This document shows, one piece after another, positions 1 through 64,000 of a stretch of 64,000 bases of DNA. Under the pieces are notes generated by a model. The model searched no databases. It worked only from the letters and a program-made list of their open reading frames with translations, and was not told the DNA's origin. Each line of letters opens with the position of its first letter. The first letter of the stretch is position 1. The stretch is from Basidiobolus meristosporus CBS 931.73 (lineage: Eukaryota; Fungi; Basidiobolomycota): the NCBI GenBank assembly GCA_002104905.1, contig MCFE01000116.1, positions 100,132-164,131 on the forward strand. The letters are read 5' to 3'. The position numbers were made by a program, and so were the translations under genes.

Positions 1-293
1 CTACGAGGCATCTTTATTCCGTAATACAACGGCAATTTCGCGGTGAAAGGAATATTCACATATGGTTGCTGACCCAGCTTTCCTCTATTCCCCAGGGGAC
101 TTCCCCTACTCTTGAAAGGCTGACATCTGCGCAGCCAAACATTCTTGGAATCAGAACATGACTTGAGGATGATGACGACCTTTGATGTAACACGCAAGGT
201 GATTTTAGAATATCATCATCCTATAGCTTTTCAACGATTAGTTGCATCTTGTGGCACCAATAGTTCTGGGAATCAGAAATCGCCAGCCCGTGA

Positions 294-323
294 TTCCTAG
301 AAGCCAGAATCAATGCACATAAA
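294..323 (+). promoter_or_regulatory. Class A promoter module TTCCTAGAA-N13-CACATAAA
   Basis: TTCnnnGAA at 294-302, plus further copies at 264-272 and 142-150. The same module with the same spacing occurs in the other classes. Confidence 0.65.
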
Positions 324-411
324 TAGCTCACTAACGACACTGCCATTCATCAGCCTGCAACCTTTCTGTTGAGTATCAGATTCGACTTCAGCCAGCAATC
401 GAACCTAAACC

Positions 412-642
412 ATGAGACTCTTTGCTGTACTCACTACTTGTATCGTTGCCACAATGACAGCTAATGGCTACCCCGTAAATCAGGTGACTGATGGAGTAGC
501 GATGGAAAAGAGAGATCTGCACGACTTTTGTGGAGGCTGGTTCTGCGGCCATGTGAAGCGTGATCACACAGTCCATGACAGTCAGACTACTACATCTTCT
601 CTGAGCTCACATCAGCCTAACACCCTAATGACAGCTGAATAA
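412..642 (+). CDS. Peptide precursor copy 1 (class A), core DLHDFCGGWFCGHV
   Basis: Hydrophobic signal MRLFAVLTTCIVATMTANG, pro-segment, KR-core-KR; CACATAAA box at 316. Confidence 0.9.
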   Translation: MRLFAVLTTCIVATMTANGYPVNQVTDGVAMEKRDLHDFCGGWFCGHVKRDHTVHDSQTTTSSLSSHQPNTLMTAE

Positions 643-1209
643 GGTACCACCAAGTCAAGATGTTAATTCTCCCAAATGTGTCTCTGCCCGTTCTTCAAGC
701 CCATTTGATTTTGAATCCGTAATTTGGGCAAGATCTACCACCAATGTGATTACATAATACCCTTTGAATCCCCAATTTTGTATGCGTCTCGTAATCAATA
801 AATGGCGCATTGGTGCACAACTACATTTTCCTTTGATGATTGCTGCAAACTGTATTGACACACTGATAAACTAATAAGAGTATACTGTTCAGTATGCAAT
901 AAGCCTTACTCAATATTGGGACTTTAGTGGCAACCAGGACATCCATCAGCTTCACGAAGAAGTGACCCATTGAATATGCAGTCAATAAGCTGGCATTTCT
1001 AGATTTGATAAATGTGTTTGGAACAGTAAGTTAGACGAGCCCAATGAGGGATTCTCTTGCGGAGTGGAATACAGAGCATATGCTGTTGGACGATCCAGAA
1101 GCCATTTCCGGCATTGTAAAACCAGTCTGACCATATTGAGGGGATAGCGTCGGCGCTGCTTCGCAGAATAACCTGGCTACAAAAACCGGTTTGGATTTCC
1201 GGTAGAGGA

Positions 1210-1239
1210 TTCCGAGAAGTGCGGCACGAAGTATATAAA
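1210..1239 (+). promoter_or_regulatory. Class B promoter module TTCCGAGAA-N13-TATATAAA
   Basis: Motif at 1210-1218, TATA at 1232; second motif at 1160-1168; AAACCGGTTT palindrome at 1183-1192. Confidence 0.65.
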
Positions 1240-1308
1240 TATCTCTTGCGCTGATGAGCATTCAGTAAAATACAGCTTTGATATTTGAGAGATCACTACC
1301 AAACAATC

Positions 1309-1518
1309 ATGAAATTCGCCAGCGTACTTGTTATTCTTGCCGCTGTTTCTGCTACAGTTGACTGCTACCCATTGATCCTGGAGACTAGCGATTCAGCAGT
1401 GGACAAGAGAGATCTGCATGACTTCTGCGGAGGCTGGTTCTGTGGTCATGTCAAGCGTGAGGAAGCTCCGGAGACAAGTGAAGCCAATATCTCCACTCCA
1501 TCGATGTCAGTTGCCTGA
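1309..1518 (+). CDS. Peptide precursor copy 2 (class B)
   Basis: True ATG at 1309 (track ORF starts at an upstream TTG); MKFASVLVILAAVSATVDC-YPLILETSDSAVD-KR-core-KR; TATATAAA at 1232. Confidence 0.9.
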   Translation: MKFASVLVILAAVSATVDCYPLILETSDSAVDKRDLHDFCGGWFCGHVKREEAPETSEANISTPSMSVA

Positions 1519-2217
1519 TGTGCACAGGCAGCACTGATGACAAGCCGATATCCAAATCCGAACTATCCAATTTTGTTGCTCCTGATAAATACCACACACG
1601 ACAAATTAAGCGTATCCATCCAACATCCTCCACATGGATTTTTGATTATCTGATAATTTCTCAAGAAATAAACATTGTCACCCCGCATTTCATATTTTCT
1701 CACGGCTACTAAACTAGCAGAGTGGAGGTCACTTGTATTCAGACCCATTCCCATATATTCCATATTGGAATGAGCTGATTTCAACTCTCCGAGGCACCTT
1801 TATTCCGCAATACAATGGCAATTTCGCGGTGAAAAGAATATTCACATATGGTCGCCGTCCAAGATCCGTTCAATGCACACCTCACAAAACCTCTTCAAAG
1901 TTACAGGTATGTCATAGGCACCATCATTGAATATTATGCACATGTCTGGGGTATTAAGCCGAATGAACTCTTGAGAAGCCAATATACGAAAAATAATAAA
2001 TATATCATACGACGATCAAGAATTCATTTCCAGTTTCCAAAATCAATCTAACCTTAATGGGGGATTGGTGGCCGCTTTGCTTCCTAGAATATCCCCGCTA
2101 CAACAATGGTATGAGTTTCAGGAGTGAAATGGATGGGAAGTATAAGAGGAACTCGTGCCGATTTGAGCTTATTAGAAGACAGTCTTTGATATCTTGGTAG
2201 TTCATTAAAAAAGAATC

Positions 2218-2418
2218 ATGAAATCCACCAACACACTTATTTTTATTGTCGCAGCTTCAGTAGCCATTGACTGCTACCCATCGATTGTGGAGACTAGCAA
2301 CTCAACTTTGAACAAGAGAGATCTACATGACTTCTATGACCATGTCAAGCGGGAGAGACTTCTGGAGACAAGTGAAGAAATTACATCCACCTCACAAGGC
2401 CATATTTTGTACTATTAG
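2218..2418 (+). pseudogene. Degenerate precursor copy 3 with loop-deleted, Cys-free core DLHDFYDHV
   Basis: B-like signal and pro-segment and both KR sites retained, but 15 bp lost from the core; promoter decayed. Confidence 0.75.
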
Positions 2419-3133
2419 CCTACTCGACTGTCGCACTGACACATTACTGACTGCCCTCATGCCTGCTTTCAACTGTTGCATTAACGTATTCTTGACCGCT
2501 CGTCACGCCTGATTAATTTTTGAATCCGCAATTTCAGCGAGAATATCACCAATATTTGAATATTCAATTTTGTTGACATATTGTAGTCAATAAACAGGGT
2601 ACTAGGGCGTAGTGATACCCTCTGTTGATGGAACGACCTGTTAGTATGTGCTCATGGTTGAATGTCAGCATTTGGCTCAGTATGCCACAAATCCTTACAT
2701 AAATGGCTTTGTCTCCAACATGTCCAATGCGCATGAATCATACCAGGGGCCGTACCATAGTGCGCACGTTTCACCAGCGTATATGACTCTTCAGATTTGC
2801 CATTATATAGTATATATCATTACTGAAGTTAATAAATATGTTTGGAGCAATTAACTATGGGAAATCTCTGAGGTTATTTTGCCCACTGGATCATAATGAG
2901 TATGCTGTTTGCCGATCAGGAAGCTATTTCCGGTTTTTCGATACCGGTGTGACTATACCGAGTGCTTGGCGTCCGCTTTGCTTCCTAGAATATCGCTGCT
3001 GCAATAACTAGTTTAGATATCCCCTGGGAAAGTACCAATATGTGTTGTAAGAAGAGTATAAATAGAACTCTTGCCGATCCATATTCAGTAGTACACGGCG
3101 TTTGATATCTTGAGAGATCATTATACTCTACAC

Positions 3134-3302
3134 ATGAAGTTCACCCAGCATGCTTGTCGCGATTTCTGCCTCTTCAGTAGCTGTTGACTGCTACCCATTG
3201 ACCCTGGAGACTAGCGAGTCCGCAGTGAACAAGAGAGATCTGCATGACTTTTGTGGAGGCTGGTTCTGTGGACATGTGAAACGGGATGATGACCTCGGGT
3301 AA
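3134..3302 (+). pseudogene. Precursor copy 4, +1 frameshift in the signal peptide, core intact
   Basis: ATGAAGTTCACCCAGC carries an extra C. The in-frame ATG at 3150 gives a 50-aa product with a shortened signal, KR-core-KR-DDDLG-stop. Confidence 0.75.
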
Positions 3303-4034
3303 AATGCAGACAAAATCTCGGTCTTGCATATGCCCAATATCTAAAGTGATCAGACCGCGCCTATGGTTACAATCTCAGGACCAAGAACTCGAAGGAAATC
3401 TACCGCCGGAATACATCAATTTTACTGTATTTTATAATCACCATGGCAGATTAGCTAAACGTATCCTCCCACCTCCGCATGGAGTTTTATTTGGTGACGA
3501 GCTCCTATAAAATAAACAATACAACTCCATAATCCACTATCCGTATTGCTTTAACCTTTAGCAAAGCAACTACTCATACTTCAGCTCGTCGCATTTTCAC
3601 CAAGTTTGCTTGACCCAAAGATGGTAAAGATCCTCCCTACAGGATTTGGACTATACAAATATCATCAGTCATTCCATATCCGATATTACTTCTGTTGTGG
3701 ATATCCTGTTTACTAACACTCTGATATTCCCAAGAGTGCTTCCTTTGCTTATGAAATACTGAGGTCTGCCCAGACAGACATTCTAGGAATAAGGATGTAA
3801 CATGATGATGATTCACACGGTCAATTTAGTTTCAGTATAGTATTTTTGTGCTTGACTTTCATCCAGTACATGATGTGCAACCAAAAATTCTGGGAACAAG
3901 GAATCACTACCACAGGATTCCAAGAAGCCTAAATCAGCGTACATATATAGCTTACTAATAGCGATGCCATTCCACAGTCTACAACCTCTCTTCGAATATC
4001 ATATTCTTCCCCTGCCAATTATTGAGCCAAAACC

Positions 4035-4265
4035 ATGAGACTCGTTACTATACTTACTATTTGTATTGTATCTGCAATAACAGCTAACGGCTACCCCATG
4101 ACTTCGCTGACTGATGAAGTGGCCATGGACAAGAGAGATCTGCACGACTTTTGCGGAGGTTGGTTCTGCGGTCATGTAAAGCGTGAGCGCAGCATCCTTG
4201 ATAGCCAGGCTACTACCACTCCTCTGGGCACAAATCAGCCCGATATCCTCACGATAGCTCAATAA
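4035..4265 (+). CDS. Peptide precursor copy 5 (diverged class A)
   Basis: MRLVTILTICIVSAITANG-YPMTSLTDEVAMD-KR-core-KR-ERSILDSQ. Confidence 0.9.
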   Translation: MRLVTILTICIVSAITANGYPMTSLTDEVAMDKRDLHDFCGGWFCGHVKRERSILDSQATTTPLGTNQPDILTIAQ

Positions 4266-4932
4266 GAGACCACTAAGACAATATGACACTTCTACCGAAT
4301 ACTTCCCTGCCTGTTCTTCACGCCCAATTGATTTTGAATCCGTATTTGGGCAAGATCCACCACCAATGTGATTACATAATACCCTTTGAATCCCCAATTT
4401 TGTATACATCTCGTAATCAATAAATGGCGCGTTGGTGCACAACTACATTCTCCATTGATGATTGCCGCAAACTGTATTGTAACACTGATAAACTAATAAG
4501 AGTATACTGTTCAGTATGCAATAAGCCTTACTCAATATTGGGACTTTAGTGGCAACCAGGACATTCATCAGCTTCACGAAGAAGTGACCCACTGAATATG
4601 CAGTCAATAAGCTGGCATTTCTAGATTTGATAAATGTGTTTGGAGCAGGAAGTTAGATGAGCCCGATGAGAGATTCTCATGCGGAGTGGAAAACAGAGCA
4701 TATAAGCTGTTCGACGATCCAGAAGCCATTTCCGGCATTGTAAAACCAGTCTGACCATATTGAGGGGATAGCGTCGGCGCTGCTTCGCAGAATAACCTGG
4801 CTACAAAAACCGGTTTGGATTTCCGGTAGAGGATTCTGAGAAGTGCGGCACGAAGTATATCAATGTCTCTTGCGCTGATTAGCATTCATTAAAATACAGC
4901 TTTGATATTTGAGAGATCACTACCAAACAATC

Positions 4933-5142
4933 ATGAAATTCGCCAGCGTACTTGCTATTCTTGCCGCTGTTTCTGCGACAGTTGATTGCTACCCATTGAT
5001 ACTGGAGACTAGCGATTCAGCAATGGACAAGAGAGATCTGCATGACTTCTGCGGAGGCTGGTTCTGTGGTCATGTCAAGCGTGAGGAAGCTCCGGAGACA
5101 AGTGAAGCCAATATCTCCACTCCATCGATGTCAGTTGCCTGA
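4933..5142 (+). CDS. Peptide precursor copy 6 (class B)
   Basis: Signal + KR-core-KR; near-identical to copy 2. Confidence 0.9.
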   Translation: MKFASVLAILAAVSATVDCYPLILETSDSAMDKRDLHDFCGGWFCGHVKREEAPETSEANISTPSMSVA

Positions 5143-5817
5143 TGTGCACAGGCAGCACTGATGACAAGCCGATTTCCAAATTTAACTATCCAATTTTGTT
5201 GCTCCTGATAAATACCACACACGACAAACTAAGCGTATCCATCCATCCATCCTCCACATGCATTTTTGATAATCTGACAATTTCCAGTGAAATAAACATT
5301 GCTACCCCGCATTTCATATTTTCTCACGGCTATTGAACTAGCGAAGTGAAAGTCACTTGTATTCGGACCCATTCCCGTATATTCCATGCTGAGATGAGCT
5401 GATTTCAACCCTACCAGGCACCTTTATTCCGTAATACAATGGTAATTTCGCGGTGAAAAGAAGATTCACATATGGTTGCCGACCCAGCTTTCCTCTATTC
5501 CCCAGAGGATTTCCCCTACTCTTGAAAGGTTGACATCTGCGCAGCCAAACATTCTAGGAATCAGAACATGACTTGAGGACGATGACCATCTTTGATGTAA
5601 CACGCAAGGTGATTTTAGTTTATCATCATCCTATAGCTTTTCAACGATCAGTTGCATTTTGTGGCACCAATAGTTCTGAGAATCGGAAATCGCCAGCCTG
5701 AGATTCCAAGAAGCCAGAATCAATGCACATAAATAGCTCACTAACGACACTGCCATTCATCAGCCTGCAGCCTTTCTGTTAAGTAACAAATTCTACTTGA
5801 GCATTTGAACCTAAGCC

Positions 5818-6048
5818 ATGAGACTCATTGCTGTACTCACTACTTGTATCGTTGCCACAATGAGAGCTAATGGCTACCCCGTAAATCAGGTGACTGGTGG
5901 AGTAGCCATGGAAAAGAGAGATCTGCACGACTTTTGTGGAGGCTGGTTCTGAGGTCATGTGAAACGTGATCACACAGTCCATGACAGTCAGACTACTACA
6001 CCTTCTCTGAGCTCACATCAGCCTAACACCTTCATGACAGCTCAATAA
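5818..6048 (+). pseudogene. Precursor copy 7 (class A) with nonsense codon at the second core Cys
   Basis: TTC TGA GGT at 5947-5955 (Cys to stop at 5950-5952); otherwise colinear with copy 1. Absent from the ORF track. Confidence 0.85.
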
Positions 6049-6715
6049 GGTGCCACCAAGTCAAGATATTAATTCTCCCAAATGTGTCTGTGCCGTTCTT
6101 CAAGCCCATTTGATTTTGAATCCGTAATTTGGGCAAGATCTACAACCAATGTGATTACATAATACCCTTTGAATCCCCAATTTTGTATACATCTCGTAAT
6201 CAATAAATGGCGCGTTGGTGCACAACTACATTCTCCTTTGATGATTGCCGCAAACTGTATTGACACACTGATAAACTAATAAGAGTATACTGCTCAGTAT
6301 GCAATCAACCTTTCTCAATATTGGGACTTTGGTGGCAACCAGGACATTCATCAGCTTCACGAAGAAGTGACCCATTGAATATGCAGTCAATAAGCTGGCA
6401 TTTCTAGATTTGATAAATGTGTTTGGAGCAGGAAGTTAGATGAGCCCGATGAGAGATTCTCATGCGGAGTGGAAAACAGAGCATATATGCTGTTCGACGA
6501 TCGAGAAGCCATTTCCGGTATTGTAAAACCAGTCTAACCATATTGAGGGGATAGCGTCGGCGCTGCTTCGCAGAATAACCTGGCTACAAAAATCAGTTTA
6601 GATTTCCGGTAGAGGATTCTGAGAAGTGCGGCACGAAGTATATAAATGTCTCTTGCGCTGATTAGCATTCAGTAAAATACAGCTTTGATATTTGAGAGAT
6701 CACTACCAAACAATC

Positions 6716-6925
6716 ATGAAATTCGCCAGCGTACTTGCTATTCTTGCCGCTGTTTCTGCGACAGTTGATTGCTACCCATTGATCCTGGAGACTAGCGATT
6801 CAGCAGTGGACAAGAGAGATCTGCATGACTTCTGCGGAGGCTGGTTCTGTGGTCATGTCAAGCGTGAGGAAGCTCTGGAGACAAGTGAAGCCAATATCTC
6901 CACTCCATCGATGTCAGTTGCCTGA
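6716..6925 (+). CDS. Peptide precursor copy 8 (class B)
   Basis: Signal + KR-core-KR. Confidence 0.9.
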   Translation: MKFASVLAILAAVSATVDCYPLILETSDSAVDKRDLHDFCGGWFCGHVKREEALETSEANISTPSMSVA

Positions 6926-7600
6926 TGTGCACAGGCAGCACTGATGACAAGCCGATTTCCAAATTTAACTATCCAATTTTGTTGCTCCTGATAAATACCA
7001 CACACGACAAACTAAGCGTATCCATCCATCCATCCTCCACATGGATTTTTGATTATCTGACAATTTCCAGTGAAATAAACATTGCTACCCCGCATTTCAT
7101 ATTTTCTCACGGCTATTGAACTAGCGAAGTGAAAGTCACTTGTATTCGGACCCATTCCCGTATATTCCATGCTGAAATGAGCTGATTTCAACCCTACCAG
7201 GCACCTTTATTCCGTAATACAATGGTAATTTCGCGGTGAAAGGAATATTCACATATGGTTGCCGACCCAGCTTTCCTCTATTCCCCAGAGGATTTTCCCT
7301 ACTCTTGAAAGGCTGACATCTGCGCAGCCAAACATTCTAGGAATCAGAACATGACTTGAGGATGATGACCATCTTTGATGTAACACGCAAGGTGATTTTA
7401 GAATATCATCATCCTATAGCTTTTCAACGATCAGTTGCATTTTGTGGCACCAATAGTTCTGAGAATCAGAAATCGGCAGCCTGGGGTTCCAAGAAGCCAG
7501 AATCAATGCACATAAATAGCTCACTAACGACACTGCCATTCATCAGCCTGCAGCCTTTCTGACAAGTAACAAATTCTACTTGAGCATTTGAACCTAAGCC

Positions 7601-7831
7601 ATGAGACTCATTGCTGTACTCACTACTTGTATCGTTGCCACAATGACAGCTAACGGCTATCCTGTGGGTCGGCTAGCCAATGATGTAACCAAGGAGAAGA
7701 GAGATCTGCACGACTTTTGTGGAGGTTGGTTCTGTGGCCATGTGAAGCGTGATCACACAGTCCATGACAGTCAGACTACTACATCTTCTCTGAGCTCAAA
7801 TCAGCCTAACACCTTCATGACAGCTGAATAA
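7601..7831 (+). CDS. Peptide precursor copy 9 (A/A' mosaic)
   Basis: Class A promoter, signal and tail, but A'-type pro-segment YPVGRLANDVTKE; core intact. Confidence 0.9.
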   Translation: MRLIAVLTTCIVATMTANGYPVGRLANDVTKEKRDLHDFCGGWFCGHVKRDHTVHDSQTTTSSLSSNQPNTFMTAE

Positions 7832-8498
7832 GGTACCACCAAGTCAAGATATTAATTCTCCCAAATGTGTCTCTGCCCGTTCTTCAAGCCCATTTGATTT
7901 TGAATCCGTAATTTGGGCAAGATCCACCACCAATGTGATTACATAATACCCTTTGAATCCCCAATTTTGTATGTGTCTCGTAATCAATAAATGGCGCGTT
8001 GGTGCACAACTACATTCTCCTTTGATGATTGCCGCAAACTGTATTGACACACTGATAAACTAATAAGAGTATACTGTTCAGTATGCAATCAACCTTTCTC
8101 AATATTGGGACTTTGGTGGCAACCAGGACATTCATCAGCTTCATGAAGAAGTGGCCCATTGAATATGCAGTCAATAAGCTGGCATTTCTAGATTTGATAA
8201 ATGTGTTTGGAGCCGGAAGTTAGATGAGCCCGATGAGAGATTCTCTTGCGGAGTGGAGAACAGAGCTTATGCTGTTCGACGATCCAGAAGCCATTTCCGG
8301 TATTGTAAAACCAGTCTGACCATATAGAGGGGATAGCGTCGGCGCTGCTTCCTAGAATAACCTGGCTACAAGAACCGGTTTAGATTTCCGGTAGAGGGCT
8401 CCGAGAAGTACAGCACGAAGTATATAAATGTCTCTTGCGCTGGTTAGCATTAAGTAGAGGACAGCTTTGATATCTTGAGATATTTCTACAGAACAATC

Positions 8499-8654
8499 AT
8501 GAAATTCGCCAGCGTACTTGTAATTCTTGCCGCTGCTTCAGCAACAATTGACTGCTACCCATTGATCCTGGAGACTAGCGATTCAGCAATGGACAAGAGA
8601 GATCTGCATGACTTCTGTGGAGGCTGGTTCTGTGGTCATGTCAAGCGGGAGTAA
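8499..8654 (+). CDS. Peptide precursor copy 10 (class B, tail truncated)
   Basis: 51 aa; stop falls one codon after the second KR, so the core can still be released. Too short for the ORF track. Confidence 0.8.
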   Translation: MKFASVLVILAAASATIDCYPLILETSDSAMDKRDLHDFCGGWFCGHVKRE

Positions 8655-9120
8655 GATCTGGAGACAAGTGAAGTCGAAATACCCACCTCACCTATGCCAA
8701 ATCTCTAATGTGCACGGGCAGTATTAATAATGATACGATATTTCAACCCGAACTCACCAATTTTGTTGCTTCTGATAAACACTATGCATGATAAGCTAAG
8801 CGTAGCTTTCCATCCTCCGCATGGAATTTTGATTTTCTGATGGCTTTCTATGAAATAAACAATATAATCCCACGTTCCCAAGTTTCATATTGCTATTCAA
8901 CCAGCAGAGTAAAGACCGCTCATATGTAATCCTATGCAATTTAGTTTCATGTTGACGAGGTGTCGCTAGTGAAGCTCCAACCAATCAGAATTGAACTCAA
9001 AGTATATCTTCCTGATATGAATAGTACTTTTGCTGTGAACTTGATATCGACATATGGTCACCGACCAAGATTCCAAATATTCCCAAGAGTACTTCCCTCA
9101 CTTGTGAAGCTACCAACCCT

Positions 9121-9170
9121 CCTCTGAGCTCACATCAGCCCGACACCCCCACAATAGCTCAACAAGGTAC
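9121..9170 (+). pseudogene. 3' remnant of a class A precursor (signal and core deleted)
   Basis: CTCTGAGCTCACATCAGCC...GCTCAACAAGGTACC matches the class A tail and 3' flank, and is fused directly to a truncated promoter spacer. Confidence 0.65.
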
Positions 9171-9830
9171 CACTAAGTCAGGGTTTCAACGCTGCCAAGT
9201 ACGCCCCCGTCCATTCTTCACGACCATTTGATTTTGAATCCGTAATTTGAGCGAGATCCACCACCAATGTGATTACATAATACCCTTAGAGTCCCCAATT
9301 TTGTATACATCTTGAAATCAATAAATGGCGCGTTGGTGCACAACTACATTCTCCGTTGATGATTGCCGCAAACTGTATTGACACACTGATAAACTAATAA
9401 GAGTATACTGTTTAGTATGCAATCAACCTTTCTCAATATTGGGACTTTGGTGGCAACCAGGACATTCATCAGCTTCACGAAGAAGTGACCCACTGAATAT
9501 GCAGTCAATAAGCTGGCATTTCTAGATTTGATAAATGTGTTTGGAGCAGTAAGTTAGATGAGCCGATGAGAGATTCTCATGCGGAGTGGAAAACAGAGCT
9601 TACGCTGTTGGACGATCCAGAAGCCATTTCCTGTATTGTAAAACCAGTCTGACCATATTGAGGGGATAGCGTCGGCGTTGCTTCGCAGAATAACCTGGCT
9701 ACAAAAACCGGTTTGGATTTCCGGTAGAGGATTCTGAGAAGTGCGGCACGAAGTATATCAATGTCTCTTGCGCTGATTAGCATTCAGTAAAATACAGCTT
9801 TGATATTTGAGAGATCACTACCAAACAATC

Positions 9831-10040
9831 ATGAAATTCGCCGGCGTACTTGCTATTCTTGCCGCTGTTTCTGCGACAGTTGATTGCTACCCATTGATCC
9901 TGGAGACTAGCGATTCAGCAGTGGACAAGAGAGATCTACATGACTTCTGCGGAGGCTGGTTCTGTGGTCATGTCAAGCGTGAGGAAGCTCTGGAGACAAG
10001 TGAAGCCAATATCTCCACTCCATCGATGTTAGTTGCCTGA
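9831..10040 (+). CDS. Peptide precursor copy 11 (class B)
   Basis: Signal + KR-core-KR. Confidence 0.9.
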   Translation: MKFAGVLAILAAVSATVDCYPLILETSDSAVDKRDLHDFCGGWFCGHVKREEALETSEANISTPSMLVA

Positions 10041-10715
10041 TGTGCACAGGCAGCACTGATGACAAGCCGATTTCCAAATTTAACTATCCAATTTTGTTGC
10101 TCCTGATAAATACCACACACGACAAACTAAGCGTATCTATCCATCCATCCTCCACATGGATTTTTGATTATCTGACAATTTCCAGTGAAATAAACATTGC
10201 TACCCCGCATTTCATATTTTCTCACGGCTATTGAACTGGCGGAGTGAAAGTCACTTGTATTCGGACCCATTCCCGTATATTCCATGCTGAAATGACCTGA
10301 TTTCAACCCTACCAGGCACCTTTATTCCGTAATACAATGGTAATTTCGCGGTGAAAGGAATATTCACTTAGGGTTGCCGACCCAGCTTTCCTCTATTCCC
10401 CAGAGGATTTCGCCTACTCTTGAAAGGCTGAGATCTGCGCAGCCAAACATTCTAGGAATCAGGACATGACTTGAGGATGATGACCATCTTTGATGTAACA
10501 CGCAAGGTGATTTTAGAATATCATCATCCTATAGCTTTTCAACGATCAGTTGCATTTTGTGGCACCAATAGTTCTGAGAATCGGAAATCGGCAGCCTGGG
10601 GTTCCAAGAAGCCAGAATCAATGCACATAAATAGCTCACTAACGACACTGCCATTCATCAGCCTGCAGCCTTTCTGACAAGTAACAAATTCTACTTGAGC
10701 ATTTGAACCTAAGCC

Positions 10716-10946
10716 ATGAGACTCATTGCTGTACTCACTACTTGTATCGTTGCCACAATGACAGCTAATGGCTACCCCGTAAATCAGGTGACTGATGGAG
10801 TAGCCATGGAAAAGAGAGATCTGCACGACTTTTGTGGAGGCTGGTTCTGTGGCCATGTGAAGCGTGATCACACTGTCCATGACAGTCAGACTACTACATC
10901 TTCTCTGAGCTCACATCAGCCTAACACCTTCATGACAGCTGAATAA
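10716..10946 (+). CDS. Peptide precursor copy 12 (class A)
   Basis: Signal + KR-core-KR. Confidence 0.9.
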   Translation: MRLIAVLTTCIVATMTANGYPVNQVTDGVAMEKRDLHDFCGGWFCGHVKRDHTVHDSQTTTSSLSSHQPNTFMTAE

Positions 10947-11613
10947 GGTGCCACCAAGTCAAGATATTAATTCTCCCAAATGTGTCTCTGCCCGTTCTCC
11001 AAGCCCATTTGATTTTGAATCCGTAATTTGGGCAAAATCTACCACCAATGTGATTACACAATACCCTTTGAATCCCCAATTTTGTATACATCTTGTAATC
11101 AATAAATGGCGCATTGGTGCACAACTACATTCTCCTTTGATGATTGCCACAAGTTGTAATGGCATACTGGTAGCTTAATAAGAGTATACTGTTCAGCATG
11201 CAATCAACCTTTCTCAATATTGGGACTTTGGTGGCAACCAGGACATTCATCAGCTTCACGAAGAAGTGGCCCATTGAATATGCAGTCAATAAGCTGGCAT
11301 TTCTAGATTTGATAAATGTGTTTGGAGCAGCAAGTTAGATGAGCCCGATGAGAGATTCTCATGCGGAGTGGAAAACAGAGCATATATGCTGTTCGACGAT
11401 CGAGAAGCCATTTCCGGCATTGTAAAACCAGCCTGACCATATTGAGGGAATAGTGTCAGCGCTGCTTCCTAGAATAACCTGGCTACAAAACCGGTTTGGA
11501 TTTCCGGTAGAGGATTCCGAGAAGTGCGGCACGGAGTATATAAATGTCCCTTGCGCTGATCAGCATTCAGTAGAGGACAGCTTTGATATTTGCGAGATCA
11601 CTATCAAACAATC

Positions 11614-11937
11614 ATGAAATTCGCCAGCGTACTTGCTATTCTTGCCGCTGTTTCAGCAACAATTGACTGCTACCCATTGATCCTGGAGACTAGCTTTGAT
11701 ATTTTGAGATATTTCTACAGAACAATCATGAAATTCGCCAGCGTACTTGTAATTCTTGCCGCTGCTTCAGCAACAATTGACTGCTACCCATTGATCCTGG
11801 AGACTAGCGATTCAGCAATGGACAAGAGAGATCTGCATGACTTCTGTGGAGGCTGGTTCTGTGGTCATGTTAAACGGGAGGAAGCTCTCGAAGCCAATGG
11901 AGCCATAACTTCAGCCTCAGGAATGCCAAATGCCTGA
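11614..11937 (+). CDS. Peptide precursor copy 13 (class B with tandemly duplicated signal region)
   Basis: Two in-frame MKFASVL starts at 11614 and 11728 (114 bp apart), followed by a single core. Confidence 0.85.
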   Translation: MKFASVLAILAAVSATIDCYPLILETSFDILRYFYRTIMKFASVLVILAAASATIDCYPLILETSDSAMDKRDLHDFCGGWFCGHVKREEALEANGAITSASGMPNA

Positions 11938-12625
11938 TGAGCATAGACTACACTAATGACGAGCTGATATCCAAGCCCAAATTCAGGTTCAAGTAATCCT
12001 ACCACCCAAACTCTCCAATTTTGTTGCTACTGATGCACGATCAGCTAAGCGTAACCATCCAGCCTCTGCATGGATTTTTGATTTCCTGATAATATACTAC
12101 AAAATAAACAATATATCTCCACATTCCAAATATCCGTTTTGTTGCTTAACCAGTAGGGTAAAAACCCCTCGTTTGCGAGTCCTTGCCATTTTGTTCCATT
12201 CCGACATGATGTCCTAAATGAACATCTATTCGGGCATGTTCAAACTCCACCAACATCCTCCTGTAAATTCTGTTGCAAGCTTGATATCTACATATCGGCA
12301 CTGATCAAGGCCTCCAGTATCCACAGGAGTTCTCTGCTTACTTATGAAATTCTGAGGTCTGTGCTGCCGAGAATTTCAGGAATCGGAATATGATGTGAAG
12401 ATAATTCACAATCTCAATCCAATAAACAAGACTGTTTCAGGACATCATTTCAGTTTACTTTCCGTCCGTGGTATCTTGTGCGACCAACAATTCTGGGAAT
12501 CAGTAATTGCCACTCTGGGATTCCTAGAACTCCCAAGAAATGTACATAAATCGCTCCCCAACGAACCATCATTCCTCAGGCTACAGCCTTGCTATCGAAT
12601 ACCAAACTCTTCCCCGACCGGAATA

Positions 12626-12856
12626 ATGAGACTCCTTTCTGTACTCGCTGTTTGTATCATTTCTGCAATGACAGCTAACGGCTATCCTGTGGGTCAGCTA
12701 GCCAATGATGTAACCAAGGAGAAGAGAGATCTGCATGACTTTTGTGGAGGTTGGTTCTGTGGCCATGTGAAGCGTGATCTCTCTGTTCATGACAGCCAGA
12801 CTACTACATCTTCTCTGAGCTCACAGCAGCCTAAAACCTTCATGACCGCTCTATAA
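12626..12856 (+). CDS. Peptide precursor copy 14 (class A')
   Basis: True ATG at 12626 (MRLLSVLAVCIISAMTANG); TACATAAA at 12543 lies inside the longer track ORF. Confidence 0.9.
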   Translation: MRLLSVLAVCIISAMTANGYPVGQLANDVTKEKRDLHDFCGGWFCGHVKRDLSVHDSQTTTSSLSSQQPKTFMTAL

Positions 12857-13522
12857 GGTACCACCAAGTCAAGATGTTAATTGTCCCGAATACGTCTCTG
12901 CCCGTTCTTCATGCCCATTTGATTTTGAATCCGTAATTTGGGCAAGATCTACCACCAATGTGATTACACAATACCCTTTGAATCCCCAATTTTGTACGCG
13001 TCTCGTAATCAATAAATGGCGCGTTGGTGCACAACTACATTCTCCATTGATGATTGCCACAACTTGTAATGGCATATTGATAGCTTAATAAGAGCATACT
13101 TCTCAGCATGAAATAAACCTTTCTCATTATTATGATATTAGTGGTAACCAGATCATTCATTAGCCTCATGTAGAAGTGACCCATTGAATATGCAGTTAAT
13201 AAGCTGGCATTACTAGATTTGATTAATGTGTTTGGAGCAGGAAATTAGATGAGCCCGATGAGAGGTTCTAGTGCGGAGTGAAAAATAGAGCATATGCTGT
13301 TCAACGATCCAGAAGCCATTTCCGGTTTTCTAAAACCAGTCTGACCATATTGAGGGGATAGTGTCAGCGTTGCTTCCTAGAATAACCTGGCTACAAAAAC
13401 CGGTTTGGATTTCCAGTAGTGGGTTCCGAGAAGTGCAGCACGGAGAATATAAATGTCCCTTGCGCTGATCAGCATTCAGTAGAGGACAGCTTTGATATTT
13501 GAGAGATCATTACCAAACAATC

Positions 13523-13732
13523 ATGAAATTCGCCGGCGTACTTGTTATTCTTGCCGCTGTTTCTGCCACAGTTGACTGCTACCCATTGATCCTGGACACT
13601 AGCAATTCAGCAGTGGACAAGAGAGATCTGCATGACTTCTGCGGAGGCTGGTTCTGTGGTCATGTCAAGCGAGAGCAAGTTCTGGAGACAAGTGAAGCCA
13701 ATAACTCCGCTCCATCGATGTCAAATGCCTGA
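13523..13732 (+). CDS. Peptide precursor copy 15 (class B)
   Basis: Signal + KR-core-KR. Confidence 0.9.
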   Translation: MKFAGVLVILAAVSATVDCYPLILDTSNSAVDKRDLHDFCGGWFCGHVKREQVLETSEANNSAPSMSNA

Positions 13733-14412
13733 TGTGTATAGGCAGCATCTATGACAAGCCGATATCCATATCTGAACTATCCAATTTTGTTGCTCCTGAT
13801 AAATACCACACACGACAAACTAAGCGTATCCATCCATCCATCCTCCACATGGATTTTTGATTATCTGACAATTTCCAGAGAAATAAACATTGCTACCCCA
13901 CATTTCATATTTTCTCACGGCTACTAAACTAGCAGAGTGGAAGTCACTTGTATTCGGACCCATTCCCGTATATTCCATGCTGAAATGAGGTGATTTCAAC
14001 TCTACCAGGCACCTTTATTCCGTAATACAATGGCAATTTCGCGGTGAAAGGAATATTCACATATGGTTGCCGACCCAGCTTTCCTCTATTCCCCAGAAGA
14101 CTTCCCCTACTCTTGAAAGGCTGACATCTGCGCAGCCAAACATTCTAGGAATCAGAACATGACTTGAGGATGATGACTACCTTTGATGTAAAACGCAAGG
14201 TGATTTTAGTATATCACCATCCTATAGCTTTCCAACGATCAGTTGCATCTTGTGGCACCAATAGTTCTGGGAATCAGATATCACCAGCCCGTGATTCCAA
14301 GAAGCCAGAATCAATGCGCATAAATAGCTCACTAACGACACTGCCATTCATCAGCCTGCACCCTTTCTGTTGAGTATCAGATTCTACTTCAGCCAGCAAT
14401 TGAACCTAAACC

Positions 14413-14643
14413 ATGAGACTCTTTGCTGTACTCACTATTTGTATCGTTGCCACAATGACAGCCAATGGCTACCCCGTAAATCAGGTGACTGATGGAGTAG
14501 CCATGGAAAAGAGAGATCTGCACGACTTTTGTGGAGGCTGGTTCTGTGGCCATGTGAAACGTGATCACACTGTCCATGACAGCCAGACTACTACATCTTC
14601 TCTGAGCTCACAGCAGCCTAATACCTTCATGACAGTTCAATAA
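14413..14643 (+). CDS. Peptide precursor copy 16 (class A)
   Basis: Signal + KR-core-KR. Confidence 0.9.
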   Translation: MRLFAVLTICIVATMTANGYPVNQVTDGVAMEKRDLHDFCGGWFCGHVKRDHTVHDSQTTTSSLSSQQPNTFMTVQ

Positions 14644-15309
14644 GGTACCACCAAGTCAAGATATTAATTCTCCCAAATGTGTCTCTGCCCGTTCTTCAAG
14701 CCCATTTGATTTTGAATCCGTAATTTGGGCAAGATCTACCACCAATGTGATTACACAATACCCTTAGAGTCCCCAATTTTGTATGCGTCTCGTAATCAAT
14801 AAATGGCGCGTTGGTGCACAACTACATTCTCCTTCGATGATTGCCGCAAACTGTATTGACACACTGATAAACTAATAGGAGTATACTGTTCAGTATGCAA
14901 TGAACCTTTCTCAATATTGGGACTTTAGTGGCAACCAGGACATTCATCAGCTTCACGAAGAAGTGGCCCATTGAATATGCAGTCAATAAGCTGGCATTTC
15001 TAGATTTGATAAATGTGTTTGGAGCAGCAAGTTAGATGAGCCCGATGAGAGATTCTCATGTGGAGTGGAAAACAGAGCTTACGCTGTTGGACGATCCAGA
15101 AGCCATTTCCGGTATTGTAAAACCAGTCTGACTATATTGAGGTGATAGCGTCGGCGTTGCTTCGCAGAATAACCTGGCTACAAAAACCGGTTTGGATTTC
15201 CATTAGACGGTTCCGAGAAGTGCGGCACGAAGTATATAAATGTCTCTTGCGCTGATGAGCATTCAGTAGAGGACAGCTTTGATATTTGAGAGATCACTAC
15301 CAAACAATC

Positions 15310-15519
15310 ATGAAATTCGCCAGCGTACTTGCTATTCTTGCCGCTGTTTCTGCGACAGTTGATTGCTACCCATTGATCCTGGAGACTAGCGATTCAGCAG
15401 TGGACAAGAGAGATCTGCATGACTTCTGCGGAGGCTGGTTCTGTGGTCATGTTAAACGGGAAGTAGTCACCGATGCCAGTGGATCCTTAACTTCAGCCTC
15501 AGGAATGCCAAATGCCTGA
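15310..15519 (+). CDS. Peptide precursor copy 17 (class B)
   Basis: Signal + KR-core-KR-EVVTDASG tail. Confidence 0.9.
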   Translation: MKFASVLAILAAVSATVDCYPLILETSDSAVDKRDLHDFCGGWFCGHVKREVVTDASGSLTSASGMPNA

Positions 15520-16207
15520 TGAGCATAGACTGCACCAATGACGAGCTGATATCCAAGCCCAAATTCAGGTTTAAGTAATCCTACCACCCAAACTCTCCAA
15601 TTTTGTTGCTACTGATGCACGATCAGCTAAGCGTAACCATTCAGCCTCTGCATGGATTTTTGATTTCCTGATAATATACTACAAAATAAACAATATATCC
15701 CCACATTCCAAATATCCGTTTTGTTGCTTAACCAGTAGGGTAAAAACCCCTCGTTTGCGAGTCCTTGCCATTTTGTTCCATTTCGACATGATGTCCTAAA
15801 TGAACATCTATTCGGGCATGTTCAAACTCCACCAACATCCTCCTGTAAATTCTCTTGCAAGCTTGATATGTACATATCGGCACTGGTCAAGGCCTCCAAT
15901 ATCCACAGGAGTTCTCTGCTTACTTATGAAATTCTGAGGTCTGTGCTGCCGACAATTTCAGGAATCGGAATATGATGTGACGATGATTCACAATCTCAAT
16001 CCAATAAATAAGACTGTTTCGGGACATCATTTTAGTTTACTTTCCATCCGTTGTATCTTGTGCGACCAACAATTCTGGGAATCAGTAATTGCCACTCTGG
16101 GATTCCTAGAACTCCCAAGAAATGTACATAAATCGCTCCCCAACGAACCATCATTCCTCAGGCTACAGCCTTGCTATCGAATACCAAACTCTTCCCCGAC
16201 CGGAATA

Positions 16208-16438
16208 ATGAGACTCCTTTCTGTACTCGCTGTTTGTATCATTTCTGCAATGACAGCTAACGGCTATCCTGTGGGTCAGCTAGCCAATGATGTAACCAAG
16301 GAGAAGAGAGATCTGCATGACTTTTGTGGAGGTTGGTTCTGTGGCCATGTGAAGCGTGATCTCTCTGTCCATGACAGCCAGACTACTACATCTTCTCTGA
16401 CCTCACAGCAGCCTAAAACCTTCATGACCGCTCTATAA
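16208..16438 (+). CDS. Peptide precursor copy 18 (class A')
   Basis: ATG at 16208; signal + KR-core-KR. Confidence 0.9.
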   Translation: MRLLSVLAVCIISAMTANGYPVGQLANDVTKEKRDLHDFCGGWFCGHVKRDLSVHDSQTTTSSLTSQQPKTFMTAL

Positions 16439-17104
16439 GGTACCACCAAGTCAAGATGTTAATTCTCCCGAATTCGTCTCCGCCCGTTCTTCATGCCCAT
16501 TTGATTTTGAATCCGTAATTTGGGCGAGATCCACCACCAATGTGATTACATAATACCCTTTGAATCCCCAATTTTGTACGCGTCTCGTAATCAATAAATG
16601 GCGCGTTGGTGCACAACTGCATTCTCCATTGATGATTGCCACAAGTTGTAACGGCATACTGATAGCTTAATAAGAGTATACTTTTCAGCATGTAATAAAC
16701 CTTTCTCATTATTATGATATTAGTGGTAACCAGATCATTCATTAGCCTCATGTAGAAGTGACCCATTGAATATGCAGTTAGTAAGCTGGCATTACTAGAT
16801 TTGATTAATGTGTTTGGAGTAGGAAATTAGATGAGCCCGATGAGAGGTTCTAATGCGGAGTGAAAAATAGAGCATATGCTGTTCAACGATCCAGAAGCCA
16901 TTTCCGGCATTGTAAAACCAGTCTGACCATATTGAGGGGATAGTGTCAGCGTTGCTTCCTAGAATAACCTGGCTACAAAAACCGGTTTGGATTTCCAGTA
17001 GTGGGTTCCGAGAAGTGCAGCACGGAGTATATGATTGTCCCTTGCGCTGATCAGCATTCAGTAGAGGACAGCTTTGATATTTGAGAGATTACTACCAAAC
17101 AATC

Positions 17105-17314
17105 ATGAAATTCGCCAGCGTACTTGCTATTCTTGCCGCTGTTTCAGTGACAATTGACTGCTACCCATTGATCCTGGACACTAGCAATTCAGCAGTGGAC
17201 AAGAGAGATCTGCATGACTTCTGCGGAGGCTGGTTCTGTGGTCATGTTAAACGGGAGGAAGCTCTCGAAGCCAATGGAGCCATAACTTCAGCCTCAGGAA
17301 TGCCAAGTGCCTGA
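17105..17314 (+). CDS. Peptide precursor copy 19 (class B)
   Basis: Signal + KR-core-KR. Confidence 0.9.
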   Translation: MKFASVLAILAAVSVTIDCYPLILDTSNSAVDKRDLHDFCGGWFCGHVKREEALEANGAITSASGMPSA

Positions 17315-18002
17315 TTAGCATAGACTACACTAATGACGAGCCGATATCCAAGCCCAAATTCAGGTTTAAGTAATCCTACCACCCAAACTCTCCAATTTTG
17401 TTGCTACTGATGCACGATCAGCTAAGCGTAACCATCCAGCCTCTGCATGGATTTTTGATTTCCTGATAATATACTACAAAATAAACAATATATCCCCACA
17501 TTCCAAATATCCGTTTTGTTGCTTAACCAGTAGGGTAAAAACCCCTCGTTTGCGAGTCCTTGCCATTTTGTTCCATTCCGACATGATGTCCTAAATGAAC
17601 ATCTATTCGGGCATGTTCAAACTCCACCAACATCCTCCTGTATATTCTCTTGCAAGCTTGATATCTACATATCGGCACTGATCAAGGCCTCCAGTATCCA
17701 CAGGAGTTCTCTGCTTACTTATGAAATTGTGAGGTCTGTGCTGCCGACAATTTCAGGAATCGGAAAATGATGTGACGATGATTCACAATCTCAATCCAAT
17801 AAATAAGACTGTTTCGGGACATCATTTTAGTTTACTTTCCATCCGTTGTATCTTGTGCGACCAACAATTCTGGGAATCAGTAATTGCCACTCTGGGATTC
17901 CTAGAACTCCCAAGAAATGTACATAAATCGCTCCCCAACGAACCATCATTCCTCAGGCTACAGCCTTGCTATCGAATACCAAACTCTTCCCCGACCGGAA
18001 TA

Positions 18003-18233
18003 ATGAGACTCCTTTCTGTACTCGCTGTTTGTATCATTTCTGCAATGACAGCTAACGGCTATCCTGTGGGTCAGCTAGCCAATGATGTAACCAAGGAGAA
18101 GAGAGATCTGCATGACTTTTGTGGAGGTTGGTTCTGTGGCCATGTGAAGCGTGATCTCTCTGTTCATGACAGCCAGACTACTACATCTTCTCTGAGCTCA
18201 CAGCAGCCTAATACCTTCATGACAGTTCAATAA
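18003..18233 (+). CDS. Peptide precursor copy 20 (class A')
   Basis: ATG at 18003; signal + KR-core-KR. Confidence 0.9.
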   Translation: MRLLSVLAVCIISAMTANGYPVGQLANDVTKEKRDLHDFCGGWFCGHVKRDLSVHDSQTTTSSLSSQQPNTFMTVQ

Positions 18234-18900
18234 GGTACCACCAAGTCAAGATGTTAATTGTCCCGAATACGTCTCTGCCCGTTCTTCATGCCCATTTGAT
18301 TTTGAATCCGTAATTTGGGCGAGATCCACCACCAATGTGATTACACAATACCCTTTGAATCCCCAATTTTGTATACATCTTGTAATCAATAAATGGCGCA
18401 TTGGTGCACAACTACATTTTCCTTTGATGATTGCCACAAGTTGTAATGGCATACTGATAGCTTAATAAGAGTATACTGTTCAGCATGCAATCAACCTTTC
18501 TCAATATTGGGACTTTGGTGGCAACCAGGACATTCATCAGCTTCACGAAGAAGTGGCCCATTGAATATGCAGTCAATAAGCTGGCATTTCTAGATTTGAT
18601 AAATGTGTTTGGAGCAGCAAGTTAGATGAGCCCGATGAGAGATTCTCATGCGGAGTGGAAAACAGAGCATATATGCTGTTCGACGATCGAGAAGCCATTT
18701 CCGGCATTGTAAAACCAGTCTGACCATATTGAGGGAATAGTGTCAGCGCTGCTTCCTAGAATAACCTGGCTACAAAACCGGTTTGGATTTCCGGTAGAGG
18801 ATTCCGAGAAGTGCGGCACGGAGTATATAAATGTCCCTTGCGCTGGTCAGCATTCAGTAGAGGACAGCTTTGATATTTGCGAGATCACTATCAAACAATC

Positions 18901-19110
18901 ATGAAATTCGCCAGCGTACTTGCTATTCTTGCCGCTGTTTCTGCGACAGTTGATTGCTACCCATTGGTCCTGGAGACTAGCGATTCAGCTGTGGACAAGA
19001 GAGATCTGCATGACTTCTGCGGAGGCTGGTTCTGTGGTCATGTTAAACGGGAGGAAGCTCTCGAAGCCAATGGAGCCATAACTTCAGCCTCAGGAATGCC
19101 AAGTGCCTGA
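18901..19110 (+). CDS. Peptide precursor copy 21 (class B)
   Basis: Signal + KR-core-KR. Confidence 0.9.
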   Translation: MKFASVLAILAAVSATVDCYPLVLETSDSAVDKRDLHDFCGGWFCGHVKREEALEANGAITSASGMPSA

Positions 19111-19798
19111 TTAGCATAGACTACACTAATGACGAGCTGATATCCAAGCCCAAATTCAGGTTCAAGTAATCCTACCACCCAGACTCTCCAATTTTGTTGC
19201 TACTGATGCACGATCAGCTAAGCGTAACCATCCAGCCTCTGCATGGATTTTTGATTTCCTGATAATATACTACAAAATAAACAATATATCCCCACATTCC
19301 AAATATCCGTTTTGTTGCTTAACCAGTAGGGTAAAAACCCCTCGTTTGCGAGTCCTTGCCATTTTGTTCCATTCCGACATGATGTCCTAAATGAACATCT
19401 ATTCGGGCATGTTCAAACTCCACCAACATCCTCCTGTAAATTCTGTTGCAAGCTTGATATCTACATATCGGCACTGATCAAGACCTCCAATATCCACAGG
19501 AGTTCTCTGCTTACTTATGAAACTCTGAGGTCTGTGCTGCCGAGAATTTCAGGAATCGGAATATGATGTGAAGATGATTCACAATCTCAATCCAATAAAC
19601 AAGACTGTTTCAGGACATCATTTCAGTTTACTTTCCGTCCGTGGTATCTTGTGCGACCAACAATTCTGGGAATCAGTAATTGCCACTCTGGGATTCCTAG
19701 AACTCCCAAGAAATGTACATAAATCGCTCCCCAACGAACCATCATTCCTCAGGCTACAGCCTTGCTATCGAATACCAAACTCTTCCCCGACCGGAATA

Positions 19799-20029
19799 AT
19801 GAGACTCCTTTCTGTACTCGCTGTTTGTATCATTTCTGCAATGACAGCTAACGGCTATCCTGTGGGTCAGCTAGCCAATGATGTAACCAAGGAGAAGAGA
19901 GATCTGCACGACTTTTGTCGAGGTTGGTTCTGTGGACATGTGAAGCGTGATCTCTCTGTCCATGACAGCCAGACTACTACATCTTCTCTGAGCTCACAGC
20001 AGCCTAATACCTTCATGAGAGTTCAATAA
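19799..20029 (+). CDS. Peptide precursor copy 22 (class A', variant core DLHDFCRGWFCGHV)
   Basis: GGA to CGA at 19919-19921. Confidence 0.85.
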   Translation: MRLLSVLAVCIISAMTANGYPVGQLANDVTKEKRDLHDFCRGWFCGHVKRDLSVHDSQTTTSSLSSQQPNTFMRVQ

Positions 20030-20701
20030 GGTACCACCAAGTCAAGATGTTAATTGTCCCGAATACGTCTCCGCCCGTTCTTCAAGCCCATTTGATTTTG
20101 AATCCGTATCCATAATTTGGGCAAGATCCACCACCAATGTGACTACATAATAACCTTTGAATCCCCAATTTTGTATGTGTCTCGTAATCAATAAATGGCG
20201 CGTTGGTGCACAACTACATTCTCCTTCGATGATTGCCACAAGTTGTAATGGCATACTGATAGCTTAATAAGAGTATACTTCTCAGCATGAAATAAACCTT
20301 CCTCATTATTATGATATTAGTGGTAACCAGATCATTCACTAGCTTCACGAAGAAGTGACCCACTGAATATGCAGTCAATAAGCTGGCATTACTAGATTTG
20401 ATTAATGTGTTTGGAGCAGGGAATTAGATGAGCCCGATGAGAGGTTGTAATGCGGAGTGAACAATGGAGCATATGCTGTTCAACGATCCAGAAGCCATTT
20501 CCAGTATTGTAAAACCAGTCTGACCATATTGAGGGGATAGTGTCAGTGTTGCTTCCTAGAATAACCTGGCTACAAAAACCGGTTTGGATTTCCAGTAGCG
20601 GGTTCCGAGAAGTGCAGCACGGAGTATATAAATGTCTCTTGCGCTGATCAGCATTCAGTAGAGGACAGCTTTGATATTTGAGAGATCACTACCAAACAAT
20701 C

Positions 20702-20896
20702 ATGAAATTCGCCAGCGTACTTGCTATTCTTGCGGCTGTTTCTGCGACAGTTGATTGCTACCCATTGGTCCTGGAGACTAGCGATTCAGCAGTGGACAAG
20801 AGAGATCTGCATGACTTCTGCGGAGGCTGGTTCTGTGGTCATGTTAAACGGGAAGTAGTCACCGATGCCAATGGATCCTTAACTTCAACCTCATGA
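20702..20896 (+). CDS. Peptide precursor copy 23 (class B, slightly shortened tail)
   Basis: Core intact; early TGA in the tail. Confidence 0.88.
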   Translation: MKFASVLAILAAVSATVDCYPLVLETSDSAVDKRDLHDFCGGWFCGHVKREVVTDANGSLTSTS

Positions 20897-21601
20897 ATGC
20901 CAAATGCCTGATGAGCATAGACTGCACTAATGACGAGCTGATATCCAAGCCCAAATTCAGGTTCAAGTAATCCTACCACCCAAACTCTCCAATTTTGTTG
21001 CTACTGATGCACGATCAGCTAAGCGTAACCATTCAGCCTCTGCATGGATTTTTGATCTCCTGATAATATACTACAAAATAAATAATATATCTCCACATTC
21101 CAAATATCCGTTTTGTTGCTTAACCAGTAGGGTAAAAACCCCTCGTTTGCGAGTCCTTGCCATTTTGTTCCATTCCGACATGATGTCCTAAATGAACATC
21201 TATTCGGACATGTTCAAACTCCACCAACATCCTCCTGTAAATTCTCTTGCAAGCTTGATATCTACATATCGGCACTGATCAAGGCCTCCAATATCCACAG
21301 GAGTTCTCCGCTCACTTATGCAAATTCTGAGGTCTGTGCTGCCGAGAATTTCAGGAATCGGAAATATGATGTGACGATGATTCACAATCTCAATCCAATA
21401 AACAAGACTGTTTCAGGACATCATTTCAGTTTACTTTCCGTCCGTGGTATCTTGTGCGACCAACAATTCTGGGAATCAGTAATTGCCACTCTGGGATTCC
21501 TAGAACTCCCAAGAAATGTACATAAATCGCTCCCCAACGAACCATCATTCCTCAGGCTACAGCCTTGCTATCGAATACCAAACTCTTCCCCGACCGGAAT
21601 A

Positions 21602-21817
21602 ATGAGACTCCTTTCTGTACTCGCTGTTTGCATCATTTCTGTAATGACAGCTAACGGCTATCCTGTGGGTCAGCTAGCCAATGATGTAACCAAGGAGAAG
21701 AGAGATATGCATGACTTTTGTGGAGGTTGGTTCTGTGGCCATGTGAAACGAGAAGATGACCAGGAGTCAAGTAAAGACAGACTTCAGACCTCAATCTTGG
21801 ATATGGCAAATATCTAA
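21602..21817 (+). CDS. Peptide precursor copy 24 (A' front, different tail; variant core DMHDFCGGWFCGHV)
   Basis: ATG codon at 21707 replaces Leu; tail EDDQESSKDRLQTSILDMANI. Confidence 0.88.
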   Translation: MRLLSVLAVCIISVMTANGYPVGQLANDVTKEKRDMHDFCGGWFCGHVKREDDQESSKDRLQTSILDMANI

Positions 21818-22743
21818 TGTGCCCACGCCACACCAATGGTCAACCGCCTTCCAAATCCATGTCCTTCTTCAAATACCCTAACTACTGAACGCCAATTTTG
21901 TTGCTCTCAATAACTGCATAGCCTAATTCGCCAAGTCTACCTATTCACCCTCCGTATATGTTTTTGACATTATCATGATTATCTATAAAATAAACAATAT
22001 AGCTCCACATTGCACCTCTTGCTGTTCAACACACAACAACGCTCTTAATGACACTCATTAAAACCCGCTACCCAACAACATTGCTCAACTTTTTCACTCA
22101 CCATTTACAGTGGCTGTTGGGCTATAGTTGCACATTTCTTGGAGATTGGTCAACGAGATACGACACATCTGTAGTCCTGTATTATTGGCACGCGCCCTCT
22201 CTCAGATATCTCATGTTGCCACGTTTGGGACTACTACTATGAGACCTGGCCCTACGCTTTGCTTGAGCTGAGTTCGTGAATAATTCTAACAAGTTCAATT
22301 TGGATTAGCGTGGTCTGTGCTTCCAATAATTGTGCCGAAATTGATGCTTCCGAGAAGACTTGTCTGAGTTCTACGAAAGTTGGCTCTATGTCAATGCTTT
22401 GCATAAGCGTAGCAGTTATGCAAGTCACGTCGATCAGCCATACTCGGGTTTCAACTGCACTGCATGGAGTTTAATATGCTAGTAATGTCGGTCGTGTGGA
22501 ACTCCTCAATAACGATGGGACTCAGGTATTTTCAGAAGCTCTAACCACCACCTGAGCGACCATGACTCGCGTAATTTTAGATGTAGATTGAGGGTGATCG
22601 TGTTAACACTAGTATTGTCTAAAAATAGGGGGCAAAGGCCTAGGATCAAACATGGGATTCTACTGATCTGGCTTCCGTGTGGCATTCGTTTGTTCTTGAA
22701 ACTATGCAATTCGAGTGATTACGAAATATCCTGAGCACCATAC

Positions 22744-22773
22744 TTCCAAGAAGCAATATGTAGGCTATATAAA
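22744..22773 (+). promoter_or_regulatory. Class C promoter module TTCCAAGAA-N13-TATATAAA
   Basis: Motif at 22744-22752, TATA at 22766; two more motifs at 22348 and 22369. Confidence 0.65.
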
Positions 22774-22822
22774 TCATCATACGTTAGCTCAGTTTCCTAC
22801 AAGCTATTGCTGTTCAACAAGC

Positions 22823-23041
22823 ATGAAACTGATCAATATTATTACAATTCTGGCTACTCTCACCATGATTACAGCTGGCCTTCCACTGGCCCAACAGAGC
22901 CAGGATTCGGCGGGAGACAAGAGAGATCTTCATGATTTCTGTGGAGGCTGGTTCTGCGGCCATGTAAAGCGTGCGAACATCAACAAAATCGACTCACTAA
23001 CTCTGGACTTGATTGACCCAGTTGAGCTACCTTGGGTCTGA
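22823..23041 (+). CDS. Peptide precursor copy 25 (divergent class C)
   Basis: MKLINIITILATLTMITAG-LPLAQQSQDSAGD-KR-identical core-KR; unique flanks; TATATAAA at 22766. Confidence 0.9.
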   Translation: MKLINIITILATLTMITAGLPLAQQSQDSAGDKRDLHDFCGGWFCGHVKRANINKIDSLTLDLIDPVELPWV

Positions 23042-24499
23042 GGGGCATTTCGCTTTGGTCTAGCTGACAAGATATAAGGGATTACGCATGTTTGAGTTCA
23101 GGCTCTTCAACCGCACACCGCCAACTTAATGTAACATATGTCCACAATCAAGTTGGGAATTTTGACACATAAATTAAATCTGCCTGTATGTATGCTGATG
23201 GTGTGTACAAATCATGATTTAGCACCACTTATTCATGTACACTGGATGGCTAGGTGAGTGAATATAAAGTGCTTATACTCAAGATTGAGTCTAGTGGATT
23301 GAGCATAGAACTTTTGCAAGACGTACCCTGTGAGTTTGACAGATTTTAATTACGGCATAGGCTGGTTAAACTAAATGTAGAAACATGTCATGGATGGATT
23401 TTTCCAAACTTAAGGTCTTTGGGCTTCTGTGCTGAACTAGCAAAATATCTGTCAAATGCTCAATGAACTGGACATGGTATAGAGTGAATGAGTAGGTGCA
23501 TTACTGAAGATTTACAATCCATACGGTAGTGGCTACTCACGTATTGTGGATTGTCTAGCACCTACACTTGGATTCGGAGTAATTAACAAGAAACAGGAAA
23601 CTAAAAAGTAAGCATCAACCTCACTCCTTGGGTTTGATAAATTACCCACCTCAGCACATCAATCCAAAGAATCCTAATTCAGCCCCATCGATACAAGATT
23701 TTGATCTTATGGTGATTTACGATCTAATAAAAAATGAAACTCCATGACCAATCATTTTTTTTTCCTAGAGCCTGTTTGAGAAATCCCAATTTTGCTCACA
23801 ACAATCATCATGACCCTCCCCCTACCTACCGTCAACGCGTGACTTTTGAGGAGTTGAACTATAGTACTATGTCTGGTATGACAAGTGCAAGTTTACGTTG
23901 CCGTAGTGAATAGGTCGCTTCTAAGTAGACAGAGGTAATCTTGCAATTCTTCGCCTTCCTGTCCAGCCACAAGGAATAGAGACTCTCTGAAGTTGGGCCC
24001 CTATGCATATGGGCAAAACATCACTCATCACAAATCATTGTATCAACAAGAAAATCGCCAATTCAACAGTGGTGGGAATCACCGGAATCACCGGAATCAT
24101 ACATAATCAAGGTATTCGAGAAACCATTTATTCTGGCCATGAGGGAGGTGATGCATTCGTGACGTCAACGATTAATCCTAGAACCGATAACATTTAATCG
24201 ACCCCCGCTAAATTCACACCAGTTAACACTAGATTATCGAATTGATGAACATCACCCATCTACCCCAAATATGCACCACCAGTAGGTATATTCAAGCTTA
24301 AATGAGCTCATTAGCTGTGAGGCCCATACAACGGGTAGAGAGGATGCTAGAAAGCCGAAGGGTATAGGTGGCACTTCTTCGATCTAAATCTAGAATCTGG
24401 ATCTATTGGTGTGACCATTTTCCAAAATATAAAACCATTTGGCTCTCCTCGGGATTCAGTGTGCCTTGACACTACACTTCCAATCTCCCATACATTAGC

Positions 24500-25078
24500 A
24501 TGACTCAATACCTGACTGCCATCCCAGTGACCAGAGAGAACTTCGCTCCTTACGGAGATGTGGTCTGCGCTCATGACGGGCCTTTCATCAGCGCTAACCA
24601 GGGTACTGCCCAACGCTACAACCACGTTGCCACCTGCACCAACAACCGGGAAACCGAGAAGTCCGATGTCCCCAAGGCGAACCCTAACTTGTGCGTGTTC
24701 CGATGCAAGCCAGCAACCCAGATTCCTTTCCCCATCAAGCTTCTTGAGCGTCACCCCTACTCCTCCCAATGCTTCGTCCCCATGGCTACCGAGCGCCCAT
24801 CCAAGGGGTACCTGGTCATCGTCGCGCTGAACGGAAAGGACGACAAGCCCGACCTCTCCACCATGAAAGCCTTTACCTTCGCACGCAACCAAGGCGTAAA
24901 CTATGGAGCCGGAATCTGGCATCACCCAATGGTCGCCCTTGAGGAGCTCACCGACTTCGGCTGCATTGTGTGGGAAAACAAGGTCCCCCATCACGATTGC
25001 AATATTGTCGAAATCGGAGGTGACTACAAAACCCACATTCCTGGCTACCGCGCCGCCTCCCCCTCCACCAAGCTCTAA
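24500..25078 (+). CDS. DAL3: Ureidoglycolate lyase (allantoin catabolism)
   Basis: FAPYGDV, ANQGTA, LLERHPYSSQCFVPM and GVNYGAGIWHHPM motifs of the AllA/DAL3 family. Confidence 0.93.
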   Translation: MTQYLTAIPVTRENFAPYGDVVCAHDGPFISANQGTAQRYNHVATCTNNRETEKSDVPKANPNLCVFRCKPATQIPFPIKLLERHPYSSQCFVPMATERPSKGYLVIVALNGKDDKPDLSTMKAFTFARNQGVNYGAGIWHHPMVALEELTDFGCIVWENKVPHHDCNIVEIGGDYKTHIPGYRAASPSTKL

Positions 25079-25436
25079 ACCCATTCACGTTACATAGCAT
25101 CTGCAGATCATGTGTGAGCATAAACATCATAAATAAATAAACAAAAGCATTTCACCAACAATTTCCTCCATCTATTCTCATACCACCAAAGCAATCAGTG
25201 ACCACTGCTCTTGATATTATCACATGGCAACTTCATGCTCCCAGTCAGACATCAGGAAATGTCGCATGATTCACGTGACCAGATGATCCGTACCGATCCC
25301 TCTGATCGCGGCCGATCAGAAAAGATCAATTAAAAAAACAAAAAAATCGGGGGAAGATCTCATTTAATAGATGGTTCTTCGGAGATGGAGCAACCCCTTT
25401 CGCGTTTGCCAAAGTTTACGTGCAGACTAATCCAAG

Positions 25437-26359
25437 ATGGCTGTTGGAAAGAACAAGTAAAGAGCGAATTTCACATCCCCGCCAGATTCAGTTTCGATTC
25501 TAACCAGTTACTTCGGATGTAATTAGGCGCCTCTCTAAAGGAAAGAAGGGTTTGAAGAAGAAGATGTAAGTTATCCATCAAGCCTCAGCAGATCCATCCA
25601 TCGATCCCCACCCAGGCATGATGCTAACCGTTTGAATTGGTATCTAGCGTTGATCCCTTCACCCGTAAGGACTGGTATGACATCAAGGCACCATCCCTTT
25701 TCGAAGTCCGCAACGTTGGTAAGACCCTTGTCAACCGTACCCAAGGTTTGAAGAACGCCACCGACTACTTGAAGGGTCGTGTTCTCGAGGTCTCCCTCGC
25801 CGATTTGAACAAAGACGAGGACCAATCTTTCCGTAAGATTCGCCTCAGAGTTGATGAAGTTCAAGGCAAGAACTGCCTCACCAACTTCCACGGCATGACC
25901 TTCACCTCCGATAAATTGAGATCCCTCGTCAAGAAGTGGCAATCTCTCATCGAGGCCCACGTCGATGTCAAGACCACCGATGGCTATCTTCTTCGTCTCT
26001 TCTCTATCGGTTTCACCCGCAGAAGACCCAACCAACTCAAGAAGACCACCTACGCCCAATCCGCTCAAATCCGCCAAATCCGCAAGAAGATGTTCGAGAT
26101 CATGACCCGCGAGGCCTCCACCTGCGACCTCAAGTCCTTGGTCCAAAAATTCATCCCTGAGGTGATCGGCCGTGAGATCGAGAAGGCCTGCCAAGGTATC
26201 TACCCTCTCCAAAACGTCTACCTCCACAAAGTCAAGATCCTCAAGGCCCCCAAATTCGACGTTGGCAAATTGATGGAGCTTCACGGAGATGCCTCTGAAG
26301 ATTCCGGAGCCAAGATCGCCAAGGAATTCAAGGAACCCCAAGTCTTCACTGACATCTAA
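25437..26359 (+). CDS. RPS1: 40S ribosomal protein eS1 (S3a), two short 5' introns
   Basis: Spliced [36 protein letters not shown]...; GT-AG introns after AACAA and AAGAT. Confidence 0.98.
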
Positions 26360-27079
26360 ATGTACTCACACTACCATTTAATAAACATCATACAAAGTGC
26401 GATACAAACCAGACCTCAACCGCTCTGCCGGGATCTGTTGTACACAGCAATCGCAGAGGACAGCCCAAGCCACAGTACAGCAGCCCTATCATACGCCTCG
26501 AGACCCTTGAGGACAACAATTAAATTAGGCACTAGACAGGTCGGCGTGAGCAAGTACATGCATAAAGTGGATATTAATTGCATTAGTCATTGAGTAGAAC
26601 CCAAGCACAAGGGGCAGGTGATTGGTGAGCGAGGTTAGTCTGTCACACATTATCAGTACGGTACCAAACTTCCCATACAATCAACACCGTACACTCCGTG
26701 CAAGAGTATCCCTTAAACGTACGAGTTTAGGAACATTGATTAATGATTCTAATGATAATATATGGATTTCGTGCCAGTAATTTATTCTATTTATGCTTTC
26801 CTGTTCAATCTATCCTGGTCCACGGTCACTCTCTCCTTTTCCCTCCTTTCATTATAGCATAAATTTTGCCAGTTCAACTTGGTCGTCCCTCCATTTTTAT
26901 CCCCGCTTGTTGTTTGCCCTTTTCCACACCGCCTTCGCTTTACTGTGGCTCCCGTTTATCCTCCCCACCCCCACCTGCAGCAGCCTTCCTGCTAAAAGTC
27001 TTTTGAACCGTCCCACTCCCCTCCCCCGTCGAAATAGCAACGTCCGTCCCACCCCCACATATCCAGAATAAGAACCAGC

Positions 27080-28285
27080 ATGAGCGACATATCGGAAAGA
27101 ATCGCCGTTGCCAGAAGAGATGCAGAACAGCTCAAAGAGAAGATTCGGCAGAAAAAAGATAGCCTGGCCGATGCGACACGTAAGAGCCAGCGTTCGAGTG
27201 CCCGGGGTTGCTTTTAATGTTTCCTTCCCTCCTGTAGTGAAGAACATCGCTGCCGAGTTGGAACCGCTCCCCAGAATAGTCATGAAGGTGCGCCGTTCCC
27301 TTAAGGGGCATCTCGCCAAGATTTATGCCATGCAGTGGGCCAACGACGAGCGTCACCTCGTTTCGGCCTCTCAGGATGGAAAGTTGATCGTGTGGGATGC
27401 CTACACAACAAATAAGATCCATGCTATCCCATTGCGCTCTTCGTGGGTGATGACCTGCGCATATGCCCCTTCTGGGAACTTCGTTGCATGCGGTGGATTG
27501 GATAATATCTGTTCGATTTATAACCTGAAGACCAAGGAGGGCTCTGTCAAGGTGGCCAGAGAGCTGAGTGCACACACGGGATACCTATCTTGCTGCCGAT
27601 TTCTCAGTGATCGCCAAATCCTAACCAGCTCGGGAGACATGACCTGTATGCTTTGGGACATTGACGCCGGAGTGAAATTGATGGATTTCGCGGACCACAC
27701 CGGGGATGTGATGAGGTATGGAGTTGTCTGGTTGTGAATCCGCGCCAAGTTACTAACCTTTCCCATCAGCCTGTCCCTTGCCCCGGAGAAAAACATCTTC
27801 GTGTCGGGCGCTTGTGACGCAACCGCCAAAGTGTGGGACATTCGAACCGGAAAATGCGTACAAACGTTCACAGGCCACGAGTCGGACATCAACGCCGTTC
27901 AGTTTTTCCCTAACGGGGATGCTTTCGGCACCGGCTCGGACGACACAACATGTAGGCTGTTTGATTTACGGGCAGACCGAGAGCTGAGCCAATACGCACA
28001 CGATAACATCTTATGCGGGATTACCTCGGTGGCGTTCTCGGTGTCTGGTAGACTTCTGTTCGCCGGCTATGACGATTTCAACTGCAACGTTTGGGACACA
28101 ATGAGGGGCGATAGAGTCGGTGTGCTGGCTGCACACGAGAACAGAGTAAGTTGCTTGGGCGTGTCTGCGGATGGTATGGCTCTATGTACCGGCAGTTGGG
28201 ACAGCTTACTAAAGGTAATCCTCCTCAGTCTACTCTACCCTGAGCCCCAACTAACAATCCGACCTTTTACTAGATCTGGGCTTAG
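27080..28285 (+). CDS. gpb1: Heterotrimeric G-protein beta subunit (WD40), intron-containing
   Basis: N-terminal coiled coil, [38 protein letters not shown] and a final exon IWA-stop; GT-AG introns. Confidence 0.97.
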
Positions 28286-29332
28286 ATAGATGTGCTCTTG
28301 TTTATCCCCCACATATATTCCACTATTCACTATTTATTGTTCAGTTTCCATCCCGTTTTACTTGTAGCTAAAGAGTCTCCCCCACCCATATTTTCTTGAT
28401 ACATTCCTCGCTGTCACCCTTACCCTTACCCTCACCCTCACCCTCACCCGCGCCTTCCCATACACATGTATTCTTCCGTTGATTTCGTATATTCCGTTTG
28501 TCTGTCAAGAGCCTGACTTCCCCTTTTCTATGGCTAGCATCACTACACTCAATTCTACCCCACCTTTGCTTTTGACTACATCATTACCCTTGGCACCTAC
28601 CTCGATATCAATGATCTGATTTTATGGAAAGCCTTTTAATCCACCTGTTCGAAATGTTGCTGTGTTTTACTGCTTGCGTAGACCTCTGGCAGTTGTCAGC
28701 CGGGAAAGTGGCATGTGTGACGAAAGGGCAGAACGGCTCATAGAATTAGGGTGGTCTGTCGCGTGTGGGCCACACACAACCCTTGCCAGGAATGGAGGCG
28801 CAACGTTCAAGATGGTTGCCAAAGCTGTTACCATTCCTAGACTGGAATGCAAAATCATTAGCCATTGGCTTACCCGTGGATCATTTGTCAATCAAATGTA
28901 CAGTCTGAATTGCTCTATGGGCGGATCAGGAAAGACCACCTCTCCACCAATGGAAGGGGATGCCTTCCTGGTCTGCTGATCACCATCCAGAGTACTGCGA
29001 TCATTCGTTACGTTTGACTGTATTGATCTGGAATCTCGTTTCACAGCGCGGATTGAGCCGGTTATTTTAGCATTCTTTCCTCCAACCCTTCGCCATCATA
29101 TAAATACTCAATCCCGACGGCGAGGGCTTAATTTGAACCAAGGCCGAAAATTAAGGTACGTCTCGATGGTATTTGGCTCGGCATCCGATAGATTGCGATG
29201 GATTGTCAGAGACTAGCTTGCTCCATCTGTTTCACCGCATTGCATTTGGGTTGATCACTCACTTCAATTTATATCCACTTATTTGCCACCCTCCACTCTG
29301 CAGTACATCTACGCAAACACCAACCATCCTAC

Positions 29333-32301
29333 ATGGAAACTATTCATGATATTTTCATTCCGGAAGACCATCTACCGGCAACCATTATTTCCTACAAAGT
29401 CTCTTCGCACGAAGCGATAAAGAAACACCAACCGATCTGTCTCTACCAATCCACCACCCACGAAGACACCCAAGAGGCTCCCCACAGTAGAGAAGTCCAG
29501 GAGCTCACGAGTCCATTTGAAGGAACCATCCTTGCCATCTTGACCACCGTCGGAGAGGAGATTACCAAGAAAGGGTGACTCTTCAGGAATTATCGTCGCC
29601 TGCATACGAGGGATTTACTGAGCAACTTGTTTTCTAGTCGTTCTATATTGACGGTCAAGGAGCCCAACCTCCAGGAAGGGTCTCGCGCAGAACAGCCAAA
29701 CATGTTAGTTTACGTTTCGGCCCGTTTAATCACCATTCCCACTATATGCTAATTGATGGACATTAGCCCGGGAGCGGAAAAGGTCACCCCTCATATACCC
29801 CAGGACTTTAAGGTAACTCTCCCACTGAGCACGAGCCTGTTCTCAGAAGAATTAATCCCAGGGCATGTTCAAGGACGCTGACCAGGTGGACACAGAGGGA
29901 CTGCTTAAATCGCGAAAGCTTTCCCTGATTGTGGATCTGGATCAAACGATCATTCACACAACGGTGGACTCCATCGTTGAAGATTGGATCCATGATAAGA
30001 GCAATGCCGACAACCCAGCCATCCATGTAGGAGTGTGATCGATTGATTCCTAGCCAATCTCCAGTCTAATCGCAGTCACTTACATCTAGGAAATTTCGAA
30101 CTTCATCTTGCCGGACAGTCTTACCATGTTTTACATCAAGCTTCGGTCAGTTGTTCGATTAGCAAGTTGCGTCGCATTTGCTTTGCCCTGACTATTTGTT
30201 CTCGACAGCCCTGGTCTGAAGGAGTTCTTGCGAGAGATCACTCAGCTCTATGACCTTCATATCTACACCATGGGGTCCAGCAGCTACGCTGAGGCCGTTG
30301 CCCTTGCCATCGACCCGAACCAAGAGTTCTTCAAGGAGAAGATCCTGTCACGTGACGAGAATGAGGGTAAGTCTGGATGGTGGTTTGTGGATAGTGGATG
30401 GTGGCTAACCCTCGTGCGCTAGAGATGACACAGAAAACGATTCAGCGTCTCTTCCCATATGACACCTCGATGGTAGTAATCATTGACGATCGGGGCGATG
30501 TCTGGGAATGGTCACCGAACCTTATCCGAGTGAAGCCATGTAATGATTGTTTCCGGTTCGTCAATCATCTGTGAAGCCCAACCTAACTTTCCGTTCGCAG
30601 ACGAGTTCTTCGCCGACTACGAGGAGATCAACGACTCGTTCCTTTCGGAGCCAGAGGTAAATCCATCGCATGGAATCCACATCAACCCATGGCCTGATCA
30701 GCTAGACGTATTCTCTGCTAACAAGGAGTGCAAACCGTCGGGAGCTACAGAGTTCTCATCCGATCCCGAGTTCACCGAAACTCCCAGCTACCGGCCTACA
30801 GGTGGGATTTTCGATTGTCACTCAACCAATCATGCCAATGTTCCTTACGGATTATTATCCCCGTAGAGCAGGTAATGGACGAACACAAGGGAAATCCCGG
30901 GTCTAACGAGACATTGCTTCCTAATCAAGCTGAAGAAAGGCCAATGCCCATCGATAACGATACTGAGTTGTTCACGCTACTCAAGGTATCTATGGCATAT
31001 GTTGAAGTCCAAAATACATTAAATCTGATGTTTGCCTAGGTCTTGAAAGCTATCCATCGGTCGTTTTACAACGAATACACGCAGCGTAAAGGTGATGGGA
31101 TGACGCGTTTCAGACCCGGCCATCCCGACGTTAAAGTAAGCTTTCCAATGCTCATCGAGAGGTATGTGTGAGCTAGGATCTGACTCTCGACATTAGAGCA
31201 TTATCGCGTCCATGAAGCACCGTGTTCTGAAAAACACCAATCTTGTCTTCAGCGGGATAATCCCAGTTGGCTGCGACCCAACAACGTATGTTAACGTTTT
31301 TGTGATGAATTGGTGTCCGGTATAGTAATTGTACTTGTTATAGGTCGGATATCTGGTCTCTTGCTCGTATGTTTGGTGCACAATGCTCCACCAACTTGAA
31401 CAATCAAGTAACCCATGTGGTAGCAAGCAAGGTATATATTAAGGCGATGTTGTCGTTGAGCCGCGAAAGCTAAATGCCTGATGTTCTGTAGCCCGGAACG
31501 GCCAAGGTGAACCACGCCCAGAAGATGCCACATGTTCTTATTGTTAAACTGGAATGGTAGGTACATCCATCAACTTTGGAAACCCAACGCTAACCTCTCT
31601 CTGGAAGGTTGCTCGATTCAATCTCTCACTGGGAGCGACAGGACGAGAAATCGTATCTAATCCATGATGCCCCACCACCCCGTATAAGCTTGAGCGGGTT
31701 TGATAGGGACGGAGACACAGGATCCATCACGATCGATCCAAACGAAATGAATGAACATATGCTTCGCATGGATTGGAGTGATGCGGCGCGTGAAGTCGAA
31801 GAGTGTCTCGGCGATTCAGACTTCAATACTGTCACTTCCGAGCCAGACTCAGAACGAGAGGAGGATGGAGAAGACAAGAGCTCATATCGCAAGCGGAAAG
31901 TGCGAGACTTTCTTCGCCCGGAAGGAAGAGGGTTCATTAATGCCGAGGAAATCGAGCAAAGCGGGATCAAACGGATGCGTGCCCTTCGCGCCAATACATC
32001 CCCTCTCAAATACCAGATAAACTTCATGGAAGACGACGTGTTTGAGAGCCAGTCCGATGTGCTTAATGAGCACCAGAGTGATGGAAGTGGCAACAACAGC
32101 TCTAGTGAAGCTGAGGAAGCAAAAGAGGAGGAGGAAGTGGATGATGATATCGACTTTCTAGAGGATTTCAGTCGCGAAATCGAGGAAGAACTAAGCAAGC
32201 CTGAAACACCAGCGCCCGCTCAGCCCGAATGGATGTCTCTGGCGCTCGATATATCCAATAATTCGGTGACATCCCCAACGCATATCCATGAACGTTGCTA
32301 G
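29333..32301 (+). CDS. FCP1: RNA polymerase II CTD phosphatase, multi-exon
   Basis: LSLIVDLDQTIIHT (DxDxT), KLRPGLKEFL, IIDDRGDVW, a BRCT-like segment and an acidic C-terminus. Exon boundaries not fully resolved. Confidence 0.92.
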
Positions 32302-32552
32302 AAACGGTACTTCACCATCATCACTGTTAGAGAAATCGGATTTTATTGTAAATATTTCAATGGGAGTTAATTTATGCGTCAGTTTAGTTGCATTAAAGAT
32401 TTTGTGTTCAATTGAATCAACTCAATCCCATCCAATCGAGCCAATCAATGGGTGGAATATTTGAACATTGGCCCCTCCACTAAGTGACCCAAGTTACGTT
32501 AAAACTAGATCCCCCGTATCTGGAGGTTCTCTGTTGAAAACGAAGCCCAAGT

Positions 32553-33987
32553 ATGACCGAACAAGAACGTAAACTCTCGTTCAAAAAAGAGGAGAAAATC
32601 TTGTGCTTCCATGGGCCGTTGCTGTATGAAGCAAAAGTAGGGAGTGCTTTTATTGGTTTTTGTTGTTGTTGTTGTTGGCCATTACGGGAGAGCGGGGTTG
32701 TTTTTTTCTGGATTTCAAGCAGATCTCAAACCCTCTCTTGGAGAGCTTTCTAGCGGAAGTTGCGCATTCTAACGCAGCGTCTTTTCCATAGGTTCTTAAG
32801 GCTGAATGGTGGGATGCTGGCGTAGATCCCGAGACCGGGGAAGAGCTGGAAGAAGGGCCACACTACTTCGTTCACTACAAAGGCTGGAAAAGAACGTAGG
32901 TTTTTGGAAATGAACCACCCCCTCGTTCATTTGTCTTGATAAGGGGTTGTCCTCTGATGGGTTCGAAGTGACTAATTTCTGACCTTCGAAGTTGGGACGA
33001 ATGGGTGCCCGAATCACGAACCTTAAAGCACAATGCAGAGAATCTGGCGAAACAATCGGAGCTCAAACAAGTGTATAAGACGAAGAAAGGGGGCAGGAAT
33101 AAGGAAACAACAAGTACGACGCGTAAACGAAGTCGGGAAACGTCAAGCGAAAAAGCGAAGGTACGGATTCCATCATGGATAGGAAAAGGGAGCTGCTAAG
33201 CTTTTCTGAAACATTAGCAAACCGATGAGGCTTACTGGAAGCCCCCAGATATCAGAATTCTCATCCCTGGCCCGTTGAAGGAGCGGCTAGTCACCGATTG
33301 GGAGTGGATCGTGAAGCAGCAACGCGTATGTACCGCAACAAAGCCACAGTCCAGATGGATTTCACTCACCCAAATGCACTTTAGCTCGTTCCACTACCAC
33401 GTTCGCCCAGCGTCACCGCAATCCTTGATGAGTATCGCATATTTTCCTCCACCCGCAATGGAAATCGAGAAAGGTACGTGAAGGATTACCGGTGGTTACC
33501 GAGCTAGGTGCTGACCAATGCATCAGCGTGGACATCATGAATGAAATTCTGCTTGGAATCAAGCAATACTTCAACAAAGCCTTGGGCACCATCCTTTTGT
33601 ACCGATTTGAACGAGAGCAGTTCTCCGATTTCACCGTTGAATCACCCCAGCAGGAAGCGGCAGATATCTACGGAGCAGAGCATCTCCTACGGCTATTTGG
33701 TAGGTTTGATTAACGCCCTCGATCATTGCTGGCTGCGAAACTCACTGAACCATTCCTAGTGCAAATGCCCATGCTGCTCTCGCATGCCAACATGGAACAG
33801 GACGGGATCAGCATTATGCGAGACCACTTCTCCCACTTCCTCAAGTAAGTGCCAGCTTGGACATCATCTCCTGCTCACTCTAACCGGGCCCCTTCGTAGT
33901 TATCTGCAAGAGAATAAGCACTATTTCCTTGATGAATATGACAATGCCTCACCCGAGTACATCTCAAGGGTCAAGAAATCCAGCTAG
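32553..33987 (+). CDS. EAF3: Chromodomain/MRG-domain protein (NuA4/Rpd3S subunit), multi-exon
   Basis: CFHGPLLYEAK, YFVHYKGWK, WDEWVP, LKERLVTDWE and YGAEHLLRLF motifs. Confidence 0.95.
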
Positions 33988-34618
33988 AGCTTCATGTATA
34001 GTCACCCTAATTTATGTATTCTTTGTAATAAATAGTCCCCAAAACTGAACTGATACAGCTAAACTTGGTCGAAGCGTAGAAGGCGTCCTGTTGGGCGTGA
34101 ACAAACCATACAATGGATTTGTCAAGTACGAACATTGATAGGAACCAACTCATGCACACTAACCTTAATGAGCTCCTCAAATATGTAGAGAACGGACGAG
34201 ACTGGGCCAGACGACGAGATCCGGTGAAGGTTTCGACCAGATCCATCACCCCAATTCATCTGTTTATTCACCAAGATTAGTATGAGGCGTTGGGCAGACC
34301 GTATTGGAGAAATCCGTGGTCCAAATTGGTTGGAAACCGCACGAATCATCACTTCGCATGGTTCGATGACTTTTCGCTGCTTCCGGATGGAGGGAAGTTG
34401 GTTCGGTTTTGGCGGATAAATCAATTACCTCGCAGGCCTAATCGCAGCACTGCTCAAGCCTAATTGTGAGGGGATGGTCCTGTGGCTCTTACGGATGCAC
34501 TCGGCCTGCTTATTGGCAGAGATCAGATCAAGAGCAAGGGCTCCTTAGCGAGCGATATCTTGTGAGCCAGTACAAACCATATAAAGACCCATAGTCAGGA
34601 GCCTATCTTAGTATCACC

Positions 34619-35083
34619 ATGAGCTCCACGTCTCCGTCCTCCGATCAACACCAGGATGCGGAGGAGAAAGCCAACTCTCTAGATCGAGCCGACCTCGCCG
34701 AGGAGAAGAGCCAGGAGTCTGTGTATAAGCAGCATACCGAGAAAATTCGGTTACTTTCGTTTCTCTCCAGTGAATACTCAATGGACTTCCCAGTCGCCGA
34801 GGAGGTCAACAAGGAGGAAACGTTTTGCTGGAACCTCGGATTTGACCAGAAAATCACCACTCCGGCATCCACGAAGAGACACCTATTCTCTCACAAGGGG
34901 AGTCGGGTGCTGCTCATGCATGGATTAAAATCACGTTCCTCCACCACACACCCCTATTCTATACCTTCTCTCCAAGGAACTTGTTTTTTGCAGGACTTAA
35001 AACAACAAATCAATATATCGTTCAAACGGTCCGCCCCTAGCAACCGTGGCAGAACGTCATTGATAAACCGACTTCGCTCATGA
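34619..35083 (+). CDS. Hypothetical protein (3' part possibly spliced)
   Basis: 154-aa ORF with an ATG and a TATA-like CATATAAAG near 34579; no recognised family. Confidence 0.4.
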   Translation: MSSTSPSSDQHQDAEEKANSLDRADLAEEKSQESVYKQHTEKIRLLSFLSSEYSMDFPVAEEVNKEETFCWNLGFDQKITTPASTKRHLFSHKGSRVLLMHGLKSRSSTTHPYSIPSLQGTCFLQDLKQQINISFKRSAPSNRGRTSLINRLRS

Positions 35084-35249
35084 TTTCACCGACATGTACC
35101 ATACACCCTCTCCCCCCACAGCTACAAGCGCCCCCCCAAACCATTGATTAAACGGGCAAATTGTATTGTTGTTATTGTATACCATAGCTTTAGGCTAGTT
35201 TATTGTAACTTACATGGGTGATGAGTATGAGGGTGGGTCGTTGTGGAAG

Positions 35250-36438
35250 CTATTTGGATAATTTCTCGGTTAATTCGGGAACGGCAGTGAAAAGGTCGGC
35301 AACTAATCCGTAATCGGCAACTTGGAAAATAGGTGCATCGGCATCCTTGTTGATGGCAACAATCACTTTACTATCCTTCATACCGGCCAAGTGCTGAATA
35401 GCTCCCGAGATACCAACGGCAATGTACAGTTGTGGGGCGACAATCTTTCCGGTTTGTCCCACCTGAAGCGAGTTGTCAGCGTAACCAGCATCGACGGCGG
35501 CACGGGAGGCACCAACAGCAGCATCGATCTTGTCGGCCAAGTCGTAGAGAATCTTGAAGTTGTCGCTGCTCTTCAGGGCACGGCCACCGCTGATGACGCG
35601 AGATGCGGTGCTCAAATCTGGTCTGTCGCTCTTGCTGATTTCCTCCTTGATCCATTGAACAGTATCGGGCTTTTCTGCATCAGGGGCTTGCTCGTTGGCG
35701 GCGGCTTCGCTCTGGCTACCAGCAGCGGGGAAGGAAGTACCACGAACAGTGATGATTTTGATGGCGTCATTGGATTTGACCTTGGCAATGGCATTACCTT
35801 TTATCCGGTGATTCGAGCGACAATTAGCAACGGTGGCGACGACGTTAAACGTTCCTAGAGACTTTACCTGCATAAATAGGTCTGACAAAGGTATCGGCAG
35901 ATTCGACGGCAGTGATATCGGAGACTTGGGCAACATCCAAGAGTGCTGCGACACGGGGGAAAATGTTCTTTCCAAAGGCAGAGTGGCCAGCCACCAAGTG
36001 AGTGAAGCCAAGGCTTTTCTGGGTGGCAGCCAACAAAGGAGCATAGGTCTCTGGCAAACCATGCTCGTAAAGCTTATCCTTGGCAACAAGCACTTTGGAG
36101 ACGTTTTCTAATTTACTAACGATGTTAGCGACTTCCTCAGGATTCTCGCCAGCTACCAAAGCGGTGACGTTGCCGCCAAGCTTGGCTGCTGCGCTCAGAG
36201 CGCTCAATGTAGAGGGGGCAACAGCGTTGTCTTTATGTTCTACAAGAAGAAGAGTTGAAACATCGCTCGCGGAAGCATAACCACGAGTGAACAAAGCGGG
36301 GGCCTAAAGTATCCAAGCACATTAATACTGTTTCCACAAGACATCCATGCTATGCAAGTATCTGCGTACGTTTCTGAAAGAGGAATTCAAGATGGGCTTG
36401 AATTGGGGGGCAACGAAGAGGCGTCTTGTAGCGAACAT
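35250..36438 (-). CDS. ETFA: Electron transfer flavoprotein alpha subunit, mitochondrial
   Basis: Spliced targeting peptide [23 protein letters not shown]; [41 protein letters not shown]. Confidence 0.96.
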
Positions 36439-37208
36439 ATTTGCTGGCAACTGAAGTCAATGGAAGTGAGATAGGCAAATTGCACCTTGACCAAAAGTAA
36501 GGAATAAAAGGAGTATATTTCCATTAATCACATGATTATTCCTTCGCTAACAAATTGTAGCATTGGTGCTAAGAAACGTAATTCAGAGCGTGGGGAAAGA
36601 TAAATCAGGCTTAGCAAATAAAATTCCCATGGTTCATGAGCTGATTGGGGTAGCAAAAGGTGTGATTCTCATGCTTTGCCGAAGCGATCATGTCTAATTT
36701 GTATTCCGATGGGATGTGTTATTAAAGGACGGAATAACTCGTTTGTGTTCCTCGAGCACTTCCAATTCGAACCGCTACGCGTGCTGGTGGAGATCACCTG
36801 AATTGTCAGGGCCTCTTCAACCCCTAGTGTCTGTAGTGTTTGCTCGGTTGGCAGGTTACACTCAACGTAAAGTGGAATGTCTGGGGGAGTGGAATTTCGC
36901 TAAGTTATTCTTGCTTGTAATCCTGTTGATGATCTTTCACCAGAGTCTTAACCGACTTCGCTTCAAAAACTTTTTGCCGTATCACTTGACATACACCTGA
37001 TAAAGTCCCATATCACTTGCTTCTCTGCCATCAGGCATCAGGAATCCTATCACTGACATCAGACAGTTTCACTTTCAAGCCAAAGGGTATGCTGAGCTCA
37101 TTACATATGTTAGCTTATAGCAGAGAGGCTCAGCAAATTGGAGCCATAGGCCTAGGCCATTCATGATAGTATATAACGTTCAGTATTGTTTCCGCTCCAG
37201 CTCAAAAA

Positions 37209-37468
37209 TGACTCTTTTAAGCCCGCAACACTACCATCCAAAAACGATATACAGAGACCACCAGTTTCCCCACCTTGCGATTATTGGAAATGTGTGCAGA
37301 ATCAAATCACCTCACGGGGAGATAAAGGAGAACGATTTGGTGTTGATTGAAGATGCACTAAATATCGAAGAAGGGGAGAATTATTACTGGATCAACAAGA
37401 TTGAAAACCAAAACGAAGTTGTTGGTCCAAGAATAAGAATTCACAAGAATGATCTTCTTCTGGAATAA
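37209..37468 (+). CDS. Small hypothetical protein
   Basis: 86-aa ORF from the ATG at 37209 with protein-like composition; no homology recognised. Confidence 0.25.
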
Positions 37469-38268
37469 AACCACTCTGGTCCAGACTTAAGCTCATAATT
37501 GACCATGTTGTAGATATTCTTATTTTGATTCTGGATATGTTTATGCGTATATTTATTCAAGAATGTATGCAACAACTAAATAAATTTATCCAAGAATTGA
37601 TTCAGCAGCCGTCATGGTGGCTTTTATCAATATGCGCCTTATCAGTGGGTTACATCATCCACTAATTGCATATATCCCTACAACCAAATTATCGGTTCAT
37701 ACGTAGGGCAACAGTTGTGTCACCTTTAGAGAAATCTTGGTGAAATTAAACGCCCACAGCTAGATGTTGGGGGTGGTGACTTTGCAAGGGGGAGGTTGCT
37801 CTCATACTACATTTATTGAAAGCGGAACGGGTAAATCCAATGGTTACCAATAGGCTTGCACTGATCTTTGGGTTTCTTTCATTTTCGCATGTCCATGCCA
37901 GATGACACCTAAAGATCAAAACTAGACTTTTGCCACCCAGGTTACACAGACTATTTTGAATCATGTTGCTTGCCTTGTGCTGTCTGGAAGTCATCACCAC
38001 CCAGATTGATATCGAGTGCTATACTGTAGAGCATTGACGAGGTTATTAATAGATTGCTGCCTTCATTGCGATGGAAACAGCAAACATGTATAATTTTAGA
38101 AATCAAACTAGTAGTCTAGCTTTCAAGTGGAACGCAGATGGCGAGCCTAAAGTGTATAGAAAATTCTCATTGACCTTACCCAAACAGTATCGAAGATTCA
38201 CATCCGCTATATAAGAAGTTCGTAGCATTGATTCACTTCATATTCAACAAGAACTCCCAACTGCGATC

Positions 38269-39039
38269 ATGCGTGTTTCTATTGCTTTGCTAAATACCTT
38301 CTTGGCTATAGGAGTGGTTTCCGGTGCACCCTCTGCTCCCTGCAACCAAAATAGTGGTGCTGCCTACTATTGTCAGGATAGCAGCTTCTACGTCTGCCAA
38401 ACTACCACTAGCACATGGTTACTTCAAAATGTCTGTGATGGAGACTGCTGTGATATTCCCGCTTACGCAGCTTTCTGCCCTAACTGCTCTAATAAGCCTA
38501 CGACCAGCGTTTCACCCAAGCCTACCACCACCACCACCACCAAGTCAACTACCAAGCCCACTACCAAAACGACCAGCACTAACACCAAGACCACTTCCAT
38601 CAAGCCCGATCCTACTGTAGCTCCAGGGGCCGGGTGTAATAACGAAGGTAGTTATGGATGCTCTGGCTCCAACTTCCTGATCTGCCATGATAAGCAATGG
38701 CTCTTACAGAATGTTTGTAACGGCGACTGCTGCAGCGTCCCCGCTTTTGCTGCTCACTGTTATAACTGTGGCGACAAGCCAATCACAACCACAACCGCAC
38801 CCAAGCCAACCACCACTAAGACAACCACTAAGACCACCAAGCCTACCAGCACCAAGACTACCTCTATCAAGCCCGATCCTACTGTAGCTCCTGGAGCCAA
38901 ATGTGGAAATGAGGGAAGCTTTGGATGTACGGGTTCGAATTTCCTTGTCTGTCAAGAAGGACAATGGGAGCTCCAGAATAACTGTGGAGGTACCTGCTGC
39001 AGCATATTCCAATATGCTCAGTACTGCTACAATTGTTAG
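38269..39039 (+). CDS. Secreted protein with three Cys-rich CBM19-like modules and Thr/Lys/Pro linkers
   Basis: Signal peptide; three repeats of C..EGS.GC.GSNF..C...QW.LQN.C.G.CC...A..C.NC; TATAAG upstream. Family assignment from pattern memory. Confidence 0.8.
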   Translation: MRVSIALLNTFLAIGVVSGAPSAPCNQNSGAAYYCQDSSFYVCQTTTSTWLLQNVCDGDCCDIPAYAAFCPNCSNKPTTSVSPKPTTTTTTKSTTKPTTKTTSTNTKTTSIKPDPTVAPGAGCNNEGSYGCSGSNFLICHDKQWLLQNVCNGDCCSVPAFAAHCYNCGDKPITTTTAPKPTTTKTTTKTTKPTSTKTTSIKPDPTVAPGAKCGNEGSFGCTGSNFLVCQEGQWELQNNCGGTCCSIFQYAQYCYNC

Positions 39040-39191
39040 ATATGATAACATGTAATCTCATAGCAACTTTAGCCGAGCGTCGTGCTACGATCCAAGCCAC
39101 ACACCTTGAGATATCCCAAAAAAGATACATTGAATAAAATGAATTGCCTCAGACGATTTCATTTATTCGCTTCATTACTGAGTATTTAATA

Positions 39192-39671
39192 CTACGGAAT
39201 AATGGTGAAGGGACCGGAGATACCAAAGAGTGAGGGATTTTGAGGATTAGACTTGGAGAAGGTTGTAACACGGATGTAGAATAGATCAGGATTGATGTCT
39301 TTCTTTTCTACGTTGGGGACTCTCCATCTGTAAGAGAATTTGTTGTTTGGAATATGTTTGGCTATCTTGGTGTTATACGAGTACTTGATCAATGGCGCAC
39401 CACTAGCAAATGAAGACTCCAGACTGTTATATAAATGAAGATCAAATTCAGTGATCTCATTTCCGCTGAAGCCGCAGTCACCAATGGACCACTTGAGCTC
39501 GACGATCTCATTAGCGCGTACTCTGGAGCCCTCTTTAGGTGTATCGAATACCAAGCAAGAGTAGTCACGTTTCCCCCAAGCGAAACGCTTGTTGAATCCA
39601 GCATTGCCCTCGGTAGACCAGAGGCAGCATAGAAGGAAAATGAAGGCAGTAAAAAGGCTTAGTCTGTTCAT
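39192..39671 (-). CDS. Secreted protein with Kre9/Knh1-like Ig-fold domain and N-terminal KR-FAWG-KR segment
   Basis: Signal peptide; ELKW...FDLHLYN...IAKHIPNNKFSYRWRVP...FYIRV...SGPFTI pattern. Confidence 0.7.
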   Translation of the reverse strand: MNRLSLFTAFIFLLCCLWSTEGNAGFNKRFAWGKRDYSCLVFDTPKEGSRVRANEIVELKWSIGDCGFSGNEITEFDLHLYNSLESSFASGAPLIKYSYNTKIAKHIPNNKFSYRWRVPNVEKKDINPDLFYIRVTTFSKSNPQNPSLFGISGPFTIIP

Positions 39672-40162
39672 AGTAGAGTACTTGATTTCTGATAGCTAGC
39701 AACGTGCTCTTACTGCTTATATATCATTTGGTCGAGTAACGCCACCCATCAAAAGAAAAGGCTAATGCGGTAGAGTAGTTTGTTATAGATCTAAGCTACC
39801 ATTGCTAAGCTCAATTCATTGGATTTATTTGGACATCGCGAGCTAAATTGATTGTATCAACCGCATCAATTATCCGAGATGTTTCCCGGTAAAATACTTG
39901 CTGAAAATGATCGAATTCCTTGCCAAACCGAATCCGAAGTAGAGGCGAAAACGGGTCAGAGTTTCACCAGAATCCTGCCAAATCGACAATTCAACTGTAG
40001 GTGGTAAATGAACAGCCGATCGAAAATCTAGATAAATTTGGCCCATCTGGGTGTGAACCGGAGTATTTAAGTCATTGCAAGAAGCCATTGATACTTGTAA
40101 TCATTGCTCCCTACCAGTAGCTGTAGTTGGCTTTTTCTAGTTCATCCCCAACTATCTGCAGT

Positions 40163-40531
40163 ATGGCGACTTCAAACCTGTTCATTATTCTAGGGTGCTT
40201 GGCAATTTTCTGCGGTATAGTTGAGGCATATAGAAGAAAAAGAGGTATTCATTCTTTCTGGCTTCTGCTTACTTCTTGCTGACTTCTGCTACTAGCACGA
40301 CGTGTCGATTCGCCGTTGCCAATGGTTGGGCCCACGAGGGTTCGTCGAAATCTCTCCATTACTCTACCATACTCGCCAACACCACAGAGGGATGCTCCGA
40401 CCGTCACCCCGCCACCTCCAACCTATCAAGAAGCCTTGAGAAGTCCGCCTGCAGAAACGACTGACTCAACTACACGCGTGCCTAGTGGAACAGTTAACAC
40501 ACCACCTTTATACCACCCACCAGATCATTAA
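40163..40531 (+). CDS. Two-exon single-pass membrane protein with PPxY motifs (Rsp5/Nedd4 adaptor-like)
   Basis: Exon 1 40163-40244; intron 40245-40295 (GT...GCTGAC...CTAG); hydrophobic N-terminus followed by RRKRARR; PPPPTY and PPLY motifs. Confidence 0.7.
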
Positions 40532-41144
40532 CTGAATGATTGGCGATCGACAATAACTGGCCAACAACATCCCATCCGCACCGTACAGTTCCAGTTCTTT
40601 CTCGGTAAAATCAGCCAATCAGGGTGATCCCGAATGCAACCATCCTAAAGTGGACAATCATCATTCTGGATTGAGGTGAAGAATCTGTTCTGGAATCGAT
40701 TCCCCATTCAAATACCAACATATCATATAGACGATTTTCCACTCCATTGTAATTTTGACTCACTAATCACTCAGCAGCGTCTAATAGTTGCTTTGTTTTT
40801 GATAAATGCTAATTTGCTTCGCTTTTTCCGCGATGAATATGCTGCAAGTTTATATACATTCCCCGGCTTTGAGGGTTGTATTGGAAATACACATGTATTA
40901 TTCATTTTTGACTGCTGGCCACATGGTATGATTGAGTGCCAGTTGAAGTAAATATGGCACGAGTAGAAGTTAAAAATAGCATGAGGCCAACGCTTAAAAT
41001 CCACTAGGCATCGTAGCGGTGGATGATGCGTTGAGGTAAACATTGCACGGGTAGAGGTTAAAAATAGGGAAAACTCGTGAAGCTTGGCTAAACACGAAGC
41101 GTATCTATATATAAATACTAAAATCCCACTCTTTGTCTACAACA

Positions 41145-44100
41145 ATGGCGTCCATTCAGCTAATTTTAACGTTGTTCCTGGGGATTGCAGCAGCCCAGGA
41201 AGTCCGCACTAACCATCAGAACGATTTGGAAACAGGATTCACGGAAATATTGATACAAGAAAATACCCCAGGGGGCTCCTGCAGTAGTGGTAACGAGATA
41301 TGCTATGATGGTACCGCGTTTCTTCTGTGCGAGTTCGGTACCTGGTCTTCGGATGTATGCTCCCAAGGTTATTCGTGCACCAATCTAGATATCCCAGGCA
41401 GGATCAAATGTACTTCACAAACAACCTTTGTAAGTGATATTACTATCACTAGTTCTGGCATTGTATACACAACGGTGACTTTCCCCACTGTCACCTATTC
41501 CGGCCCGGTTGACCCGCCGGCCACTGAAGCTTCGAGTTACTACACTCCTGGTGGGCCGTGCAACAATTACGACATTGTGTGCTATCCAGAAAACACCTTT
41601 CTGTATTGTACCTCAGGAACCTGGGAGCAACTGCAGTGCCCATTTCCAGGGCAAGTGTGTAGCTACAATAGCTTTTTCTCCTTTCAGGGAACTTGTACAT
41701 ATTCAGTTGGATATTCAGCCACCGTTGTTACCTATCCTTTTGGTCCCAATCCTCCGGGATCAGAGGTAACTTCACTAGTCTCTCTTGGTGGTCCGTGTAA
41801 TCCAAATGATCAAATCTGTTACGGAACTGAGGGAAGTTTCCTCGTATGCGGAACACAAGGTTGGGCTCCGGCCACATGCGGGTCCGATGTATCATGTGGT
41901 TACTATTTTGGACTGACGAACCTCGTAAGTTGTGAATACAACACAGTGGTGACTTCCTCCGTCGAAAGCTTTGAATCATCGGGATATACTCCAAGTATTC
42001 CGAATGAAGAATCCAGCACAACCCAACCAACCCCACAGGCCTCCGAAACTGCAACAAACACCCCCACTCCTACTGCCAGGACAACACCATCTACATCTAT
42101 ATCCTCAACACAGCTACCGACAACAAGTCCCTCCACTTCAGGAGCAACACCTGAGAGCTCCAGCATAACTCAATCCTCAACAGAGTCCACAACAACCAAC
42201 ACCGCTGCGACAAGCTCGAATGCCACCACATCAACACCAAACTCCACCACCACACAGCAAACATCCCAGTCTGCGTCAGGGTCTACTGTAGTAAGTAGCT
42301 CTGCTTCACCGACGGAAACTTCGAGTACAACCATATCAACACCAACGTCCAGTACGACACTATCGACTACTCAATCCACAGAAACTACAACCGCAACGAG
42401 TCCCAACACAACACAGTCGACTACCCAAGCTCAGCCCACATCGGAGTCTACCGCAGCAAGCAGCTCTGCCTCGCTGACTGTAACCTCGAGTACAACCACA
42501 TCAACACCAACATTCAGTACTACACTGTCGACTACGCCGTCATCAACTCAACCCACAGCAACTACAACTGCTCCTGCGGAGACAACTACGCCATCAACAC
42601 CGAACTCCACCACAGCACAGCCAACAACTCAGCCCACATCAGAGTCTACTTCAGCGACAACTCCTGTAACTGGATCTACTGAGAGCCCCAACACAACACA
42701 GTCGACTACCCAAACTCAGCCCACATCGGAGTCTACTGCAGTAAGCAGTTCCACCTCACCAACAGAAACCTCGAGTATAACCACATCAACACCAACATCC
42801 AGTTCTACACTATCGACTACTCCGTCGCCAACTGAACCCACAGAAACTACAACTGCGACGTCGGAGACATCTACACCCTCATCAGCACCAACCTCGACCA
42901 CAACACAGCCAACAACTCAGCCCACATCAGAGTCTACTACAGCGACAACTCCTGTAACTGGATCTACTGAGAGCCCCAACACAACACAGTCGACTACCCA
43001 AATTCAGCCCACATCGGAGTCTACTGCAGTAAGCAGTTCCGCCTCACCGACGGAAACCTCGAGTATAACCACATCATCACCAACATCCAGTACGACGCAG
43101 TCGACTACTCCATCGTCAACTGAACCCACGGAAACTACAACTGCGACGTCGGAGACATCTACACCCTCATCAGCACCAACCTCGACCACAACACAACCAA
43201 CAACTCAGCCCACATCAGAGTCTACTTCAGCGACAACGCCTGTAACTGGGTCTACTGAGAGCCCCAACACAACACAGTCGACTACCCAATCCTCTACGGA
43301 ATCCACAACCCCAGGTACATCCACATCAGAACAAACAGCTTCGTCTGCTTTACCATCGGAAACTTCGAGTACAGCCACATCAACACCAACACCCAGTACG
43401 ACGCAATCGACTACTCCATCGTCAACTGAACCCACCACAACTACAACTGCGACGTCTGAAATGACTACGCCCTCATCAACACCGAACTCCACCACAACAC
43501 AGCCAACAACTCAGCCCACATCAGAGTCTACTTCAGCAACAACACCTATAACCAGGTCTACTGAGAGCCTTAACACAACACAATCTACTACCCAATCCTC
43601 TACGGAATCCACAACCCCAGGTACATCCACATCAGAACAAACAGCTTCGTCTGCTTTACCATCGGAAACCTCGAGTACAGCCACATCAACACCAACACCC
43701 AGTACGACGCAATCGACTACTCCGTCGTCAACTGAACCCACAGCAACTACAACTGCAACGTCGGAAACGACTACGCCATCAACACCGAACTCCAACACAA
43801 CACAGCCAACAACTCAGCCCACATCAGAGTCTAGTTCAGCAACAACGCCTGTAACTGGGTCTACTGAGAGCCTCAACACAACACAGTCGACAACCCAAAC
43901 TCAGCCTACATCGGAGTCTACCGCAGTAAGCAGTTCCGCCTCACCGACGGAAACCTCGAGTACAACCACATCATCACCAACGTCCAGTACAACGCAGTCG
44001 ACTACTCCATCGTCAACTCAACCCACAGAAACTACAAATGCAACGTCAGTAACAACTACACCCTCATCAACAATAAGCTCCGCCACAACACAACCAACAA

Positions 44101-47087
44101 CTCAGCCCACATCAGAGTCTACTTCAGCGACAACGCCTGTAACTGGGTCTACTGAGAGCCCCAGCACAACAGAGTCGACTACCCAAATTCAGCCCACATC
44201 GGAGTCTACTGCAGTAAGCAGTTCCACCTCACCAACGGAAACCTCGAGTATAACCACATCAACACCAACATCCAGTTCTACACTATCGACTACTCCGTCG
44301 TCAACTGAATCCTCAGCAACTACAACTGCGACGTCGGAGACGACTGCACTCTCATCAACACCAAGCTCCACCACAACACAGCCAACAACTCAGCCCACAT
44401 CAGAGTCTAGTTCAGCAACAACGCCTGTAACTGGGTCTACTGAGAGCCCCAACACAACACAGCCGACTACCCAAATTCAGCCCACATCGGAGTCTACTGC
44501 AGTAAGCAGTTCCGCCTTACCGACGGAAACCTCGAGTACAACCACATCATCACTAACGTCCAGTACGACGCAGTCGACTACTCCGTCGTCAACTGAACCC
44601 ACGCTTACGTCCAGTACAACGCAGTCGACTACTCCATCGTCAACTCAACCCACAGAAACTACAAATGCAACGTCAGTAACAACTACACCCTCATCAACAA
44701 TAAGCTCCACCACAACACAGCCAACAACTCAGCCCACATCAGAGTCTAGTTCAGCAGCAACGCCTGTAACTGGGTCTAATGAGAGTCCCAACACAACCCA
44801 GTCTACTACCCAACCCTCTACGGAATCCACAACCCCAGGTACATCCACATCAGAACAAACAGCTTCGTCTGCTTTACCATCGGAAACTTCGAGTACAGCC
44901 ACATCATCACCAACACCCAGTACTACACTGTCGACTACTCCGTCGTCAACTGAACCTACCGAAACTACAACTGCGACGTCGGAAATGACTACGCCCTCAT
45001 CAACGCCGAACTCCACCACAACACAGCCAACAACTCAGCCCACATCAGAGTCTAGTTCAGCAACAACGCCTGTAACTGGGTCTACTGAGAGCCTCAACAC
45101 AACACAGTCGACAACCCAAACTCAGCCTACATCGGAGTCTACCGCAGTAAGCAGTTCCGCCTCACCGACGGAAACCTCGAGTACAACCACATCATCACCA
45201 ACGTCCAGTACAACGCAGTCGACTACTCCATCGTCAACTCAACCCACAGAAACTACAAATGCAACGTCAGTAACAACTACACCCTCATCAACAATAAGCT
45301 CCGCCACAACACAACCAACAACTCAGCCCATATCAGAGTCTACTTCAGCGACAACTCCTGTAACTGGGTCTACTGAGAGCCCCAGCACAACACAGCCGAC
45401 TACCCAAATTCAGCCCACATCGGAGTCTACTGTAGTAAGCAGTTCCACCTCACCAACAGAAACCTCGAGTATAACCACATCAACACCAACATCCAGTTCT
45501 ACACTATCGACTACTCCGTCGTCAACTGAATCCTCAGCAACTACAACTGCGACGTCGGAGACGACTGCACTCTCATCAACACCAAGCTCCACCACAACAC
45601 AGCCAACAACTCAGCCCACATCAGAGTCTAGTTCAGCAACAACGCCTGTAACTGGGTCTACTGAGAGCCCCAACACAACACAGCCGACTACCCAAATTCA
45701 GCCCACATCGGAGTCTACTGCAGTAAGCAGTTCCGCCTTACCGACGGAAACCTCGAGTACAACCACATCATCACTAACGTCCAGTACGACGCAGTCGACT
45801 ACTCCGTCGTCAACTGAACCCACGGAAACTACAACTGCGACGTCGGAGACATCTACACCCTCATCAGCACCAACCTCCACCACCACACAACCAACATCTC
45901 AGTCCGCAGTAAGCAACTCCACTTCAGTGTTAACACCAACATCCAGTACGACGCAATCGACTACTCCGTCGTCAACTGAACCCACAGCAACTACAACTGC
46001 GACGTCGGAGACGGTTTCGCCCTCATCAACACCGAACTCCACCACAACACAGCCAACAACTCAGCCCACATCAGAGTCTACTCCCGCGACAACTCCTGTA
46101 TCTGGATCCGCTGAGAGCCCAAGTTCATCACAACTGACTGCTCAATCCTCAACGGAATCTACAACCACAGGTACATCCACATCAGAGCAATCAAGTACTA
46201 CACAATCGACTACTCCACCATCAACCCAACTTACAGCGACTACCAACACAACCCAGTTGACTACCCAAACTCAACCCACAGCAACTACAACTGTGATATC
46301 GGAGACAACTACACCCTCATCAACAATAATCTCAACCACAACACAACCAACAAATCAGCCCACATCAGAGTCTACTTCAGCAACAATACCTGTAACTGGA
46401 TCAGCTGAGAGCCCCAACACAACACAGCCTAATACCCAATCCACAACAGAATCCACAACTACAGGTACAACCAAATCTGAACAAACAACTTCGTCTGTTT
46501 CACCAGCGGAAACCTCGAGCACAGCTACATCAACACCAACATCTAGGACTACACAGTTGGCTAGTTCGCCATCAACTCAAGTTACGGAAACTACTGCTCC
46601 TACTTCGAAGTCTAGTGTTTCCTCATCAGCATCAAAATCCACAACACAATCAACATCCCAGCTCACGACCGAGTCAACTAAAGCAAGTAACTCCACTTCA
46701 GCGACAGCACCTGTATCCGAATCAACTGAGAGTTCTGTCACCTCACAATCCGGTGTTCAATCTTCAGAAGAATCTTCAACAATGCGTACATCAGAATCAA
46801 CAATTTCGTCCGTTTCATCATCGGAAGCCTCAAGTGTAACAACATCAACACCAACCTCCGGTACGATCCAATCAACATCTCAACCCTCATCGGAGTCCAC
46901 TACAATTAGCAGCTCCGCTTCGGTGACAGCACCGGCAACCGAGCCCAGTGAGAGCCAGAAGACAACACAGTCGACCACTCAGCCAACAACTGAGAACCTC
47001 AGCTCTGCAGGTACATCAAGGACGAAAACACTTACTATGTGTTCACGTAAAACTATTACCAAATGCGCCATTTGCACCGACTCTTAA
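41145..47087 (+). CDS. Giant secreted mucin/adhesin-like protein: three CBM19-like modules + about 1700-aa Ser/Thr repeat stalk
   Basis: Uninterrupted 1980-aa ORF, signal peptide, Cys-rich head, about 95-100-aa internal repeats, TATATAAATA upstream. Confidence 0.88.
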   Translation: MASIQLILTLFLGIAAAQEVRTNHQNDLETGFTEILIQENTPGGSCSSGNEICYDGTAFLLCEFGTWSSDVCSQGYSCTNLDIPGRIKCTSQTTFVSDITITSSGIVYTTVTFPTVTYSGPVDPPATEASSYYTPGGPCNNYDIVCYPENTFLYCTSGTWEQLQCPFPGQVCSYNSFFSFQGTCTYSVGYSATVVTYPFGPNPPGSEVTSLVSLGGPCNPNDQICYGTEGSFLVCGTQGWAPATCGSDVSCGYYFGLTNLVSCEYNTVVTSSVESFESSGYTPSIPNEESSTTQPTPQASETATNTPTPTARTTPSTSISSTQLPTTSPSTSGATPESSSITQSSTESTTTNTAATSSNATTSTPNSTTTQQTSQSASGSTVVSSSASPTETSSTTISTPTSSTTLSTTQSTETTTATSPNTTQSTTQAQPTSESTAASSSASLTVTSSTTTSTPTFSTTLSTTPSSTQPTATTTAPAETTTPSTPNSTTAQPTTQPTSESTSATTPVTGSTESPNTTQSTTQTQPTSESTAVSSSTSPTETSSITTSTPTSSSTLSTTPSPTEPTETTTATSETSTPSSAPTSTTTQPTTQPTSESTTATTPVTGSTESPNTTQSTTQIQPTSESTAVSSSASPTETSSITTSSPTSSTTQSTTPSSTEPTETTTATSETSTPSSAPTSTTTQPTTQPTSESTSATTPVTGSTESPNTTQSTTQSSTESTTPGTSTSEQTASSALPSETSSTATSTPTPSTTQSTTPSSTEPTTTTTATSEMTTPSSTPNSTTTQPTTQPTSESTSATTPITRSTESLNTTQSTTQSSTESTTPGTSTSEQTASSALPSETSSTATSTPTPSTTQSTTPSSTEPTATTTATSETTTPSTPNSNTTQPTTQPTSESSSATTPVTGSTESLNTTQSTTQTQPTSESTAVSSSASPTETSSTTTSSPTSSTTQSTTPSSTQPTETTNATSVTTTPSSTISSATTQPTTQPTSESTSATTPVTGSTESPSTTESTTQIQPTSESTAVSSSTSPTETSSITTSTPTSSSTLSTTPSSTESSATTTATSETTALSSTPSSTTTQPTTQPTSESSSATTPVTGSTESPNTTQPTTQIQPTSESTAVSSSALPTETSSTTTSSLTSSTTQSTTPSSTEPTLTSSTTQSTTPSSTQPTETTNATSVTTTPSSTISSTTTQPTTQPTSESSSAATPVTGSNESPNTTQSTTQPSTESTTPGTSTSEQTASSALPSETSSTATSSPTPSTTLSTTPSSTEPTETTTATSEMTTPSSTPNSTTTQPTTQPTSESSSATTPVTGSTESLNTTQSTTQTQPTSESTAVSSSASPTETSSTTTSSPTSSTTQSTTPSSTQPTETTNATSVTTTPSSTISSATTQPTTQPISESTSATTPVTGSTESPSTTQPTTQIQPTSESTVVSSSTSPTETSSITTSTPTSSSTLSTTPSSTESSATTTATSETTALSSTPSSTTTQPTTQPTSESSSATTPVTGSTESPNTTQPTTQIQPTSESTAVSSSALPTETSSTTTSSLTSSTTQSTTPSSTEPTETTTATSETSTPSSAPTSTTTQPTSQSAVSNSTSVLTPTSSTTQSTTPSSTEPTATTTATSETVSPSSTPNSTTTQPTTQPTSESTPATTPVSGSAESPSSSQLTAQSSTESTTTGTSTSEQSSTTQSTTPPSTQLTATTNTTQLTTQTQPTATTTVISETTTPSSTIISTTTQPTNQPTSESTSATIPVTGSAESPNTTQPNTQSTTESTTTGTTKSEQTTSSVSPAETSSTATSTPTSRTTQLASSPSTQVTETTAPTSKSSVSSSASKSTTQSTSQLTTESTKASNSTSATAPVSESTESSVTSQSGVQSSEESSTMRTSESTISSVSSSEASSVTTSTPTSGTIQSTSQPSSESTTISSSASVTAPATEPSESQKTTQSTTQPTTENLSSAGTSRTKTLTMCSRKTITKCAICTDS

Positions 47088-49135
47088 TCCTTGTAAAGTC
47101 CCAATTTTTTGTCGATTTGCCTGTAGGATATCAAAGAATGGCGATAACGACCCATATACTGAGCAGTCCAGCCTGGTAGCAGTATTTTTAATCTACTCTG
47201 TACCAATAGTTTGTGTAAAAACAGGAAATTGGGGTTTGTTCATCAATGTTCAGTAAATCAACAAACCTCCGTAATAGATATTCACTTAAAATACTCCCCA
47301 AAATATACACCAGGCTTTGAGTTCCATTTTTTATATACTCCAGGTAGATCTGGCAATTCGGCCAGTATGTAGTAAAGCTTACATGCAGTGATCTGAGTGA
47401 CCAAGGTATTATAAATATTTCGGTGTAAATACACAGTTTACAAGTTTATGTTAGGACTCGGTCTGGATTTGACATCAAGGAAGGAGTACGAACAAATTGT
47501 TAGCTTTGTCACACAGTTGAAAAGTACTCCTCAGCAACATGAGAAGGTTTTCCTGCCCTTGACAACTCTGATATCGGTTCTGTGACTGGATCTGTGCTTA
47601 GTGAGTTAGTGAGACTCAAGAGACCATCCAACCAGATAATCAAGAAATGGTTGTGATCAACTTGTCATTAGAAATCAGAGGTCAGGAAATAGATAAGCGG
47701 TATTAATTAGAGGTAGAAGCCATAGGCCACATTTACAGCATGAATGTAAGGTAGTGACGGTAGGAATGTCTGCGTGGTTTTCGCAGAATGATTTATTGAG
47801 TGTAGAGTTGTGCTTTCACTAGGGTTAGGCTTAATACTGTGCGTAGCATTTGAGGTCTTTTGGACAACTTCAAAAAATATACCATTATGTGAAACTGGTA
47901 TTTTGGTGAAAAATATTCCATGTAAACCCCGATAGAAGAGTTGAGGAGGAAATAATAAAGCTCGTAGACCAAGTTAAAGTAAATATTCAGGTATAAATAC
48001 TAAAGTTACAGCAGGCCTGACGTCCAAAATATTTGGCCATATTTACCTTTCACATATTCATGATAAACGAATGATCGGAGCATTACTGATAAGTTGCTAG
48101 GATCTACAAAGGTGTACACAGATTTGGGCTCCAAAGAGCTAGCATGTATATTGTGATATCAATCATGTCATACTCATGTTGATGGGTAGCCCCGTTTATC
48201 CAAAACAATGGTCGAGCTAGTCGAAAAATTGCAAGTATAGGGTTGGATACAGTACAAGTAATCAGCACCATTGCCGAAAAATCATAGGCTTGATAAATAT
48301 TGTGACCGCATAGACTTTTCTTGCCGTCTCGGCTGGAATGGCGATGGGCAGATGTGTTGGCTGGACTTGAGCTATATCTAGGGAAGAACAGCTACCGCTG
48401 CCAGGTTAAATGTAACAACCTCGGCCCGAAGTTCGACCAACTTACTGATCATCAGACTGATACCCCATGCTCAGCTGTGGCTAATGTGAAAGTGGGGATG
48501 ATCATCCTTCTTAGCAATGTAATAAGACGATGACTAGAAATAAAGTACTTGTACAGCCTGCTTGGTAAACCAAATCCTGTTTCGTGAATGTAGTTTGCTT
48601 TGTGTTACCAACCATAGGTTTCTATTCAACCTTTCCGGAGCTCAAATATTGCTCTATACTGCGACCCTTGGTATTGTTCAGATCTACAGGGTATTGCACT
48701 TCAATCAACTATTCACGAAGCAAAAAGTACCCATATGATCTGACAATGACACATCTCACAAAACCACAATCTGACTGAATCATTACTAGGAATTGGTTAA
48801 TAAGGCTTCTCAGTGGTACTAAGCTCTTTATAAGGTGCTCACAACAGAGTATACAACAAGGAGCTCTTCCCTTTAAGGTATGGACAGAGTATTACACTGA
48901 GGATATTGCCAACCAGCTGAAAAGTATACAACACAACGTTGGTGGCCCCAAGCCTAACCCTACTTAAGCAGACCAAGTTATAGCAAGAACTTCATCAGCA
49001 ACAATGCATTCCTCTAAGTGTTTGATACTCTTTGTCACCTTGCTGCTTATTGTTACGAGGGAGACCCCTGCAAAGCCACCAATCTTTAGTGTAGCTATTT
49101 CCGCACTACAGACTGTTGCTAACAATGTATGGTAA

Positions 49136-50064
49136 GTGTCTTATCCGTCCGATGATCGGAAGGGCAGGTGCGTCGCCTACTTTTGGATCATCTTCAACCT
49201 CGGTGGTGTCATGGGGACATTCATTCCATTCGAACTAAACTTTTATTCGAATGAAGGAGCGGCGAACAATGCGACATATATTGCCTTCTTAGCAATCATG
49301 TGTTGTGGGGCGCTGTTCGGACTATTTTCGCTCCCTCCCGAGAAGGTTGTGCATGATGATGGGTCTCGTGTGATGGTGGAGAAGTTCGAGAACGTCTCTT
49401 AAAGTTATTCTGTGACAGAAAGATGCTCTTATTGACGCCCATATCCATTGCCTCCAACTGGTTCTATTCCTACCAGTTTGGTAATATCAACGGGGTACTG
49501 TTCAACCTTCGGACGCGCTCCTTCAACAATGCTTTCTACTAGGCATTCCAAATGCTTGGTGCTTTCCTCCTCGGCTCGTTCCTGAACTGTAAGAGATTTG
49601 GCCACCGTACTAAGGCCATGTACGGCTTATATGGAGTATTTGCCGTCATCGTGATTGTTTGGGGTGGTGGTCTAGCGATGCCAATCCAGTACACCCGCAA
49701 ACCTGTTGCCCAAAATCCCCCAGATGTCGATTTCATCCGTAACCCTGGAGCATTCTGGCCCAAATGGGTGCTATACTCCCTCTACGGACTATTGGATGCT
49801 GCCACACAGTCTTATGCCTACTGGATCATGGGAACCTTGACCAATGACTCCATAATCCTTGCTCGCTACAAAGGAATGCAATCCGCTGGTGGGGCCATTG
49901 CTTGGAGAATTGACGCGGCCAAGACCCCATACATGACCGAATTCATCATCTGCCGGGCACTTTTGGCAGTGTGCTTCCCGCTTACCTGGCTGGTGTTTAC
50001 CTGGCTAGTGGCTAGAGAAGTAACCGAAACTTCCAGTTCGGATGAAGAGAAGCAAGAAATGTAA
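49136..50064 (+). pseudogene. UNC-93-like MFS membrane protein pseudogene
   Basis: YP...RKGR..AYFWIIFNLGGV, ASNWFYSYQF and YKGMQSAGGAIAWRIDA motifs; 5' part missing; stop near 49402 and in-frame TAG at 49540. Confidence 0.7.
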
Positions 50065-51228
50065 AGATATCGATGAGAGGCCTGCACCATATATAAATAC
50101 CCGTAGACAGAGTGGTTTACTGGCCACTCAGATATATGCTTTATAGAATACATTGTACTGTTCAAACCATATACAAATACCGCAGATAGAGAGGTTCACT
50201 GACAAGGTGAACATCCAGGTGAATACATACTTAAATCAATAAACTCTACTGTTGCAAACATGTTTCACGGCAATGGACAATGCATATGTACCAAGGCAGC
50301 TGTCAGTAATAACCCTGATTTACCTTGTTACCTCTTAGCGTTAGGATGCTGTTATACATGTTGTAGCTTTAGTGACAGCTTCAATAATTAGGAAAGAGTT
50401 ATCCGTGCTTCCCCTCTTGCTGGGAGTAATAAACTTGGTCTTTTAATTGTAGATGAAAGGATTCTGAAGTAAACATTAGTCCACAGGTCCTGCGTTTGAA
50501 TAATAATCTTAAATGGACACCATTAGAATAGAGAACATATCACTAGTAGCATACTGAGATGTTTAGTGTAGGGTATATTGCCATATCCCAGGTGAGATCA
50601 AGTGACTATGACTCCAATTATCTGATTAGCCAAGTACACTGGTGCTGTGGTCACGTGAGCATCTATATTCTCCAACATACATACCGTAGACTCCTGTTTA
50701 TCAGTTTTCGGGAGTCAGCATCATATAGTGAAAGTGCATGCACTTTTGCCTGCAACTAGATCTTTCCGAATTATCTAATATTGGTTCAGAATTCTACAAA
50801 TATTTCGGCTCGAATAATCACTGAGGAATGTTCCATGCGCCAATAGCATGCTAACTAACAAACGATCGATATGGTGGCTGCTAAAGCTAAATTGGATATC
50901 GATCTCTGGATAAGTAGTAGATGAACCGATTTGGTAGCCAACAATCTTAAATGAGAGGGTTTTCCTCCAAAATTGGAGAAATAATCATTCGTAAGCTGAA
51001 TACAGTTTCGAAGCAATCTTCTTTTAGAAATTACCGCTGGAAAACGAACGGGTTGATCAGGAAGGATGACTTCAGACGTCAAGATATAGTAATCAAGCAG
51101 TATGATTTAAGAAATTTGATTGAGATTGGTTATTAGCTTACTAAATGTGGAAAAGTGCTCATTCATTGTTGAGCTATATAAATCAGACGTCCCTCGGGTT
51201 TGTGCCAAACCATATTCAATATCTTACA

Positions 51229-52233
51229 ATGGAATCTTCAAAACTCTGCCCTCCCAATGGCTTTGTTAGTCAAGGGGCCATCGAGCTTCGGCCTTGTGAA
51301 ACTAACCTCAACGTTGGCATCCCTCTATCCCCCGAAAACATTGCTTCGCTAGAACAACACATTACTCGTAGCCGTCAAGCTTCTCTCAACGCTATTCCTC
51401 ATAGGAAATCCCTTGCCGGCCTTGCAACACCCGAGTTTCATCCTGATGTTGTCGCTGATGAAGACCATTTGACAATGGCCCAAATGCTGGACTGGTCGGA
51501 ATTCCGCAACCCTAAGATTTGGCGTTCCGGTGTGCATGAGCTGTTCCTGATGGCATTGTATGTTTTGGTTTCCTGCGGTGTAACCGTCTGGGCCGTCCAG
51601 GTCGGAGGCCCTGTCGTATCCCTCAATGTTGGTTTAGGAGTCTTTGTAACCCTTACTCTTTTCATCATGGGCTCTGCCTCTGTCTCTGGTGCTCATTTCA
51701 ACCCCCTTATCACCTGGACGGCCGTATGGACTCGCCTCTGCTCTGTTCCTCGTGCGATCATCTATCTGTTTATGCACTGTGTCGGTGCTCTCCTTGGAGG
51801 TGCGCTTCTTCGTGCCGCCTGTGGTGAGGCAGTCACCAATGCCACCAAACTTGGTTCCTGGGGTTTCAAGCCGGATATCGTCACAGTCGGTCAAGCTTTC
51901 TGCCTGGAATTCTTCTTCAGTTGGTCATATGTATGGATCACCTGGGGCACTGCCATCGACCCAAAGCAGCAAAAGGTGTTCGGGCCCGTTGTCGGCCCAA
52001 TCTGTGTCGCATTGGCGCTTGGTTTGAATATTTACGTAAGTGGGGGTATTACCGAAGGATTTGGTGGTGTTGGGGCCAACCCAGCCAAATTTTTGGGTGT
52101 GGCAGTTGCCTCTGGAAACTACCAGGAGCACTGGATCCCCTGGATTGCTCCTCTCTGTGCTAGTATTGCCCAAGGTGCCATATATTGGGTTGCTCCTCCA
52201 CATCATGAAGCTGAAAAACCAAAGAAGGATTAA
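51229..52233 (+). CDS. Aquaporin (MIP family), XIP-like
   Basis: SGAHFNPL and GANPAKF boxes; AIDPKQQKVFGP loop typical of XIPs; ATG at 51229 downstream of TATATAAAT. Confidence 0.88.
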   Translation: MESSKLCPPNGFVSQGAIELRPCETNLNVGIPLSPENIASLEQHITRSRQASLNAIPHRKSLAGLATPEFHPDVVADEDHLTMAQMLDWSEFRNPKIWRSGVHELFLMALYVLVSCGVTVWAVQVGGPVVSLNVGLGVFVTLTLFIMGSASVSGAHFNPLITWTAVWTRLCSVPRAIIYLFMHCVGALLGGALLRAACGEAVTNATKLGSWGFKPDIVTVGQAFCLEFFFSWSYVWITWGTAIDPKQQKVFGPVVGPICVALALGLNIYVSGGITEGFGGVGANPAKFLGVAVASGNYQEHWIPWIAPLCASIAQGAIYWVAPPHHEAEKPKKD

Positions 52234-52332
52234 GTCATTTAGAGCGTGTTTGCACACATATGTATATATCAGTAGACAGCGTTGTGTTCAGGCGTGTATA
52301 GTTTTTGATGTAGAAGCTGTCACTGGGAAGGA

Positions 52333-52367
52333 GAACAACAACAACAACAACAATAATAATAATAATA
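52333..52367 (+). repeat. (AAC)n(AAT)n microsatellite
   Basis: Directly visible; ends approximate. Confidence 0.9.
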
Positions 52368-53460
52368 CGCATAGCAGCAATAAAAGGTGATTATTCAATC
52401 CTTCAATCAGCCAGTGTGAACGATACAAAATGAAGGGAGAATAACAGATGCGCTAGTTGTTGTAAGGCTAATCATCCTAGAAGTTCACATCACTCAAATT
52501 CGGTGGTGATTATGGAACCTTATTGATTGATGGATACTGCACTTCCAAGATTCATTTTGCTGTGCTTGAGGGATTGATTTTAATGCTTAGGGATTAATTA
52601 AGATTATACTATGCCCTTCAATCCATTCTTAGTATGTAAAGGGGGCGGCAAACTATGGAGGCCGAGCTTATACAACAACGCCACCAACGCTACACACAAG
52701 TCCTTGGGATCGACGACATATGCAATGATATGCATTGTGACTTGCTATATATCTGTTAATGTTGAACTCGTAAGAGCTCATGGCTCATTTATCTGTTGCG
52801 ACATACTCCAGTAGGGTTAGGGTGCCACTACAATAAGGCCAATAGCAATACATGCCTTAAGACCAGGAAAACTGCTGTGCCTATCCAGCCCTTCTTAGCC
52901 AGTGCTTTTGTAGATCAAACATTACATTGTCAATGACCTTTTCATGGAGCTCTCATGTGTGACTTGGGGATGGGTAAAAGAGACTCCATCAGTCCCACTA
53001 CTGAGTCAAATGCATTTGCTGATACGTACATTTGACGATTCAATGCATACAATCGAAGATTCAAGGGTGAAACCTCTGCTGATGTATGAACGACGATAAA
53101 TTCCATCTTGATTGAAGACTTGACTCACTGATTACTTTTTACCTTTTTATATATATGTGACTCACTGCGACTGCCTTACCTTGCTATATGCTCGCCTAGA
53201 GTAGTCTGTGTGTCAAAGTGATTTGGCTTTTAGCATGCTGATAGAGATGCGTATTCTGTATTTATCCATCTAGCTCCGTAGAGAACATGGTGGGAGAGTT
53301 ATATACCAATGAGAAGGCGCAAAAGTCGGCGATCTCTTTATTGTAAACGATGCTTTGATAAGAGCATTGCGCCAGTGGGAACCTATGTCATCACAGATGG
53401 TGTGTGCTTCTGACTATAACAATGCAACCAGAAATAGGTCAGTTGCTCAATAATGAGGGT

Positions 53461-53550
53461 AGACCCATTAATGCCAGTAAACCTCAACTTAGACCCATTA
53501 ATGCCAGTAAACCTCAACTTAGACCCATTAATGCCAGTAAACCTCAACTT
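53461..53550. repeat. Perfect 30-bp x3 tandem repeat
   Basis: AGACCCATTAATGCCAGTAAACCTCAACTT three times. Confidence 0.97.
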
Positions 53551-55238
53551 GAACTAGATACTTGACTCAATCGCCCCCCTTGATTGATCAAAATTGCTAT
53601 CCGCAAATCAACCAGCATTTGCTGAGTAACGCAGTTACAACTATGCAGCCAATCATTTCAATTACCTATTTGCTATATAACCCTATGAAAAATCTCAAAC
53701 TTGGAATTCATCTGATTTTCAGCTGGTATTCAGCTGGTTTTATAATGGTATTTTGATGGTATTCAGCTGGTGTTTTTGGTTCAAAATTTCAAATGCAATT
53801 TTTGATGGATGTAATGGGCAGCTAATTACCAAATTTGGTATGGATGCTAGTTGACCTAGTCTCCTTCGGGATAATTTGTTGCTTGCCTACCCATTGGCTA
53901 ACAACAGAGATATTGAGAGTTGTCAATTTTGAGAAACTTGGAATTCAGCTGATATTATGATGGTATTTTGCTGGCTTTCTCTGAATTTTTTTTCTTAGGG
54001 AAGTTGCATTAAATGGTCAACCTTCTCTGTGACTGCAGATCTACTGGTTTTCTAATATTGCCTCAGGTTTCTTGACTATGATCATAGCCATGATGCAATA
54101 TTGAAGAGCCTGGTAGGTTTGTTGGTGCACCATTCATCTGTTGACTCTGGTGGATTTGTCTTCTGTAAGATCTTTTAGGCTGATAGAGAGGAATTAATCC
54201 TATGAAATCCCTAGATTCTCAGAGAGTAATCAACTGAGTCTAGTAGATTAGGAATCTTAGTATGGTATATGGAAGAATATATTACTTAGACATCAAGTAG
54301 GTACTTTCCCTAATGGACTGTATATCCCATAGATTATCCCAGGCAATATGTACTCACTTTGCTCTTAGAAAACAAAGGCTTATATAAAGTGTATTTGCAG
54401 TGTTCCTTAAATGCCTATACATTATTTTTCTATGCCAAACTTTGAGTAATTAACTGCTCACATTATATCCAGTCATCATGTTTTAGAAGTCTATAAATGC
54501 TCAGGTCTAAGCAGCTTCAAGGTTTGAGACCCTGTCAGCTTTTTAACAATGCAGATATCCAGAGGAGTGGTCACTAAGGGTCATTGGTGCCTGCATAGCC
54601 GGTGGACTCTTGGAGATGTTACTGTTAAGGATATTTAGTTGAAGCATTGCGAAATAAATGAGTCCAAATCCTGCATCCCTTTGACCCAGCTGTATCATGC
54701 TCATTGCATTGTGAGCATCTAACTCTCCCAGAGCAGCAATACACTTTATTAAATATATGTGGATGAGCTGTGTTTGTGTATTTGCCACTTTGATTGTTAA
54801 AGTGCTTTGCCCCAGTCATGCCTTTGTTCAGGTATATTTCTAGAATAGATTGCCGTGCACAACTGCCAGTCCTTAGTGTAGTTTGATTAATGCATACATT
54901 CCAGCAATCAGCATCAGAAAATTCTTGAGTACTTGTACATCATCAGTCTACCTAGTAATATGTTGCTCATCTTATTTCGTAAATTTACTTTTACTAGTAA
55001 ATACCATTATAATGGCTCTTAATCTCAAACCGACGTCTTATACTGCTTTTCATGATCCTACTTGGTTCTCCCAGACAATACAAAATATCAACATGGATGA
55101 ACTACTGCCTACAACACTTAGTAACGATCTCCACATCGTGTATGTTGCCTTGTAAACGCCCCCTCATGTTACTAGCATTGGGTTTTGCAGCCAGAAATAC
55201 ATATACCAATGGCCATGGCATTCTTATTTATTATTCTC

Positions 55239-55861
55239 CTAAGGGTTCATGGTAAACGGAGCTTTGTAGCCATTCTTTGGCATCATGGGTAGCACCACAC
55301 TACTGCGAAGTCCATTCTTGATCATATTTCTGGTAGCAGGGATGATTGTGTTATACTGAGATCCAGGGCCATAGGGGATCATACATACACGCTCACCAAC
55401 ACAGTTGGACTCGCTATAAAAGCAATAGATCGCCTCCGTAGGCCAGTAAAGAGCAAAGCCACCGTTATTTTCAGTAGGATCAATATTTGCACACTGCCTA
55501 AACTCAGGATATGTGATGGGGAAGTCATTCATGCCGTTAGCGAAAGAAATTGTTGCAGTTGCAGCAACAGTTTCGTTGACATCGTTATCTTCAATGGCTT
55601 TCTGGTTGGAGGGGCTAGTCCAGATCAGAAACTTAGCATCCAGCTCTGTTGCCACCACTTACAAACCGGAAAGCCACCATATAGATCCTTTGCCTCTGTG
55701 GAGTTGTTACAAGGAACATCAGCCGGATACTTTTGCACAATCGGCGTGGAAGTAAGTGCGGGAATCTTCCCCGCGAGGTCAAGAGTAATCCCAATGGGCT
55801 TAGCTAAGGCGGAAGTAGCAAGCACGGTCCAAACAGCTAGGTCAGTCAAGCGAAGTTGCAT
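55239..55861 (-). CDS. Putative secreted Cys-containing protein (intron or frameshift near 55610-55665)
   Basis: Signal peptide MQLRLTDLAVWTVLATSALA-KP, TATATAA upstream, continuation in a second frame. Confidence 0.5.
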
Positions 55862-56383
55862 ATTAATCTTGTGAGTCGGGATAATTCACAACAACGCGCA
55901 AGACATCTATTATATACCGATGATACACTTGTTTCCTCCGTTGTCTAGCTGATGCCTTATCGCAGTGGAAAATTCCATTCTTCTGCTTTTTTGCTTGCTA
56001 TCATCTTTCCTCATCATCTTGCCAAACATTAATTCTAACAATACCAAGAAGCATACGGATATGGAATATTCTGTTGCGTTACTCAATTTGGTGATGCCAG
56101 TGGTTGTTTGTCAATATAACACTCTGGCTGGTTTCCTCCGACCAACTTGGTGGAGTGGTATTCTACACTGAAGCACATGTCACATAAGCAAGATTTACCA
56201 AAAGGGGGGAGAAAGAGAAATCAATATCTAATGCAAGACCAATCATATAAAGGTGTGAGATTAATCCGGTGTGCAAGATGCAAATTTAATGAATGGTCTG
56301 GATCTTGTCAAGGTGGTTGTAACGCGCCTAAGAATGAGCAAAAATATGACCAGTGTAGAGATATTTGGTAATGGTGTGGATAT

Positions 56384-56519
56384 TAATGTACCATCTGAGC
56401 TGAACGGTGTGTGTTAGCCTTGAACGCTGCCTATGAGCTTCTTGTTATAAAGAGTAATGTACCATCTAAGCTGAGTGGTGTGTGTTAGCCTCGGACGCTG
56501 CCTATGAGCTTCTTGTTAT
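56384..56519. repeat. Imperfect 71-bp tandem duplication
   Basis: TAATGTACCATCT...GCTTCTTGTTAT at 56384 and 56455. Confidence 0.85.
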
Positions 56520-57392
56520 GGATAGTAGTCAGTAAAAAGTATCCGTGCCAGGCAGTATGGAGTATGAGTGACCTCCACAACTGAAAGCTGGCCTTATTTG
56601 GTCTATCACTCCATGCTGTTTCTTCTTTTTTATACATCACGACCTAGATTCCATGTATCCCGCGCCCAGCCAGTGGTCTATTTCAATTTGGCTTCCTTGT
56701 TGATTACCTGTAATCCGTTTATGTGCTTCCGCTTCTGACGAAATACGCTGATAAGGGATATATGCGGTAATAGAATGCAGTTATCATGGGCATTCTTTCC
56801 TAAGCAACTAGTTCAATTTACATGAACTTGTATGGGCACATGGGGCGATAGAAATCGGCATATGCCAAGATCTTACTTGTTATAGATGTGTGGATGACAC
56901 CTGATAACCAAATAAGCTAGTGGAACAAACACAAGTTCGACAACAATCACCAACAGGTGGGATTCTCATTTCAATTGAATGGAATAATTAAACGGCATGC
57001 TATAATTTTGGCTTTTAACCAATTTATAAATGAATAAATAAATAACGAGTGAGCTAAATAAGCTCAGTTGTAGTCAATGCAAAGCTAGTGTTGTAGATAT
57101 TTGCCATATACCTTAATCATTCACACTAAGCAAGACTCTACTTTGCGTATAGATAAGTTATAAGTCATCTATTTATTATTTAATTTGTATGATATTTACT
57201 AACTTTTAGTGTTGGTGAAGGCATGTTGCTTATTGGTATTTTCAAGCTTGTCAAAAGGCCCAAAACCTTGCGCACAGCTTCTGCAAATTTACAAATGCTC
57301 TATATGTCCAGAAAGGCCCCAGGGGCAGGAATGACTTGTCAAAAACATTAATAAGGAGAATATGATATGCATTAATGCTTAAGGGCAGACAG

Positions 57393-57682
57393 TCACCAAC
57401 AGGTGAAATCATTATTTCAGTTGGAACAAAGAAGCCAGTGCTACTATTGTAGCTTCAATACAAGAGTGTGTAGGTGATGGGAATCTGTAGGTAAGTTAAT
57501 CAGGGGAGATGATAGTTCTTCAGTGCTCAAGACACTGTTGAGTGAGAAGGGGGGTAACAAGAGGGGTAAGAATGACTTGTGAAAAACATCAATAAGGGGA
57601 ATATGATAATGATTGATTTTCATCATAAAGTGAGTGTGATGCTTTGGATATTACTGCCAAAGGCCCATCAAGTACTTCAGGC
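57393..57682 (-). mobile_element. Older degenerate 3' fragment of the telomeric LINE, interrupted by a copia LTR
   Basis: Aligns with 60534-60820 (YHIPLI..HKSFLPLLLPP); same 3' hairpin. Confidence 0.8.
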
Positions 57683-58031
57683 TGTTGTAACAGTCTTGGA
57701 GATATTGGAAGTGGCTGGGAGAACAAGTAGATTATGTGGTTTTCACTTAGTGATTTATTGAATGTAAAAGTAGTATCTATACATTTACTTGGTCTGGGCA
57801 CAACAAGCAAGTAGAATAGACATAGGAAGGTCCCAAGAACATGTGTGCAAAGTTTGGGGCTGCTTGGACAACTTTGAGAATTTTCATGTTCTGGGTACCT
57901 GATATGTGTGTGAAAATATTCCAAGTAAATCCCAACAAGAATTTTGGTCAGTATTCTCTAGGATTTGATGGTAATGATCAAAGTGACTAAGTTAGGTGAA
58001 TATTTAGGTGGAATTACAAGTTTTTACAACA
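57683..58031 (-). mobile_element. Ty1/copia LTR (TGTTG...CAACA)
   Basis: Preceded on the minus strand by polypurine tract GAGTGGGAG; homologous to 59279-59626. Confidence 0.85.
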
Positions 58032-58042
58032 CTCCCACTCAA

Positions 58043-58260
58043 CTAGATGTTACTACTGACTAGTCCTAATTTTGACCTAAGATATTCATGCTTGTCTCTA
58101 GCTAATGGTTTAGTGAATATGTTTGCAATCCTTTCATCTGTACAACAGTAAGCTAAGTTAACCAAGTTATTCTCTATACTTTCATGTATGAAATGGTGTC
58201 TGATATCTATGTACTTAGTTCTAGCTTGAGAAGTTGGATTTCTACCTAATTGTATACATC
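58043..58260 (-). mobile_element. Copia RNase H C-terminal fragment
   Basis: RTKYIDIRHHFI...TDERIANIFTKPL...LRSKLGL. Confidence 0.88.
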
Positions 58261-58299
58261 CTAAGTACCAAAAAAAACAAAGTGCCTTTAGCTGCATTT

Positions 58300-59181
58300 G
58301 CCTTAATGTTAAAGACAAATTGCTAATTCAATGCTCAAGAGCAAAAGCGGCAAAGAATGCCTGGAAGGCATTAGAAGACACCTACCAGTCATGTTCAGCT
58401 ACCAAGAAAATGTATCTTGGATAAAAATTCTTTGCTACAAAGATGCTGCCAGGAGAAGAAATGAAAAATCTAATTTACAGGATTACCCAGCTGGTGGATG
58501 AGATGGAATCTGCTGGTGTACCAACTACTGATGAGGATGTGATAGTAGCCATCATGAATAGCCTGACAGACAGGTTTCAGGGCCTTGTATCAGCCTTAGT
58601 GTCCAGAACTGAGGATTTGACCTTAAATTAGGTAAATGGAAGGCTCCCAGATGAAGAATCAAGAAAATCAAGCATCAATAAGAAGGAAGAAGAAAATGCT
58701 TTCATAAGCAATGATAACAAGCAATGGAGGTACCAAAGACCTTACAAAGGCAACAGCAATCTGTTTTGCAACTACTGCAAAAGAAAAGGACATACATCAG
58801 ACTAGTGTCTCAAAAAGAGAGATAATCAGCAACAGAAGCCTGAATATGGAAATACTGCAGCAACTGAAGATAGAATATTCATATCTGCACTAAATATGAC
58901 CACAAACAAGGATTTTCAGTTGTTGTACATTGACTCTGGAGCATCTGAACACTTTATATACCAAAAAGTACTTTTTACCCAATACCAAGAAATTCCAATT
59001 AAGAAGATATTATGGGGACAATAGAGCACTTGATGCAGTGGGAGAAGGAACTATCCAAGTAAACCTTAGAAGCAGTGCAGGAAGCCATACACTGACCTTT
59101 GAAGAAGTACTCTATGTACCAGAAATAGCCAAGAACCTACCATCTGTAAGCAAGGCCACTGCAAAACCCTATGAAAAATAA
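58300..59181 (+). mobile_element. Degenerate copia gag (UBN2-type, zinc knuckle) and protease fragment
   Basis: AWKALEDTY, CNYCKRKGH zinc knuckle, YIDSGASEH, VLYVPEIAKNL; multiple stops. Confidence 0.85.
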
Positions 59182-59278
59182 CTTGGTCCTGTGGGTGGAT
59201 CCAATCCAGATCAGCCATCAGGACCCTGGTTAGAGACCATCATAATACCAGCAGCTTGGAATTAGTGACCCTCTTGAC

Positions 59279-59626
59279 TGTTCTAAAAGTTTGTAATTCC
59301 ACCTAAATATTCACCTAACTTAGTCACTTAGATCATTACCTTCAAATCCTAGAGATTACTGACCAAATTCCTTGTTGGGATTTACTAGAATATTTTCACC
59401 AAAATACCAGGTACCCAGAACATGAAAATTCTCAAAGTTGTCCAAACAGCCCCATGCTTTGCACACATGTTCTTGGAACCTTCCTTAGCTTATTCTATGT
59501 GTTTGTAAAGCCAAGACCATGTAAAAGTAGTATTTATACTTTTACATTCAATAAATCATTAAGTGAAAACCAGGTAATCTACTTGTTCTCCCAATCACTT
59601 CCAGTGTCATGAAGAATCTTACAACA
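59279..59626 (+). mobile_element. Ty1/copia LTR, inverted relative to 57683-58031
   Basis: TGTTC...CAACA; 348 bp; clearly homologous but diverged. Confidence 0.85.
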
Positions 59627-60529
59627 TCAACAATCTTATGATGGAGTCACAATGATGTTTTGCTAATTCTACTGCCAAATAAAGTTACAAAACTTGACAA
59701 GATTTGATTGGTGCTGTGATGATAATCACATGGCATTGTTGAGGTCTTATTGCACTCTACAGCTATTTTAAGTGGATCCAACCAGCCAGGACATCCAATT
59801 GCCTTATATGGCAAAAATATTTGACAGTATTTCAATGGCTTTACAGCAAGACTCTGATGGCATTATAATGGTAGTATGATGGCTCACAGTTAGTTCTGTA
59901 TAATACTACCATACCAATATACCAAGTGGTATTTCCTTTTCTACCTCCCTTTGTGCAATTCATGTATTCCACTGTAGAATCACCCCTCTGAGTTTGCTTA
60001 CCCACTATTACTATGGGTATTTCACATACAGTTTGGATCAAAAAAAATTATGGCCTCCTGTTTACTAACCTGTACAAACATGCACCCCTGCTGCATTTTA
60101 CATCTATCACCTTAGCTTTACAGCTATTTAGTGTGATACTTGCAAAGTTGCCATATACCATGTACTGCTGGTAACATATACATCTTGCAAACATATGCTT
60201 GGTTGTTGCCACTTCTGCCACAGATACCTCCCAAATATAGACAGAGAACCTTTTGGTATTTAGCCAATATATTCCTTCTCCCTGTTGGATTCTGACCCCC
60301 TAGGTGCACTCTGGCTCTTGTTTGTGTGAACTCCATATTGAATGGTGTAGAAGTTGGCTTGTGACAATAAGAAATCTGGCATTCCTTGGTCAAGTTTCCC
60401 TAATGAGAATTAGTTGCTTGTTGCACCCAACCCAACTTTACATTACTTAACTGATTACCTACACATTGGGGCAGAGGGTTAGGGGAGGGAAAGTCACCAA
60501 GTTGGTGAAATCTTATTTAGGGGGGGGGG

Positions 60530-62897
60530 AGAGTCACCAACTGGTGAAATCTTTATTTCAGTTGAAACAAAGAAGCCAGCGCTACTGTTGTAGCTTTGAT
60601 ACAAGAGTTTGTAGCTGAAGGGAATTTGTAGGTAAGTTAATGAGAAGTGATGATAGTTCTTCAGTGCTCAAGACTCTTCAGTGGGAAGGGGGGTAGCAAG
60701 AGAGGTAAGAATGACTTGTGAACAACATTAATGAGGGGAATGTGATAAGGATTGATATTCATCATAAAGGGAGTGTGCTGCTGCAGATATTGCTGCCAAA
60801 GGCCTGTCAAGTACTTCAGGTAGGCCAGCTTGGGTTTTTCTGACTGCAGAATATAATGAGCAAACTTCTTGACTTCAGGATCTCCAAGTATAGTTCTCCA
60901 GCAGGAGCCAGGTGTAGTATGGTGTGTTCTCTTCCAGGCCTTAATAAGTGGGTTGTTGCAGTTGTGAAGTCTGAGATATAATCTGGTTCTGAGGTAGAGA
61001 AGTCTGATCTTATAGGCATAAACCCAAAAGCACCAAGAATAGCATGTCTGTAGGGGCATTCAGGCAAATGAGGCACCAAGGAGGTAATGCACCATACTGC
61101 AAACTTGTCAAGCTTAGTGCAGTCTCTAGTAGTAAGAGTGAGAAGTGGTAAGCCAAATTCCAGGACAGGGAAGACAAACTGCTTGAATAGAAGGAGGCAG
61201 CTGGGAGCTGAAGTTGTAGGAGGAGTAACAGCCAGTAGCTTGTGGAGTGCCTGTCTTGCCAGGATAATTCTCTTCTTCAGGTGTGCTCCAGAGTCTAGTC
61301 CAGTAGAAAGGAAAGGAAAGCCAACATATGTAGCAGGAACCTGAGCATGTAGAGTGGAGTTCTCCAAGTTGATGGGAGAGCTCAAAGGTACTGTCTTTGC
61401 AATGGAAAGCAGGAGATTATTCTTCTGCAGATACTGGTGAATGGTCTGGGAGTCTTGTTGCACATTGGAGGAGGATATTCTGATGTCATCAGCAGAGCAA
61501 GCAACCAGGCAGTCAGCTGAGAGTCTTGGGAAATCATTCAGGAAGATGGCAAACAGTATAGGACCAAGCACAGAGCCTTGAACCACTCCATTGGAACTGA
61601 GAACACAGCTGATTGCTCACTTGGGTGAAGAATTCTTGCTTGTGGATCCAGAAACAGAGACCTGACAAGGAGGGTGAGAGATGTACAGGAGAAGCATTGC
61701 AACTTAGACCAAAGCCAATTTCTGTCAACTGAATTAAAGGCCTCAGTAATTTCAAATAGAACAGACGGATATTTGCACTAGAGAGAGTGATCTTGGCAAA
61801 GTATGACTGCATATTCCAAGGAGAGGCCAGGAACAAAGCCAAACTGTGCAGGGTGAAACTTGAGGGAGTCAGAGTAAAGCTACTGAGCAAGCAGAAGCTC
61901 AAACACCTTTCTGCAGGTGGGCAGCAGAGATATTGGCCTGTAGGAGTTAGGATCCAGGTGCTTTCCTTTATCCTTGTACAGTGGCAGAACATTTGCAAAG
62001 GACCATTCCTCAGGAGTAGAAACCTGGCCTGAGCATTGCTGAAACAGTGGAAGCAGAAGTGCAGACATGGCCTTGGTACTAGTCTTCAGAAGCTCATAGG
62101 AGATTGTGTCCACACCTGGGGCAGTAGAGTTGGGAAGACTCTTGAGCACATTATGGATTCTCCCCTGATCAAGTGCAAGTGGGATGGGCAGAGTCTTGAA
62201 GTCAGGATGAAAGCCAGGAGTTGAGTACTGCTTTGTAGAGAAGAAGATGTTAGCCAGCTGTTCTGTTGAAGGTAACTTCCTGGAAGAGGGCCTCATTGCC
62301 CTGTAGAGTCTTGATACTGTTCTTGTTACAGAGTTGGAAGATTGCAGAGGCAAAGAATTCATAATTTGATCCCAGAGCTGAGCATGCAGAGTGTGGTGAA
62401 TTGCGTTGGAGTGGTGTATGGCTGTCAGGAGGAGTTTCTCTGTTTTTGGGTTAGGGAAATTCAGGTAGCTTTGTTGCAGGGCTGAAACATTGGATTCCCA
62501 TTTTCTTGAGGTAACAGCAGTAGTCTTGCATGGCAGTGAGTGGGAGGCAGAGACCAGAATCAGATGCTTCACAAAGACCCAGGCATAGTTGTGATCATCT
62601 GACAGAGAAAGTAGCAAACTGGCAAGCTTCAAGTAGTTCCCAAAGTCTTTCTTCTGATTCTTGGTAGCTTTGTGGGTGAGCACAGTAAGTTTTAGCAGCT
62701 TCTTCTTCACAACTGGTTGCATAGAAAGGGACCAGGCTGGGTGGTCAGAGGCCCCCAAGGATCCTAGCTCAGCTCCAGAGAATTGCATAACTTCATTCAC
62801 AAAGTAGAGGGCAGCAGCAGAAGGGCAGATCTAGTCAACACATCTTTTCTCAGATTCAGCACCTAGTGCTAGCAGATGGCTTTCTCTCAGGAAGTTC
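60530..62897 (-). mobile_element. 5'-truncated, inactivated non-LTR (LINE) retrotransposon ORF2: APE C-terminal stub + reverse transcriptase
   Basis: SDH motif, APGVDTISYELLK, YRPISLL, QFGF, GVVQGSVLGPILF and ADD; in-frame TAG stops and frameshifts; bounded by TTAGGG stubs. Confidence 0.88.
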
Positions 62898-62911
62898 TTA
62901 GGGTTAGGGGG

Positions 62912-63794
62912 ATGATCATCACCAAAGGGTGAAATCTTTATTTAAATAATAAATAAAGAAGCCAAGTTTGAATATGAATATCTGAGATGCAGGAAGCCTA
63001 CAAGATAAACTTGGACTTTGCTGTATCCCAAATATCCTCAATATCAAAGTCTAGAGGAGAGTGTAGCAAGACTGCTTGTTCACTGTAGTATTTCTTGAGG
63101 AAGTTTGTGACTTGAAGGGAAGGAGAGTTTTTCAACAAGCTGGTAAATCTTTTGAGGAGTTCTTTTTCCAGAGAGAATGGCACAAAGAGTGGAATGTCCA
63201 AATGATGTCTGAATATATGCTCTGAGAGCTCCCAATCCAGCATATTTTTGACTTCTTCTGTAAAATCTTCAACAATATCTTTGTCAAGAATAACTTCCAA
63301 GAGATCCCTGGCAATGTACTGAATGTTAATAATCTTGGGCATATGAATACCTAGGTCCTTGAGGTAGTTTCTTTGTTCTGATATTGGGAGATATCCTGCA
63401 TTTCTGAAATAGCAAACAGCCCAGTTGGCAGTAGGAGGAGTATCAGGGCTGACAGGGAATTTTCTTCTAGCTTTAGAGTGCACTGGCTTAGGAGACTGTC
63501 TTGATGGAAGGGCAGCTGGTTTTGGATGAGCTTGAAGTGCTTGGGAGTAGGTCTGAGTACAAGTAGTAGAAGTTCCTGGTTGCTGAGAATTTTCAGATTG
63601 ACTGGATGAAGAGCTAATTGAGGGGTTGCAAGGTAAGGAAGAAGCTGAAAGAGAAGTGGAGAGGGCTGGGTGAAGTTCAGAAAGAGTTTTGAAAAGAATT
63701 TGGATCTGAGATTTCAACATTGAGTTTTCAGCTTCAAGAAGAGAAACTCTTTGTTCAAGGTAAGAAGTCTGTAAAGAGTGTAAGTTGGGTAAAG
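62912..63794 (-). mobile_element. ORF1 (gag-like)-only retroelement unit, 5'-truncated by the telomere
   Basis: Frame open from the telomere junction through the ATG at 63720 to the stop at 62998; coiled coil, TYSQA motif, RRM-like region; shares the 3' terminus of the RT unit. Confidence 0.65.
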
Positions 63795-64000
63795 AGGGTT
63801 AGGGTTAGGGTTAGGGTTAGGGTTAGGGTTAGGGTTAGGGTTAGGGTTAGGGTTAGGGTTAGGGTTAGGGTTAGGGTTAGGGTTAGGGTTAGGGTTAGGG
63901 TTAGGGTTAGGGTTAGGGTTAGGGTTAGGGTTAGGGTTAGGGTTAGGGTTAGGGTTAGGGTTAGGGTTAGGGTTAGGGTTAGGGTTAGGGTTAGGGTTAG
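63795..64000 (+). repeat. Telomere (TTAGGG)n
   Basis: About 33 perfect units running to the end of the window, G-rich strand 5'-3' toward the end. Confidence 0.99.

Follow-up and report, generated by a model that had tools for sequence, protein, structure and literature searches.

Toward the end of a contig of the gut fungus Basidiobolus meristosporus CBS 931.73, a gene for a small peptide is repeated many times over, which raises the question of what this peptide is and whether copper binding is the function for which it has been kept. The window, meaning the whole stretch of DNA that was analyzed, spans 64,000 nucleotides (MCFE01000116.1:100132-164131). Its first copy of the precursor gene is a type A unit encoding 76 amino acids (412-642, + strand), delimited from the list of open reading frames (ORFs) and their translations. 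A 32-residue leader (412-507, +), signal-like at its start as judged by eye, is followed by an N-terminal Lys-Arg site of the Kex2 type (AAG AGA; 508-513, +), the 14 codons of the core peptide DLHDFCGGWFCGHV (514-555, +), a C-terminal Lys-Arg site (AAG CGT; 556-561, +) and an acidic, Ser/Thr-rich tail (562-639, +) that ends in a stop codon (640-642). To the eye all precursor types begin alike, with Arg or Lys at position 2 and then 14-16 hydrophobic or small residues, and a Pfam scan of the precursors gave no match, MF_alpha included. The core combines an X-X-His N-terminus with a Cys6-x4-Cys11 pair and His13, and has a calculated charge of -2.1 at pH 7 and a pI of 5.05. Its calculated monoisotopic mass is 1589.62 Da with the disulfide closed and 1591.63 Da when reduced. 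The initial annotation had described Asp-Leu-His directly after Lys-Arg, two cysteines with four residues between them, a second histidine close to the C-terminus and an acidic net charge, and had held that this is not a classic cationic antimicrobial peptide. All of this stands, with the Lys-Arg site and the core at exactly these positions and with a core that is anionic.

Twenty-five copies of the gene, about 0.9 kb apart and all on the + strand, make up the part of the array that lies within the window (412-23041). Units of two types, A (MRL...) and B (MKF...), alternate along the array and have strongly different leaders and tails, and the last copy (22823-23041, +) has a leader and tail unrelated to either, with an identical KR-core-KR block. 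Each gene holds a single core, the array occupies one strand, and amplification is at the level of the gene. When units are aligned, identity peaks at the core and, in type B, also at a TATA-containing promoter stretch; AATAAA signals lie 3' of the ORFs of these predicted genes. An unbiased scan, which accepted any stretch with at least 8/14 identities to the core and forced no motif, counted at least 53 cores across the window, the 15.8 kb upstream of it and a second contig (MCFE01001045.1). Database gene models proved unreliable in this region: P0001, P0002 and P0004 are spliced so that they skip within-unit sequence or join adjacent units, and the multi-core look of P0001 and P0003 reflects fusion of neighboring units or partial duplication, P0003 being a type B unit with a partial internal duplication (11614-11937, +; its 107-aa ORF carries two leaders but a single core). 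In one type A subtype a stretch of 107 codons ahead of the usual ATG is free of stops (MIHNLNPINK...), as seen at 15983-16438, 17778-18233, 19574-20029 and 21377-21817 (all +); this upstream frame is probably non-coding and recurs through repetition of the unit.

The first part of the array lies outside the window, beginning 11.5 kb upstream, and its last unit stops at 23041, about 41 kb short of telomere repeats. These repeats, a TTAGGG tract at 63799-64000, close both the window and the contig, which makes the peptide array subtelomeric. An ORF with an RVT_1 reverse-transcriptase domain is found near this tract (60816-61586, -). A 1984-codon ORF (41133-47087, +) shows a strong strand skew and encodes a product with 32% Thr, 24% Ser and 10% Pro whose start is signal-like; Pfam gave no match, and the product has the look of a mucin-like protein, either secreted or part of the wall.

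Purifying selection holds the peptide and both dibasic sites. Among the 24 full-length copies in the window, 11 of the 18 codons of the KR-core-KR block carry synonymous variants, and the only changes that alter the product of the core block are three singletons (L2M, G7R and a stop at C11). The Nei-Gojobori method gave a dS of 0.69 and a dN of 0.004 for this block, a dN/dS of 0.006 compared to 0.76 in the leader, and a Fisher test of synonymous versus non-synonymous states gave p = 8e-5. The C-terminal Lys-Arg codons vary synonymously (AAG/AAA; CGT/CGG/CGA) at constant residues. Type A, type B and the terminal copy encode the same core despite their unrelated leaders and tails; for the core of the last copy (22823-23041) against types A and B together, pS is 0.66 and pN 0.003. 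Gene conversion was considered as the source of this identity and rejected: synonymous divergence in the core equals that elsewhere, so that selection, not homogenization, explains why the cores are the same.

Constraint is spread over the whole peptide. In the unbiased scan it was about equal at every core residue, with no position standing out, and the missense singletons comprised L2M, H3D, D4A, F5L, C6F, G7R/A, W9S/R, F10L, C11S, G12D and V14I. A tally that forced D-x-H had suggested that the putative ligand residues are never substituted (p = 0.025), a result we discarded given that copies with H3D, C6F and C11S exist. Two variants named in the initial annotation are indeed present, a DMH copy (21602-21817, +; core DMHDFCGGWFCGHV at 21704-21745) and a loop-deleted copy with an intact ORF and both Cys lost (2218-2418, +; core DLHDFYDHV at 2320-2346). 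Further copies carry Gly7->Arg (19799-20029, +; core DLHDFCRGWFCGHV) or a stop in place of Cys11 (5818-5952, +; probably a pseudogene). The accompanying claim that the DLH start is retained among the copies is borne out by the DMH and loop-deleted copies but not throughout, since the unbiased scan turned up, 6.7 kb upstream of the window, an intact copy with His3->Asp (DLD; core DLDDFCGGWFCGHV); His3 is thus not invariant. Moreover, the loop-deleted core differs from the normal one by a 15-nt in-frame deletion plus TGT>TAT and GGC>GAC, so it keeps DLH by descent and does not constitute independent evidence.

Outside B. meristosporus, Basidiobolus ranarum was the only species with relatives in an exhaustive HMM search that covered 1.84 billion representative proteins. 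The core in this species is DLHDLCG(G/R)WFCGHT, with many synonymous differences among cores, and differs between the species at positions 5 (F/L), 8 (G/R) and 14 (V/T), leaving D1-L2-H3-D4 unchanged. B. ranarum genes usually hold two cores each and are clustered on both strands of short contigs (L004:1-7692 and L005:1-4178). In-gene repeats in B. ranarum and gene-level amplification in B. meristosporus are therefore two different routes to high dosage. Beside the array, Pfam identified a ureidoglycolate lyase (24500-25078, +), ribosomal protein S3Ae (25637-26359, +) and a G-protein beta subunit (27108-27737 and 27801-28289, +), and this flank (24500-28289) has the same order and orientation as beside a B. 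ranarum peptide gene (stretch L003). The peptide locus is orthologous in the two species, and the last copy of the array (22823-23041) corresponds in position to the B. ranarum gene P0011. The G-protein beta gene, 4 kb from the array, was entertained as a hint of a pheromone pathway and dropped because it belongs to this conserved housekeeping block.

Metagenomes gave no match to a protein pattern or a degenerate DNA pattern for DFCGGWFCGH, and a PDB sequence search and the ESM Atlas yielded nothing usable on the peptide family. A word-based search of protein records gave matches to hypothetical proteins of B. meristosporus CBS 931.73 and to nothing else. The core string is absent from the text supplements of Umemura 2020 (PMC7329392). 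Two JGI metagenome proteins labeled as molybdate-transport protein (P0010/P0012) represent a 330-aa protein with repeats of GGRLGFCGPPGAPCGKVKR, which, Cys pair included, resembles instead a multi-peptide precursor of the fungal Kex2 type. The family is a genus-restricted, real, Kex2-type ring peptide.

Both Basidiobolus species also encode a sister family in which FWNMRYYCGGWVC[AM]H[APT] follows KR or RR: P0008 (L006:6794-7423) and P0013 in B. ranarum and P0014 in B. meristosporus. Its cores resemble FWNMRYYCGGWVCAH, with the consensus FWNMRYYCGGWVCxH, and its precursors end in, or repeat, the core; degenerate upstream repeats also keep the CX4C spacing. The two families have in common a C-G-G-W-x-C-x-H module, the CX4C spacing, secreted-type precursors cut at KR or RR, and their presence in both species. 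The sister family differs in its low-copy genes with one to three cores, in a peptide that is near neutral or cationic, and in a seven-residue arm that is aromatic and basic and lacks His3, so that no ATCUN site is present. The link between the families is a short motif (P0008, E = 1.2e-5) and could reflect convergence. If they are homologous, the ring with its downstream His would be the older module and the ATCUN arm a lineage-specific addition. No core of either family departs from the CX4C spacing, and the one intact loop-deleted copy lost both cysteines; the Cys pair behaves as a unit. In keeping with the two-cysteine ring proposed in the initial annotation, the CX4C pair is the most conserved feature of the family, and a disulfide between its members is predicted.

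The flanks of the core suggest Kex2-type processing. Lys-Arg precedes 52/53 cores in B. meristosporus and 20/21 in B. ranarum, and dibasic KR stands on both flanks in 52 of the 53; the C-terminal site in B. ranarum is KR, KKR, RKR or RR. The residue before the N-terminal Lys-Arg is D, E or N; yeast alpha-factor likewise has Asp there, in LDKR. No Gly directly precedes the C-terminal Lys-Arg, and an amidation signal is thus absent. We propose that the precursor enters the ER by way of a signal peptide and that a Cys6-Cys11 disulfide would there close a six-residue ring. A Kex2-type protease might then cut after both Lys-Arg sites and a Kex1-type carboxypeptidase remove the C-terminal Lys and Arg, which would release DLHDFCGGWFCGHV with a free Asp-Leu-His N-terminus. 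The joint scheme of ER entry, Cys6-Cys11 disulfide formation, Kex2-type cleavage, Kex1-type trimming and secretion of the 14-mer appears quite probable. The precursors share a short pro-region, a small KR-bracketed core and the lack of tailoring genes nearby with the Kex2-processed repeat proteins (KEPs; PMC6339444, PMC7329392), and their signal-like start may correspond to the signal peptide of KEPs. Several peptide copies per protein, a defining trait of KEPs, are present in B. ranarum with its two cores per gene but not in B. meristosporus.

The initial annotation also proposed that the N-terminus is an ATCUN site for copper or nickel, and it does fit the sequence rule for this motif, with DLHD kept in B. 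ranarum. Given cleavage after the Lys-Arg at 508-513, the peptide at 514-555 has His at position 3. Residue 2, which must not be Pro if two backbone amides are to be deprotonated, is Leu, with Met in two of the copies. His3 is present in 51/53 B. meristosporus cores, the exceptions being the DLD copy and a leaderless relic, and in 20/21 B. ranarum cores. Asp1 cannot cyclize to pyroglutamate, and since no X-Ala/X-Pro dipeptide follows Lys-Arg, Ste13-type trimming is not expected. Binding of Cu(II)/Ni(II) by the core would be chemically expected if its N-terminus is free; for X-X-His peptides the log K of Cu(II) binding at pH 7.4 is 12.3-15, and a band near 525 nm marks the square-planar 4N complex (PMC8640992). 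Serum albumin (DAHK), hepcidin-25 (DTHFPIC...) and neurokinin B likewise have Asp1 and His3 (PMC9687585, PMC7232333, PMC7701195), and natural ATCUN peptides are released by dibasic cleavage, as is predicted for the core. In hepcidin a Cys also comes soon after the motif, but there are eight Cys compared to the two of the core.

Whether copper binding is what selection sees is a different matter. His makes up 2.8% of residues in five housekeeping ORFs of the window, and 43 Kex2-type precursors have been reported for CBS 931.73, the highest count among 1461 fungi (PMC7329392); chance alone would thus give about one X-X-His N-terminus. All copies are paralogues from one ancestor and amount to a single evolutionary observation. 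If three changes are placed among 14 positions, positions 1-3 are all spared with a probability of 0.45, and retention of DLH between the species, while compatible with a constrained ATCUN arm, carries no weight as evidence for it. The Mac1-type element TTTGCKCR has 5 matches in the window versus 7.7 expected, none of them inside the array, and the Ace1/Cuf1-type pattern HTHNNGCTGD is not enriched (71 matches versus 61 +/- 8.7 expected). A sequence fitting the loose Ace1/Cuf1-type pattern, CTTGCGCTGA (CTTGCGCTGG in two units), lies just 3' of the type B TATA box at 1245-1254 and at the same place in 11 further type B units; it recurs because the type B unit is repeated. Pfam found no copper- or metal-related gene among the neighbors, which are housekeeping genes. 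The copper-specific role considered in the initial annotation finds no specific support: His3 is conserved no more strongly than other residues and is replaced by Asp in one intact copy. Nothing singles out copper as the selected function.

What might the peptide do? The comparative data lean slightly toward specific recognition of the ring module: the C-G-G-W-x-C-x-H element is common to the sister family and is on that account the likely recognition element. We tentatively favor, at a confidence a little short of probable, a ligand or effector that is recognized via its ring module and for which copper binding is a modulating property. Six-residue rings closed by two Cys, with aromatic residues inside, characterize the CX4C hormones oxytocin/vasopressin, urotensin II and octreotide. 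The core, with its predicted disulfide closed, would have this ring geometry and its aromatics (here Trp-Phe) in common with them but no sequence relationship, and its ring content G-G-W-F is not known to match any pharmacophore. The fungus itself may carry the recognizing partner as a receptor, or the target may belong to a competitor or a host. The ATCUN-type arm would bind Cu(II)/Ni(II) tightly with a free N-terminus, and this binding may modulate activity, as described for two processed signaling peptides that bind copper: yeast alpha-factor, which Cu(II) is said to activate (cited in PMC8640992), and neurokinin B (PMC9687585).

This ring-recognition reading has several points to contend with. 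Some alpha-type pheromones have a conserved Cys pair with Gly and aromatic residues, as in RFCHLPGQGCSK, and mating-factor-type precursors are without neighboring tailoring enzymes (Umemura 2020, PMC7329392). However, the peptide differs from ascomycete alpha-factor in lacking Ste13 X-Ala/X-Pro dipeptides, a W-C...C-W or GQP consensus and an MF_alpha match, and B. meristosporus belongs to a lineage outside Dikarya. STE2 is reported as an innovation of the Ascomycota (PMC9202105), so a classical alpha-factor receptor is not expected in Basidiobolus. In addition, more than 50 genes far exceed the dosage of known pheromones and better suit a bulk chelator or antagonist; D1, L2, H3 and D4 are unchanged where positions 5, 8 and 14 differ, which indicates that the arm is constrained as well; and the motif linking the ring to the sister family, being short, may have converged.

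The alternative that comes closest is that the array yields a bulk ribosomal extracellular chelator of Cu(II)/Ni(II), with metal handling as its main function. Such a product could serve to scavenge copper or buffer its level in the gut, to provision secreted copper enzymes or to detoxify, the ring providing stability or a handle for re-uptake. His3, a non-Pro residue 2 and the lack of a Ste13-type dipeptide in 51/53 and 20/21 cores speak for it, as does the affinity of ATCUN sites quoted above. A very high gene dosage also suits a product that acts stoichiometrically. An analogue is the tandem array of yeast CUP1, expanded for copper tolerance, which likewise represents gene-level amplification of a small Cys-containing product (PMC10081759). 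The likeness is by analogy only, and CUP1 differs in being an intracellular metallothionein that holds Cu(I) via thiolates. Yet an ATCUN site requires just a free amine and His3, whereas constraint covers all 14 residues; His3 is Asp in one intact copy and missing from the sister family; and copper-related neighbors and Mac1-type elements are absent from the array, with Ace1-type motifs at chance. We regard this chelator as unlikely.

It is also conceivable, though we consider it rather doubtful, that the peptide is a ribosomal extracellular Cu/Ni carrier encoded by more than 50 genes, with an ATCUN arm and a disulfide ring, the peptide counterpart of bacterial chalkophores. Such a carrier could capture metal in the vertebrate gut or feed secreted copper enzymes, with the ring used for recognition and re-uptake. 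Still more remote is the idea that the DLHDF/DMHDF arm mimics the copper-binding N-terminus of host neurokinin B. The first five residues of neurokinin B (DMHDF) are those of the DMH variant, and the main form shares four. A five-residue match has a chance of about 3e-7 per peptide pair, a figure for a match found post hoc among many known peptides. The core ends in G-H-V before KR, without the FXGLM-NH2 message domain of the tachykinins or an amidation signal, so that the likeness is to be read as a post-hoc coincidence and a lead only.

Alternatively, the peptide might antagonize gut bacteria, other fungi or host cells, with a Cu-ATCUN center generating reactive oxygen species (ROS) at a target recognized by the ring. 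ATCUN antimicrobials such as hepcidin-25 act partly via Cu-dependent ROS (PMC7232333), and the record count of Kex2-type precursors in this strain (PMC7329392) would accord with a role of this kind. The peptide is, however, short and anionic (-2), unlike most membrane-active peptides, and strict conservation instead of diversification is unusual for an arms-race molecule; we judge antagonism to be improbable. More improbable again is a precursor of a further-modified RiPP, whose final molecule would lack the free Asp-Leu-His N-terminus or a simple disulfide. The leader-core-follower plan with Kex2 sites does resemble fungal dikaritin precursors (PMC7329392). However, in neither species did a Pfam scan of ORFs beside the array (26 neighboring ORFs of the window and the gene tables of L001-L006, a scan in which small exons could be missed) find DUF3328/UstYa, tyrosinase, P450 or methyltransferase genes, and Tyr, which dikaritins typically cross-link, is missing from the core. 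Finally, a silent or selfishly amplified repeat with unexpressed reading frames, to which several copies with stops or deletions might point, is highly improbable given a dN/dS of 0.006 with saturated synonymous sites, conservation in two species with unrelated flanks, and a conserved TATA-containing promoter stretch.

Our literature search found no paper on the DLHDFCGGWFCGHV peptide or on any Kex2-released ATCUN peptide in fungi, and no ribosomal peptide with a defined role described for Zoopagomycota. What is new here are the B. ranarum orthologues with their synteny, the sister ring-peptide family, the His3->Asp copy, and the finding that conservation is not ATCUN-specific. The locus unites extreme gene dosage and near-absolute purifying selection with a simple predicted product that is open to peptide synthesis, an unusual combination, and the natural His3->Asp copy offers a built-in control for metal binding. 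If copper binding matters, the peptide would represent a new kind of metal carrier in a fungus that is both a gut symbiont and an occasional pathogen. If copper binding is irrelevant, it would still be a candidate for the first peptide signal or antagonist of this lineage.
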